A DNA stretch of 58,708 nucleotides, the filler included, from Nemertoderma westbladi (lineage: Eukaryota; Animalia; Xenacoelomorpha): NCBI GenBank assembly GCA_032718475.1. It is 3 parts of 3 records of this genome, joined end to end, with 100 filler letters (N's around TTAATTAATTAA, not from the genome) between each part and the next. Parts side by side here need not be neighbours in the genome. Positions count along the whole stretch, not along the records: positions 1 to 27,892 come from JAUCBJ010000455.1; 2 more parts are not named here. One strand, given 5' to 3'. The position numbers were made by a program, and so were the translations under genes. Shown here one piece after another: positions 1 through 58,708 of the stretch (positions within the stretch are counted from its first letter, which is position 1; each line of letters begins with the position of its first letter). Below the pieces are notes generated by a model. It was given only the letters and a program-made list of their open reading frames with translations, searched no databases and had not been told where the DNA came from.

Positions 1-1100
1 GGTTTCCCGTCTCGTTTTTGAGTGATCTGCAAAGATCAGTTTTGGTCAAAAATCGGACACTCAGGAATTGCCCGTATGGCAAAATGAAGTATTACAAAAA
101 TGTTCAGCACCATCGACTTAGGGGGGGTAGCCAAAAGTTGGGCATAAAAAAGTTGAATTCTAGGGGGTCAAAAGGTCCCCCGAAGGTACCGCAAATGATC
201 AAAAGATCAGGTTACGCTAACTCTAATAACTCGAGAACGAAGCTGTAGACCCCCGATTTTTATTTCATAATTCGATAGAACAATCTTAGGAGTACCTCCC
301 ATAAGAAGGAAATTCCATCAAATGCATTAGAAGTGCCTGATCTGACCCCGATCGTAAAAGGTCATATTTTTCGGTTTTTTCTATATAACTCGAAAACGGA
401 GCTATTGACCCCCCAATTTTTTTTTATTAATCGATAGCTCTGAGCAAGGGGCAACTTTTGTGCATTTCGAAATTTTCAAAAAGCAATTTGATTAGGTCGA
501 TATATGGCCGATCGTACAAAGATCGTGTTTTTTTGAAAATCGGACACAGAAGGAGTGACCCTATTGAAAAGTGTAACACAGCAAAAATGTTCCTCGTCAT
601 CGACTTAGGGGGGGTACGTCAAAGAAAATTTCAAAAAAAGTTAATCCTTCAAGGTCAAAACTGGTCTACAATATGATCGAAAGATCAGACTTTAGTAAAA
701 TTATTTCTAAGCATTTTAGAATGAAACTTTCAAATTAAAAAACATTTACTGGAGTGTTTCAAGTAGATTAAAATGGATTCTGACTCAATAGGCCTACCGG
801 TACCGGAGATATGGTCCTCCAAAGTCAGCTTTCCGTAATTTGACGATAACTCGAGAACCGATCATAGAATTTTGTTTTTGAAAAAATGTGAATGTACAGT
901 TTGATGACCCGCTTCAGACGATGTATCATAATCCATATTGCAGATGACAGTTACCGATAAAATCAGACTTTACTGTAAATATTCGATGTAACCGTCGCTG
1001 TTGCGAAAACTATAACAGATATGAAAAAACTTTCAGTGCAAGAAATGTTCGCCTATGCAATGCCGTTCTAAAGCTGTATTCAGATTTGCAATACGTTCAG
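1..1100. repeat. Non-coding repeat, probably an arm of a non-autonomous DNA transposon cut by the window edge
   Basis: Recurring internal motifs: catcgacttagggggg (~111 and ~598), aaaatcggacac (~49 and ~536), ataactcga (~227, ~386, ~846). No credible ORF. Confidence 0.35.
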
Positions 1101-2443
1101 TAGTTTTGTCAATACATACAACTTTACCTATAATCTTGAAATATTCACTATCAACCTACCTCACGAGCTTAAATCCACTTCCTTGGCTCAATTTAAACGC
1201 AGATGTAAATGAATCGTAATCGACTCTTACAACTCCGAATAAATAAATAAATAATAAAATAACCTAAATATAAGACAAACAACTCGTGTCATAATCGTCA
1301 CTAATTTCTAAGTTTGAATCTTTTCCTTGTTCATATATTTCCAATGAAAGCAACATAAATGATGTATTTTCTCTAAAATATTTCTAGACAATCTAATCTT
1401 TTCTTGGGATCCTAACATGCGCACAAGCAATGTTTAGTAAGTGTGGATAACCAGGCGGGGTTGGAATTGCAGAAGGATAGAGTAGATTAATAAGTACGTG
1501 GGGGGTGGGGGAGTCCCCCACCCCCCACGTACCTATATGGCGCACTCCTCCCCCGGGGAGGAGGGCGCCATATTTGCATGGTACGGTTTCACTGGTAGGG
1601 TTAGTACTGTATATACAGTATTATTATGCAAATATACGAGCGTTCACGAGCTCACCACACCAATCAATCAAATAAAAACCTAACGAAAGTGATAATTTAT
1701 AACTAATTAAGTAATTACAAAGAAATTTTATTTCATTTTCAAATAGAATTACGCCAATTGTTAAACATTTAAAAACACCGGCACCTGCACCTCCATTTAC
1801 AATGTGACACCGGCACCGGCACTGGCACAATTTTGGCACGATCGAACCCTAATTAGTAGTATTGAAAGAGGTGGCTTTGCGTCGCCTCCAGCTTTGGCCA
1901 ACTGTTTGCTTATGCATTGGAAATATGCATGGAAAAACCGACATTCAGTCCCCTCTGGGCGCCTCTTCTTTCCTTAAAAATTAAAAAAAATTATTTGGAT
2001 ATGATTTGCCATTGAATCGCATCTTTTTTTTGGTTGAGCAATTTTATTTGAAGATAAATCAATTTTATGGACTGTTTTATAAATATATTTTCTGCTATAT
2101 ATACTTTAAGTTGCACATTGGGAGGTTCAAACCTTTCACACCATGGTGCAAAAGTGGATAAAAAGTTTCAAACCACAGTTTTAAGAAGATAAAAATCATT
2201 TTGTGATTAGACATTCAAAAGTTTAAATCCTCATCGGAGGAATTAATTACACCCAGGCCAGAAAAAGAAAATATCTCGGAATGAAGAATGTATGTTGTGA
2301 ATATATTTACTAGTAAGCGACTTGAAAGCATTTGCATTAGGCGTTATTTTTGATAAGCTCATTGCGTCAAGCGGATTGGCTTCTTAGTTATAAATTGGCA
2401 TCAAAATATAGAAGGCCCTGTTAGGATCCACTATAAATATAAC

Positions 2444-2587
2444 CTTGACAATGAACTGGGTCGTCAGGAATTGGTTCGTATCCAGGGTTACAGTCACATT
2501 GATAACTCAAAGGGTTATTTGTACAAGTTCCGCTTGTTGTATCAGATGCTACACAACCATGGTTTTCCATTTCGCACTCATTTGTGT
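2444..2587 (-). CDS. Exon encoding a calcium-binding EGF-like domain (PAN/TSP1/EGF gene)
   Basis: Acceptor ttttgcAG, donor GT; 144 bp, phase 1-1; translates TNECEMENHGCVASDTTSGTCTNNPLSYQCDCNPGYEPIPDDPVHCQ with six Cys in cbEGF spacing. Confidence 0.9.
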
Positions 2588-3516
2588 CTGCAAAATTTAA
2601 ATAATTATTTCTTCTGACATTACAGTTATAATATTGACACATAATTTAACAATGCATTCAATAGGGTCTGTAACGTCCAACTATATAGAGAAGCACACGG
2701 AGAGAAACACACCGGGAGAAGTGCGACGCTGATTGGCTAGAGCAGTTGTTGTAGCTACCGAAACTGGTATTTTTGGAAGAATTTAAAGGTTCGGCTGTTT
2801 GGTACCGGTATACTGGTATGTCTTCTTCTGTTGTAGCTACTGGTACTGGTATTTTGGCAAGAATTGAATGCAGGAATGGTTTGGTACCGGTAGACTGGGA
2901 TGTATATGGTGGCCCATTAAGGCCAAAGATAAATTTACGTTTGTTCTATGACAAATTTAATAAAACAATAACTAAATGCTGAAATATTTTATGTTAATTA
3001 AATATTTATAAAAAAATGTGGCCTCATTGGGCCATAACATGGCCCGGTGAGGCCAAAATAAAAATGTAATATTTTTATTATTAAAATGTTTCTTCCACGT
3101 GGCCCATGAGTGCCATTCCCGTAGACTCTGATGTTACCATGGCCCATGGGTGCCTTGACAGACTGACAGAATAAAAATAGATTCAAAGTAGGCAGGTATA
3201 TTCCGGTACTTGGTACTAATGTATACTGTTACTGCTTTTGATCGGTTACGGTAACTATGGTAGGTCTTTCATTATTGCATTAGGCCTACTGCTGTACTGT
3301 GTATTACTAATTCTTATTTCAGATTATTGGTTAGGCAGTTAGGCCTATAGTATGTAGTACTGGTATAGCAATAGCAGTCAGTACCGGTATCGAAGTACAG
3401 AAGTAAGGTTAACTGTATAACGGCAGGCTCTGCAACTACCGGTAGAACTGACTCGAGTACCAGTAGACCTAATACGGGTTGCAGCTTGCAGGGTTGCGGT
3501 GGGAAATAATCTGATA

Positions 3517-4709
3517 ATGTGGCAATTAGATGTGAGATTAGAGTCACGACTTCGAGAACTGGTGAGGCACAACTATAAACGCGTTGAAGTGCTTCATTAC
3601 ATGGAAAGAGACTTTCCCAACTATATGTGGAGCCTGCGGACGTTTAGCAAGGAGGATACAGCACTTCGGAATAACGTATATTAATTATAACATAGACATT
3701 ACTGAGGTTATTAACGCTGTAAGTGAACTGAAGGAAACATTTAAAGATACTACTTTGGGATATAGGGCCATCAATCAGAAATTGCGTATGGAGCGCGATA
3801 TTTGTATACCACGTAACATTGTCCAACAAATAGTAGGAGCTGTTGATCCCGATGGGGCTGATGCTCGAAAACCTTCCGCAAAGAAAAAGAAGAGGAAATT
3901 AAACTTTCACAGCAATGGCCCTCTTTACACGCTTAGTTTCGATGGGCATGATAAACTTTGTGGTTATCAGAATAGTACTTTTCCCCTAGGTATTTACGGA
4001 TGTTTAGATACATTTTCGAGGAAAACCCTATTGTGTAGAGTTATTTATTCCAACTCCAATCCCCATGTTGTTGGGAATTTATATTATAAAAGCTACGAGA
4101 AATTAAGCGCCTTCCGGTTTTTGTCCGTTTCGACAGAGGTACGGAAACGGGAAAAGCTGCCATGTTACATGCAGCTTTATCATCTGAGTTAGGTATTTTC
4201 GACGATCCAACTGATGGCGTAATTTACGGCCCATCCACAAATAATAAAATTGAAAGATGGTGGAGAGAATTAACGGAGCGATTGGAGCCTGTTTTCAAGG
4301 TGCAACTGAATGATCTATTACGCAGAAACCTCTACGACCCCTCCGATAAACTGGATCGCTTTACCTTAGCATACGTGTACATACCAGTAATTCAATCGGA
4401 GTTGGATATATTTGTGGGACATTGGAATGACCATCGAATACGGAGCCAGAAGATTGACCAACCAACTGGAATACCGCAACATATGTTTGACTTTCCCAGT
4501 TTGTACGGAGGAAGGACTACGGACTCCAGTTGGATGACAGAGACTTAGATGAAGCCGCTGCTGCTCTCAATATCGATGTGTTAGAATCGTGGTTGCCCGA
4601 CGATTTATTGAAAGAATTCGACGAACTCTCCCCTAACTTGATCACAATCGAAACTGCGCAAGTCTCTTACTATAGGCTGCGCCTCGCAGTGCAGCAGGGT
4701 CGGCTCTGA
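3517..4709 (+). pseudogene. Integrase-like DDE transposase with three single-base frameshifts (~3645, ~4090, ~4518)
   Basis: Joined frames give an N-terminal HTH-like region (LRELVRHNYKRVEVLHYM..WSLRTLARRIQHFGI), LGYRAINQKLR, SFDGHDKL..GIYGCLDTFSRK, VRFDRGTET, GPSTNNKIERWWREL and WNDHRIRSQK; stop TGA at 4707-4709. Frameshifts may be sequencing errors. Confidence 0.85.
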
Positions 4710-5500
4710 ATTATTACTTATGCCCCTAAACTGATTCTATTGCGCTACCTATTATAATGAACACAGTATAATTAATGTTCTTATAAGGTACAATTAAGGC
4801 ACATTTTATGTGATGTCATTCTGTCATTGTATATTTCATCAAAATAACAATTGTGTAGTGATGTTGCATGCAAGTATAATTTTATGACAATCTGTGGGTC
4901 GATCTGCCAACACAAGGGGGGGGGGGGGGGGTGGGGGGGAGGGAGGGATGGTTGATCTGATGGCTGAATGCAGATTAATTACTCTCTAATAAATACCCCT
5001 TTTTCTAAAGGAGTATATACAAGTTTCCTCTGGGGTATACAGTTCTGGGCAGCTGGGAGGAGGGGGGCACTCGAAGTAAGTGAGGAAATAATTATTTATT
5101 ACATGGGGAAATAAATACTTTTCCACTTTGATGTTCTTTCAATAAATGTAATACAATTTAAGTAATTCCACCAAAAATATTTTATTGTACTTTTTTCACA
5201 GGGCAAAAATGTAAAATAAATGCAACCTATTGATTACTTCTTCCCCAAGGGAAAAAAGTGCAAAGATAAATTCTTTAATATAGAAATCAGAATCAACAAG
5301 CCTTTCTTCAAGTAGTATGTTATTGCACGACAGATATTAACATATTGAAAATTTCAATTAAAAATAGCACAGAATTTACAAAGGTTGGGATTATAAAACA
5401 CAATAACTTCTTACAATAACAGTATTGAATAGCGTTAATCCATACTTCAATACACAGTCCTGCAGTCGAATAGCGATAATCAATAGTTCAATAAACAGTA

Positions 5501-6835
5501 CTAGATCCAGCATCCATTGGTATCCATCTGTAATGAAACAGCTCTACAGTATTTATTGCAAGTATGCACCTCCTGGAACTTAGATATCGCCTCAATTGAT
5601 AGATTGCCAGAACAGAACCATGTTTCGCGATCCTTGGCCAGAAGATCCACCGAAGCCACTTCTGGATCTGAAAGCTTACCTCCGCATCCTTGAATATCCA
5701 ACACCATAAACTTTCTTCCTAGTTTAATAAAACTGAAGTGCGCCAACGCTTCCACCTTTGCAACGATATCCTGATCTTTCTCTTCAATATCTATGATACT
5801 TCCGTCATTATTTATATATTTGCAGAAATTTCCGGTAACAAATTCCTCCACTGTAATGGGATACTCGTCACCCTCTATAGTGCCATAGTATAATTTAATA
5901 TACTGCAAATCTTCACTACTTTCCAGAAGCTCATTATTATCGACAGCAGACTCACTGAGCTTTTTGTTAAACTGCACAGCCAAGTGCCCAGCAAGGGCAT
6001 GCATTTGCGCCTGTTTTCTCGTGTGTTGCTCGATAGTTAACCCAAGCGTGGATAATACTTCTCGCGTATTAGGCTTATACTTTTTAACTACCCACTTTTT
6101 AGAAGTTGTGCATTCCATGGCTAAATATGCATTTCTCGATCCTCCTTCGGCAAACGCTTCATCGGGCAGAGACACCTTTAATTCCGCACTCAAAATGTGC
6201 CACATGCTATCACCAATATTAAATTCTTCCAACTTAATTGTCTTTAGAGGCTCCGGTTTAACAAAGAGGCCAGCCTTTAGTAGCTGTGCTACAGAGATCG
6301 ATTTGGACGGATATGATGAGCTCAGATTTTTGGACTGGGGCAATCTGTGCATAGCTGAATCCGTTGACGCTGCCGCATTCCATTCAATGGCATTTTTACT
6401 TGTAACTGCGCTGGTAGAAACGTTTGGTGATTGTTGGAGTAGGCCAGCCGCGTTTATTCCAGAATCTCGACGTGGCACTTGGCCAAATTTCACAAGATAT
6501 TCCTTCCCCGACTGTATCCGTAGCTGCTCCATCTCTGTACACACGGGACCACGATCCGATGCAAGGACAAAACATGGAGTTTCTTGGAAAAATACCTCAC
6601 ATGCCTCAACTATGTTATCGATAGTAAGTTCACTCCAGCTCTTGAAAGGGACAAACTCACGCATTCCCATTCTCTCATATTTGTTAAAACGATTAGGTTC
6701 ATTCGACATTCTCTGAACATTAAGCCAGGTTGGACAATCAATGCTCGCTTTTTTACGTCGTTTATCTGACAGCTTCGCCTCAAAATCTTTAATGTTTTCG
6801 AAGCGTTTACGATTTGGATTTCCACTTCCAGCCAT
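5501..6835 (-). CDS. Alpha-kinase (eEF2K/TRPM/ALPK-type atypical protein kinase), 444 aa, intronless transposon cargo
   Basis: P-loop FAEGGSRNAY, catalytic Lys in WVVKKY, VEEFVTGNFCKYINNDG, Zn-ligand His in ALAHFSF, catalytic VLDIQG, LSDPEV, GNLS..AISKF and C-terminal HTCNKYC Zn motif. First ATG at 6835. Confidence 0.93.
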   Translation of the reverse strand: MAGSGNPNRKRFENIKDFEAKLSDKRRKKASIDCPTWLNVQRMSNEPNRFNKYERMGMREFVPFKSWSELTIDNIVEACEVFFQETPCFVLASDRGPVCTEMEQLRIQSGKEYLVKFGQVPRRDSGINAAGLLQQSPNVSTSAVTSKNAIEWNAAASTDSAMHRLPQSKNLSSSYPSKSISVAQLLKAGLFVKPEPLKTIKLEEFNIGDSMWHILSAELKVSLPDEAFAEGGSRNAYLAMECTTSKKWVVKKYKPNTREVLSTLGLTIEQHTRKQAQMHALAGHLAVQFNKKLSESAVDNNELLESSEDLQYIKLYYGTIEGDEYPITVEEFVTGNFCKYINNDGSIIDIEEKDQDIVAKVEALAHFSFIKLGRKFMVLDIQGCGGKLSDPEVASVDLLAKDRETWFCSGNLSIEAISKFQEVHTCNKYCRAVSLQMDTNGCWI

Positions 6836-8649
6836 AGCAGCCAACTACCGGTATCTGGATGTATGGTTATTATAACTTCAATACTGGTACTGCAATAAGC
6901 AGAATACAGGAATATAAAAGTGATGAAATAGAGAAATAGCTGAATAACCTACCACTGTACCTCAGTATGCAGTACTAGAACCGGTCAGGTCAAATAAGTA
7001 CTGAAGTAGGCCTATGCCTATATTCAATTATATATAGGCCTAAGTAGCGTAGGTAGTGAATACGTGTATCGGTACATATTGTTACTCTCAGTCTGTTGTG
7101 GCACCCATGGGCCATGGTAACATTTACGTCTATGGGAATGGCACTCATGGGCCACGTGGAAGAAAAAATTTTATTAACAAAAAATATTTTATTTTAATTT
7201 TGGCCGCACTGGGCCATGTTTTGGCCCAGTAAGGCCATATTTTTTTATTGTTTATGTATTATATTAAAATTTATTAGAGAACAAATCCTAAATTTCGCTT
7301 TGGCCTTAATGGGCCACCATAGATGTCTTCCGTCAGTCTGCTGGCGGCACCACTGTCACCTATCTGCCCATTATATCTGTAGGCAGTACAGCAATGGGCC
7401 TATATCATCGCAAGACGTTAAATAGAGAACATGACAATTGTTGCTTAATGCTTACAGTTCTGGTACTACATTTGTTAAATTTATGGACTTAGGTCTACTT
7501 CTTGACTCGGCTCTAACTACAATAGCCTACTGCAATAGATACCTTACTTGATAACTATAGTGACCAACTTAAAAAAAACTTAAATCTGTCATCTTTTTCC
7601 GCTTCGCGCAGCACGAAACATATTCATTGATTTTTTTTTCTGCATTTTACAGTTTTACATATTTTCAAACGTCTAAAAATGCAAAAGTATTTTACTAAAT
7701 TTTCGTCCAACATGAAAGGTATATAGACACCCTGACCTGTAGTTTTAATCATTAATGGTTAAATATCGTTTATTGTTTTGGTTTGAAAATGTAACCTGTT
7801 CCTTTCCCTCTATTGGTAACATTATTGTTTATTGTTTTGGTTAGAAAAGGCTACCTATCTGTAACCTGCTCCTTTCCCTCAATTGGTAACAATATTATTA
7901 ATATTATATAAGAAAAAATACTGCCACCGATGCTGAATCTTTTAATTATTTTCTCGAATTACACACTCTATTACACAGTCAAATAAGGATGTAATAGTAA
8001 TAGGCCCAAATTCCATTCTGAATCGCGATATAAGCGTGTACTAATCGTGTCAAAAAGCGTGTCACACTTCTCCCTAGGTGTGCTTCTTACCGAGTGCTTC
8101 TCTATATGGTTGGACGTTACAGACCCTTCTCCAATCTCCATGCATTGCTTATTTACAATGTGCTGCAGTATGTATACTATGGGCATAATGCCTACATAAT
8201 TCTGCTCAATACATCAACCTAATAATTGGTGACATTGAGTTGTAGGATTATAGAGATTATAAATAGTTTTTGAGAGTGTCGTAAATTTTGATCCCTCTTT
8301 GGCGTAAATTTTTGAAAAAAATGATCCTGGTCCTAAACTTGTTCCTTCACTTGTTCTCTTTATAATGCTTCATGTTACAAGTAAGTATGGTGTTTAAATA
8401 ACACAATTGTTCCAGAACTTGGCGTATGAATAAAAAAATAATTTATTAAACGTTTTTATAATCATAATGTTGTGCCATTTAAAGTATCATTAACATCAAC
8501 TACAGTTTTAACCAAAAGACAGGCGTCTAGTCAACCACACATCACTTGGAATGCCATTCGGTTACTAGCGTTTTAGGTTGATGCTATTTGAGAAACAGAC
8601 ACTCCCAGAGATCACAGTACTATATATTGTTTCACGATCATCGGATATA

Positions 8650-8892
8650 TAATAATTATTATGAATGGGAGAATCTTTTAGGCTCGTTAACTCAAGGAAT
8701 GCATGTCACCCTTCCACTCTGTTTCCCAAGTTGCCTTGGTTCCCATTTATCCAACCCTTGATTATGAAAGCCCGGGTTGGGCTAGGCTGCAGCATTTAAT
8801 GCACTGTGCACAAATAGTGCTGCCCCATCTAGGGATCGAACCATGGCTTCCTAATTGGAAGCCCAGGAATGTCACCACTAGACTAAGATGTT
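8650..8892 (-). mobile_element. tRNA-derived SINE
   Basis: Minus strand begins with A box TAGTCTAGTGG and B box GGTTCGATCCC at tRNA-like spacing, followed by an unrelated body and an AT-rich tail. Confidence 0.65.
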
Positions 8893-9168
8893 GCTTGGTC
8901 TAAGATATAATATTATATGTGATATAATAATTGATTATATTAGTAAAAAAATTCATTCGAGTAAAAATTATGTTACATGATCCTTTATGATGTATAATGT
9001 ATATTCTTATTACAGGGTAATAATACACTAACACGCCTACACACTTGAACTTGATGTAAGACCTATGAGACAATGGGACTTACCTTATTTCAGTAGACTT
9101 AGCATGTTTGTTACAAGTTACTGGCTTTAAATGGTTGTAGTTCAGCTTTAACGTCAGAGAATACTTAC

Positions 9169-9224
9169 TATGGTTCTGGTAACAGAGTGGATTTGACTTC
9201 AGCTTGCTATATGGCAGCAAAGTA
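9169..9224 (-). CDS. Short linker exon of the PAN/TSP1/EGF gene
   Basis: tttttccAG acceptor, GTAAGT donor; 56 bp, phase 2-1; TLLPYSKLKSNPLCYQNH; phase-compatible with both neighbouring exons. Confidence 0.7.
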
Positions 9225-9302
9225 CTGGAAAAACACTGTGAGCTATATTTCACTCTGTGAAATGAAATTTACTTAACATTAAATGTCAACAAACCATAAT
9301 AC

Positions 9303-9462
9303 AAGCTTTTATCCAAAGGGCATGTAGGCAAATGTTCTCTTCCTTCGCAGCCACCGCCCCATCTTTCCCTAAAGCAACGCTTCCATCTTGTCGGTCCAAG
9401 GACTGAAGGCTCTTTGGGACACACACTATTATCCAAAGTCCACTCACTCCAAACACCAGCAT
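9303..9462 (-). CDS. Exon encoding a thrombospondin type-1-like domain
   Basis: gttttAG acceptor, GT donor; 160 bp, phase 1-2; AGVWSEWTLDNSVCPKEPSVLGPTRWKRCFRERWGGGCEGREHLPTCPLDKS (WSEW, RxxRC, GGGCEG). Absent from the ORF track. Confidence 0.75.
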
Positions 9463-10346
9463 CTAAAACAACATATTATGTTGAGAATTTTCATAAGTGT
9501 TTTTCTTTTGCAACAGCAATACATCACAGGTTGTGTGTTGTATAAGGATATATATAAAATTAGTAACCCATATTAACTAAAACCCACAGTTCCTTAAAAC
9601 CTAGCCAAGCTAGCATTTTTGGCTAATCACTTTTCAAACTTTTCTCCTGGTAATTATCGGGGATCCCTGTCCATATTTTTCTTTAGTGTATTTTAGTATA
9701 ACTAGAACTCGTACGTTTGCCTGTTTACAATCGACCTTCAATTCTGTATAAATTTATTTCTTCTGTCGCTATCGGGATGTTTGTTTATACTTTATTTCAG
9801 ATGTACTTTCGTTTTGTTATATTTTGATGTCAAAAAATAAGTCAAATTCCGCTCTACTTGCATATGAATAGCTTTATTGTTGGACCGATAGAGAAACAGA
9901 CTATATTCCACTAAACATAAAACTGACGTCGGAAATGAAATCACCGACCACGGAAACCCCACTAATGACAATTTTCTTTAAAATAACATTTTTTTAAATT
10001 GTGTGTGTGGTACTGTACATTTTACAGTGCTATATATGTATAATAATAGTGTTTTATATATTAAGTAATATAATTTACTGGGGGTAAAGTAAGTCAATTT
10101 AATCTACCTACTTTCTTAAAATTACATAAGACAATTTTATTAATAATAAAAATTATAATATTATTAAATTATTACGTTTTTTTTCCTCCAAGGCACACAT
10201 CTCCCTTTCCCTCTCTTCTTTGCCTACTGCTTCTTTGCCTTCTTCCTCACATCCACACTAAAAATGAAAGGATCTCAATAAAATCTGTAATATAATATTA
10301 TGTTTTTTAGTGATATATATACGTATGCCTATCATTCTGTATTTCA

Positions 10347-11706
10347 ATATTTTAATGTTAAATTATTTATTATTCAATGATATTTTAATGTTAAATTATA
10401 TATTATTTAATGATATTTTTATGTTAAATTATTTATTATTTAATGATATTTTAATTTTAAATAATTTATTATTAAATGATATTTTAATGTTAAATAATTT
10501 ATTATTTAATGATATTTTAATGTTAAATAATTTATTATTTAATGATATTTTAATGTTAACTTATTTATTATTTAATGATATTTTAATGTTAAATTATTTA
10601 TTATTTAATGATATTTTAATGTTAAATTATTTATTATTTAATGATATTTTAATGTTAAATTATTTATTATTTAATGATATTTTAATGTTAAATTATTTAT
10701 TATTTGATGATATTTTAATGTTAAATAATTATTATTTAATGATATTTTAATGTTAAATTATTTATTATTTAATGATATTTTAATGTTAAATTATTTATTA
10801 TTTAATGATATTTTAATGTTAAATAATTATTATTTAATGATATTTTAATGTTAAATTATTTATTATTTAATGATATTTTAATGTTAAATTATTTATTATT
10901 TAATGATATTTTAATGTTAAATTATTTATTATTTAATGATATTTTAATGTTAAATTATTTATTATTTAATGATATTTTAATGTTAACTTATTTATTATTT
11001 AATGATATTTTAATGTTAAATTATTTATTATTTAATGATATTTTAATGTTAAATTATTTATTATTTATGATATTTTAATGTTAAATTATTTATTATTTAA
11101 TGATATTTTAATGTTAAATTATTTATTATTTAATGATATTTTAATGTTAAATAATTATTATTTAATGATATTTTAATGTTAAATAATTATTATTTGATGA
11201 TATTTTAATGTTAAATTATTTATTATTTAATGATATTTTAATGTTAAATTATTTATTATTTAATGATATTTTAATGTTAAATTATTTATTATTTAATTAT
11301 ATTTTAATGTTAAATTATTTATTATTTAATGATATTTTAATGTTAAATTATTTATTATTTAATGATATTTTAATGTTAAATTATTTATTATTTATGATAT
11401 TTTAATGTTAAATTATTTATTATTTAATGATATTTTAATGTTAAATTATTTATTATTTAATGATATTTTAATGTTAAATAATTATTATTTAATGATATTT
11501 TAATGTTAAATAATTATTATTTAATGATATTTTAATGTTAAATTATTTATTATTTAATGATATTTTAATGTTAAATTATTTATTATTTAATGATATTTTA
11601 ATGTTAAATTATTTATTATTTAATGATATTTTAATGTTAAATTATTTATTATTTAATGATATTTTAATGTTAAATTATTTATTATTTAATGATATTTTAA
11701 TGTTTT
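10347..11706. repeat. 33-bp AT-rich tandem repeat (~40 copies)
   Basis: Unit tattttaatgttaaattatttattatttaatga with occasional shorter variants. Confidence 0.97.
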
Positions 11707-12437
11707 ATTACTGTAAAGAGAAGTGTCTTGAGGCACTTTGCCCTTTATATTATTATTTAAAAAAAAAAAGTTTTTTTGATATACCAGTACAGTAGCAATA
11801 TTTTATATTAATATTACAAATGAACATGGAAGAAGAAAGTAAGGAAATTATGACGATAAAATATTAGAGTTATTAGAGAGATTAATTAATTTAAAGTAAA
11901 TTAGCAGTCAAATAATTATTAGGACCGTATAAAATAATGTAAAGTAATTCAACTACTGTAATACTGTATACCGCACAGATAGGGGGGAAAACGTAATGAA
12001 GTAAATGAAGCAATAATGATGGATCCAATAACGAGTTTAAAGTAAAGTAAACAGGTAGAATGTGGGAACGTGCTATATTATTATTAATGTTTATAAAATT
12101 TAGCATATTATATTTTTAAAAATAAAATTTCAAATTGGCACTTATCAGCCACACTAACGTTGAAAGAAATAATTATCACTGTGGAATAGTTTGTGAATTT
12201 GATTTTTAAGTTATTTGTTTATAATTTTAGTTTATCATTTACTTAGAGGAATTACAGTAGTTGGCGCATACAAATATAACTTTTATATTCTCATACATTC
12301 AACGGTTGCAGATAATGTAGGTGGTATATTACTGCGGATATCTACGAATGGGATGTTGCCCCATTACCTGCTATAACGAAAGCTAATCAATCAGATAAAA
12401 TATAAATATCAAATTATTTATGAATGTAGTACATAGA

Positions 12438-13227
12438 GGATAGTTATAAAACCCGAAAATATCCACAAACAAGGCGAATTTATCAACGAAAATATCGAAA
12501 TTATAAAACAATCTACAAAACCTCGCTTTCCAGTCAGATCGGTATTATTAGAAGGTACACTTTACATTTTATTTATAATTAATAAAATCCGATAATTTCG
12601 ACCCATTTCCGCCCTTAAAAGTAATTTACAGTAATACCAAATACTGTCTGCTGGTTGGTTGTTGGGTGTTGTTGACCAATGGCGGCTTGGATGAATCAAT
12701 TCAGCATCAGCTGATCAGTGTTCTAGAGTATTACAGGCATGGTACAGCCTGAAGGGGTATAAGGAACCGCACCGGTCAGCCGGTACCCTAACCCATCACT
12801 GCATACCCATTACGGCATACGGTGCCTCCGAGTTGCATGTGTGCAATGTACAGTGACTGCCAGACAAGTGGCGCATATGAACAGGCTGATTGGTGATCCT
12901 AACTACACAGAACTGCAGTGCAGCAGTCGCAATGCTGTAGGCCTACACTCGACTGTGCTGTCCTAATTTGAGCGCCATCTTGTGGTGTTTTGCCATCATT
13001 GGATTACCCCTAAAAACCAATCAGCAGAAACAGTATGAGGTATTAAATTACTTTTAGGCTCGAAAATGGGGCGAAATTATCGGATTTCATTAATTCAAAA
13101 ATGTAAAGTGTGCCTTCTAATAATACCGATCTGACTGGAAAGTGAGATTTTATTTAAAGTTTTATAATTTCGACATTTTCGTTAATAATTTCGTCTTTTT
13201 CGTTATTTTGGAGTTTTATAACTATCC
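12438..13227. mobile_element. Non-autonomous Mutator-like (MULE) MITE
   Basis: ~225-bp TIRs GGATAGTTATAAAAC.../...GTTTTATAACTATCC with a perfect 9-bp TSD GTACATAGA (12429-12437 and 13228-13236). Confidence 0.9.
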
Positions 13228-14928
13228 GTACATAGAAGTGTAGCTATGGAGCAACGGCAACGATTGGACGAATCATGGACTCTCAGACTTACAATTAAAA
13301 GATAGTTTTAAGATTCGAAATTGCCTTTTATAACGAAAATGATAAACAATGTTGTTACCAATTGGGGGAAAGGAGCAGGTTACACAGGTGTGCTTTTATA
13401 ACCAATAAAATATGTAGCAGTACTTCGAATCCCAATGCCAATAAAAAATATTCATGAATGAATTTTTTGTTATGTTTAAAGTTATGAATTGTGACGGGAT
13501 CCGAGAATCCCGACCGGTTGTTTTATTTACGCGTCCCCGCCGTGTGTGAAAAGAGTTTGTTGTTAGATTGAGAGTTCTGATGTTGTTGATGGATATAAAT
13601 ATATTATATTATAAATGATTACCGATGATTACTGATATTATAAATACAGTACAGGCCACCAGAATGCAGATTTGTACAATTGTGAACACATTTTATCAAA
13701 TGTGTACCAGTGTAATGTAATGTTGTTGTACGGGACAATTGAACATAATTGAATTGGCAACAACCCAAATTTTTTCGCCAAAGGATACAATTGAATACTT
13801 TTGAAACGCTTAGTAATCTGGAAACTCTCTGTAGTTTGCCGCTAACTGTCACTCACTGCAGCTGGAAATGCGATAAGGATATCGTTTACCTTTATAGAGT
13901 GCGGTTAATAGTGACTAGTAGGCAGGCCTATAGTTAGTGATGTTAAGGCATCTTCTGGTGTTTCTCTGTGCCCTCTCGGTGTCAGACTAATGGCGCGACA
14001 TCTCCCTGCACTAAATTAATTATTCAATGGTCTAGGCTCCTCCATCCATATACCCATACACTCCATGAACATTAACAGTGTGCGGTTAGTAGTGTCTATA
14101 TACACTCCATGAACCTCCATGTGGTCTTGTATGTAGTTCTCTCTCTACCAATACAGCCCATATCCGCAATGTTACGCCCTGGGGGCTCTCTCATCTACCT
14201 GATATCAGACATACAGCTGCGCACCGCACACAAAGCCTTTGTCGGTCCCAGCAAGTTAGCCACCTGCTGTGTGATCTAGAAGATAACTCGCCATAACCTG
14301 CCAATCAGATGACTTGAACAAATGTGTTCACATGTGATCACATTGGATGAAATCTGCTTTTTCTGGTGGCCTGTACTGTAATATAAATAAATATAATAAT
14401 AGAGTAAAGCATAAACACAGTTAATGGACTGTAGGATGTAAAATACCGGTAAAATAATTGGTGATGGTGGCGGCGACGGTAATAAAAGTTACCGTTCTGC
14501 CCTAACTGTACTGAGTAAGCTAACTGAATAATATAAAAACATCAACGGGTTATATTGCACTGTGTTGGCCTTACTACCCAGATGATGCATCTCCTGTCCC
14601 CCCATTGGCTGATAACCTAATTCTCGCCTTTGCTACTGCGGGAGTGTCCCCCCCCCCCGCTGATGTTACTTTCCTTCTCCCCAGAGGCTTAACCTCTGAC
14701 CCCCATTGTGTGCGGCCCTTTGGGGTTTGTCGTCCCCGTTTATTGGGGGTGATACGAGGTTGGTTGGTAATCAACATCGTACTCCCCAATATTGCTTATA
14801 GGCACCGCTTTCCCAACTTTATGGGGTGGTTAGCGGAATTGAATTCGCTAACATGAATTTTAGTTGATTTATGTTTAATTTAGTGAATTAATTTTAGTGA
14901 TAAAAAAATTAATTGTGATAAAACTTAC

Positions 14929-15139
14929 TGGGGGTTTTGCATCAGAAGTAGCGCCATTAAGTGCATTTGTAGAATCATCACTAACAGATAAATAATCGTA
15001 AACATTATTTGCTATTAGATCAGCTGCAGCTACATCCTCCGCATACTCATCGTTTAACTGACAAGAATAGGTTTGTTTTCCATCTTTCATTAGAATGGTG
15101 TTGTCATTTCTGTAGTTAAGAGACTTGCACTTTTTATTG
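14929..15139 (-). CDS. Exon encoding the C-terminal half of a PAN/apple domain
   Basis: ttttatcacAG acceptor, GTAAGT donor; splices in frame to the upstream exon giving RCSALCLS-NKKCKSLNYRNDNTILMKDGKQTYSCQLNDEYAEDVAAADLIANNVYDY. Confidence 0.85.
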
Positions 15140-16072
15140 CTGTGATAAAATAAATTTTCATTTATTAATAATAGAAACTAGAATAAGTGGCCCCCAGAGC
15201 CGGAGTATTTTCCTCTGCACTATTACCCACAGGGGACAATAATTACCCCTTATAAGCAATTGAACAGTTGAGAAAAATTTCCCCAACAATCTGAAGCAAT
15301 TGCCCTGCAGAAACCCAAACGGAAGCATTATTAGCCATGTCAAGACACTGATGTTACTTGTGAGAGAGAAATTCTTAATATAAAGAACATCTCAAGTTGA
15401 TTACATCACCAGCCATAAGTAAGTTCAGGACAAAGATAAATCAATTACAAATGCTGACATACAGCAACAGTCAAGATTTATTTACCTGAAAAACTGTAAA
15501 TTAGGTATCTGTACAGAAATGTTGTGCCAAGGGCGCCTAAAAGCTGATAATATTGAAGAATGTGTTGGGAAATGGAAAGACTACTAACCTACAGTACATG
15601 GTCAGCCATCAAACATCGAGGTCAGCTATATGACAAGCTGCTACCCTGAGAAATAGGGTAAAAAAATACTGTATGAGACCAACTTAAAAGGGATACTGGC
15701 ACTTGGGGACATGTGAGAAACGAAATTACGTTAAATATGGAGATTCGGGAATTCGAGGACTTGTGTGGTGTTTTTGTGATAAAAAGTTACACTATTATGC
15801 CAAAAAATATAGGAACTTAGGAAAACATAGGCCTATAGGTATACATATCTGATACAGAGGAATGATTAGATGTCATGTCGCAATACTTGCTGGGGGTATC
15901 AAGTGGAATTGACTGGATATCACATTGCGATACTTGATGGTGACTGGATGTCTTCTCATAATACTTCCTAGTTGAGCCAATAAACATTAACATAAACATT
16001 AACCATTAAAAACAATTCAATGGTTTAATATGTAATTTAATATGTATTTTTTTTATATATTTTAAAACTCAC

Positions 16073-16290
16073 CTGAGACACAAGGCACTGCACCGAATCC
16101 TCGAAACAGGCTTTGACACGTTCTTGATTACATGATTAATCAGCTGATGTTCTGCAGCATAGCCTTCGGTACCAGCACCAAAGGTTGTATCTCTGTAGCA
16201 AGTAATACTCTCTTTCCCCTGCAAACCATGAGTTTGTGCTGGCCAGTTCAGCACTAAGCCAAGTAGAATCAAATGAAGATACCGAGTCAT
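16073..16290 (-). CDS. First coding exon: signal peptide + N-terminal half of PAN/apple domain
   Basis: accATG start, hydrophobic MTRYLHLILLGLVLNWPAQTHG, then AEHQLINHVIKNVSKPVSRIRCSALCL; GTGAG donor; an acceptor just upstream implies a 5'-UTR intron. Confidence 0.85.
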
Positions 16291-18117
16291 GGTCAACTGT
16301 AAATACAAATACAAATTATGGTTTTGGCTACAATTTGGAATGTGGTACCCAAGATGTTAAACGAACGAATGAAGTGGTAGGCATTCACCAGCGGCAGCAT
16401 AGTGTAAAGATGATAGAAAAAATAAAGTATTGAGGGTCTTTAGCTGGTTATATTATATTAGGTAAAGATACAATAGTAAACGTTTTCGACCTACCGGTCT
16501 GCATCAGACTATGTACTGGCAACTAACAGGAAAAGGTGGGTGTTACCCAAGATGTTATTCTAGGGTGCACATTTTGTTATATTTTTATTTTTCACTATTT
16601 ATTATTATTTACTACCAAACGTGATTCTGCTTGAAACCCTAGCGCTTTTACAAGTCTGAGTCTAATTATATGTAAGGTTTTTCTATTGTGATTGAGCAAG
16701 TTGTGGCAACATATCTATTATGAAATGAAAATTATAGGTGTATTTTACTAAGGAAGAATTATTTCAGAAAATTATGCACAGTTACTATACTATATAGACA
16801 CTCGCATAAATTTTCGCTTCTAATACTAAAGGCTGCGAAGGAAAATACCTTTTTGTATTTATACTTCCTGTTGTTATATTTTTCATATTTTAAGTTATTG
16901 CCTCTTACTGTTTATGTAATAGAATAGCTTATTACCATACCAGTATATTTCTACCAGTTTCATCGTCGTGTGCTAGTGCCCTACCATCGGAACAATGAAC
17001 TACTTCACGCGTTTACCTGTTTCTAGGTTCCAACCTCCCTCGATGGAATCCACCAACCGACAACAGCCGGTCACTAGGAACAGTAGACCACAGATACAGA
17101 TCAGTCAACTACTAGCCGTCCAGGATAAGATCCTACCCTTACAGTTTAATTAATGAGCCATTTAAACTATCCAGAACTAATAATAATATTATTGTTAGAA
17201 GAACAGAGTGATTTTGCAGTACTCTTCATCGTGTTTAAGTAACGCAAAATCGTTATTGATTAATAGCCACAAGGCTATTACCCAATAGCCACACATTAAT
17301 AGCCTACTGTATGATTGCGCATAATCCTCCATACACATTATTTTACGTAGATAGTTCGAGGTAAAACGTTCCATAGAAATAGTTATTATACAGAAAACAA
17401 TAAGCAGATGGCTAAATTATTGTGGTAAAAAATCAATGTTATGGGCCTACTTTATTATTCATTACCTTTTTTTGGCTGTCAATCACACATTTTCATCCCA
17501 ATATTCCAGTTAAACAGTTAAACATTTTATAGAAAATAAAATGAGCAGTTTAACACAATGAGCAGGTGGTTTTATATAGGTAAATAATAATCAATGTTAT
17601 ATTCTTCATTGTGTACTATTGTACAGGTACGCCATTTCCCGGAATATAGTTTCGTAATTCAACGATTCAGAGTGCAGTGTTTTTCTATAGGTGCTCGTAT
17701 ATTGTATAGTCTCGGAATGTGACTAGCTGGTTTTTTTTACGTGTGTAATCCACCTAGTGGCGGCGAGTCGTTTGTTTTTCCAAATTTTAACCCTTTTTAC
17801 AAAGCTGTTATTTTTATTTCCGATTTTATGATGGATTTTACTTACAAGGACAATTTATGTGAAGTTTATTTTCTTCTTTATTGGCCTACCCTTTATACTG
17901 TATATATATTTTATTGATATTGTATTGGCTGTAAATTCATTTATTGCGATTGGTAATCCTATAATGAAAGAAGTAAACCAACGATAGAATTTCATCCAAC
18001 GCATGTATTCCAACGATAGAACTTCAGCAAATAAATCATGTATAACTACTGAGGACGCAGGCCGAAGTATTTATTTGCTTCAGGTTTTATAACCGTATAT
18101 ATCACTTCTGGGACAGG

Positions 18118-18715
18118 CGATAATCTCTGTGTATTGTGATTATGTTCTAGAACACGATTGATAGCGATACACAAACAGTATGTACTATATTTGGTTATTT
18201 ATAGCAACACATTTAGTCATATTAAACCCACACATAACCAACAAATGCGGATATATTTAAAAATAATTAAACACCATGAGCACGAAATGAGAGTAAAAAT
18301 AAATAGGAAATTGAAAGAGAATAATAGTCCAAATTTATTGAACTCACCTGTGTTCGCACACAGCAACACAACATTGAAAAAGAACTTGAAAAAATAGTTT
18401 ACCTGGATTTGTTCTACAGTACTTGAGTTCATGCAATTGGGAACAAAACACGTTCTTATTGAACGGTGATATTTCACCATGTTTGTGTTGCTCTCAGTGT
18501 GCGAAACTGCAAACACAGCTAATTGATAAAGTTGATAGATAAAGTGGGACCTTATATTTTCTTTCAATTTCCTATTTATTTTTACTATGTTTCAATATTA
18601 AATATATCCGCATTCATTGGTTGTGTGTGGGTTTTATTTTAATATAGCTAATATGTTGTATAAACAAACATAGGTATAGCGTTCTAGAACATAATCGGAA
18701 TACACTGTGATTATC
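18118..18715. mobile_element. MITE-like element with long imperfect TIRs
   Basis: 18118-~18330 is mirrored by ~18560-18715 (gtgtatt..gattatgttctagaac; atgcggatatattta). The centre reads MVKYHRSIRTCFVPNCMNS on minus, reminiscent of a THAP N-terminus. Confidence 0.7.
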
Positions 18716-19259
18716 ATAAATGCGTTCAAATCCGATGTGAAATTTCAGGTTTAAAAAAACTGTGGAGATGGTTTATTACCATTATTACAGAAATAATAAG
18801 GTACAAAACATTTTTATGTAGCCCTAATAACATTCGTGAATACAGTAGGCCGATAATAATAGGAAGACAACCCCTACAGTGCCGCTACAAACGAATAAAA
18901 ATAATCTTAAACAATGAACACATTTTGTGTAAAACTTATAATATAAATAAATATCTCAATCTTTATAACTAAAACTAGCCTACCTAGGCCATGAGCCTAC
19001 CTACATCAAACAATAGTAAACTGTCTGTTAGATAGTAAATGTTGTTAGCGTTTCCTGGCGACAAAATGGAAGAGTAAGTGGTACAGTAAATCAGAGCGTT
19101 TAAACTAAGATTTTCCCGCGCTTGTGTATAAACCCCTCAATCTCAGCCGGAACTCGATGAATTTAAAAACGGTTTTCAGATTCGTGATCAGCACACCTTT
19201 TTACATTATTTATGAACGTGTTCATAGAAAATTTTTTTTTGAGTCACCCACCAATACAA

Positions 19260-22200
19260 TATTTGTGGTTTAGCACATCGAGGTGTGGATTGTGCTGAGT
19301 GTTGTGATTGGGTCGGATTATTCGGTACTTCAATTAATGTTAGGATAGATGGTTTAGTTAGAGGTACGCTGGGGTTGACTCTTTGGGTATCTATATCACT
19401 GTCTATAGTAAGGTAAGGTTTTTGTTGATATACTGGAATGTATTTCCCTAAAAATTTACAATTTCGTATGGATACTCTTCCAGACCCATCAACTTTCACT
19501 ACATATTGGTCGATGCAATACATTGTTGACTTTAACTTTAATAACTTGGTATTAACTAAGTCAATTTAACTAAATTTAACTAAGTCAACTTTAATTGACT
19601 GGTGATTATTACTTGAATGTCTGTTGAACTGTTTGTCTGTTATCAATAATCAAATTATACATTTAATTATAATTATTTGTTATAATATTTGACATCGTAC
19701 TGGTAAACTCAATTTATTGCTGTTATTTGGTTAATATAATATAACTGATATCCCGAAATTAAATACATTTTACACACGCCAAACTCAGGTAGGTCTCTAT
19801 AGCTAAGCATTATTGATAACCTGGACGGACAATTGTGTCATATTTATGTGTGTTGTTTTACCTCTAATTCAAAAATAATTAATCTATGGCGATATTTCAG
19901 ACCTGTAATGCAAGCGAAGCTCTTAATATTAATTATACCATGATTGAGAGTTGTTACAAATTGAATACTGTAGTGATAATAAAATTAACAGATACAGACT
20001 TGTCACAATATGTTTCCTCTAAAAGGAAACACAATCGCCAGACTTGAGCCCTTACATAGATAATTAGTCAGACATTTACTTGTTGTATTGTGTCACCAGA
20101 CCCTCCTGGTACTATATACTAGTGAAATATAATGGATGATCAAATACCGTAATACACTGAGCGAAGCATTGAGCAAATCAATACAATCGTGGGAAAAGGG
20201 GGAAATAGAGTGATAAACTAGAATGGCCTTCCATTGATGAAGGTACACTAGCGCAATTACCGTTTCAGTGTTTCGGACTGGGTGCGTTTACTCGCATTCT
20301 TACATGGTTCGCTAAACAATCGGAAGGAGTCAAAATATATAAAATAGAGATTAAAAACGTCTTTTTTGTCAAACGCGCTAACAGACAGATCTGGCTTGAT
20401 GGAATGGTGATTGGGTGTGGTGGGTTTCTCATGTGCATGTGCGTTAAGGGTTTGAAAATCGTTCACGTGGTTTACCATTTTTCTTTGCACATATTACCAT
20501 ACCTGACATGACCAGACGGACCATACCATACCATACTCCAACAGGAACTGGTTCTATGACACCTAACCGGACATCCTGGTCTAAACCTGCTTTCACAGTG
20601 TCCTGCCAATGGATTGGTACATGAATGGGGCAGTGGTGTGCCACTTGCTCATCTTAAGGATCTACCATTAGCTTCAATGGGGGCCCATCCATTAAGGGAA
20701 GAAGTTGATGCTCACATGTATTAAATGTGCTGGCCTCCCAAGTGATATTGGCTTATCAGAAATTGTTCGAGTTATTTTTATTATTTTTTCAGTTGCAGGA
20801 TATGGCAATTTTGTGGTGGGTTTATTAGGGCTTTCTCGCCTTGGACATTGGCAATCTATTATGAGGTTGTCATGGTTATCATGGCTTACACCGCTTGAAA
20901 TTACATCCTGTTGATTTGTGTTGTCTTCCATGCTAGCTATTTTATTGGTTTCACCTATTGCAGGAAAATTGCCAGTTATCATTCCCAGGGTCTCTCCACT
21001 GATGAAAAATGTATCAGTATCTTCAGATACATTTGTTATTTGGCGAGTTTCAACCATGTTGCCGAGTTTATCTGGACCAGTGAGTCGTAAAATTGCAGCA
21101 CCCGTAATATTGATTGATACCTTTATCATTGGCAGCATGCATATTCATGGAGACTGGTATTAAATCTTTTATGGTCAAACCGAGTTTGTTTATTAGATTT
21201 ATGGTAATTAGACAACTTTTGCAGCCTGTGTCTGCCATTGCTAATATAGTAATTTTCTTTGGTGTGGTCGTTAGAGGAAAGCCAAAGTTGATATAATCCT
21301 GACTAATGGCAGTTACTGTGAGCTGTATATAAGGTTGAGGTTTGGAGGAGCATTTTAACCAAATATCAGTTAGGTGATTGTATATATGGTGGCTGAGGAC
21401 TATCATTTTTGTGGTGTGATTATGTTTAGAAGGGCTGACCTTCATTATAGCGCACAGGGTGTCAAAAACAGCGCCCTCATGGTTACAATTCTTGGATGAC
21501 TTATCATTGGCTGCTTTCATTTTGTTTCGATACATCTTCTCAAAGTGATTTTCAAAACCGCTGTGTTGGCATTTGTTACCATAGGCAGAGCATTTTAATC
21601 ATCATCCATGGAGGTGAACTTTTACCATGTCCTTTTTTTCCACAGTATGTACGTACAATCCCATTGATCAATATTGTCCTGATGCATACTCTGACTCTGA
21701 CTGGGTTGATTTCTATTTTGATCCCTCAAATTATTATTTCTACTAAAATTCTACTTACTTCTACTGATGCTATGGGCATCAACACTAGGTTGTGTGATAA
21801 ATAACATAGATGCAGATTGCTTCCCAGATTCTATAGCTTCAACGAACTGGAAGACTTGTTCCAGAGACATATCTTGGTTTTTTATTCCAAGTAAATCGTG
21901 TTGAATCTCGTGATCTTCCAGACCTCAACTCAATACATCGCGCATCATAGGTTCTGTATTGTTTACTTCGTTGTTACAATGTGTACACATTATTATAAAC
22001 TTACATATATTAGATTGGCCAGAAATCTGATCTCCAAATGAACGAACTGGCACCTCCTGGTCCTGTCGCATGTTGTGTAGGACTGTGGCGACCATCACGA
22101 GTTCTTCACGAACTGCAAGTTTTTTCATAACTTCCAGGACCCCTTGTCCTGTTGTATTTCTCATCGTACCACCAGCAATGCGAGTCAGATCTTTTATGAT

Positions 22201-22450
22201 TTGCTCGTCGTAGGTTTCCAGGAGTTGAACGACTTTATCAGCCCCCGACAACTTGGTAGCTACTTTGTAGTCGTTCCATCTGGATATAAAATACGACCAT
22301 TCTTCGCTGGTTACCACAGAGGAGATTGTCAGCCATTTCACTATTTCTGCCTTTGCAGTACCAGTACCGTCAGTTGAGGTACGTTCATGGGATATTGTGT
22401 GGGTTGTGATTAAGGCTGCTGCCAAAACGGCTTCGATATCTGGGGTTTTA
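19260..22450 (-). mobile_element. Degenerate Gypsy-like LTR retrotransposon internal region (gag, protease, RT start, integrase end)
   Basis: gag EEWSYFISRWNDYKVATKL (21925-22425); protease ADTGC (21068-21535); RT start VPIHWQDTVKAGLDQDVRLGVIEPVPVG (20444-20644); integrase tail DQYVVKVDGSGRVSIRN (19206-19523). Many stops and deletions. Confidence 0.85.
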
Positions 22451-22459
22451 TAGGTGCAT

Positions 22460-23560
22460 CCCTAAATTGGTCATTTGACGATCGAAATAGGTGCTCAGAA
22501 TACTCAGACAAATCCTTTTAGTTCTAACAGGATTGTTCATCCATATATATGTCATTCTTGATGTTATCGATGACTGCTTTAGGGAAGGTATTGCCTGTTC
22601 TGGTCCGCAGGCGTTGGATGGACTCGAGATAATGCTAAAAGCCTGGATGGTCATCCAATATTCGAAGAGATCCTGACTAAAGTCTCCTTCAGGACACCAT
22701 AAAAAGCATAAACTATCAAAGATCCCTCTGTAACGCCTTTAGCTGCAGAAACATGCCTTCGAGATCAGAGGCAAATGCAACAGAATATTGCCATAGTCGC
22801 AATAATATCCCCAACATAAATTGCAGTAAGTTGGGTCCCGGCAATAGTTCTGAGTTCAGGGAACTTCTACTCAGACTCAGACTCAGAGTAGGGAAGACTA
22901 CTCAGACTTCATTGGGTTTACCGGGTTCCAGTTCATTGGGAACTTCCTTACTTACCTTAGCACTAAAGACGTGTTTTCAACAAAGGTGTTTTCACCAAAG
23001 GGCCTGCACAATACCAACCTATTCTGGTTGTGGATAGCATATGTCTGTAATTGCCATAGTTCTGCAGGTCATTTCTCTAATATCTCTAATGCCTCATGAG
23101 CGTTTTGTCCTACAAGTAGTTGGACTAAGGGGAAATCTACCTTAAACTGAGGAATCTTATACTTACAAGCAAAGTTGTCCTCTTCTCAGTTGTATAATTC
23201 CGTTTGGCTGGCTGCGAAGTGCTTGCATGCATAAGAGCTCGATAAACCGTGGAGTGTATCATATTGCATGAAACATCATCGTCTGTAAACTCATCAGTGT
23301 AGAAATCTGTAAACTCATTGGTGTAGAAATCTATCATTTCCGAGTTAGTGTCATGTCAGTATTGTACATTACTAAACTGAATGTGTACTTTCCGGATTCT
23401 GAGTTCGTATCACTGTTGGTATGGAGCAAAGAGTGATGTTTAGCTCCACATTTGAAACACTTTGTCTCAGAGTAACAGTTGTGTCGCTGGTGTCCAGATC
23501 TTAGACAGTTGTAACACAGTCTCTTTTCAAATGCGGCCTTCCGTAAGAAGTCAGTCATTC
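22460..23560 (-). mobile_element. Degenerate BEL/Pao LTR retrotransposon fragments
   Basis: gag knuckles LCYNCLRSGHQRHNC..KCFKCGAKHHSLLH; LLVGQNAHEAL; RT remnant EYWMTIQAFSIISSPS and NDIYMDE. Confidence 0.7.
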
Positions 23561-23755
23561 ACTATTTTTTTAGGATCTAGTCATGAAGAAAACGTTGTCG
23601 TCGAATTCACTCATCACAATTTTCATAGTATCATCATTTTTCCATTGGCCATAGTGTTTCAACCGAATCATAAGCAAGGTTGGATTCTGGAAACTACTAC
23701 TAGAGTCGGCATGCTGCATTGCAGCTGCATTTTATATATAAATAGTACATATATA

Positions 23756-25270
23756 TTAAGAATGCTGTGCCAGCTTGTCGACAAAATTGCGCCGCCACAA
23801 CTCCCTATCACCCATGACATTTTCTAGATCATCCGCATCTTCAAGTCCAGTATCCTTTAAGATGCGTCTCAAGAAAGTCATGGGCTGTCCACCATGCTTA
23901 TTCACTCCATGAGGCCGCCAAAGCACAAGATTTTGCACTGGCTGGTCCTCACGGCAAAAGCAATGTCCTGCAAAGTGTAGGTGGATTTGTTCTAGTGTCA
24001 AGCTTGGGGGAACCATGAGACACCTCCAATGTTATATAGTGTCTGGTTGGAGATGTGTGCATTGTACTTGACACAATGAACCCGGCGTAGCATTCTTGTA
24101 AATGTGCCATCCAGAGATTTGGTGACCTTAGCAGTTAGATCACAGCATGGATTCCCCTAGAGGAGTACTAGAACTACTGCTGCTCTAAATAATCGGACCT
24201 TATGATTCCAATGAATTATATGTGACATCAAAAGCCATAAAAGTTTATGTAACTGCGTCACCGTCAACAGTAGACACTGTTACGGTAGCGGAGTTGTGCG
24301 CTCGTGCGCCATACCGTTAACTTTAGATTGCGCAACTATCGTACTCGCCCCGGCTCGAAACAAACCGTTTGTACAGTTAAAATTAAGATTTATCTGTAGA
24401 CTATAGTATGTATATTATTCGTTTGATATTATCGATACTTGACTGAATATATTAGTAAGACTGCATGATTAACTGTACTATTAGGTATTATACTTCTGCA
24501 CTGGGCTACTGTACTAACTAGTTCGCTATCTATCTAAACTATGTAAACTGTCTGCACAATTAATTGAATACGGGGCTACAAAAAAGTTATATACCCATAC
24601 CATAACCGACATTGGTTTATTACCCACACATTTCCTAGGCTGTGATTGGACCAGCATTGTAATCAGCTGATTAGTGTAGAGCTGTCAACTTGGCCCTTTC
24701 TCTGGCTACATGGTATGTCGCATATTCCTACCTACATATTGCACAATGGAAGTTTCCCGTGTGGGTTAGTGAGGCTACTTCCCCCCGATTGTGTAATAGG
24801 TTTGGTGCCGACCAAACCTATCATTGCTTTCCTGGGTTGCCAACATTGAATTGGCAGCCTTCTTGTTGACCGCTTTCCTATATTGCTTATAAACCCTCAG
24901 TAGCATTTGGGCGCTACCGTAACAGACACTTCAAATGGTTCTGTATCACCGTTAACAGTAGACACAAATGTTGTCGAACCATCGTATACTGATCTGATTG
25001 CTGCAATAATTTCATCACGAATCCCATAAAATGAAAGTATGCTGAACGAACATGCGTGAGTGAGAGATTGAATCAAAGGCCTTGATTGAAGAAGTCAACA
25101 AGATAACAGCCTGTCTTCCTTTTTTGATAACTTTTTTTGATAACTTTTTTGATTATTCTTCAATTATCCTCCTAAGTGCCAAAATGGTCTCCATGGTCCC
25201 ACGACCTTTACGGAACCCAGTCTGATTTACATAGAGCAGTCCCTCAATGGGATCCCTGATGTGATTTCTA
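23756..25270 (-). mobile_element. Degenerate RTE-like LINE (RT middle and C-terminus), same family as 36627-39270
   Basis: LHFAGHC..DQPVQNLVLWRP..TFLRRILKDTGL; 25070-25265 closely matches 36640-36810 at DNA level. A second 3'-end fragment lies at ~25495-25566. Confidence 0.8.
24279..24924. mobile_element. Solo LTR-like insertion (646 bp)
   Basis: TG...CA ends with a 13-bp inverted repeat TGTTACGGTAGCG/CGCTACCGTAACA and perfect 5-bp TSD GACAC (24274-24278, 24925-24929). Confidence 0.85.
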
Positions 25271-27892
25271 GAAAAGTAGCACTAGATATTGTCTTGAACT
25301 CATCTAGTTCATCTCATACGATGAAAATCCTGATTTTATGAAGAATCATTTAGAAATTAAACTTTGCAGCATGCATTACGTTATCTGGCAGCTCTGCAAT
25401 GAGATGCTATGATGGCTTAACAATAAATTTTGTGCCACCATCATGTAATGTACAATTGGCTTGCTATAATGCAGCATGCATTACGAAAAATGTATGTCAG
25501 CTTGTCAATAAAATTGAATCTCCACAACTATCCCCCATGACATTCACGAGATTATCCGCATCTTGAAAATAGTCTCCGTTGCTATAGTTAAGGGTCTGTA
25601 AAAAATAATGAAATTTATGATGGAATTTTTCAGAATGACTACTCAACCAACTGCTTCAAAAAATCCAACTATGGTTTAGATCGGAATTTGTGGGCAAAAA
25701 TATATACATCGCTCAGTCTATTATGGGGGATGGTGTATATGATATATATTATATGGATTTTATATGATACAATTACAGGCGCTATCTGACTGATTGATAT
25801 TGCTTTTATTCTTAAATTGTCATTTTTTCGCTCGAATATACCCCAAAATCGGAAGAAAAAGTTTCACTTTTTTGCCTAGGGGAAAAAGTAATCAATAGAT
25901 ATTATATTGATTTTTATATTTTATATTGATTTTACTTTTTTCCCAGCGAAAAAAGTAAAGTAAAATATTTTTGGTGGAATATTTTAAATGTATTATTTAT
26001 TATATATTAAATGTATATCACATGTATTGAAAGAGCATCGACGTAGAAAATGTTTGAAAGTAATTTGAGCGAAATCCATTCACCCACTCAAAAGTTATTG
26101 CAACTTTAGTGCCTGCGCGGCGTACACCAAAACGGACCTCAATATCCAATATTGGTTTATGTAGTTAAGCGGCTCTCTAGTTACATAATAAATATTCGAG
26201 AACACTAAATTAGTTTAGCATTGAGTAAGCCAACATCGAGAGTTGAAGCATGTCCTACCATTGCCTACTATATACTATTGTTATTATTATTATGTTTTAT
26301 TATGTTGTTGTATTATTGTATATGTGTTGTTGTTATATTATTATGTTACTATTATTATACTATACTATATTGTATATATTAGGCCATGGTTGAAGAATAA
26401 AATAATTTGAATCGCAGTAACTATGGAAGCAATATAGTAAAATACTACAATTCAATTTATTTTGTAACACTATTGTACTATAGTATATCGCTATGTTTTA
26501 TTACAGAATTTAGCAACAAAAAGTACCAATTTAAAAATAAAATTACGTATTACATGGGAAAAAACGTGGAACAATTTTTTTTCAATTTTCTCTCGACCCT
26601 TTATTAACCTCGCTGATGCTGCACTCGGTAAATAAAATGCCTCGAGAATAATTAAAAAAAGTTCTACTTTTTTCCCATGTAATAAATAATTATTATTGTA
26701 TATTGGTTATGGACAGTATAATATGGTATCAAAGACTTCAGTTCAATCTCTAGAAAACGTATGTCATGTGACTTATAAAAGTCATAATAAAAGTCATTAA
26801 ATAGCAAAAAAGTAGGCTAGAGTTCCGTTTGTATTAACATTTTCAGTAAAAGTTTTTGATGCATTGCATTACAAATTTTAATACTAATAATGATGTATAT
26901 GAATGAGTACTTGATCTTGGCAGATCTAGCTCATGAATTTTATGGTAGCTAGTATTTTTTGAAAATTAAAAAATAATAAAAATGTTAAAAAAATTAATAA
27001 TGTTTTTGAGTGTTTTTATTAGATATTGGTGAATGTTCTAGAACCATAGTATATATTTTTATTGTATTGGATCTATTGTTTTTTTTACTAGCTAGTAGGC
27101 CGCCATAATTAATATTATTTTTAAGTGTCTTTTAGATATTGGTGAATGTTCTAAAACCGTAGTATATATTTTTTTTATGGTACTTAGTATTTTTTGAAAT
27201 TTTAAAAATACGATGATTTATTTTATTTTTGTTAATTGTAAGTGTTATAGAACATTACTTCAGAAAAATTAAAAAAATTTATGTTCTAGAACAAAAAATA
27301 TTTGTTCTCGAACATTTGTTAGAGGATCCAATTCGCTGCACTACCTAGTGGAAAATGGGGAAGGTGGCAATTAACCAATTATAGTTGTCTAGGAGACATT
27401 ACCAATATAATGTCACCTACAAACGCACTGGGCAATACACATTGCCAATTGGTTAGGGAGAAATGACAGGTTACAAGCCATCTCGGGGGGGGGGGGGGGG
27501 GGGGGGGTGTGAGAAAGAAAGCTTTAACATGCACACATAGATTATGGATTGCCAGAGGGAAGATTAGATTAGCCAATGCTGGGGCAGTTCCCATCTGATT
27601 AATGCGCATTCAATGGCCAGGCCAAACTGTAGGTATCAATATTCCATGTGTGTAATAATATAACCGTTGTCTTTATTACCTGTTGTTTAGTTGGCTTATA
27701 CGAGTGTGGAAGTAAGACGGTTTAAACCGTCGTCATTAACCGTGCTATTATTGTATACTGATTGTGCTATATTGTATTCTGACATCTTATTAATTGTATC
27801 GCTACATTGGCAATTCCAGAAGTGTTGTTCAAAGCGATCCCTTTAGATTTACAGACGGGGAAACTGATTAAACTCGACCGACTCTAGTCTCC

Positions 27893-27992
27893 NNNNNNNN
27901 NNNNNNNNNNNNNNNNNNNNNNNNNNNNNNNNNNNNTTAATTAATTAANNNNNNNNNNNNNNNNNNNNNNNNNNNNNNNNNNNNNNNNNNNN
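27893..27992. other. Artificial scaffold gap spacer
   Basis: 44 N + TTAATTAATTAA (stops in all frames) + 44 N; identical construct at 45544-45643. Confidence 0.98.
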
Positions 27993-28087
27993 GCGACGAC
28001 ACATCGGCGCTGAGGATCTCGTACTGTCCGGGGGTTGATTGGGGTAGGCAGCGACGCCCGCTCGCCTAAATATAAACTCATTATAAT

Positions 28088-28417
28088 ATGGATAAACTCA
28101 TATATAGCAGATATGACGGAGTTGATAGAAGATGGTCTTGGTATCGGGGAGCGATATACTCTACTTTACAAGCGTTTGTTGATAGCTTAATACGCGGCGA
28201 CGTTAGTCCAACTGCTGCGGAGGACGATGGTCGTTATATCGAACCGACAATGTCCCAAGTGCAGCTCTCGCGCGAGTTGGACTATAGAAAATTCGCTGCT
28301 CGATATACGCAGCGTAATGGTACGTATATGGTCTTCTTAACTACTGGTCATCCTATCGATTTACACAATACGGACTATGTCGACTATATATCCTGCCCAG
28401 CGGAGTCGGAACCATAA
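28088..28417 (+). CDS. Hypothetical intronless 109-aa ORF in a CpG-rich segment
   Basis: TATAAA just upstream of ataatATGG; protein-like composition; no recognised motif. Confidence 0.3.
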   Translation: MDKLIYSRYDGVDRRWSWYRGAIYSTLQAFVDSLIRGDVSPTAAEDDGRYIEPTMSQVQLSRELDYRKFAARYTQRNGTYMVFLTTGHPIDLHNTDYVDYISCPAESEP

Positions 28418-31065
28418 ACTGAAATTCGAATGCGAAAATTCTATTCGAAATCGACTCGAAAGAAAAGACACTAAAGAAACAAATGGACGCGGTAACTCCA
28501 AAGTATATTTGGAATTCTTGATAGAAGCATTGTAACAACAAATAAATGTCACCCGCGTTTACCCTACCAGACGTGCGTCTTTGGTATTATTACGATAAAC
28601 GCCCTAGACCCAAATAATAAACGGAAAGACATAAACATCCATGTAAACCGAAACTTGTTGACGTATCACCTATGCTCACTCGGCTCGAACGATCCTGGAG
28701 TAAACCTACGATCAGAGTCCCGGAATACTCGGTCAAACCTCCTCATTCCTTAGTTGGACCTCAGACCTGCGATCCTGGTGGTGTCGCGGATCCTCGCGGA
28801 CTGTATTCACTGTTCAAAGATCTAGTGCTACCCTAACAATTAATCGGTAACACTCCGACAGTGATTTCTAGCTAGCCGCCCATCTTACCTAGCTGGATTA
28901 TGACGCAGACACCTAATATCATTATCCAACCGTATGGTCGTCCCGTTTAACGCGATACAACCCTTCATCAAAGTGAAGGAGAGCGTTGTACGAAACGAGT
29001 TAAACGCTATTCTATAAAGATCAAAAAAGAAACCTGCGTTTGTTCAGATAAACGTAAGTTATAACAGTAAGTCCAATCGATAAACGAATTGTCTTTATCT
29101 CAGTTCGATTGTGAAATCCAGAATCTCTAAGAAGATATCGCACTTAGACAACCCCATTCTCTGCGAGAGTTTTTGGATGAACGTATCCAGCTACGAGCGG
29201 AGGAAAATCAGCTCGAGGAGAAGCATATCGAAACGGCGGATACCCCGACCACAATCCTACACCTTCTGATGCAATCATATTGCACCCTTCACCCAGGAGT
29301 TATGGCCCTCCTAGTAAAGTGGCTCCCCCCAAAGAGAGAAAGACTCTTGCTAGCCTCAAAAAACTGCGTAAACGCCGTCTGCGTAAGAAAGACTAACTGT
29401 TTAGAGTATCTTTATGTTTTAGAAACTGTGATTTTTATATTTTATAGACTGAAAATCCCATTTTCTGGGAGCGGTGTAAAAGCTTTTACTGAATTGTCCG
29501 GTTATTTTTCCTTATTTTTCCCGTAAAGTACTCTGTAGTTGGTTTACCAGGCATAAAAAGGCCGTGTCCTTGCTGTACTGGTGTTTTAGCGGCATAAGAG
29601 CTATTTCTTCTGTATTTGTACTTTAGAGGACATAATCCGTAATTCCGTGACGTAAAAGCTCGATACTCTTGAAAACAGTGCCGCTACCATGACGACGGCT
29701 AGCAGCTGATATTGCCACGTCGACGTTTCTTTGTTTCTCTGTTCTCTCGTTGTTCAGGTTGACCAATCAGAGCGTTTGTTGTCTTTGTGTTGGAGGTATA
29801 TACAGAAACTCAGTAGTTCAGTGTTATGTTTTTTGCCCAGAGCCTAAGAACCGGCTTTGGCACCTCCGTGTTTTTAGTTTTTAGTCTTACACTAGTAGGT
29901 TTAATTATAAAGGGCATATATCCTTTAACCTACCTGACTCATGGAATCACTGCTAACTGATCATACATACTGACTGCTGAAACATTGCAAACTCATAACA
30001 ATCAGTGTTTTCATTGTTGTTTTATACTGCTATTTACCGTCAGTTCTTCATAATATGGTTGATGAATAATTATATTTGGAATAACGATAAATAACCCCGA
30101 AACCCAATATTCTTGATATACCGAAGGTAAGAGAGAAGGGTTACAGATAAACGATTGTGACTTATGTTAAAGTGGTTTGAAGTGAATCTAATGTTATTTG
30201 ATAGACCCTACATGAGTCAGTCTGTGTTCCTTTTATATGTGACTAAAATCAGTGAAGATTGGCAGATTAGTGTGCAGTATTGTGCAGCATTGTGTATGAG
30301 TGAGTCTGTTAAAGAAGCAATTCCTAAAGAATGCGCCATATATGTGAATTATAATTAAGCCATATCGTTGTGAGTAGTTTAAGTCATAGCTCTGTTTATA
30401 TAGATAAAGCGCCACGTCCTAAAGGAACTGTTAATATTCCCGAAGGTGAATAATATTGTCAGAGATTATATAATACTGTCAGTCGAATAATACATTAGGC
30501 TTACATAGCAATAAAATTAAACCGTCGAACCCAATCTCCCGGGAATATCCAGCGGGTGAATGGTTGCGCACGGATTGGTTTCGACTAGTGTAGTGAATCA
30601 AATACTTGTCATAGACTAAAAACTGATTTAATATCTAGAAGACATCTTAATTTGGTGGGTTAAACTGCCAAAGGTCTGAAAGCGCGAACACCCCCCTTAA
30701 GCGCTCAATGAGCACAGGTGCGCATTTCAAATATTCCCGCTAATGTGGACCAATAAACACCCAATCGGATAGAAAATGCGGTTTGAGCATTCCTTGTGCA
30801 GTCTTGAAATGCGGGAGGAAAAATGTCGTGTTTTCCTGCAGTGCGGATGTGTATAGTGACGTAATAATTCATTTTTGATAAAAACTGACGTCATATCTTG
30901 TTTCCATGGCGTCAACTTATGTCACATATGATTTTTTATGTGTGAGCACCGGAGCTCAAATAGGAGGTTATTGCAGTGATTAAACTGATCAGTCGTAATA
31001 ATCAATATATGTAATATATTACATTTATTGATTATTATTAATATTAAAAAGATTTGGTGGGCAAA

Positions 31066-31507
31066 TGTGGATCTTACCACTGAGTTCCAAAACGGTTCCG
31101 AGGATGGTTACGAGGTTGTTACTCGACGGAGACGCACCCGCCGATTTGGTGTAGGATCAGGAAGCTTTCCGAATAGCTCGCTAACGGTTGTACAGAGACC
31201 GAGAGTCCCTACTCGCATTTTCGCATCCCGGTTTGGACTCGCTACGACTTTGGATATGATCTCAAATTTTTTGCTTCAGGAGCATGAAATCTCAGTGGAC
31301 TCAATAATCGACAACCCTGATGTAAGTGAGTCTCGCACCTACAACTCGTTTATCATCACCTGCAGGTCGGAGGAGGATGTTCCTGAACTGCTAGACCCTG
31401 CAAGTTGGCCGGAGGGTACCTTGGTGAAGAAATATTTCTCACCTTCAGGTTCAACAGCGGGTCGCATCAATGCTACTGAAGTTCCGTCCCGAAATCCTGA
31501 TGAATAA
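31066..31507 (+). CDS. C-terminal part of LINE ORF1 (RRM-like)
   Basis: IFASRF..TTLDMISNFL..YNSFIITC..LLDPASWPEGTLVKKYF directly upstream of an APE-RT ORF2. Confidence 0.75.
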
Positions 31508-33019
31508 TATTCATAGCGAAGACCTTTAAGTTGTGTTCGTATAATTGCTCTGGTCTTAATAATAATCGCCTGGTAATTGACGACTTATGCAATACTCATG
31601 ATATTGTTTTCCTACAGGAAACGTGGCTCTATCAGCAAGACCTATTTAACCTAAATAATATACATAACGATTTTTTTGGACTGGGAATTTCCTCGGTTGA
31701 CCTATCCGATGGGCCCCGTGTTGGGCGGCCTCATGGGGGCCTTGCGGTTCTCTTTAGGAAAAAACTGTCTTCTTGCATTAAATTAATTAATACTAATAAT
31801 AACCGTATACTAGGATGTGTAATTAATGATAAATTACCTAATTCTACCATTTTTCTAAACATTTATTTTCCGTGTGACAGCTATGATAATGCTGACTTAT
31901 TTGACGACCTATTGGGCCAATGTGAAGCCATTGTTTCTGAATTCCCTAGTAGTCGTACTTGTATATTAGGGGATTTTAACGCTGACCCTGGTCGCAACTT
32001 TGGAGCTAAACTTAAAAGTTTCTGTGTAGACGCAGAGTTAACATTGGTAGACCTTGAGCTATTGCCTTGTAATTCTTTCAGTTTCATAAGTAACGTTCAT
32101 GATACTGTGTCTTGGCTTGACCATATTTTATCCTCTAAAGATTTTTATAGTAATATAGTAAGTGTTAACCTACTGTATAGTTTAGTGGGTGATGGCCATG
32201 TGCCACTATCCATCTCCTGTCAATTATATCGTACAATTGAATATGACTCAGTGCTTCCTGGTGCATCTGTACATAGGGCTAATTGGGCTAAGGCGACGCC
32301 TGAAAATCTCCGAAGTTATTCCAATAATGTAAACAATTTGCTATGTAACTTAGATCTCCCTGAGGAGGCTATTTATTGTTGTGATGTGCACTGTTGTAAC
32401 CGTGACCACAATGCCTCCCTCGTTAAATGCTACTCTAATGTTGTAAATGCTCTACAAAACGCGACCCGATCTAATATTCCCTCTAACAAAGCTGGAGTGC
32501 ATAAAAACCCTCCTATTCCAGGTTGGAATGATCTTGTAAAAGAAAAACGCTCTGCCTCTCTAGAAGCCTTCCATATATGGCGAGAAAACGGTCGCCCGCG
32601 TTCCGGAATTCTCTGGGAAGTTAAAAGGAAATCCTCTGCCCAATATAAACTTGCTCTTAGGAATTGTAGAAAGCAAGAATCTACTTTACGGAATGATAAA
32701 CTCGCTAAGTCGTTTCTTGGTTCTTCTAAAGATTTTTGGCGCAATGTCAAGGCACATAATAATTCAAAATTACCGCGTGCTAGTAATGTTGGCGGGGCTC
32801 ACTCCGAAGCTGAGATCTCTGACTGTATCTGCGGATCCTATTGATATTTCATTTCTAAATAATACCTTTACCTCTTGGGATGGGTCCGATAGGCCGCATA
32901 TAAGTGCGGCGAATGTGACCGATGCAATTAAGGACCTTGAGCCTGGAAAGGCAGCTGGCCCCGACGGTATATGTCCCGAATTTCTGAAATTTGCAGGAAA
33001 TCGCCTCCCTGTTATATTA
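31500..33019 (+). mobile_element. LINE ORF2, 5' part (APE endonuclease, linker, RT start); clade unresolved
   Basis: SYNCSGL, DIVFLQETWL, GRPHGG, ILGDFNA, SWLDHIL, GDGHVPL, then GKAAGPDGICPEFLK; breaks after NRLPVIL. Confidence 0.92.
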
Positions 33020-36000
33020 TATGGCATACTTTTAGTATTTTTATTCGACATTTTATTTCCCCTTGATATTCTTCTGAATTTAGTCGCGAGATAAATGATT
33101 AAACACGCGAGAAAATAATTAATCTCGCGAGATAAATGATTAAACTCGCGAGAAAATAATTAATCTCGCGAGATAAATGATTAAACTCGCGAGATAAATG
33201 ATTAAACTCGCGAGAAAATAATTAATCTCGAGAGATAAATGATTAAACTCGCGAGAAAATAATTAATCTCGCGAGATAAATGATTAAACTCGCGAGAAAA
33301 TAATTAATCTCGCGAGATAAATGATTAAACTCGCGAGAAAATAATTAATCTCGCGAGATAAATTATTAAACTCGCGAGAAAATAATTAATCTCGCGAGAT
33401 AAATGATTAAACTCGCGAGAAAATAATTAATCTCGCGAGATAAATGATTAAACTCGCGAGATAAATGATTAAACTCGCGAGAAAATAATTAATCTCGAGA
33501 GATAAATGATTAAACTCGCGAGAAAATAATTAATCTCGCGAGATAAATGATTAAACTCGCGAGATAATGATTAAACTCGCGAGAAAATAATTAATCTCGA
33601 GAGATAAATGATTAAACTCGCGAGATAAATGATTAAACTCGCGAGAAAATAATTAATCTCGCGAGATAAATGATTAAACTCGCGAGATAAATGATTAAAC
33701 TCGCGAGAAAATAATTAATCTCGAGAGATAAATGATTAAACTCGCGAGAAAATAATTAATCTCGCGAGATAAATGATTAAACTCGCGAGATAAATGATTA
33801 AACTCGCGAGAAAATAATTAATCTCGCGAGATAAATGATTAAACTCGCGAGATAAATGATTAAACTCGCGAGAAAATAATTAATCTCGAGAGATAAATGA
33901 TTAAACTCGCGAGAAAATAATTAATCTCGCGAGATAAATTATTAAACTCGCGAGAAAATAATTAATCTCGCGAGATAAATGATTAAACTCGCGAGAAAAT
34001 AATTAATCTCGCGAGATAAATGATTAAACTCGCGAGATAAATGATTAAACTCGCGAGAAAATAATTAATCTCGAGAGATAAATGATTAAACTCGCGAGAA
34101 AATAATTAATCTCGAGAGATAAATGATTAAACTCGCGAGATAAATGATTAAACTCGCGAGAAAATAATTAATCTCGCGAGATAAATGATTAAACTCGCGA
34201 GATAAATGATTAAACTCGCGAGAAAATAATTAATCTCGAGAGATAAATGATTAAACTCGCGAGAAAATAATTAATCTCGAGAGATAAATGATTAAACTCG
34301 CGAGATAAATGATTAAACTCGCGAGAAAATAATTAATCTCGAGAGATAAATGATTAAACTCGCGAGATAAATGATTAAACTCGCGAGAAAATAATTAATC
34401 TCGCGAGATAAATGATTAAACTCGCGAGATAAATGATTAAACTCGCGAGAAAATAATTAATCTCGAGAGATAAATGATTAAACTCGCGAGAAAATAATTA
34501 ATCTCGCGAGATAAATGATTAAACTCGCGAGATAAATGATTAAACTCGCGAGAAAATAATTAATCTCGCGAGATAAATGATTAAACTCGCGAGATAAATG
34601 ATTAAACTCGCGAGAAAATAATTAATCTCGAGAGATAAATGATTAAACTCGCGAGAAAATAATTAATCTCGCGAGATAAATTATTAAACTCGCGAGAAAA
34701 TAATTAATCTCGCGAGATAAATGATTAAACTCGCGAGAAAATAATTAATCTCGCGAGATAAATGATTAAACTCGCGAGATAAATTATTAAACTCGCGAGA
34801 AAATAATTAATCTCGAGAGATAAATGATTAAACTCGCGAGAAAATAATTAATCTCGAGAGATAAATGATTAAACTCGCGAGATAAATGATTAAACTCGCG
34901 AGAAAATAATTAATCTCGAGAGATAAATGATTAAACTCGCGAGATAAATGATTAAACTCGCGAGAAAATAATTAATCTCGAGAGATAAATGATTAAACTC
35001 GCGAGATAAATGATTAAACTCGCGAGAAAATAATTAATCTCGAGAGATAAATGATTAAACTCGCGAGATAAATGATTAAACTCGCGAGAAAATAATTAAT
35101 CTCGAGAGATAAATGATTAAACTCGCGAGAAAATAATTAATCTCGCGAGATAAATGATTAAACTCGCGAGATAAATGATTAAACTCGCGAGAAAATAATT
35201 AATCTCGCGAGATAAATGATTAAACTCGCGAGATAAATGATTAAACTCGCGAGAAAATAATTAATCTCGAGAGATAAATGATTAAACTCGCGAGAAAATA
35301 ATTAATCTCGCGAGATAAATTATTAAACTCGCGAGAAAATAATTAATCTCGCGAGATAAATGATTAAACTCGCGAGAAAATAATTAATCTCGCGAGATAA
35401 ATGATTAAACTCGCGAGATAAATGATTAAACTCGCGAGAAAATAATTAATCTCGAGAGATAAATGATTAAACTCGCGAGAAAATAATTAATCTCGAGAGA
35501 TAAATGATTAAACTCGCGAGATAAATGATTAAACTCGCGAGAAAATAATTAATCTCGAGAGATAAATGATTAAACTCGCGAGATAAATGATTAAACTCGC
35601 GAGAAAATAATTAATCTCGAGAGATAAATGATTAAACTCGCGAGATAAATGATTAAACTCGCGAGAAAATAATTAATCTCGAGAGATAAATGATTAAACT
35701 CGCGAGATAAATGATTAAACTCGCGAGAAAATAATTAATCTCGAGAGATAAATGATTAAACTCGCGAGAAAATAATTAATCTCGCGAGATAAATGATTAA
35801 ACTCGCGAGATAAATGATTAAACTCGCGAGAAAATAATTAATCTCGCGAGATAAATGATTAAACTCGCGAGATAAATGATTAAACTCGCGAGAAAATAAT
35901 TAATCTCGAGAGATAAATGATTAAACTCGCGAGAAAATAATTAATCTCGCGAGATAAATTATTAAACTCGCGAGAAAATAATTAATCTCGCGAGATAAAT

Positions 36001-36560
36001 GATTAAACTCGCGAGAAAATAATTAATCTCGCGAGATAAATGATTAAACTCGCGAGATAAATGATTAAACTCGCGAGAAAATAATTAATCTCGAGAGATA
36101 AATGATTAAACTCGCGAGAAAATAATTAATCTCGAGAGATAAATGATTAGACCCCTCAAATGTTCATGACATATATTGTTTACATACGGCATTCAAGCAG
36201 CGCATCAATACAGCACTGAATGAATTCGTTATTGGGTGGAATAATCACGGTTTGCGCACTGAACACTACTGGACTCCGCGAAAGATTTTCGTAAATAGTC
36301 GACTTCAAGATACCTCCATAGAGGACGAGCCAGGTGAAGTAAGTAATTATGGAATAGACTGGGAGGGTCCTGTAGTGGACGAACAACAATCTGTTGTTGA
36401 TGTGACCCATCAATATTCCCCTATCTGTAGAAGCTGAACAACGTTTACTGGGCGAAATTGCAGAACTGTTTGACAACAATGGTAACCATAACAATGGCCT
36501 TGACTGCTACCTATATTGCAAGGAATTTGTGGTTAATAATACAATTCTTGATTCTAACTG
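33020..36560 (+). mobile_element. Second, internally deleted IS3EU-like element (left end, satellite, transposase C-terminus)
   Basis: Starts TATGGCATAC exactly where LINE coding stops; 36150-36560 encodes LNEFVIGWNNHGLRTEHYWTPRKIF..NYGIDWEGP..NGLDCY, resembling LDIFVGHWNDHRIRSQK of the first transposase. Right end not found. Confidence 0.6.
33085..36149. repeat. 3-kb satellite of two alternating 21-bp units with a CTCGCGAG palindromic core
   Basis: Units aaatgattaaactcgcgaga(t/a) and aaataattaatctcg(c/a)gagat arranged in 42- and 63-bp higher-order patterns. Confidence 0.98.
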
Positions 36561-36626
36561 AACAATAATTGTTCTCCTTATTTTCTTTCCATTTTCTTTA
36601 TAATAATGCGAGAACCTAAGAAAAGT

Positions 36627-38867
36627 TCAGATAGGGCCTGAATCAAAGGCCTTGAAGAAGTCAACAAAGATGACAGCCAGATGCCTGTCTTTTTGTTTCG
36701 ATAACTCTTCAATTATCCTTCTAAGTGCCAAAATGGGCTCCATGGTCCCACGACCTTTACGGAACCCATTCTGATTTCCACGTAGCAGTCTCTCAATGGG
36801 ATCCCTGATGCGATTTAATAGAATTCTATTGTATAGTTTTGCAGCAATCGAGATCAATGAGATTCCCCGAAAAGAACCATAGAGTGTTAGGTTGCCCTTC
36901 TTGGGAACTGGCACCAACTTATTTGTTTTCATTTCTTGTGGGACTCTTGTTGTTCGGTACATGTCTACTATGATGGGATAAATGAGCTTTAAACACTCAG
37001 GTATTTTAAAGACCTCAGGGGGAACACCATCTACTCCACTGGCACGATTGGTCTTAATGCTCTTTGCAGCAGCCTTCACTTCTGCAAAGGAGATATCGCC
37101 AATGGGAATATCTGGGAGTACAGACTCAGACACTTTTACTTCTATAAAGTTATCAGGCAATACCCTGTCATTATTGAGGAGCTTTTCAAAGTGGGCTTTC
37201 CAACCATTGAGGCGATCGGCTGGTGATTCAGCCTTAACCTTGGTGGTTGGTTGGCTTTTCCGCCCAGTAAGCAGATTGATCGATTTCCATGCTTGGGATG
37301 ATTGCCTGCTGTCGTCAGCATCATTGATGGCATCAACCTGTTGGTTTATTAGCTCCTGTAGATTAACAGAGTACTGCCTGTTCAGGGACCTAGATGCAGC
37401 TTTTACTGCATTCTTGGCCGCTGTAGTCTGTTTGAGTCGGGACTCTTTCTGCGCCTTATGAAGGTCATTTCGGCACTTCTGAATTTTGTTGTCAGTCCAG
37501 GGGGCCCTTTTCCTGTTTTGAGGGTATACAGGAACTGTTTCTGCAGCTGCTAACTTAACTGCTTCTGTAAAGGCAGTATAGCTCTCACAGTGATCTGCCG
37601 CCTCAGAGGCAAGAGCCTCATACCTGTTGCTCAGCTGTAGTGTGAAGCTGGATCTCACACTTGGCTGTTGCAACAGAGAGGACCAGTCATGCCGTGGCAA
37701 GGCAGATTTCGTTGTTCTGCTAGCACGCAGACTAAGTCTTACCTTGGCCACAATAAGGCGGTGATCACTGGAGAAGGGTCGAAGTGTAAATGCATTACAG
37801 TCTTGTATAGAGCTCCTGTATTTCCTACGAAACAGAATATGGTCTATCTGGGACTTGTGACCACTGGGTCCACTATGAGTCCATAGCTTTCCAGTTCGCT
37901 TCTTGAACTGGGATCCAGCCGAAAACAATCCATTTCCAGAGATAAAATCCTGAAGTTGGACAGAATTTCGGTTAACACTATTGCTATAGACCCAGGGCGA
38001 TGTAGGTGATTGATGCAGACTTGCATTAAAGTCTCCCAGGAATGTTAAGAATGCATGCTGATCCACTCCATCAGTTGCTGCTTGTAGATTGTGGTAGAAA
38101 TTTTCCACCTCCTCTACAGGGGCAACACTAGTTGGAGAGTAGCACACAATCAGAACCACCTTAGGAAACTTCTTAGCCAGTCTTCCAGAACATGAGAAGT
38201 GGCAACGGATGATGCGGTTAGAGATTTGGTCTATTTTGTCCAATGCTGCATGTGCAGTTGGATTCATCAATAGATCAATTCCACCATTGCCACTATCATC
38301 TGCTGACGCGAGGGCGAGTCGCCAACCGCCCCCCATGTCCTTAATCAGAACCTCATCAGTCTGTCCAGTCTGCATTCGGTGCTCTTGAACACCCACTGCG
38401 CTAAGAGAAAGCTTATCTGCCAAGGCAGTCAGCTCACCTTGTCGCATTGGGGACCCGAGTGTTAGGGTGTTTACTGAGGCTAGTCTAGTGACTTGCCTCA
38501 GATTCACCAATGGCTTTGTTGGTCGGGGTGGAACATGAGAGTAGCCTCCAACTCCTGAATCCCTCTCCCCATCACAATCTGGCCTCCCTGGTGACCCAGG
38601 GTTTGGGCCAGAAAGGTCATCAGGAAAGGGACTCAAAGAATTGTTGGCTGCTCTCTCTCCAGTAGGGGGTGAGACAGGCAGCCGGTCAGGAGTTAACTGA
38701 CGCCTGTGAGGCCGATTGTGTCCGGTAATTCCACTGGCCTCTAGTGGCCGGACCTCCGCATTGCTAATGTAATCCATAGTGGGGGTTGGGGGGTGCTTTT
38801 TTGCCGAGTCAGCTCTCGGGGCAAATACCACACCCTGGTTTGCCATTCCACAGGGTGGGTGTCGCAA
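36627..38867 (-). CDS. RTE-like LINE ORF (APE endonuclease + first half of RT), 3'-truncated
   Basis: ASVNTLTL, VGVQEHR, CYSPT, LGDFNA, SQIDHIL, SDHRLI, PKKGNL..FRGISL, QNGFRKGR, VIFVDFFKAFDS then abrupt end; 5'-UTR probably extends to ~39270. Confidence 0.92.
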   Translation of the reverse strand: MRHPPCGMANQGVVFAPRADSAKKHPPTPTMDYISNAEVRPLEASGITGHNRPHRRQLTPDRLPVSPPTGERAANNSLSPFPDDLSGPNPGSPGRPDCDGERDSGVGGYSHVPPRPTKPLVNLRQVTRLASVNTLTLGSPMRQGELTALADKLSLSAVGVQEHRMQTGQTDEVLIKDMGGGWRLALASADDSGNGGIDLLMNPTAHAALDKIDQISNRIIRCHFSCSGRLAKKFPKVVLIVCYSPTSVAPVEEVENFYHNLQAATDGVDQHAFLTFLGDFNASLHQSPTSPWVYSNSVNRNSVQLQDFISGNGLFSAGSQFKKRTGKLWTHSGPSGHKSQIDHILFRRKYRSSIQDCNAFTLRPFSSDHRLIVAKVRLSLRASRTTKSALPRHDWSSLLQQPSVRSSFTLQLSNRYEALASEAADHCESYTAFTEAVKLAAAETVPVYPQNRKRAPWTDNKIQKCRNDLHKAQKESRLKQTTAAKNAVKAASRSLNRQYSVNLQELINQQVDAINDADDSRQSSQAWKSINLLTGRKSQPTTKVKAESPADRLNGWKAHFEKLLNNDRVLPDNFIEVKVSESVLPDIPIGDISFAEVKAAAKSIKTNRASGVDGVPPEVFKIPECLKLIYPIIVDMYRTTRVPQEMKTNKLVPVPKKGNLTLYGSFRGISLISIAAKLYNRILLNRIRDPIERLLRGNQNGFRKGRGTMEPILALRRIIEELSKQKDRHLAVIFVDFFKAFDSGPI

Positions 38868-39287
38868 TGGAGTCAGATATGAGGCCCATCACCCATATCT
38901 ACTCTGGCGTACATGACCCACCATTGGCTGTTGCAGCTCATCTGCTGGGTCATGCCCTGTACCCTTGCTGCCAGGTGCAGGTCGCAGTGAAGTGCCTTCA
39001 GAGTGGACATGAGAACACTCTACTCCTAACCAGCCATTGGTAGATCACCATCTGCCTGGTCAGGCCATATACCCCTGCAGCCAAGTATATGGGTCCTTAA
39101 TCCAGGACCAAGGGCGTCCTTATCCCAGAACGAAGGGGGTCCTAGTTACAGGACCAGATTTGCCCTAGTAAGAGGGTCTATGCAGCTACAGGTGGCACCT
39201 CCTTTATGCTGCATGGAGGTGGCAAGTTTTCTTGATCAATGACCTAGAATACCTGACCTGACAACAACTTTTTTTCTGGTACAAAAT

Positions 39288-40583
39288 TTTCTGGTATACC
39301 AACCAGCTTATTTCAGTATCTTGGGGCTCGTCTCAAAGTAAATGGTTCACAGTCGGCAATGGCGTTCGTCAGGGAAGTTTGATTTCCCCGATTTTGTTCA
39401 ATATCTATCTCGATGAACTGAGTCAGCGTCTTAACAGTTCTAAAGTGGGCTGTATAGTATCGAAATTCCTGATTAATCACCTTTCATACGCTGATGACCT
39501 TTGTCTCATTTCTCCTAGTATCTACGGTCTCCGTGGCCTCCTCCGCATCTGCGAGAATTATGGACTGCAGTTCGACATCTCCTTTAATCCGACGAAGTCG
39601 AAGTGTATGTATTTCTCCCCAACTAAATTCGGCCGCATGGGTGATGTATATTTGAACGGAAAGATTCTAGAATGTGTTAAAGAATATACTTATTTGGGAC
39701 ACATAATATCCTGTGACTTATCCGACGAACCGGATATGACGCGCACCAAGCGATCTCTTTATTGTAGAGGAAACCAGCTCTCCCGTATGTTTTCGAAGTG
39801 CAGTTTACCTATAAAGACTCTTCTCTTTAAGGCTTATTGCTATTCGCTATATTGTGCATCCGTATGGTCGACTTTCCGTGTAGAGTGTCTGCGGACCGTT
39901 AAGGTGGCGTACAACTCTGCATTCAGACATCTATTTGGGTATAGGCGTTGCGACGACGATGACACAATATTTGTCTGCCACCGTGTTAACAACTTCAAAG
40001 CTGTCAGCCGGGTACTGGCATTCTCGTTGCGTAATCGCGTCGCAATTTCCTGCAATCCAATCCTTGTAGGTTGTGCAAACTTAGGTTACTCATCTCTCAC
40101 TGATCGATGGGATGTGCTGCTTCTGTAATGCTCACCCCCCACTTCATGGCTTGCCCCCACATTATCGCGACCTTCTCATATTTCAAATCCTTGCAAATAT
40201 TATATAATATGAATTAATTCAATGTATATCTTATTATTTTTTTTTTGAATACATCACACCTGAGCGACCGGTACTCAATTTTAATATTTAATATTTTGAA
40301 TTCAGTAATGGGAATTGCTATTCTTTCGGTATTGGTTGGGCTGGGCAGTGCCTGAGTGTATCTTTTTTTTGTTTTTTTTTGTATAATATTGTGCTTTCTA
40401 ATTGAAAATGCGGTACCTTGGATATCGATTTAATTTAGTATTCTACAGTCGGGGTCTCAAATATTCAATGTATGCTTGTGCATTTAGGTATTAATTGTGC
40501 AATGCTGTTAAATTTGGTAGAAATAATCTGTACAGTATGTTTTATGGGCTCTGCCCGATGAATAAACAAAGAAAGAAAGAAAA
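39288..40583 (+). mobile_element. LINE ORF2, 3' part (RT to stop at 40128) and 3'-UTR; continuation of 31500-33019
   Basis: FWYTNQ..GNGVRQGSLISPILFNIYLD, HLSYADD, YTYLGH; 3' end AATAAA followed by (GAAA)n at 40561-40583. Confidence 0.92.
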
Positions 40584-41599
40584 CTTATATATTCTCTTGC
40601 AATATAATAATGTAATAAAACAAGACAGACAGACAAATGAACAGCAGGCAGATAGATAACGGACAGTTAATAATCACATAAGCTATAGTCATATTTGCGG
40701 TGACACAGGCATTTCAAATAAAAATAGCAGTGCAAATAAATGTAGCCAGACATATTATAGCATCAACGTTTTTGCTGTGACGGACAAACAAACAATGGGA
40801 AAATAGTTGCATTTCTCTATAGAAATTGAGAGAAACATATCAAAATCCGATCCAAAACTAACCTGATCTAAAACCCAAAGCGATCTCATATACAAATTGG
40901 ACTATTTTTCAATACTTCATTAGTGGGTAACAATGGACTGGAAGTAGCTACAGAGATGCAGAGCTACCGAAATGCTGAACAATTAACATTCCAATGATTA
41001 AAATGAAGTTAAAAACATGAGCACGGGTGCACATGTTGCACTTTTGGAGTAACGGTATTGTGCACCGGTGCGCAAATCGCTCTTTTTTCAAAACTAAGGA
41101 ATTTATGTTCGCACTAACAGGCATTTATCAAAAATATGGTTGCGTTTCGGTGTATGAAGACATACGAGTAACGAAGTTAAAATATCGTGCCACTGTAACC
41201 TGCTCCTTTCCCTAAATTGAGAATTTAGCATTGAGGCGGGATATTAATTCGCCAAGGCGGGTTTTGCGTCCAGTTCCTCCCCCCTATCTCGAATTTTCAG
41301 TGAATTTTGACATTCTTTTTGTACAGCATCGTACTTATTTGCTAATATCACGGAATTTTTATAAAAGTAGTCAATTTAAGCAAAATATTCGACATAAGAG
41401 TCATTGCAAGCTTTGTAAGATGGGACATTAGATGCATGCAAAAAATAGCCACTCAATTCGGTTCTGAATTCAATGGATTAAATAATTATCTAACTAGACA
41501 TCTCAAACTTGTATTTTTCGGAAGTGGGTGCAAAATTACACTAGCACCTAATTTTGAAAGCCATCAAATATATCAATTGATTGTGTTCCCTTGTTTCTT

Positions 41600-41886
41600 G
41601 CGTTACTCGGGTTTATGAGGGTTCTGAATTCAATGGAATAAGTGAAAATTGCATGATTTAGGAAACCATATTCCCAAGGGATATGATGACTTTTATCTCT
41701 GGTATTTGCTACTTTTCTTTCTTCAGTTGAATATAGAGTTAAATAGAGTGGTGCTTTAATGTAATAACAAGATTGTATACAGTTTGCTTTCAAATCATAA
41801 ACCACAAATTCTTTAAATATTACGGAATAAAATGAGTCGTTGAGTACATGGTATTGAAACTCAACAATAAACACGTCCATTTTCAA
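41600..41886 (-). pseudogene. Fragment resembling the small exonuclease-like proteins of Polinton/Maverick-type elements
   Basis: MDVFIVEFQ..VIFKEFVV..YYIKAP..HHIPWEYG resembles a pattern I recall as IVDxQGF..IxKELA..FKPP..HGIxWxxG. Confidence 0.4.
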
Positions 41887-42359
41887 GCGAATCAGAAAAT
41901 ATTTATAAAAATAATAAGCAGGATAAGAATTACTATCGAAAAGAATAAAAAGTTATAAACATCTTAATTAAATATAATAATAGATGAGGAAAATTGTAAT
42001 GAACCTAAAGACTTTTATTAACCAATAAGAAATAGTAGAAATTGTACAATGTCCTTCCCACTCCAACTCGTAACATATTCATAACTTCCATGATCTAACC
42101 TTTCTAACCTACTTCAAAAAGTTTGAAGCTCTACTAGCTCTGGTACTGTTATAGGGTTTATAGTAGTGATACAGTAGTGGTACAGTAATAGTGTATCACG
42201 CATTCAGCTAACCTCATATGGTTTATATTTATTGGTTTTCCTTTCAAATAGTGTTTTCTACTGGCGGCGTGTTTGACAATGGTGGTATGTGGGGTAATTC
42301 ATGGTTGTAGTTGGCCTGTGTGCGATTGAGGGAATGCTGGCGCGTAAGATGTAAACCTA

Positions 42360-43240
42360 AAGCCCCGTTCACATCCAACGGAACGGTACACCGCGCGGTG
42401 TACCGCAGGCCCAGCGGTACATCGCTGAGTGTGAACGACCCTGCGGTATTCGAGCGGTGTCTGTGCGGTAAATGATTTTGATAACCGCTGACATGAACGA
42501 CCCAGCATGTAGTTGTGCGGTACACCGCGCGGTTTACCGCAGCCCATTGCAATAATGTTAATAAAATTATTATCTAGACTGTTGAATTAACCGTGAACAG
42601 AGATAGACGACAATTTACCGCAACGGTACCGCTGCGTTACCGCTGCGGTTCCGCTGCGGTTACCGCGCGGTTTACCGCTGGATTTAGAAACATGTTCAAA
42701 TTACAGATTTACCGCCAGCTTATTCTATGGGGAAGTAAACCCTCTCTCCTGTGACTATTATTATTGTTGTTCTTTAAATAATTTGGCGGGGAATTCAATT
42801 GTAGTAATAGTAGCGGTTCTCTCGTAATCCCTTCATTAGTTTGGAACGATAGAAGACCCGAGAATCTCCCTCACGTCCGTAGCTCCCAACTTCTATGTAC
42901 GTAATGCGGTATTTCGCATCCCAAACTGCCAGCATTATAGTGCTGAAATAGTCCTTATAATTGTAGAATAAGGATCCCGACGAATTTGGGCATTGGATTT
43001 CAAAATGTTTCCCGTCAATAGCCCCGATGCAATTTGGGAAATTCCACAGTCGATAAAAGTCATCTGCAATAATACTTCATTCATTGGCAGTGGATGGAAA
43101 TTTTAGATATATTGGAGATAATTTATTCCATATAATTCCACACGCCTCGCCCAATATTCGGCTTATTGTAGACTTGCCGCGTTGAAACCTGATGGCAAGG
43201 AAGGTAATACTTGGTCCATGCGACAGAAATACTTCGAACG
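42360..43240 (-). mobile_element. PIF/Harbinger transposon remnant
   Basis: Minus ~43070-42840 reads DFYRLWNFPNCIGAIDGKHFEIQCPNSSGSLFYNYKDYFSTIMLAVWDAKYRITYIEVGSYGREGDSRVF; candidate end AGCCCCGTTCACA next to TAA, with accgc(gc/tg)ggt-type subterminal repeats. Absent from the ORF track. Confidence 0.85.
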
Positions 43241-44134
43241 TATACTTTCTTTTTTAACTTTATTAAAAATTGGAACGCTCTGCCTAATTAAATAAAAAAC
43301 CTAGATAATCAACATTCTTTTAAATCTGCAGTTAAATCTCACCTCCGTGTGCAATGTAAAAATAGGTACAATAGTCCTACAGTGAGTTATTAGTTTATTA
43401 ATTATTTACTATTTATACTGTAATTACGTTTTATAAATTGTTTTGTGCATTGTTACTTCTTTATCGCTGAGTCGGGCATTCGCATTGCCACGCTCTCTCG
43501 GTAAAATTGTGTCGTAGTGTAAAATAAAATAGTGCAAAATAGTGTAATTACTACGTTTGATACTAGTTTTAAGGTGCTTTTATGAGGTAGTGATTTTTTG
43601 TAATATTTTATTTGTAACTAAGTAGGCTAACATAAAGGACCCCTTGTAATCCTATACAGAATTATATTGGGTAGTACCTGTATATACATTGTTTGATATA
43701 TTGTTATTGATCACCGTACATAATGTATAAATAATATCCATAACCATTACAATAATGTTTAGGGTGTTTACATTTAATCGCTCAGAGGGCGGATAAGTTG
43801 ATATAATGTAATAAAATACCTTTATCATCAATGTACAGCACAAAATGCAGTATTTAGAGATTATCACCATCGTTTATTTACTTATTCCTTCCTCGCTGCG
43901 CCTGCGCTTGTTCGGTACATAAACACTCAAGTCATTTCTCTGGAAATTGTTCGCACAATAGTTAGTAGTAGTAAATAGTTAGTGTTTACAAACAAGTTTG
44001 TAGTTATTTATTTATTGCAAATAATATTATATATCCTACCAATATCAAGGAAAACTGAAAATTTATAACTTCTTCCTATTAATTATTGAATTTTTAAAAG
44101 CTTTATAAAAGTTTAATACTTTATCCACTATTAT

Positions 44135-45140
44135 TTATTGTGGGGCGAGCCACGAAGTTGGCGGAGCCTTAGCGAATTGACACTGTTAGGGGGTGGGTCA
44201 ATTTATGCAAATAGTTGTCGTCGTCGTCGTCGTCGTTGTCGTCGTCGTCGTCGTCGTCGTTGTCGTCGTCGTCGTCGTCGTTACGATTTTGACATGCTAA
44301 TAACTTTCTCGGATTTAAAGCTGCCAAGTTGAAAATTTGTAGGTATCAATATGAGCTAAAGTTGAGATTTTTGAGAGACTTTCAGACACCATCAGTGCAA
44401 TGGTCTCCCGCTAGAGGGCCACATGTCTAAACATTAAATGCCCTCCCATTTCTTTGCTTTTAATCCGTTTAAGCTGAAACTTGGCAGATATGTATTAGAC
44501 CATTAGCTGTGACTTTCAAAGGAGGCGAATCCATCTGCAGTTCTTCAGTCTGCCGCTAGAGGGCCAAATGTCTGAAAGTGAAATCGTTGTCGTCGTTATG
44601 ATATTGACATGCTTATAACTTTGTCGAATTTAAAGCTGCCAAGTTGAAAATTTGTTTTGTTGAAAATCAGTTCAACAGTCACCCGCTATAGGACTACTTT
44701 ATGCCTGAAAGTGAATAGATTCTCCCGTCTCATTGATTTTAATCAGTTTAAGCTGAATCTTGCCATATATTCTGGACCACATGCTGCGTCTTTGTGGGGG
44801 GGGGGGGGGGGATTTTAATCGGTCTGCCGCTATACGACGAAATTTCTGAAAGTGAGATCCGTCTCTCATTTCGTTATCCGTTATTCAAGATGAAACTTGG
44901 CCGATGTACGTATGTACTATTCATCCATAGGCTGTGTCTTTGTGGGCTGGAGACCCTAATCCATCTTCACTTCTCACTATATACCGCTAGAGTCAGAAAT
45001 GTCTGAATAGAAATGAAAGAGGTAAAAAGTGATTAGGCGAAATCTGCTTAAAATTTGCTAATACAGTAATACTTTCGAATTAGTACTTAAATTAAATTTA
45101 AGTCACGTGCTGCGCGAAGGCCCCACTTCGTGTCTAATTA
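44135..45140 (+). mobile_element. DINE/Helentron-like non-autonomous repeat with (CGT)n microsatellite
   Basis: Head tgtggggcgagccacgaagttggcggagcc, (CGT)n at ~44217-44283, tail gctgcgcgaaggccccac (complementary to gtgggg). Related copies at 45270-45543, 47066-47705 and ~49068. Confidence 0.6.
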
Positions 45141-45543
45141 TGAATTACATGATTAGTGTCATGCATTATTTCATTTCCTGTTCACTGTACAGTATAATAA
45201 CCATATTGTCATTATCACAAATTGAAAAGCAACTTATTATTATTAACACAAAGATTTGATTGTATATACTTGTGGGGCGAGCCACGAAGTTGGCGGAGCC
45301 TTAGCGAATTGACACTGTTAGGGGGTGTGTCAATTTATGCAATAGTTGTCGTCGTCGTCGTTGTCGTCGTCGTCGTCGTTACGACTTTGACATGCTAATA
45401 ACTTTGTCGGATTTAATGTGGCCCTCTAGCGGAGACCATTGCACTGATGGTGTCTGAAAGTCTCTCAAAATCTCAACTTTTGCTCATATTGATACCTACA
45501 AATTTTCAACTGGCAGCTTTAAATCCGACAAAGTTGTTAGCAT

Positions 45544-45643
45544 NNNNNNNNNNNNNNNNNNNNNNNNNNNNNNNNNNNNNNNNNNNNTTAATTAATTAAN
45601 NNNNNNNNNNNNNNNNNNNNNNNNNNNNNNNNNNNNNNNNNNN
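45544..45643. other. Artificial scaffold gap spacer
   Basis: 44 N + TTAATTAATTAA + 44 N. Confidence 0.98.
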
Positions 45644-47065
45644 TTCAACTCGCGTTATGGAAAGTTGAAATACCGCGAACAGTCTAATTGACAAGGGTGA
45701 TGATAACATTAGTGGTGCATCGTCAATACTACACCCGGTAACAGGAAAGTGTTGGCCATTGTTCTTACCAGAGTTAGAAGTTTTGGTAGAATCATTCCCA
45801 GAGTTTAGTAAGTACGGCCAGGATGAGTTGCTAGATCAAGATCACTGTGCATCCCCCAGATATTCCAATAAAACGTTAGACCAGGAATTGGGATGTCCAG
45901 TTCCAGTCTTGTTTACAAACTCACATACAAATATAGTTACTGGTATCTATGTAAAATAAAGTCGAATGCTTAAAGTATGGTTACGAAAGTTTTATTTAGG
46001 TTATCTATGTCACATTTCATACACCTACAGTACAGTAAGTTTGAATGGTGTTTTTCGTATGAAGCGTGTCTGAGTGATGGATGATAATAAAAACGTTGCT
46101 TTCCGAAGAACATAAAAACGGAAAATGATACTGTCGTTAATTCTTTGAAATATTCCACATACACAGTGCGTTTTAACCAACTTTTAGTCGAAAAAAAATA
46201 CCCATCTCCAATTTTTTTTCATAACAACCACATCCACTAGTTATTTCAGAAAAAACAAATTTTCAAAAATTTGACCGGGCTATTGCATTTTAATCAACAA
46301 TTATAAATTATTAAGTTATTATAATTATATTAATAATATTATAAAACTTTAAAAAGATTACCCATTCCAAATTTCGATTTATTTGCAGTCTACATGATGT
46401 TTTAGTTTAAATTTAGCTTTAATTAACAATTTTCTTCGGGCTATTGGCCTTTAATACACAATAATTAAATGGATCATATTGAAATTATGTAGCCGCAAAC
46501 AGAATAATTTTAAATTCCGCCTAAAATATTACTTCTATTGATCCCACAGACTCAAACGTGGCCTCATTCGAACCGCAATCATCGATTTAGTTGGAGTCGA
46601 TCTTCATCAATCGTGCCCCCCTCCATTATCGGTCTGGTTGCGGGGGAATATAATAATAATAATCTTAACTTAATGGTATTTGATATTACCCTTTTATTTT
46701 ATACTGCCACTGCACACAGCCGCCGTTAACATTCTTCCGAATTCAAGACAAAGCTCATTAATTAAGGCAGTAGTGTGTCGCCTTAACCCCCATGGCGGTC
46801 GGTTAGTGTGCCTCGTTTACATATCCTGACCTCCAAAGCGGCAGTCTGCCGTCTTTAAGCGAAAATATCTCATAACTATGTTATCCTTCTGGGATAGAAA
46901 AATGGAATTCATAATAGAAAAGTAAATTTAATATTGCTGAAACGACCAATGAATAGGTTTTGTTGTCTTAAAGTCAACAATTCATTATGTGAGTTTTTGA
47001 AATCACTGGGAAACCTGTAATAGTCAAGTCATTTCAGCAGGCAGCCCAGTATGTGGATGTGAAAG

Positions 47066-47705
47066 TGTGGGGCGAGCCGCGAAGCCTTAGCCTGTCTATC
47101 TCTCGAGTTGTCTGTCGTCGTTAATTTTTGATCGCTAATAACTACGTTATTCCTTGATGAAATTAAACCAAACTTGTTACGTATGTAGTCCGCCTAAAAT
47201 GTTTAGAAAGAATCTGAAGTTCGGTCAAAAAACCGTATTTTCAGACTTGAAAGTAAGTTGACCGAAATAAGTCGGTCAATCATTGATGAAATTAAACCGA
47301 ACTTGGTAATTGAACTTGGTAAACATGTTTGGTATTACAGGATTCTACACACAAACATAAATTATACACCGAAAGATGCTTCTTTAGTTTCTCTGACGGC
47401 CGCTAGGGGGAGAATTGTAAAAATAAGTAGCTATAAGTTCGTTGTAGAACCAACCATAGGGTCGAAGTCAGACAGACTGCGTGTGCCGTAATGGGGTCAG
47501 ACAGAATAGCTGGTACAGATTCATTTGAAATTTGGTAGAAATGACCTATGAACATTAAGGCTTTTTTAATAATTTTGCGTACCAACAGACTACATAAGTC
47601 AGTTCCTCTGTCATTCCCATGGCGGCGTATTGTAAATACAAAGAGTATTCGGATTATAGTTTCTCAGGTTAAATGAGTCTCGTGCTGCGCGAAGGCCTCA
47701 CGAAC
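47066..47705 (+). mobile_element. Related DINE/Helentron-like repeat copy
   Basis: Head gtgtggggcgagccgcgaagccttagc and tail cgtgctgcgcgaaggcctcac shared with 44135-45140. Confidence 0.55.
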
Positions 47706-48295
47706 GGGTACGTTATGATTTAACGTAGCTGAAGGTACTGTTGGATATTTTTATAGTCCGCGAGACCCTATTTGGTGTAGGCCTACCCTTATGAATTTCA
47801 GGCACAACAAAATATTATTTGGAAATAAAATGCGAAAAAATATTGAATTTTTGTTATTATTTCTTTTAAGAATATTTGAAATCTTTTTAATATTAAGATT
47901 AATAAGATTAATTTCCAGAAAACCTATTACCAGTGAGTAGGCCTATATACAATACAAAAATCGCCAAAAGGATACCGTCAATGTAGGTTATCTCTGGTTC
48001 GATAATCATTTTGGGATGAATATCTCGGAATTAATAACCCCAATGGATTCTTAGATGCGAAATAACTGTAGCTAAATAATAGCCTTATCGTGTTTTTAAA
48101 TAATAAATTCAACTCAACTGGTCACACTTACATTATTAATGAAATCGAATGAAATCAAATAGCAATTTAGCCAATAATTATGTTAATGTTGTGTCTATTC
48201 TATTACGGTTTTTTACTATTAACAGAAAAGGCGCGAAATTCAAAATTTTTATTTCACTAAGTGACTTGCGGTGTTTTATCATCCTGGCTGTATGC

Positions 48296-51200
48296 TATGC
48301 CGTCTTTTTAGGGTGATAATGCATGCAGTAAATTATTTTTTCTTTATTAAGTATTAATTAATAGTTAATTAAATATGAATTAATAGTTCAGTATTTTTTA
48401 GGTTAGTATTAAATTAATTCGGTATTACTGAACTATTAATTCAGTATTACTGAACTATTAATTCAGTATTACTGAACTATTAATTCAGTATTACTGAACT
48501 ATTAATTCAGTATTACTGAACTATTAATTCAGTATTAGGCTCATTCCAAAGTAAAGTACGGGACATTCGTACACAATTTTGAACTTTGATTGCCTGTACA
48601 ATGTTATCCACAGCACATATGTGCACAAAATTGTGCTTGGATTGAACTTTCGAATATCAGCTTTGATTTCGCGGAGCTTATGGCGGGACTTAGTCACTTT
48701 TGAGAAAACACCAGCTTGTCCAATTAAGGTAAAGTACGGATTCGTACGAAATGGTTTTTTTTATTTTATGATTTCAATTCTAAAATTTAGCGAATTGTGC
48801 GCATGTACGGTGTTGAGTTGATGTTTAGGATAAAGCTGTATTATTAAGCTTAAATAAAAATATAAATATAAGGCGAATTGCTGCTTTGCTAATTTTTTAC
48901 AGTGTGGTTTGTGTGGTAAAGTATGGGACATTGCTAAGTAAAGTACGGGACCTGTACGAATTTTATGGTCAAAATTGTCTCTTACCTTTAACCTAACAGT
49001 AATTTCTGGATAATTAGTGACAATAAAGTGCAACTAAGTATTTCCAACCAAGATATGGATACAAAATGTGGGGCGGCCCACAAATTGACCCGAAGTTTTA
49101 GCATATGGGTGCCGTTGAGGAGTTGTCTGTCATCTGTCTAATTTTTGATCGCTAATACTGTATAACTTGGTCATTTTTAGATGAAATTAAACCAAACTTG
49201 GTACGTATGAAGTCTGTCAAAAGTTTGGAAAGAATCTTAAGTTTAAGGAATCAAAGGTCACATATCAGACAGTCTGTCTGTTGGTACCGATAGTTTCAAA
49301 ATTTTGATAAAACCGAAATAAGTCCGCCAATCATTGATGAAATATAACCAAACTTGGTACACATGTAGTCTGTAAAAAGTTTAGAAATTCTTTCCATTTT
49401 TCTGAAAATGTATCAATTACTGTACTTACCGATCTTCTTATCCACTAAAAAACTAAATTTTTTGAAATTTGATGTAAAGTACAGGACTTTACATGCATAA
49501 ACTCAAAGATTAGTTAACTGAGGAATGATTCTTAGTTCAAATACATACTTCTATGCTTCCCCCTACTATCACCCTAAAGCATTATAACACTCCTGCCCTC
49601 CAGCTTTCATATACTGTATTACATTAATACAGTGCACTGTAATCGCCATTATAATGGAAAAGTATGGGACAATTTTCAATTGGCCGTCATGATGTTTCTG
49701 AGGGAGTAGATTATGAAACTAATTGTTTCTTAAGATGACTCAACACAAACGTGCTTTGCATTCCACTGGGTGATTGGGCTTAGTTAGACTACTTCTCTGT
49801 GTATAAATTAAAAATTTCACTATTTTTTGGTAAAGTATGGGACTTTACATGCATAAACCCAAAGATTTCTTGACTGAGGAATGATTCTCAGTTCAAATAT
49901 AGACTCCTATTCTTACGGTCGACTATGACCTTAGAGTATTATATCACTCATGGCTTCACATATTACATTAATACAGTGCACTAATATAATCGCCATTTTA
50001 ATGGTAAAGTACTGTATGGGACAATTTTCAATTGGCCGCCATGATATTTCTGAGGGAATGAAGATGAAACTAATTGTTTTATACGATGACGCAACACAAA
50101 CGTGCTTTGCATTCCACTGGGTGATTAGGCTGAGTTACACCTCTGTGAATAAACTAACAAATTTCACTATTTTAGGTAAAGTATGGGACATCACAAGATT
50201 AACTTTATCGATTTCATTACAGAGGAATGAAACACTGGTGAAATTAAATGAAACCAAAAAAATTCGAAAATGGGTTTGTTTTTGATTTGGTACATGCTCA
50301 GAAATGTTAATTTATTGGTCATAGGAAGTGCCTACAGGAAACGAAACTTTTGCACACTTTTATTCACATTTTGTGCAGAGCAGGTGCATAATTTGTAATT
50401 CGACTATTTTTGATAAACCACCTGTGTTGATACAATTTTTAGCACTGAATTCATGAAGTACGATAAATTTTGACCTAAAATAAGTATAAATTCAAAGCTA
50501 CATCTCATTTTTAGAAATTAGTGGGGAGGTTGACCTTTTAATGGAATGAGCCATTACTGAACTATTAATTCAGTATTACTGAACTATTAATTCAGTATAT
50601 TACTGAACTATTAATTCAGTATATTACTGAACTATTATTAATTCACTATTAATAATTCAGTATTACTGCAACTATTAATTCATTATTACTGCAACTATTA
50701 ATTCATTATTACTGCAACTATTAATTCATTATTACTGATCTAGTTCAGTAATACTGAATTAATAGATCAGAAATAATGAATTAATAGTTCAGTAATACTG
50801 AATTAATAGTTCAGTAATACTGAATTAATAGTTCAGTAATACTGAATTAATAGTTCAGTAATACTGAATTAATAGTTCAGTAATACTGAATTAATAGTAG
50901 TAATAATGAATTAATAGATCAGAAATAATGAATTAATAGTTCAGTAATACTGAATTAATAGTTCAGTAATACTGAATTAATAGTTCAGTAATACTGAATT
51001 AATAGTTCAGTAATACTGAATTAATAGTAGTAATAATGAATTAATAGATCAGAAATAATGAATTAATAGTTCAGTAATACTGAATTAATAGTTCAGTAAT
51101 ACTGAATTAATAGTTCAGTAATACTGAATTAATATACTGGTTCAGTAATATTGAATTAATAGTTCAGTAATACTAAATTAATATACTGGTTCAGTAATAT

Positions 51201-51690
51201 TGAATTAATAGTAGTAATAATACTGAATTAAAAGTTCAGTAATAATGAATTACAGTAATAGATCAGTAATAATGAATTAATAGTTCAGTAATACTGAATT
51301 AATATACTGGTTCAGTAATATTGAATTAATAGTTCAGTAATACTGAATTAATATACTGGTTCAGTAATATTGAATTAATAGTTCAGTAATACTGAATTAA
51401 TAGTTCAGTAATACTAAATTAATAGTTCAGTAATACTGAATTAATAGTTCAGTAATACTGAATTAATATACTGGTTCAGTAATACTGAATTAATATACTG
51501 GTTCAGTAATACTGAATTAATAGTTCAGTAATAATGAATTAATAGATCATTAATAATGAATTAATAGTTCTGTAATACTGAATTAATAATAATTCAGTAA
51601 TACCGAACTATTAATGCATATTAATGAACTATTAATACTTAATTAAAGAAAAAATAATTTACTGAATTATGACACTAAAAACGCGCTCTA
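48296..51690. mobile_element. Non-autonomous foldback element filled with 22-bp repeats; IS3EU-like ends
   Basis: Perfect 6-bp TSD GTATGC (48290-48295, 51691-51696); ends TAT.../...CTA; mirrored arms (cagtaaattattttttcttta..); unit agtattactgaactattaattc flips orientation at ~50740. Confidence 0.75.
48538..50552. mobile_element. Nested non-autonomous TIR element with 4-bp TSD
   Basis: 11-bp TIR GGCTCATTCCA/TGGAATGAGCC, TSD ATTA (48534-48537, 50553-50556); recurrent aaagta(c/t)ggga motif; ~355-bp internal direct duplication (~49475-49830 vs ~49830-50190). Confidence 0.8.
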
Positions 51691-54600
51691 GTATGCTACG
51701 GAATTAGAGCAAAATTTAATGAGGATTTCAAATCTGAAAATGGCTTGGCGCGATCTGTTGTGTGCATTTTCATTACCTGAAGAAGCCCTGTTGGGAGAAA
51801 GCTTGTAATACTGTAAGCTGTTGTTATTAATTCAATTAGTCATACCTGAGGTCAAACCACCCTACCCTAACTGTTTAGTATGATAATTCCTTCTTAAGTG
51901 CTAAACCGAGATCGCTTTTAGTTTTCGAGTTGTCACTGTCTCTCCATGTCTGCCGGTCTGACCGTCAACATGTAGGTTTAGATAGATAGCCAGACTAAAG
52001 GTCAGACAGAATAGATTCTACCGAACATAAAAATTTACATTGGAAACTTAAGTCAAAATATTATGGAAAGTGAAAAATAATCACGTAGAAAAATTGCGTA
52101 GGGTTATAAAAAACTAGTAATTTATGGAAATTTTAAACCAACAATCTGAAGGCAAACAGTAATTTGTGTTTTACTAGAAATGACTTTTTTGACTTACTGT
52201 CTTTTCACATTGCAGGGCAGAGGGGTAGGGGTCACACTGCGAAGGGTAAAAAAATGCAAATTATTTGTAATTGATTTTAGGTCAACATTTGGTGGCAAAT
52301 ACAAAACCTCGTTATTGAAAAAGGTTTTCAATATCTTTCTTAGTTTTAATTATAAAGCGGTTTAATTAAGGCGATTTTAGCTCACTAAAATATAGTTATC
52401 TAAACTTGAAATGTATTTTTCCCAAAAGTGCTTTTTTCACTAAAAATCTAAATCCTCCGCAATTTATTAACGGATTTCAGTTGTTTATTTATAACTTTTG
52501 ATGAGGCAAAATATTGAAATTCCGCCCAATTACTTTGTAGACACAATCATTAATTGCCATCAATTTCCCCATAATGACAATATATTACCAAATATGTATT
52601 TAGTAGGGTTAAAACAATAAGGAAAGGTGCAGCAGGTTACAATGTCGGTGTTTCATAACCAAAACAATAAACAAAACTTAATTTGATCAAATGACCATTA
52701 TAATTATTTAGACACCAAATTTGAACATTAGAAAGCATAAAATAAAAATGAAATGGTCTTTATTGCTGATAGAAAAACAGTTAGCTATATTTTTCTCATA
52801 ACTGGAATAAAAGGAGTCTCGTTTGCATCGCGTATTCTTTAAGACCTGGGACTTCGAGTAATGGTAAGCCTTCATGGCCGCGGAATAAATTATAAGGTAG
52901 TGCTGACTAAAACGTAGACGTATTTTTCCGCCGTCAAAATGTGTCGACGCGATTCAGTATTTAATTATATTAATTGCTTTTCATTTTTCACTTAATTAAA
53001 AGAAATCCGAATATAGGAATAATATAACTTAGCAATGAGTAGACCTATTAGGTTAACCAATAATATTGCTTCAAATTTCCATGTCCCTAGGAAACTGCCA
53101 TTCAACCTATGATATGCGATCTTGTTCCTTTAACAAAATATTGCCTTTATTATTATCTGGGATTTTAATTCTACTTGTGGTGCGCATTGAAAAGGTGAAA
53201 AAAGTGATCTCCAACGTAAATTGGTCAATATGAAATAAAGTTTTGTTTATTTATTTGATAAGAAACTCCGTCACTGTAACCTGCTCCTTTGCCTTAATGT
53301 TTTAAATTGAATTAGATTAATTTTTTAAACCCACTAAATATCCGATCGGTATGTTCAATTTGCACCAATAACTCAAATTTCTAGAATAAGAGATTATAGC
53401 TCATTAGTACCGACAGACTCTTTTATAGATGGATAGTTGGATGGATATGGATAGAAACTGGGAGGCTTTTACGCTACAAAACTAATTCACCGTGAGTGGG
53501 GAATAAGTGCATTATGCAATAAAAAATAAAAAAAGTGCAAAGTATTGTTCTTAAAAAAAACAAAAATTATTGTTGGCTGAATAGTTGCATCGTTCCAAAT
53601 AATATAATATAACATGTCAGACGACGTACACACATTACACGCACGCAACAAATAACATATAAGGAATATAGCACCCTATTATCATTTAGAGTTTGTTTGA
53701 AACAGAGTAAAGAAAACAAACTACGTGAAATCAAAAGGTTAGATGAGTCATCCGTACAGATAAAGACGAGATTCACTTTTGGGGCGCCGCAGTGCTGATT
53801 ACATCCAATTTCTTCGTTATATTTCCTTGATTCACATTTAACCCCTCAGGTGTGTGTGTGTGTAGGGGGACCATCTACTGATGGGCACATTGTACTCGCT
53901 GGCCCCCCGGGGGTCCCTCGTTGTCCTCGTCGTCGCTGTTGTAAGCGGCCCCGCCCCGCTCCGCCCCGGGGTCCGCGCCGTCCCGATGCGGATCCAACTC
54001 GTCTAGGTTCACTTCCTCGTGATCCTCTGGGATCGCGGGGACAGGGGGCCGAGGTCCCAGTAGCTTCTCCAGTAACTGGAAAATAAATATATTGCTGTTA
54101 CTAAAGGCAATGTTAGTGTTTCTTGGAATATTTTTCCTTTTGAAAAAGAAATCATCTAATTATTTTAAAATTTTCCTAACTTTAATTATTAATTACGTTT
54201 TATTTTTGTGCCACAAATAAAATATCAAATTGTACTTGCGGGCAATATTTATATGTGTATTTCAAAATATTAACAAATTTATGTAAATATATATTGAAGT
54301 TGTGAACTTGACATGAACTTGCTGATACTGACCCGAGATACGAGTTTTAATATTAGGTTTTTAGTTTCGGTTTTCGTAATTAGTTAAACGTTATCATTAA
54401 TATTACAGAATACCGATAGAGCATTATCTGACCTACACAGTAATTGAACAAGAGATTAAACAGGTTGAATGGTTTGGCCAAGTTAATTAATTAAACTTAT
54501 TTGCAGATATTAATTAATTCAACTCGCTGTAAATTGAGTCTATCTACAGCCCCAGCCAATGGATATTTGCTATCATTAAATAATAATTATTTATCACAAT

Positions 54601-54866
54601 ACAAAACTCACCATACCCACACCCTCATCCAGTTGCATAACCAATAATTCATAGAGTATGTGTGCTGTTGATTTGTTTACATTATAGATATACCAATCCC
54701 TTTATGTACAATATGTAGAAAACTACAACTAACTGTCCCAATATTTATTTTACAATATAATTTATAGCAGAAATATAATAAACTCATTTATTGTGTTCAA
54801 AGATATATAATACTAAGCATTTGGTGCTGTAATTCACAAATTCGTGCTAAATTATTGTAGGGCACC

Positions 54867-56324
54867 ATGGATATCAACACTACAGAGGAAGACAGAGATG
54901 TTGATACCGATTATGGGCTCCCGAACGAAGCACAGCCTCTTCTGGAGGTATCATCCAGGAGTTACGTATCAAGGAGTACACGGAGCGGAAGAAATAGACC
55001 GCAGATGCGTCGAACGGGCACTTTTCTGTCGTTGAGTACGGTCTACCGAAGACCCGAATCGGGTGAACCCAAACTCACCACCATGGATGCCTTCTTAAAC
55101 ACAACCAACATCGTGCAGGGAATGTTTATGATCAGCTTACCCTACTGCATTTATCTGGGAGGTTACGTAGCACTGGTTATCATCGTTGTGAGCGCGGCTG
55201 TAACCTGTTACACAGGCCGCCTGCTGGGTTCCTGCCTCTACGACACCTTCCCGGATGGGTCACGAATACGTGCCAGGGACACCTACGAAGCTATTGCCTA
55301 CGAGGTTTGGCATAGCAACGTAAGCGCGACCACAGTGCGACTGGCGCAGTTTATAGAAGGTTTTATGGCGTGCGTCCTGTATCTCATTCTCAGCGGAGGT
55401 CTCCTCACTAAAGCCTTCCCAGGGTTAGACAATGCTGTCGGACTAGGCGTCCACACATGGACCATGATATCAATAGCTCCACTTGTGTTCTGTATATTTC
55501 TTAAGGACTATAAGCTGGTAGCTAAGACCAGTTTATGGTGCGCTGTGGCCAGTGCCATCGTCAATGTCCTCATTCTGGGCTACTGCTTCGTCAATGCGCC
55601 TTACTGGCAGTTCAGCGCCGTTACTCCTTACGGTAAGTCTTACGAAACACTCCCTGTCGCTATCGGCCTCATCATTGTCAGCTACGCAGGTCATATGATA
55701 TTTGCGCCCATGGAAGGAGCAATGGCCGACAGGAGTAAATACAACAAGGCTTTGAATTGGGCATTTGGAGTTGGAGGAGTATCGAAGGCCCTGTTTGCTT
55801 GGATCTGTTTCATAACCTTTGCCGAAAATACTGATGAAGTCATCTCAAATAACTTTGGAAATCGAATGGTTGAAAATAAGTACAAATTTAGCGTTGTCGT
55901 TAAAGTCGATTCTGTCGTATCCTCTAGTATTCCTTGCAGGAGTTGAACTTTTAGAAAACTGGGCATCCTTGCTAAGAATGCTGATGAATTGCTTGACCAC
56001 CATCTCTGACCCCAGAAGGAAGTTTAAAGTTGGGGGCTGTGGCTATCAGGCTATTTTATGTTATAATCGGGTTGCTAATGGCCTTGTTCCTTCCATACTT
56101 TGCTATCCTCTCCGGTTTAGTTGGAAATATTACGGGAATGTTGATATCCTTTATATTCCCACCGCTGTTTAATCTTCGACTCAACTGGGGTAGACTTCCA
56201 TGGTGGCAGAAACTCGTTAGACATGTCTATTATAGTAATCGGTTTCATTACCAGTGGCTTTGGGGTCTATTACTCAGCTTTAGCTCTCGTGCGAGCCATA
56301 TCAGACGACCTGAGTAAGAACTGA
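54867..56324 (+). CDS. Vesicular inhibitory amino acid transporter-like (SLC32/VGAT family), intronless, three apparent frameshifts
   Basis: NTTNIVQGMFMISLPY, CYTGRLLGSCLY, RIRARDTY, IGLIIVSY, KSILSYPLVFLAGVELLE, PYFAILSGLVGNITG parallel VGAT motifs; frameshifts near 55855, ~55960-56030 and ~56215; stop TGA at 56322-56324. Confidence 0.85.
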
Positions 56325-56762
56325 TCTTGAGTGATGTTACGTACCCGCTGAATTGAATTCCATATTACGAGTGTTTGTATTCTCAGTTAAATTTAACAAC
56401 CTAGATTGCATATATTCTAAATATGTTTTAACAAAGGTTATCTATCCATCATTAGTTTAATTTAACAATTTCAGTGCATACTATAATTGTTTTAACATAG
56501 TTTATGATCCTAAGTTTGTTTTAACAAAGTTTATCAATCATATGTTTATTCTCAGGTAGTTCATACATTCCAGGTTTACTTAACGAAAGTTTATTTAACA
56601 ATGTCGAGGCATACTATATATATTTTAACATAGTTTATAACATATATATCCTAAGTTTGTTTTAATAAATGTATCATTAGTTTATTTTTTAAAAGTGAAT
56701 TAATCCTGTTTATTTTGACCAGGCATTTTAATTCTAGGTTTTAAGTGGGGTTTCCTTAATAA

Positions 56763-57028
56763 CACTCATTATATACGACCAAACAACTAACAGATTCAAC
56801 ACGTCCGTCTACCGGAAACCAACCTTCACTGGTCTGTACTCATTACATACGACCAAACAACTAACAGATTCAACACGTCTGTCTACCGGAAACCAACCTT
56901 CACTGGTCTGTACTCATTACATACGACCAAATAACTAACAGATTCAACACGTCCGTCTACCGGAAACCAACCTTCACTGGTCTGTACTCATTACATAACG
57001 ACCAAACAACTAACAGATTCAACACGTT
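56763..57028 (+). repeat. 74-bp tandem repeat (~3.6 copies) derived from a Penelope-like RT fragment
   Basis: Each unit translates LITYDQTTNRFNTSVYRKPTFTGLY; TSVYRKPT is characteristic of Penelope-like element RTs. Confidence 0.8.
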
Positions 57029-57626
57029 CACTAGTGTGGGGTGCCAATATATCCACCTCAGTCTCACATACAGTAAACCATCTCACTAGAGTGGGGTGCC
57101 AATATATCCAACTCAGTCTCACATACAGTAACCCCTCTCACTAGTGTGGGGTGCCAATATATCCACCTCAGTCTCACATACAGTAAACCCTGTCACTAGA
57201 GTGGGGGTGCCAATATATCCACCTCAGTCTCACATACAGTAAACCCTGTCACTAGAGTGGGGTGCCAATATATCCACCTCAGTCTCACATACAGTAAACC
57301 CTGTCACTAGAGTGGGGGTGCCAATATATCCACCTCAGTCTCACATACAGTAAACCATCTCACTAGAGTGGGGTGCCAATATATACAACTCAGTCTCACA
57401 TACAGTAAACCCTCTCACTAGTGTGGGGTGCCATATACCCACCTCAGTCTCACATACAGTAAACCATCTCACTAGAGTGGGGTGCCAATATATCCAACTC
57501 AGTCTCACATACAGTAACCCCTCTCACTAGTGTGGGGTGCCAATATATCCACCTCAGTCTCACATACAGTAAACCCTGTCACTAGAGTGGGGGTGCCAAT
57601 ATATCCACCTCAGTCTCACATACAGT
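57029..57626. repeat. ~55-bp tandem repeat (~11 copies)
   Basis: Unit cactagagtggggtgccaatatatccacctcagtctcacatacagtaaaccctgt. Confidence 0.95.
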
Positions 57627-58033
57627 TCCCTCCAATTGTAGAAGAGTATAAGGTGATGTATACAAAACAAAATAAATTTCTTCCAACCAATCTAAATAAC
57701 ATAATAATTCTACTATTTACAAATATTGCCATAGATATTGCATAATGAATTACATACAAATTAAATTTACAAAATATTGTTTCTCGTTCATTCTTACTAC
57801 ATAATGATTACTACATACAAAATCAAATATAAAATTTGCTAGGGCAAGTGAAAGGAGTAAGCCAAACCCGCAGGTTTGTCTCCCCAATCACTTCCTTCGC
57901 CTCTTTCATAATATAAATTCAAATAACTCAACTAGTGTATATGAGTCTAGTCGAAGATTTTCAAATGCTACAATATACATCAGAGCGACGATGATGTATA
58001 TATCTAGAGTCTGTCGCCCTGTGCCATAATGTA

Positions 58034-58648
58034 TTATCGACCCGCTCCTGGGTTCTTTGGGCTCGCTCCTCTCTTTCGCCCCCTTCCCAGATACACTAAT
58101 CTACCTCCAGTCGACTCCGTTGACGGCGTCCGTGAGGCGTCACTCCCCGGAACCGACGACGACGTTCCCTGAGCCCCGACAGATTCTCGGCTCGAACTTC
58201 TCCCTCGGCCTCGTCCCAATTGTCGCGCTCCCGTGGTCGCTTCCGCCAACTCTTCCTTCTGCAGTTGCACACGCGCTTTCTCAGACGCCCCCTGCGCCTT
58301 GCGCTGCAACCTTTGCGCTTCTATAATAGACGCTTTCGTCCTTCTGGGCTCCTCCCCGAGGCGCACCCACGAGGCGGACGTGTTTCCACCACCCCTGGGG
58401 CCAGTCCGACTGATGTTATTATCAGACCGGGCCGGGGGGGTGGCCCGATGCTTCCCGGGTTCAATTTTCAATTCCCCGATCACACCGGCACAGCTCGTCG
58501 AACGTGTAGCCAGATGGGCGGCTACTGTCAACTCACTGTGGCCTGACTGTACATTGAGCCAACTCAGAGAGTCAACCGGCAGGTGGACCAGTCGATAGCG
58601 ATCGAGCACCAAGGTCGCCCTTGGGCCTAACCGACGGTCTTGTCCCAT
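58034..58648 (-). CDS. GC-rich Arg/Gly/Ser-rich ORF of unknown nature, possibly mobile-element derived
   Basis: 204-aa open frame with a coiled-coil-like stretch and basic tail; runs close to the window edge; no diagnostic motif. Confidence 0.25.
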   Translation of the reverse strand: MGQDRRLGPRATLVLDRYRLVHLPVDSLSWLNVQSGHSELTVAAHLATRSTSCAGVIGELKIEPGKHRATPPARSDNNISRTGPRGGGNTSASWVRLGEEPRRTKASIIEAQRLQRKAQGASEKARVQLQKEELAEATTGARQLGRGRGRSSSRESVGAQGTSSSVPGSDASRTPSTESTGGRLVYLGRGRKRGASPKNPGAGR

Positions 58649-58708
58649 GTGGGCTTGCGCTACCCAACATGGAATTTTGACTCGTTTTCACCTGCCTCGC
58701 CGGCAGTA

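Follow-up and report, generated by a model that had tools for sequence, protein, structure and literature searches.

The element at positions 2905-7321 of the window, the whole 58,708-nt stretch of Nemertoderma westbladi DNA (GCA_032718475.1) that was analysed, is almost certainly a frameshifted animal copy of an IS3EU transposon with a dedicated alpha-kinase. It lies within the part derived from JAUCBJ010000455.1 (positions 1 to 27,892). The kinase is the regular second gene of the family and not chance cargo; the first-pass annotation had already proposed a dedicated mobile kinase, and tail-to-tail linkage, co-divergence, signs of purifying selection and several insertion flanks all agree with that proposal. 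The preferred account, held with confidence evenly balanced between acceptance and doubt, is of a frameshifted IS3EU/GingerRoot copy whose regular second gene, the kinase, likely serves the element as an accessory factor when it transposes. The window locus is itself a degenerate member of an established superfamily. Little had been written about the second IS3EU gene, which emerges here as a kinase that is conserved and under selection in animals, as also in fungi. What is added is the linkage of kinase and transposase across animals, an N-terminal domain predicted to be ubiquitin-like, and a weak prediction, for a related family, that this domain binds the transposase.

Boundaries of the element

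The element measures 4417 bp (ca. 4.4 kb), with termini TATGG..CCATA, and is flanked by target site duplications (TSDs) GATGTA (2899..2904) and GATGTC (7322..7327), the last base of the left copy differing from the right, for a match of 5/6. The left terminal inverted repeat (TIR; 2905..3180, plus strand, 276 bp) begins with TATGGTGGCC and the right (7076..7321, minus strand, 246 bp) ends with GGCCACCATA, the pair sharing 208 matches over 243 aligned bases (86%). Five imperfect 16-bp palindromes of the form TGGCC..GGCCA start at 2910, 3019, 3040, 3100 and 3140 in the left TIR, and the same five are present in the right one; from their sequence they are likely candidates for transposase-binding sites.

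Runs X1, X2 and X3 each yielded contigs with an empty-site join from 2898 to 7322, skipping 4423 bases (4417 + 6) and retaining a single TSD copy, GATGTC, which fixes the ends of the element; the bounded unit, TIRs and imperfect 6-bp TSD first noted are confirmed. About 5 of 30 bases in the flank behind the empty site do not match the window, so that the site is not put forward as the orthologous allele and may be a paralog of the host repeat. Contigs with other flanks begin at 2905, indicating several insertion flanks. A 5-bp TSD was considered and would fit the window site taken by itself, but other copies begin at 2905 and one complete element (L079) has a perfect 6-bp TSD. Searching for further copies of the TIR ends, as had been suggested, returned 25 occurrences of the terminal 10-mer TATGGTGGCC in 309 kb, compared with 0.36 in shuffles, and its flanks vary inside one family. 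The IS3EU-type identity originally assigned is upheld by the TAYGG..CCRTA ends, the 6-bp TSD, TIRs longer than 30 bp, a PF24764 match and two opposed genes. In the spacer between these genes very many contigs stack on a fragment of another repeat, of about 120 bp (5141..5263) and 73% identical to 25862-26001.

A broken transposase and an intact kinase

The element was initially described as two convergent intronless genes. Orientation and lack of introns hold, but the transposase is split into four frameshifted pieces, which had been missed. This IS3EU/GingerRoot-type DDE transposase pseudogene (3517..4709, plus strand, ca. 397 codons) has frameshifts near 3645, 4090 and 4515. Difference-free contigs of X1, X2 and X3 span the first and one of X2 spans the last, so these two are real rather than assembly errors; among the contigs listed, no difference-free one spans the frameshift near 4090. 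Because of its three frameshifts the window copy is non-autonomous and cannot move by itself. The profile search of both proteins, proposed at the outset, placed PF24764 (rva_4) on the piece at 4162-4545 (E 2.7e-14) and PF02816 on the kinase. The two large transposase pieces are 44-61% identical to the intact transposases of relatives L038 and L040. Aspartates at 3941 and 4132 are kept, both catalytic-Asp columns being invariant across 66 transposase sequences, and the retained glutamate at 4258 is presumably the catalytic one, judging by the integrase motif. The first aspartate lies at about residue 142 (151 in L038), within the IS3EU range of 100-300. A profile search with the transposase found no related solved structure, and a pattern scan of limited reach found no relatives of it in viral contigs.

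The second gene (5501..6835, minus strand) is an intact, intronless open reading frame (ORF) of 444 aa, encoding a basic N-terminal helix, a predicted ubiquitin-like domain, a disordered linker and the alpha-kinase domain (5546..6151, minus strand, residues 229-430). PF02816 is the sole Pfam family above cutoff (E 8.9e-33), scoring 114 bits where 21.3 would suffice. Motifs include EGGSRNAY (230), K251, H366, D380-I-Q-G, D390-P and H424-x-C426-x3-C430, confirming the catalytic lysine, DIQG, DP and zinc motifs noted earlier. K251, E330, H366, D380, Q382 and D390 are invariant in 29/29 kinase sequences, and the zinc-site residues H424, C426 and C430 are conserved in all 27 gap-free rows. The C-terminal glycine-rich GxGxxG loop region is reduced to SGNL (409-412), aligned with PANLG of TRPM7, and G410 and N411 are conserved in at least 90% of relatives. 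The best Foldseek match is the TRPM7 kinase 1ia9 (E 3.9e-16, 19% identity), with 44 PDB chains at E <=0.001, all of them alpha-kinases among the matches listed. The protein is an alpha-kinase family member by profile, fold, catalytic and zinc residues, with putative Ser/Thr kinase activity. It is not a TRPM6/7 channel-kinase, being a single 444-aa ORF between TIRs with no fused transmembrane channel. Fourteen of the contig differences listed (40 of 249) fall in the kinase, six synonymous and eight non-synonymous, a set too small and too preselected to carry weight. Selection keeping the kinase in the window copy was considered and is not supported, the chance that all three breaks hit the transposase being ca. 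0.10.

Residues ~35-123 of the kinase (6467..6733, minus strand) are predicted to form a beta-grasp domain of ubiquitin-like/PB1/CIDE type. The AlphaFold model (pLDDT 82) has a strand and helix order fitting this fold, and in VIA structure comparison 49 of the 50 matches listed were ubiquitin, UBL, PB1, CIDE-N, RA or FERM, which we count together as beta-grasp. The best VIA match (Z 6.6, rmsd 3.3, 73 aligned) stays below the mark of 8 and the best Foldseek E is 0.02; no significant Pfam family or PDB sequence match, and no usable match in the ESM Atlas search, was found for this domain.

Linkage, co-divergence and selection among relatives

Linkage was assessed in metagenome loci carrying a kinase relative, collected starting from the kinase and limited to the best 80 of 141 confirmed. 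As the first-pass annotation had anticipated in proposing a search for the same arrangement elsewhere, a transposase is found at 46 of these 80, always on the opposite strand, and at 45 it lies downstream, tail-to-tail. Within the same 80 loci it is present at 29 of the 33 with at least 2.5 kb downstream and at 17/17 with at least 3 kb; by clusters of such loci the figure is 12 of 14, and the kinase-transposase position is fixed in 21 of 38 clusters. Four loci with at least 2.5 kb downstream (L054, L055, L064, L072) have no transposase match, and L079 is a complete element whose frameshifted kinase has no transposase beside it. Of 20 loci that allowed a check, only 11 have the terminal motif upstream of their kinase. 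L002, where the transposase is head-to-head with the kinase, was set aside as a counter-example, both its halves being >99.7% identical to the tail-to-tail L038; its sequence marks it as a product of rearrangement or misassembly.

Trees were built from 17 representatives of the 34 sufficiently covered loci (of 46 bearing a transposase) plus the window copy, giving 18 elements. Kinase and transposase divergence are correlated (Spearman 0.745, Mantel p 1e-4) and the deepest split is common to both trees (support 0.99 and 0.92). Only 3 of 15 splits are shared (null mean 0.23, maximum 3 in 2000 shuffles), and fine-scale congruence is thus weak. Kinase dN/dS is below 1 in 58/58 non-independent pairs and <=0.26 in 43 of these, that of the transposase being 0.20-0.32 in 8 pairs; by these ratios the kinase is under purifying selection in relatives. 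The family is full-length at 32-42% identity with invariant catalytic residues, and spans 462 clusters (50% identity, E 1e-30 or better). Many relatives' kinases contain stops, as in usual transposon decay. Pattern scans of limited reach found no kinase relatives in viral contigs or prokaryote genomes. A kinase that is single-copy outside TIRs, or family copies lacking it, had been named as arguments against the pairing; the linkage and insertion flanks point the other way.

Possible roles of the kinase and known systems

Complex prediction was run on proteins of a related family (transposase from L038, N-terminal domain from L002) rather than those of the window copy, and gave an ipSAE of 0.45 against 0.01 for the best of 3 controls, with contact agreement between runs of at least 58% and partner pLDDT of at least 73. 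The ipSAE mark is passed by 51 of 78 solved complexes, 2 of 108 mismatches and 7 of 44 blind neighbour pairs. Passes at ipSAE <=0.60 comprise 5 of the 78 solved complexes and all 4 passing mismatches (of 180), and 0.45 falls in a range graded more often wrong than right. The model lends weak support to binding between the N-terminal domain and the transposase in that family.

That the kinase docks on the transposase through its predicted ubiquitin-like domain and regulates transposition is offered tentatively, at slightly less than even confidence. In an intact family member, both genes would be expressed from promoters near the two ends; the transposase would bind the TIR palindromes, cut at the TA ends and insert with a 6-bp stagger. 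The N-terminal domain would bring the kinase to the transposase, where it could phosphorylate the transposase or host proteins at the complex and so set the time or place of transposition. The window copy would be mobile only if another copy provided the transposase, though its kinase could still be produced. The kinase may be dispensable, since the available text of the GingerRoot/Styx papers, on IS3EU-related elements, reports no element-encoded alpha-kinase. The predicted ubiquitin-like domain and the weak binding prediction offer a direct way to probe why a transposon retains a kinase. A stronger claim, that the alpha-kinase is a required second transposition subunit of animal and fungal IS3EU, docking by the ubiquitin-like domain and switching the transposase by phosphorylation, is rather doubtful. 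If true, IS3EU would be a transposon with a built-in regulatory kinase, and the 'TRPM6-like' annotations of corals, tunicates and hemichordates would in hundreds of cases belong to transposons and not to host signalling genes.

Ubiquitin-like domains are general docking modules, and the predicted one might bind a host target, the kinase then acting in trans on the host's silencing proteins, be they of chromatin or of small-RNA pathways. Such anti-silencing activity, which we consider unlikely, draws on the same linkage and purifying-selection data; a basic N-terminal stretch, KRRKK, is a putative nuclear signal, and fungal IS3EU carry TET/JBP dioxygenases proposed, in the accessible part of that report, to aid silencing escape (PMC12730594). 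The host target is only hypothetical, however, co-divergence with the transposase suits a partner within the element at least as well, and the weak complex-prediction pass favours the transposase. Also improbable is a cargo that benefits or manipulates the host cell, whether in immune signalling as ALPK1 does, in translation control as eEF2K does, or in the selfish manner of a toxin, the window copy perhaps being kept for its kinase. The fold is common to eEF2K, TRPM7, ALPK1 and MHCK, the window kinase is intact against three breaks in the transposase, and kinases without transposase occur at the five loci named above. Yet identity to host kinases is 17-21% and their regulatory domains are absent in the profile search, the distribution of breaks has the ~0.10 chance given above, the kinase-only L079 and many other relatives have damaged kinases, and an empty site was found.

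Capture of the kinase once from a host gene, as a neutral passenger, is highly improbable, despite the host gene fragments that GingerRoot picks up according to the available text of PMC6839031. A full-length family whose catalytic residues do not vary at identities of 32-42%, dN/dS well below 1, the position fixed in 21 of 38 clusters (from the best 80 of 141 loci) and the same arrangement reported for fungi in the accessible text of PMC12730594 oppose it, and linkage, co-divergence and dN/dS have largely refuted it.

The supposed novelty of the pairing stands only in part. In the portion of the source available, fungal TET+ IS3EU families, among them IS3EU-7_PSt, IS3EU-3_PCor and IS3EU-6_PSt, have oppositely oriented transposase and alpha-kinase genes (Kojima 2025, PMC12730594, section 4.1), the kinase being named there in passing, with neither domain structure nor function. 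Compared by description only, they share with the window element TAYGG..CCRTA termini, a 6-bp TSD, TIRs >30 bp and the opposed gene pair, while the latter is animal-hosted, 4.4 kb long and has no intervening TET/JBP gene. No paper stating the pairing for animal IS3EU was found in the literature searched, Repbase and the Kojima 2019 review lying outside it. As far as their available text goes, IS3EU/GingerRoot elements, known from zebrafish, Hydra, beetle, acorn worm and coral, likewise have TA..TA ends, a 6-bp TSD and an integrase-like DDE core 100-300 residues from the N-terminus (PMC10045372, PMC6839031, PMC8232023, PMC11934779), and IS3EU elements described so far encode two proteins (PMC8232023). 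'Kinase' occurs 0 times in all four papers, and the same text leaves the animal second protein unnamed. Clubmoss GingerRoot TIRs are given as 100-150 bp, compared with 246-276 bp here.

Host alpha-kinases (TRPM6/7, eEF2K, ALPK1, Dictyostelium MHCK-A) share the fold, the catalytic lysine, two aspartates and the C-terminal His/Cys zinc site, according to the available text of PMC2827801. The window kinase differs in its low identity to them and in lacking channel, calmodulin-binding, heptose-binding and WD40 parts, with a predicted ubiquitin-like N-terminal domain instead. Its relatives in corals, Clytia, Ciona and Saccoglossus are publicly annotated as 'TRPM6-like' or 'myosin heavy chain kinase-like'; they are likely transposon genes, and where they are counted as host genes, the alpha-kinase expansion claimed for corals can be overstated. 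In PIF/Harbinger (Myb/SANT protein) and CACTA (TnpA) transposons, a conserved second gene also travels with the transposase, often convergently, and its product binds DNA, whereas the second protein of the window element is a protein kinase.

Structure and insertion of the element

The element occupies 2905-7321, has the ends TATGG..CCATA and is bounded by imperfect terminal inverted repeats (TIRs) of 276 and 246 bp, in which 208 of 243 aligned bases match, in agreement with the repeats of ca. 250 bp reported in the first-pass annotation. Five imperfect 16-bp palindromes are present in each TIR, at positions matching between the two. The 6-bp target-site duplication (TSD) described previously, with five of six bases matching, is likewise upheld (GATGTA on the left, GATGTC on the right), and three sequencing runs on two samples (X1, X2 and X3) yield contigs in which 2898 is followed directly by 7322, with the omission of 4423 bases that correspond to the element and a single 6-bp copy. 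In addition, contigs from X2, X3 and X5 start at 2905 with foreign flanks and the family has therefore inserted at further sites. At the empty site, the flanking sequence departs from that of the window at about 5 of 30 bases, and may therefore represent a paralog of the repeat hosting the element, rather than the same locus.

The host site is likely another repeat of ca. 1 kb, within which lies a very high-copy repeat near 7760-7900. An outer inverted repeat of 67 bp (88%; 2663-2727 and 8061-8127) encloses the element, and the left flank contains an 82-bp tandem duplication (2747-2821 and 2829-2903). A 595-bp contig from X5, aligned to 2901-3086 and 5458-5570, is a short derivative in which the kinase gene's 3' end adjoins the left TIR. 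Elsewhere, the window contains an AT-rich tandem array with a 33-bp unit (10260-11700), open reading frames at 31504-33094, 36627-38888 and 39262-40128 that by eye resemble fragments of non-LTR retrotransposon endonuclease and reverse transcriptase, and an amino-acid transporter exon or gene (54861-55946, plus strand; PF01490, E 2.2e-36).

The two genes were previously described as intronless, which holds for the transposase (3517-4709, plus strand), and the 444-residue kinase reading frame (5501-6835, minus strand) is whole. Overlooked, however, were three frameshifts near 3645, 4090 and 4515, identified against intact relatives from the metagenome loci L038 and L040, which leave the transposase in four pieces; the window copy is therefore non-autonomous. 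Contigs cross the first and third breaks with zero differences. Profile searches confirmed both assignments, with PF02816 matching the kinase (E 8.9e-33) and PF24764 matching one piece of the transposase (E 2.7e-14).

Relatives of the kinase and their linkage to a transposase

A word-indexed search returned 34 kinase relatives at 32–42% identity, most of 400–460 residues and alignable at the N-terminus too, and when a profile was run against 1.84 billion representatives, 462 reached E 1e-30 or better. Named hosts include Paramuricea, Acropora, Porites, Clytia, Ciona and Saccoglossus, where the annotation is mostly TRPM6-like or myosin heavy chain kinase-like, likely a mis-annotation. K251, E330, H366, D380, Q382 and D390 are invariant in all 29 aligned kinase sequences. 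In some relatives the kinase linker is interrupted, splitting the coding sequence.

A metagenome scan starting from the kinase confirmed 141 loci, the best 80 of which were analysed by tblastn using the window transposase, read through with X at the breaks. A transposase match was found in 46 of these 80, always on the strand opposite the kinase, and in 45 downstream in tail-to-tail arrangement. L002, the single upstream case, was dismissed as a counter-example, being a rearranged copy of L038. Short contigs are frequent among these loci, hence counts were also made by downstream length: where 2.5 kb or more follows the kinase, the transposase is present in 29 of 33 loci, and where 3 kb or more does so, in all 17; tblastn gave no transposase match in L054, L055, L064 and L072 despite at least 2.5 kb. 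At 80% DNA identity the loci form 38 clusters, with a transposase in 21, and in 12 of the 14 having a sufficiently long member. This fixed place supports the earlier proposal of a dedicated mobile kinase.

Exact matches to the 10-mer TATGGTGGCC number 25 in 309 kb, against a mean of 0.36 in shuffled sequence. Their flanks vary between members of a single family, and among 20 testable loci 11 have the 10-mer on the upstream side of the kinase. L079 harbors a complete 2.07-kb derivative (295-2363), bounded by TIRs of 316 bp and flanked by a TSD whose 6 bp match perfectly, its kinase frameshifted and its transposase lost. The transposases of L003, L005, L010, L015, L062 and others are interrupted at the same point, after a PSTSNQ motif, in what looks like an intron; the split is absent from those of the window, L038, L040 and L041. 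For the Ciona relatives P0036 (kinase) and P0269 (transposase) the longest contig has the same length, 12,273,785, which hints that the two genes are linked in a tunicate.

Joint inheritance and possible roles of the kinase

Across 17 representative loci and the window, kinase and transposase distances are correlated (Spearman 0.745, Mantel p 1e-4), but just 3 of 15 splits are common to both trees (null mean 0.23, maximum 3), including a deep one uniting the window with L031, L038, L040 and L041. These comparisons support joint inheritance over a long time; strict congruence is not borne out. Kinase-domain dN/dS (Nei-Gojobori) is below 1 in 58 of 58 non-independent pairs; it does not exceed 0.26 in 43 of them, and the remaining 15 mostly include copies with stops or breaks. 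For the transposase it is 0.20–0.32 in 8 pairs, also non-independent.

Kinase residues 35–123 are modelled as a folded domain (pLDDT 82), for which Pfam, PDB-sequence and Atlas searches gave no match. Among the VIA matches listed, 49 of 50 are ubiquitin, UBL, PB1, CIDE-N, RA or FERM entries; since the best, the Rad23 UBL, reaches Z 6.6 (rmsd 3.3, 73 aligned) against a mark of 8, the ubiquitin-like fold is a prediction. For one related family, a complex of the L038 transposase and the L002 N-terminal domain, predicted without alignments, scored 0.45 (best control 0.01), rated as weak support, with at least 58% of contacts agreeing between runs and partner pLDDT of at least 73. The mark for this score was passed by 51 solved complexes out of 78 and by 2 mismatches out of 108; of the passes at 0.60 or below, only 5 came from the 78 solved complexes, whereas all 4 mismatches that passed, of 180, fell in that range. 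Binding in this family is a lead, not a result.

The element is a DDE transposon with TA ends and 6-bp duplications, of a family in which the kinase is under selection and keeps its position. In the reading we tentatively prefer, at close to an even chance, the transposase would bind the TIR palindromes and relocate the element in cut-and-paste fashion, the kinase would be brought in through its predicted N-terminal domain, and at the complex it would phosphorylate the transposase or host proteins. An anti-silencing kinase directed at host factors is appreciably less probable, and a cargo aimed at the host is doubtful still further; that so consistently placed a gene is a neutral passenger appears very improbable.

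Comparison with known kinases and transposons

The AlphaFold model of the window kinase resembles the kinase structures of TRPM7, eEF2K, MHCK-A and ALPK1, yet identity to these host enzymes is just 16–21%. A PKSxS(I/V)xxLLxxGKL helix ahead of the kinase domain (residues 177–195; ca. 6251-6307, minus strand), conserved in nearly all relatives, occupies a place reminiscent of that of the TRPM7 dimerisation segment (PMC2827801).

IS3EU elements have been recorded since 2012 from zebrafish, Hydra, beetle, acorn worm and fungus, their structure and function being termed largely unexplored (PMC11934779). Their definition, which also covers GingerRoot, is based on TA..TA termini and a TSD of 6 bp (PMC10045372), and they encode two proteins (PMC8232023; PMC10853768). 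The first-pass annotation knew of no description of the kinase pairing in animals, and none was found in the accessible portions of the literature outside Repbase and Kojima 2019; the one paper retrieved that treats an alpha-kinase together with a transposon and its terminal inverted repeats is the fungal one. The pairing itself, however, is published for fungal IS3EU (PMC12730594). To this the present analysis adds that the two genes are linked animal-wide, that the kinase has a predicted ubiquitin-like domain and that these kinase genes are likely mis-annotated. The window element is a real, non-autonomous copy of an already known kind of transposon: according to the available parts of that account, TET+ IS3EU families carry oppositely oriented transposase and alpha-kinase genes, TAYGG..CCRTA ends and 6-bp TSDs (Kojima, 2025; PMC12730594), and the window element shares the type of ends, the TSD length and the opposed genes.
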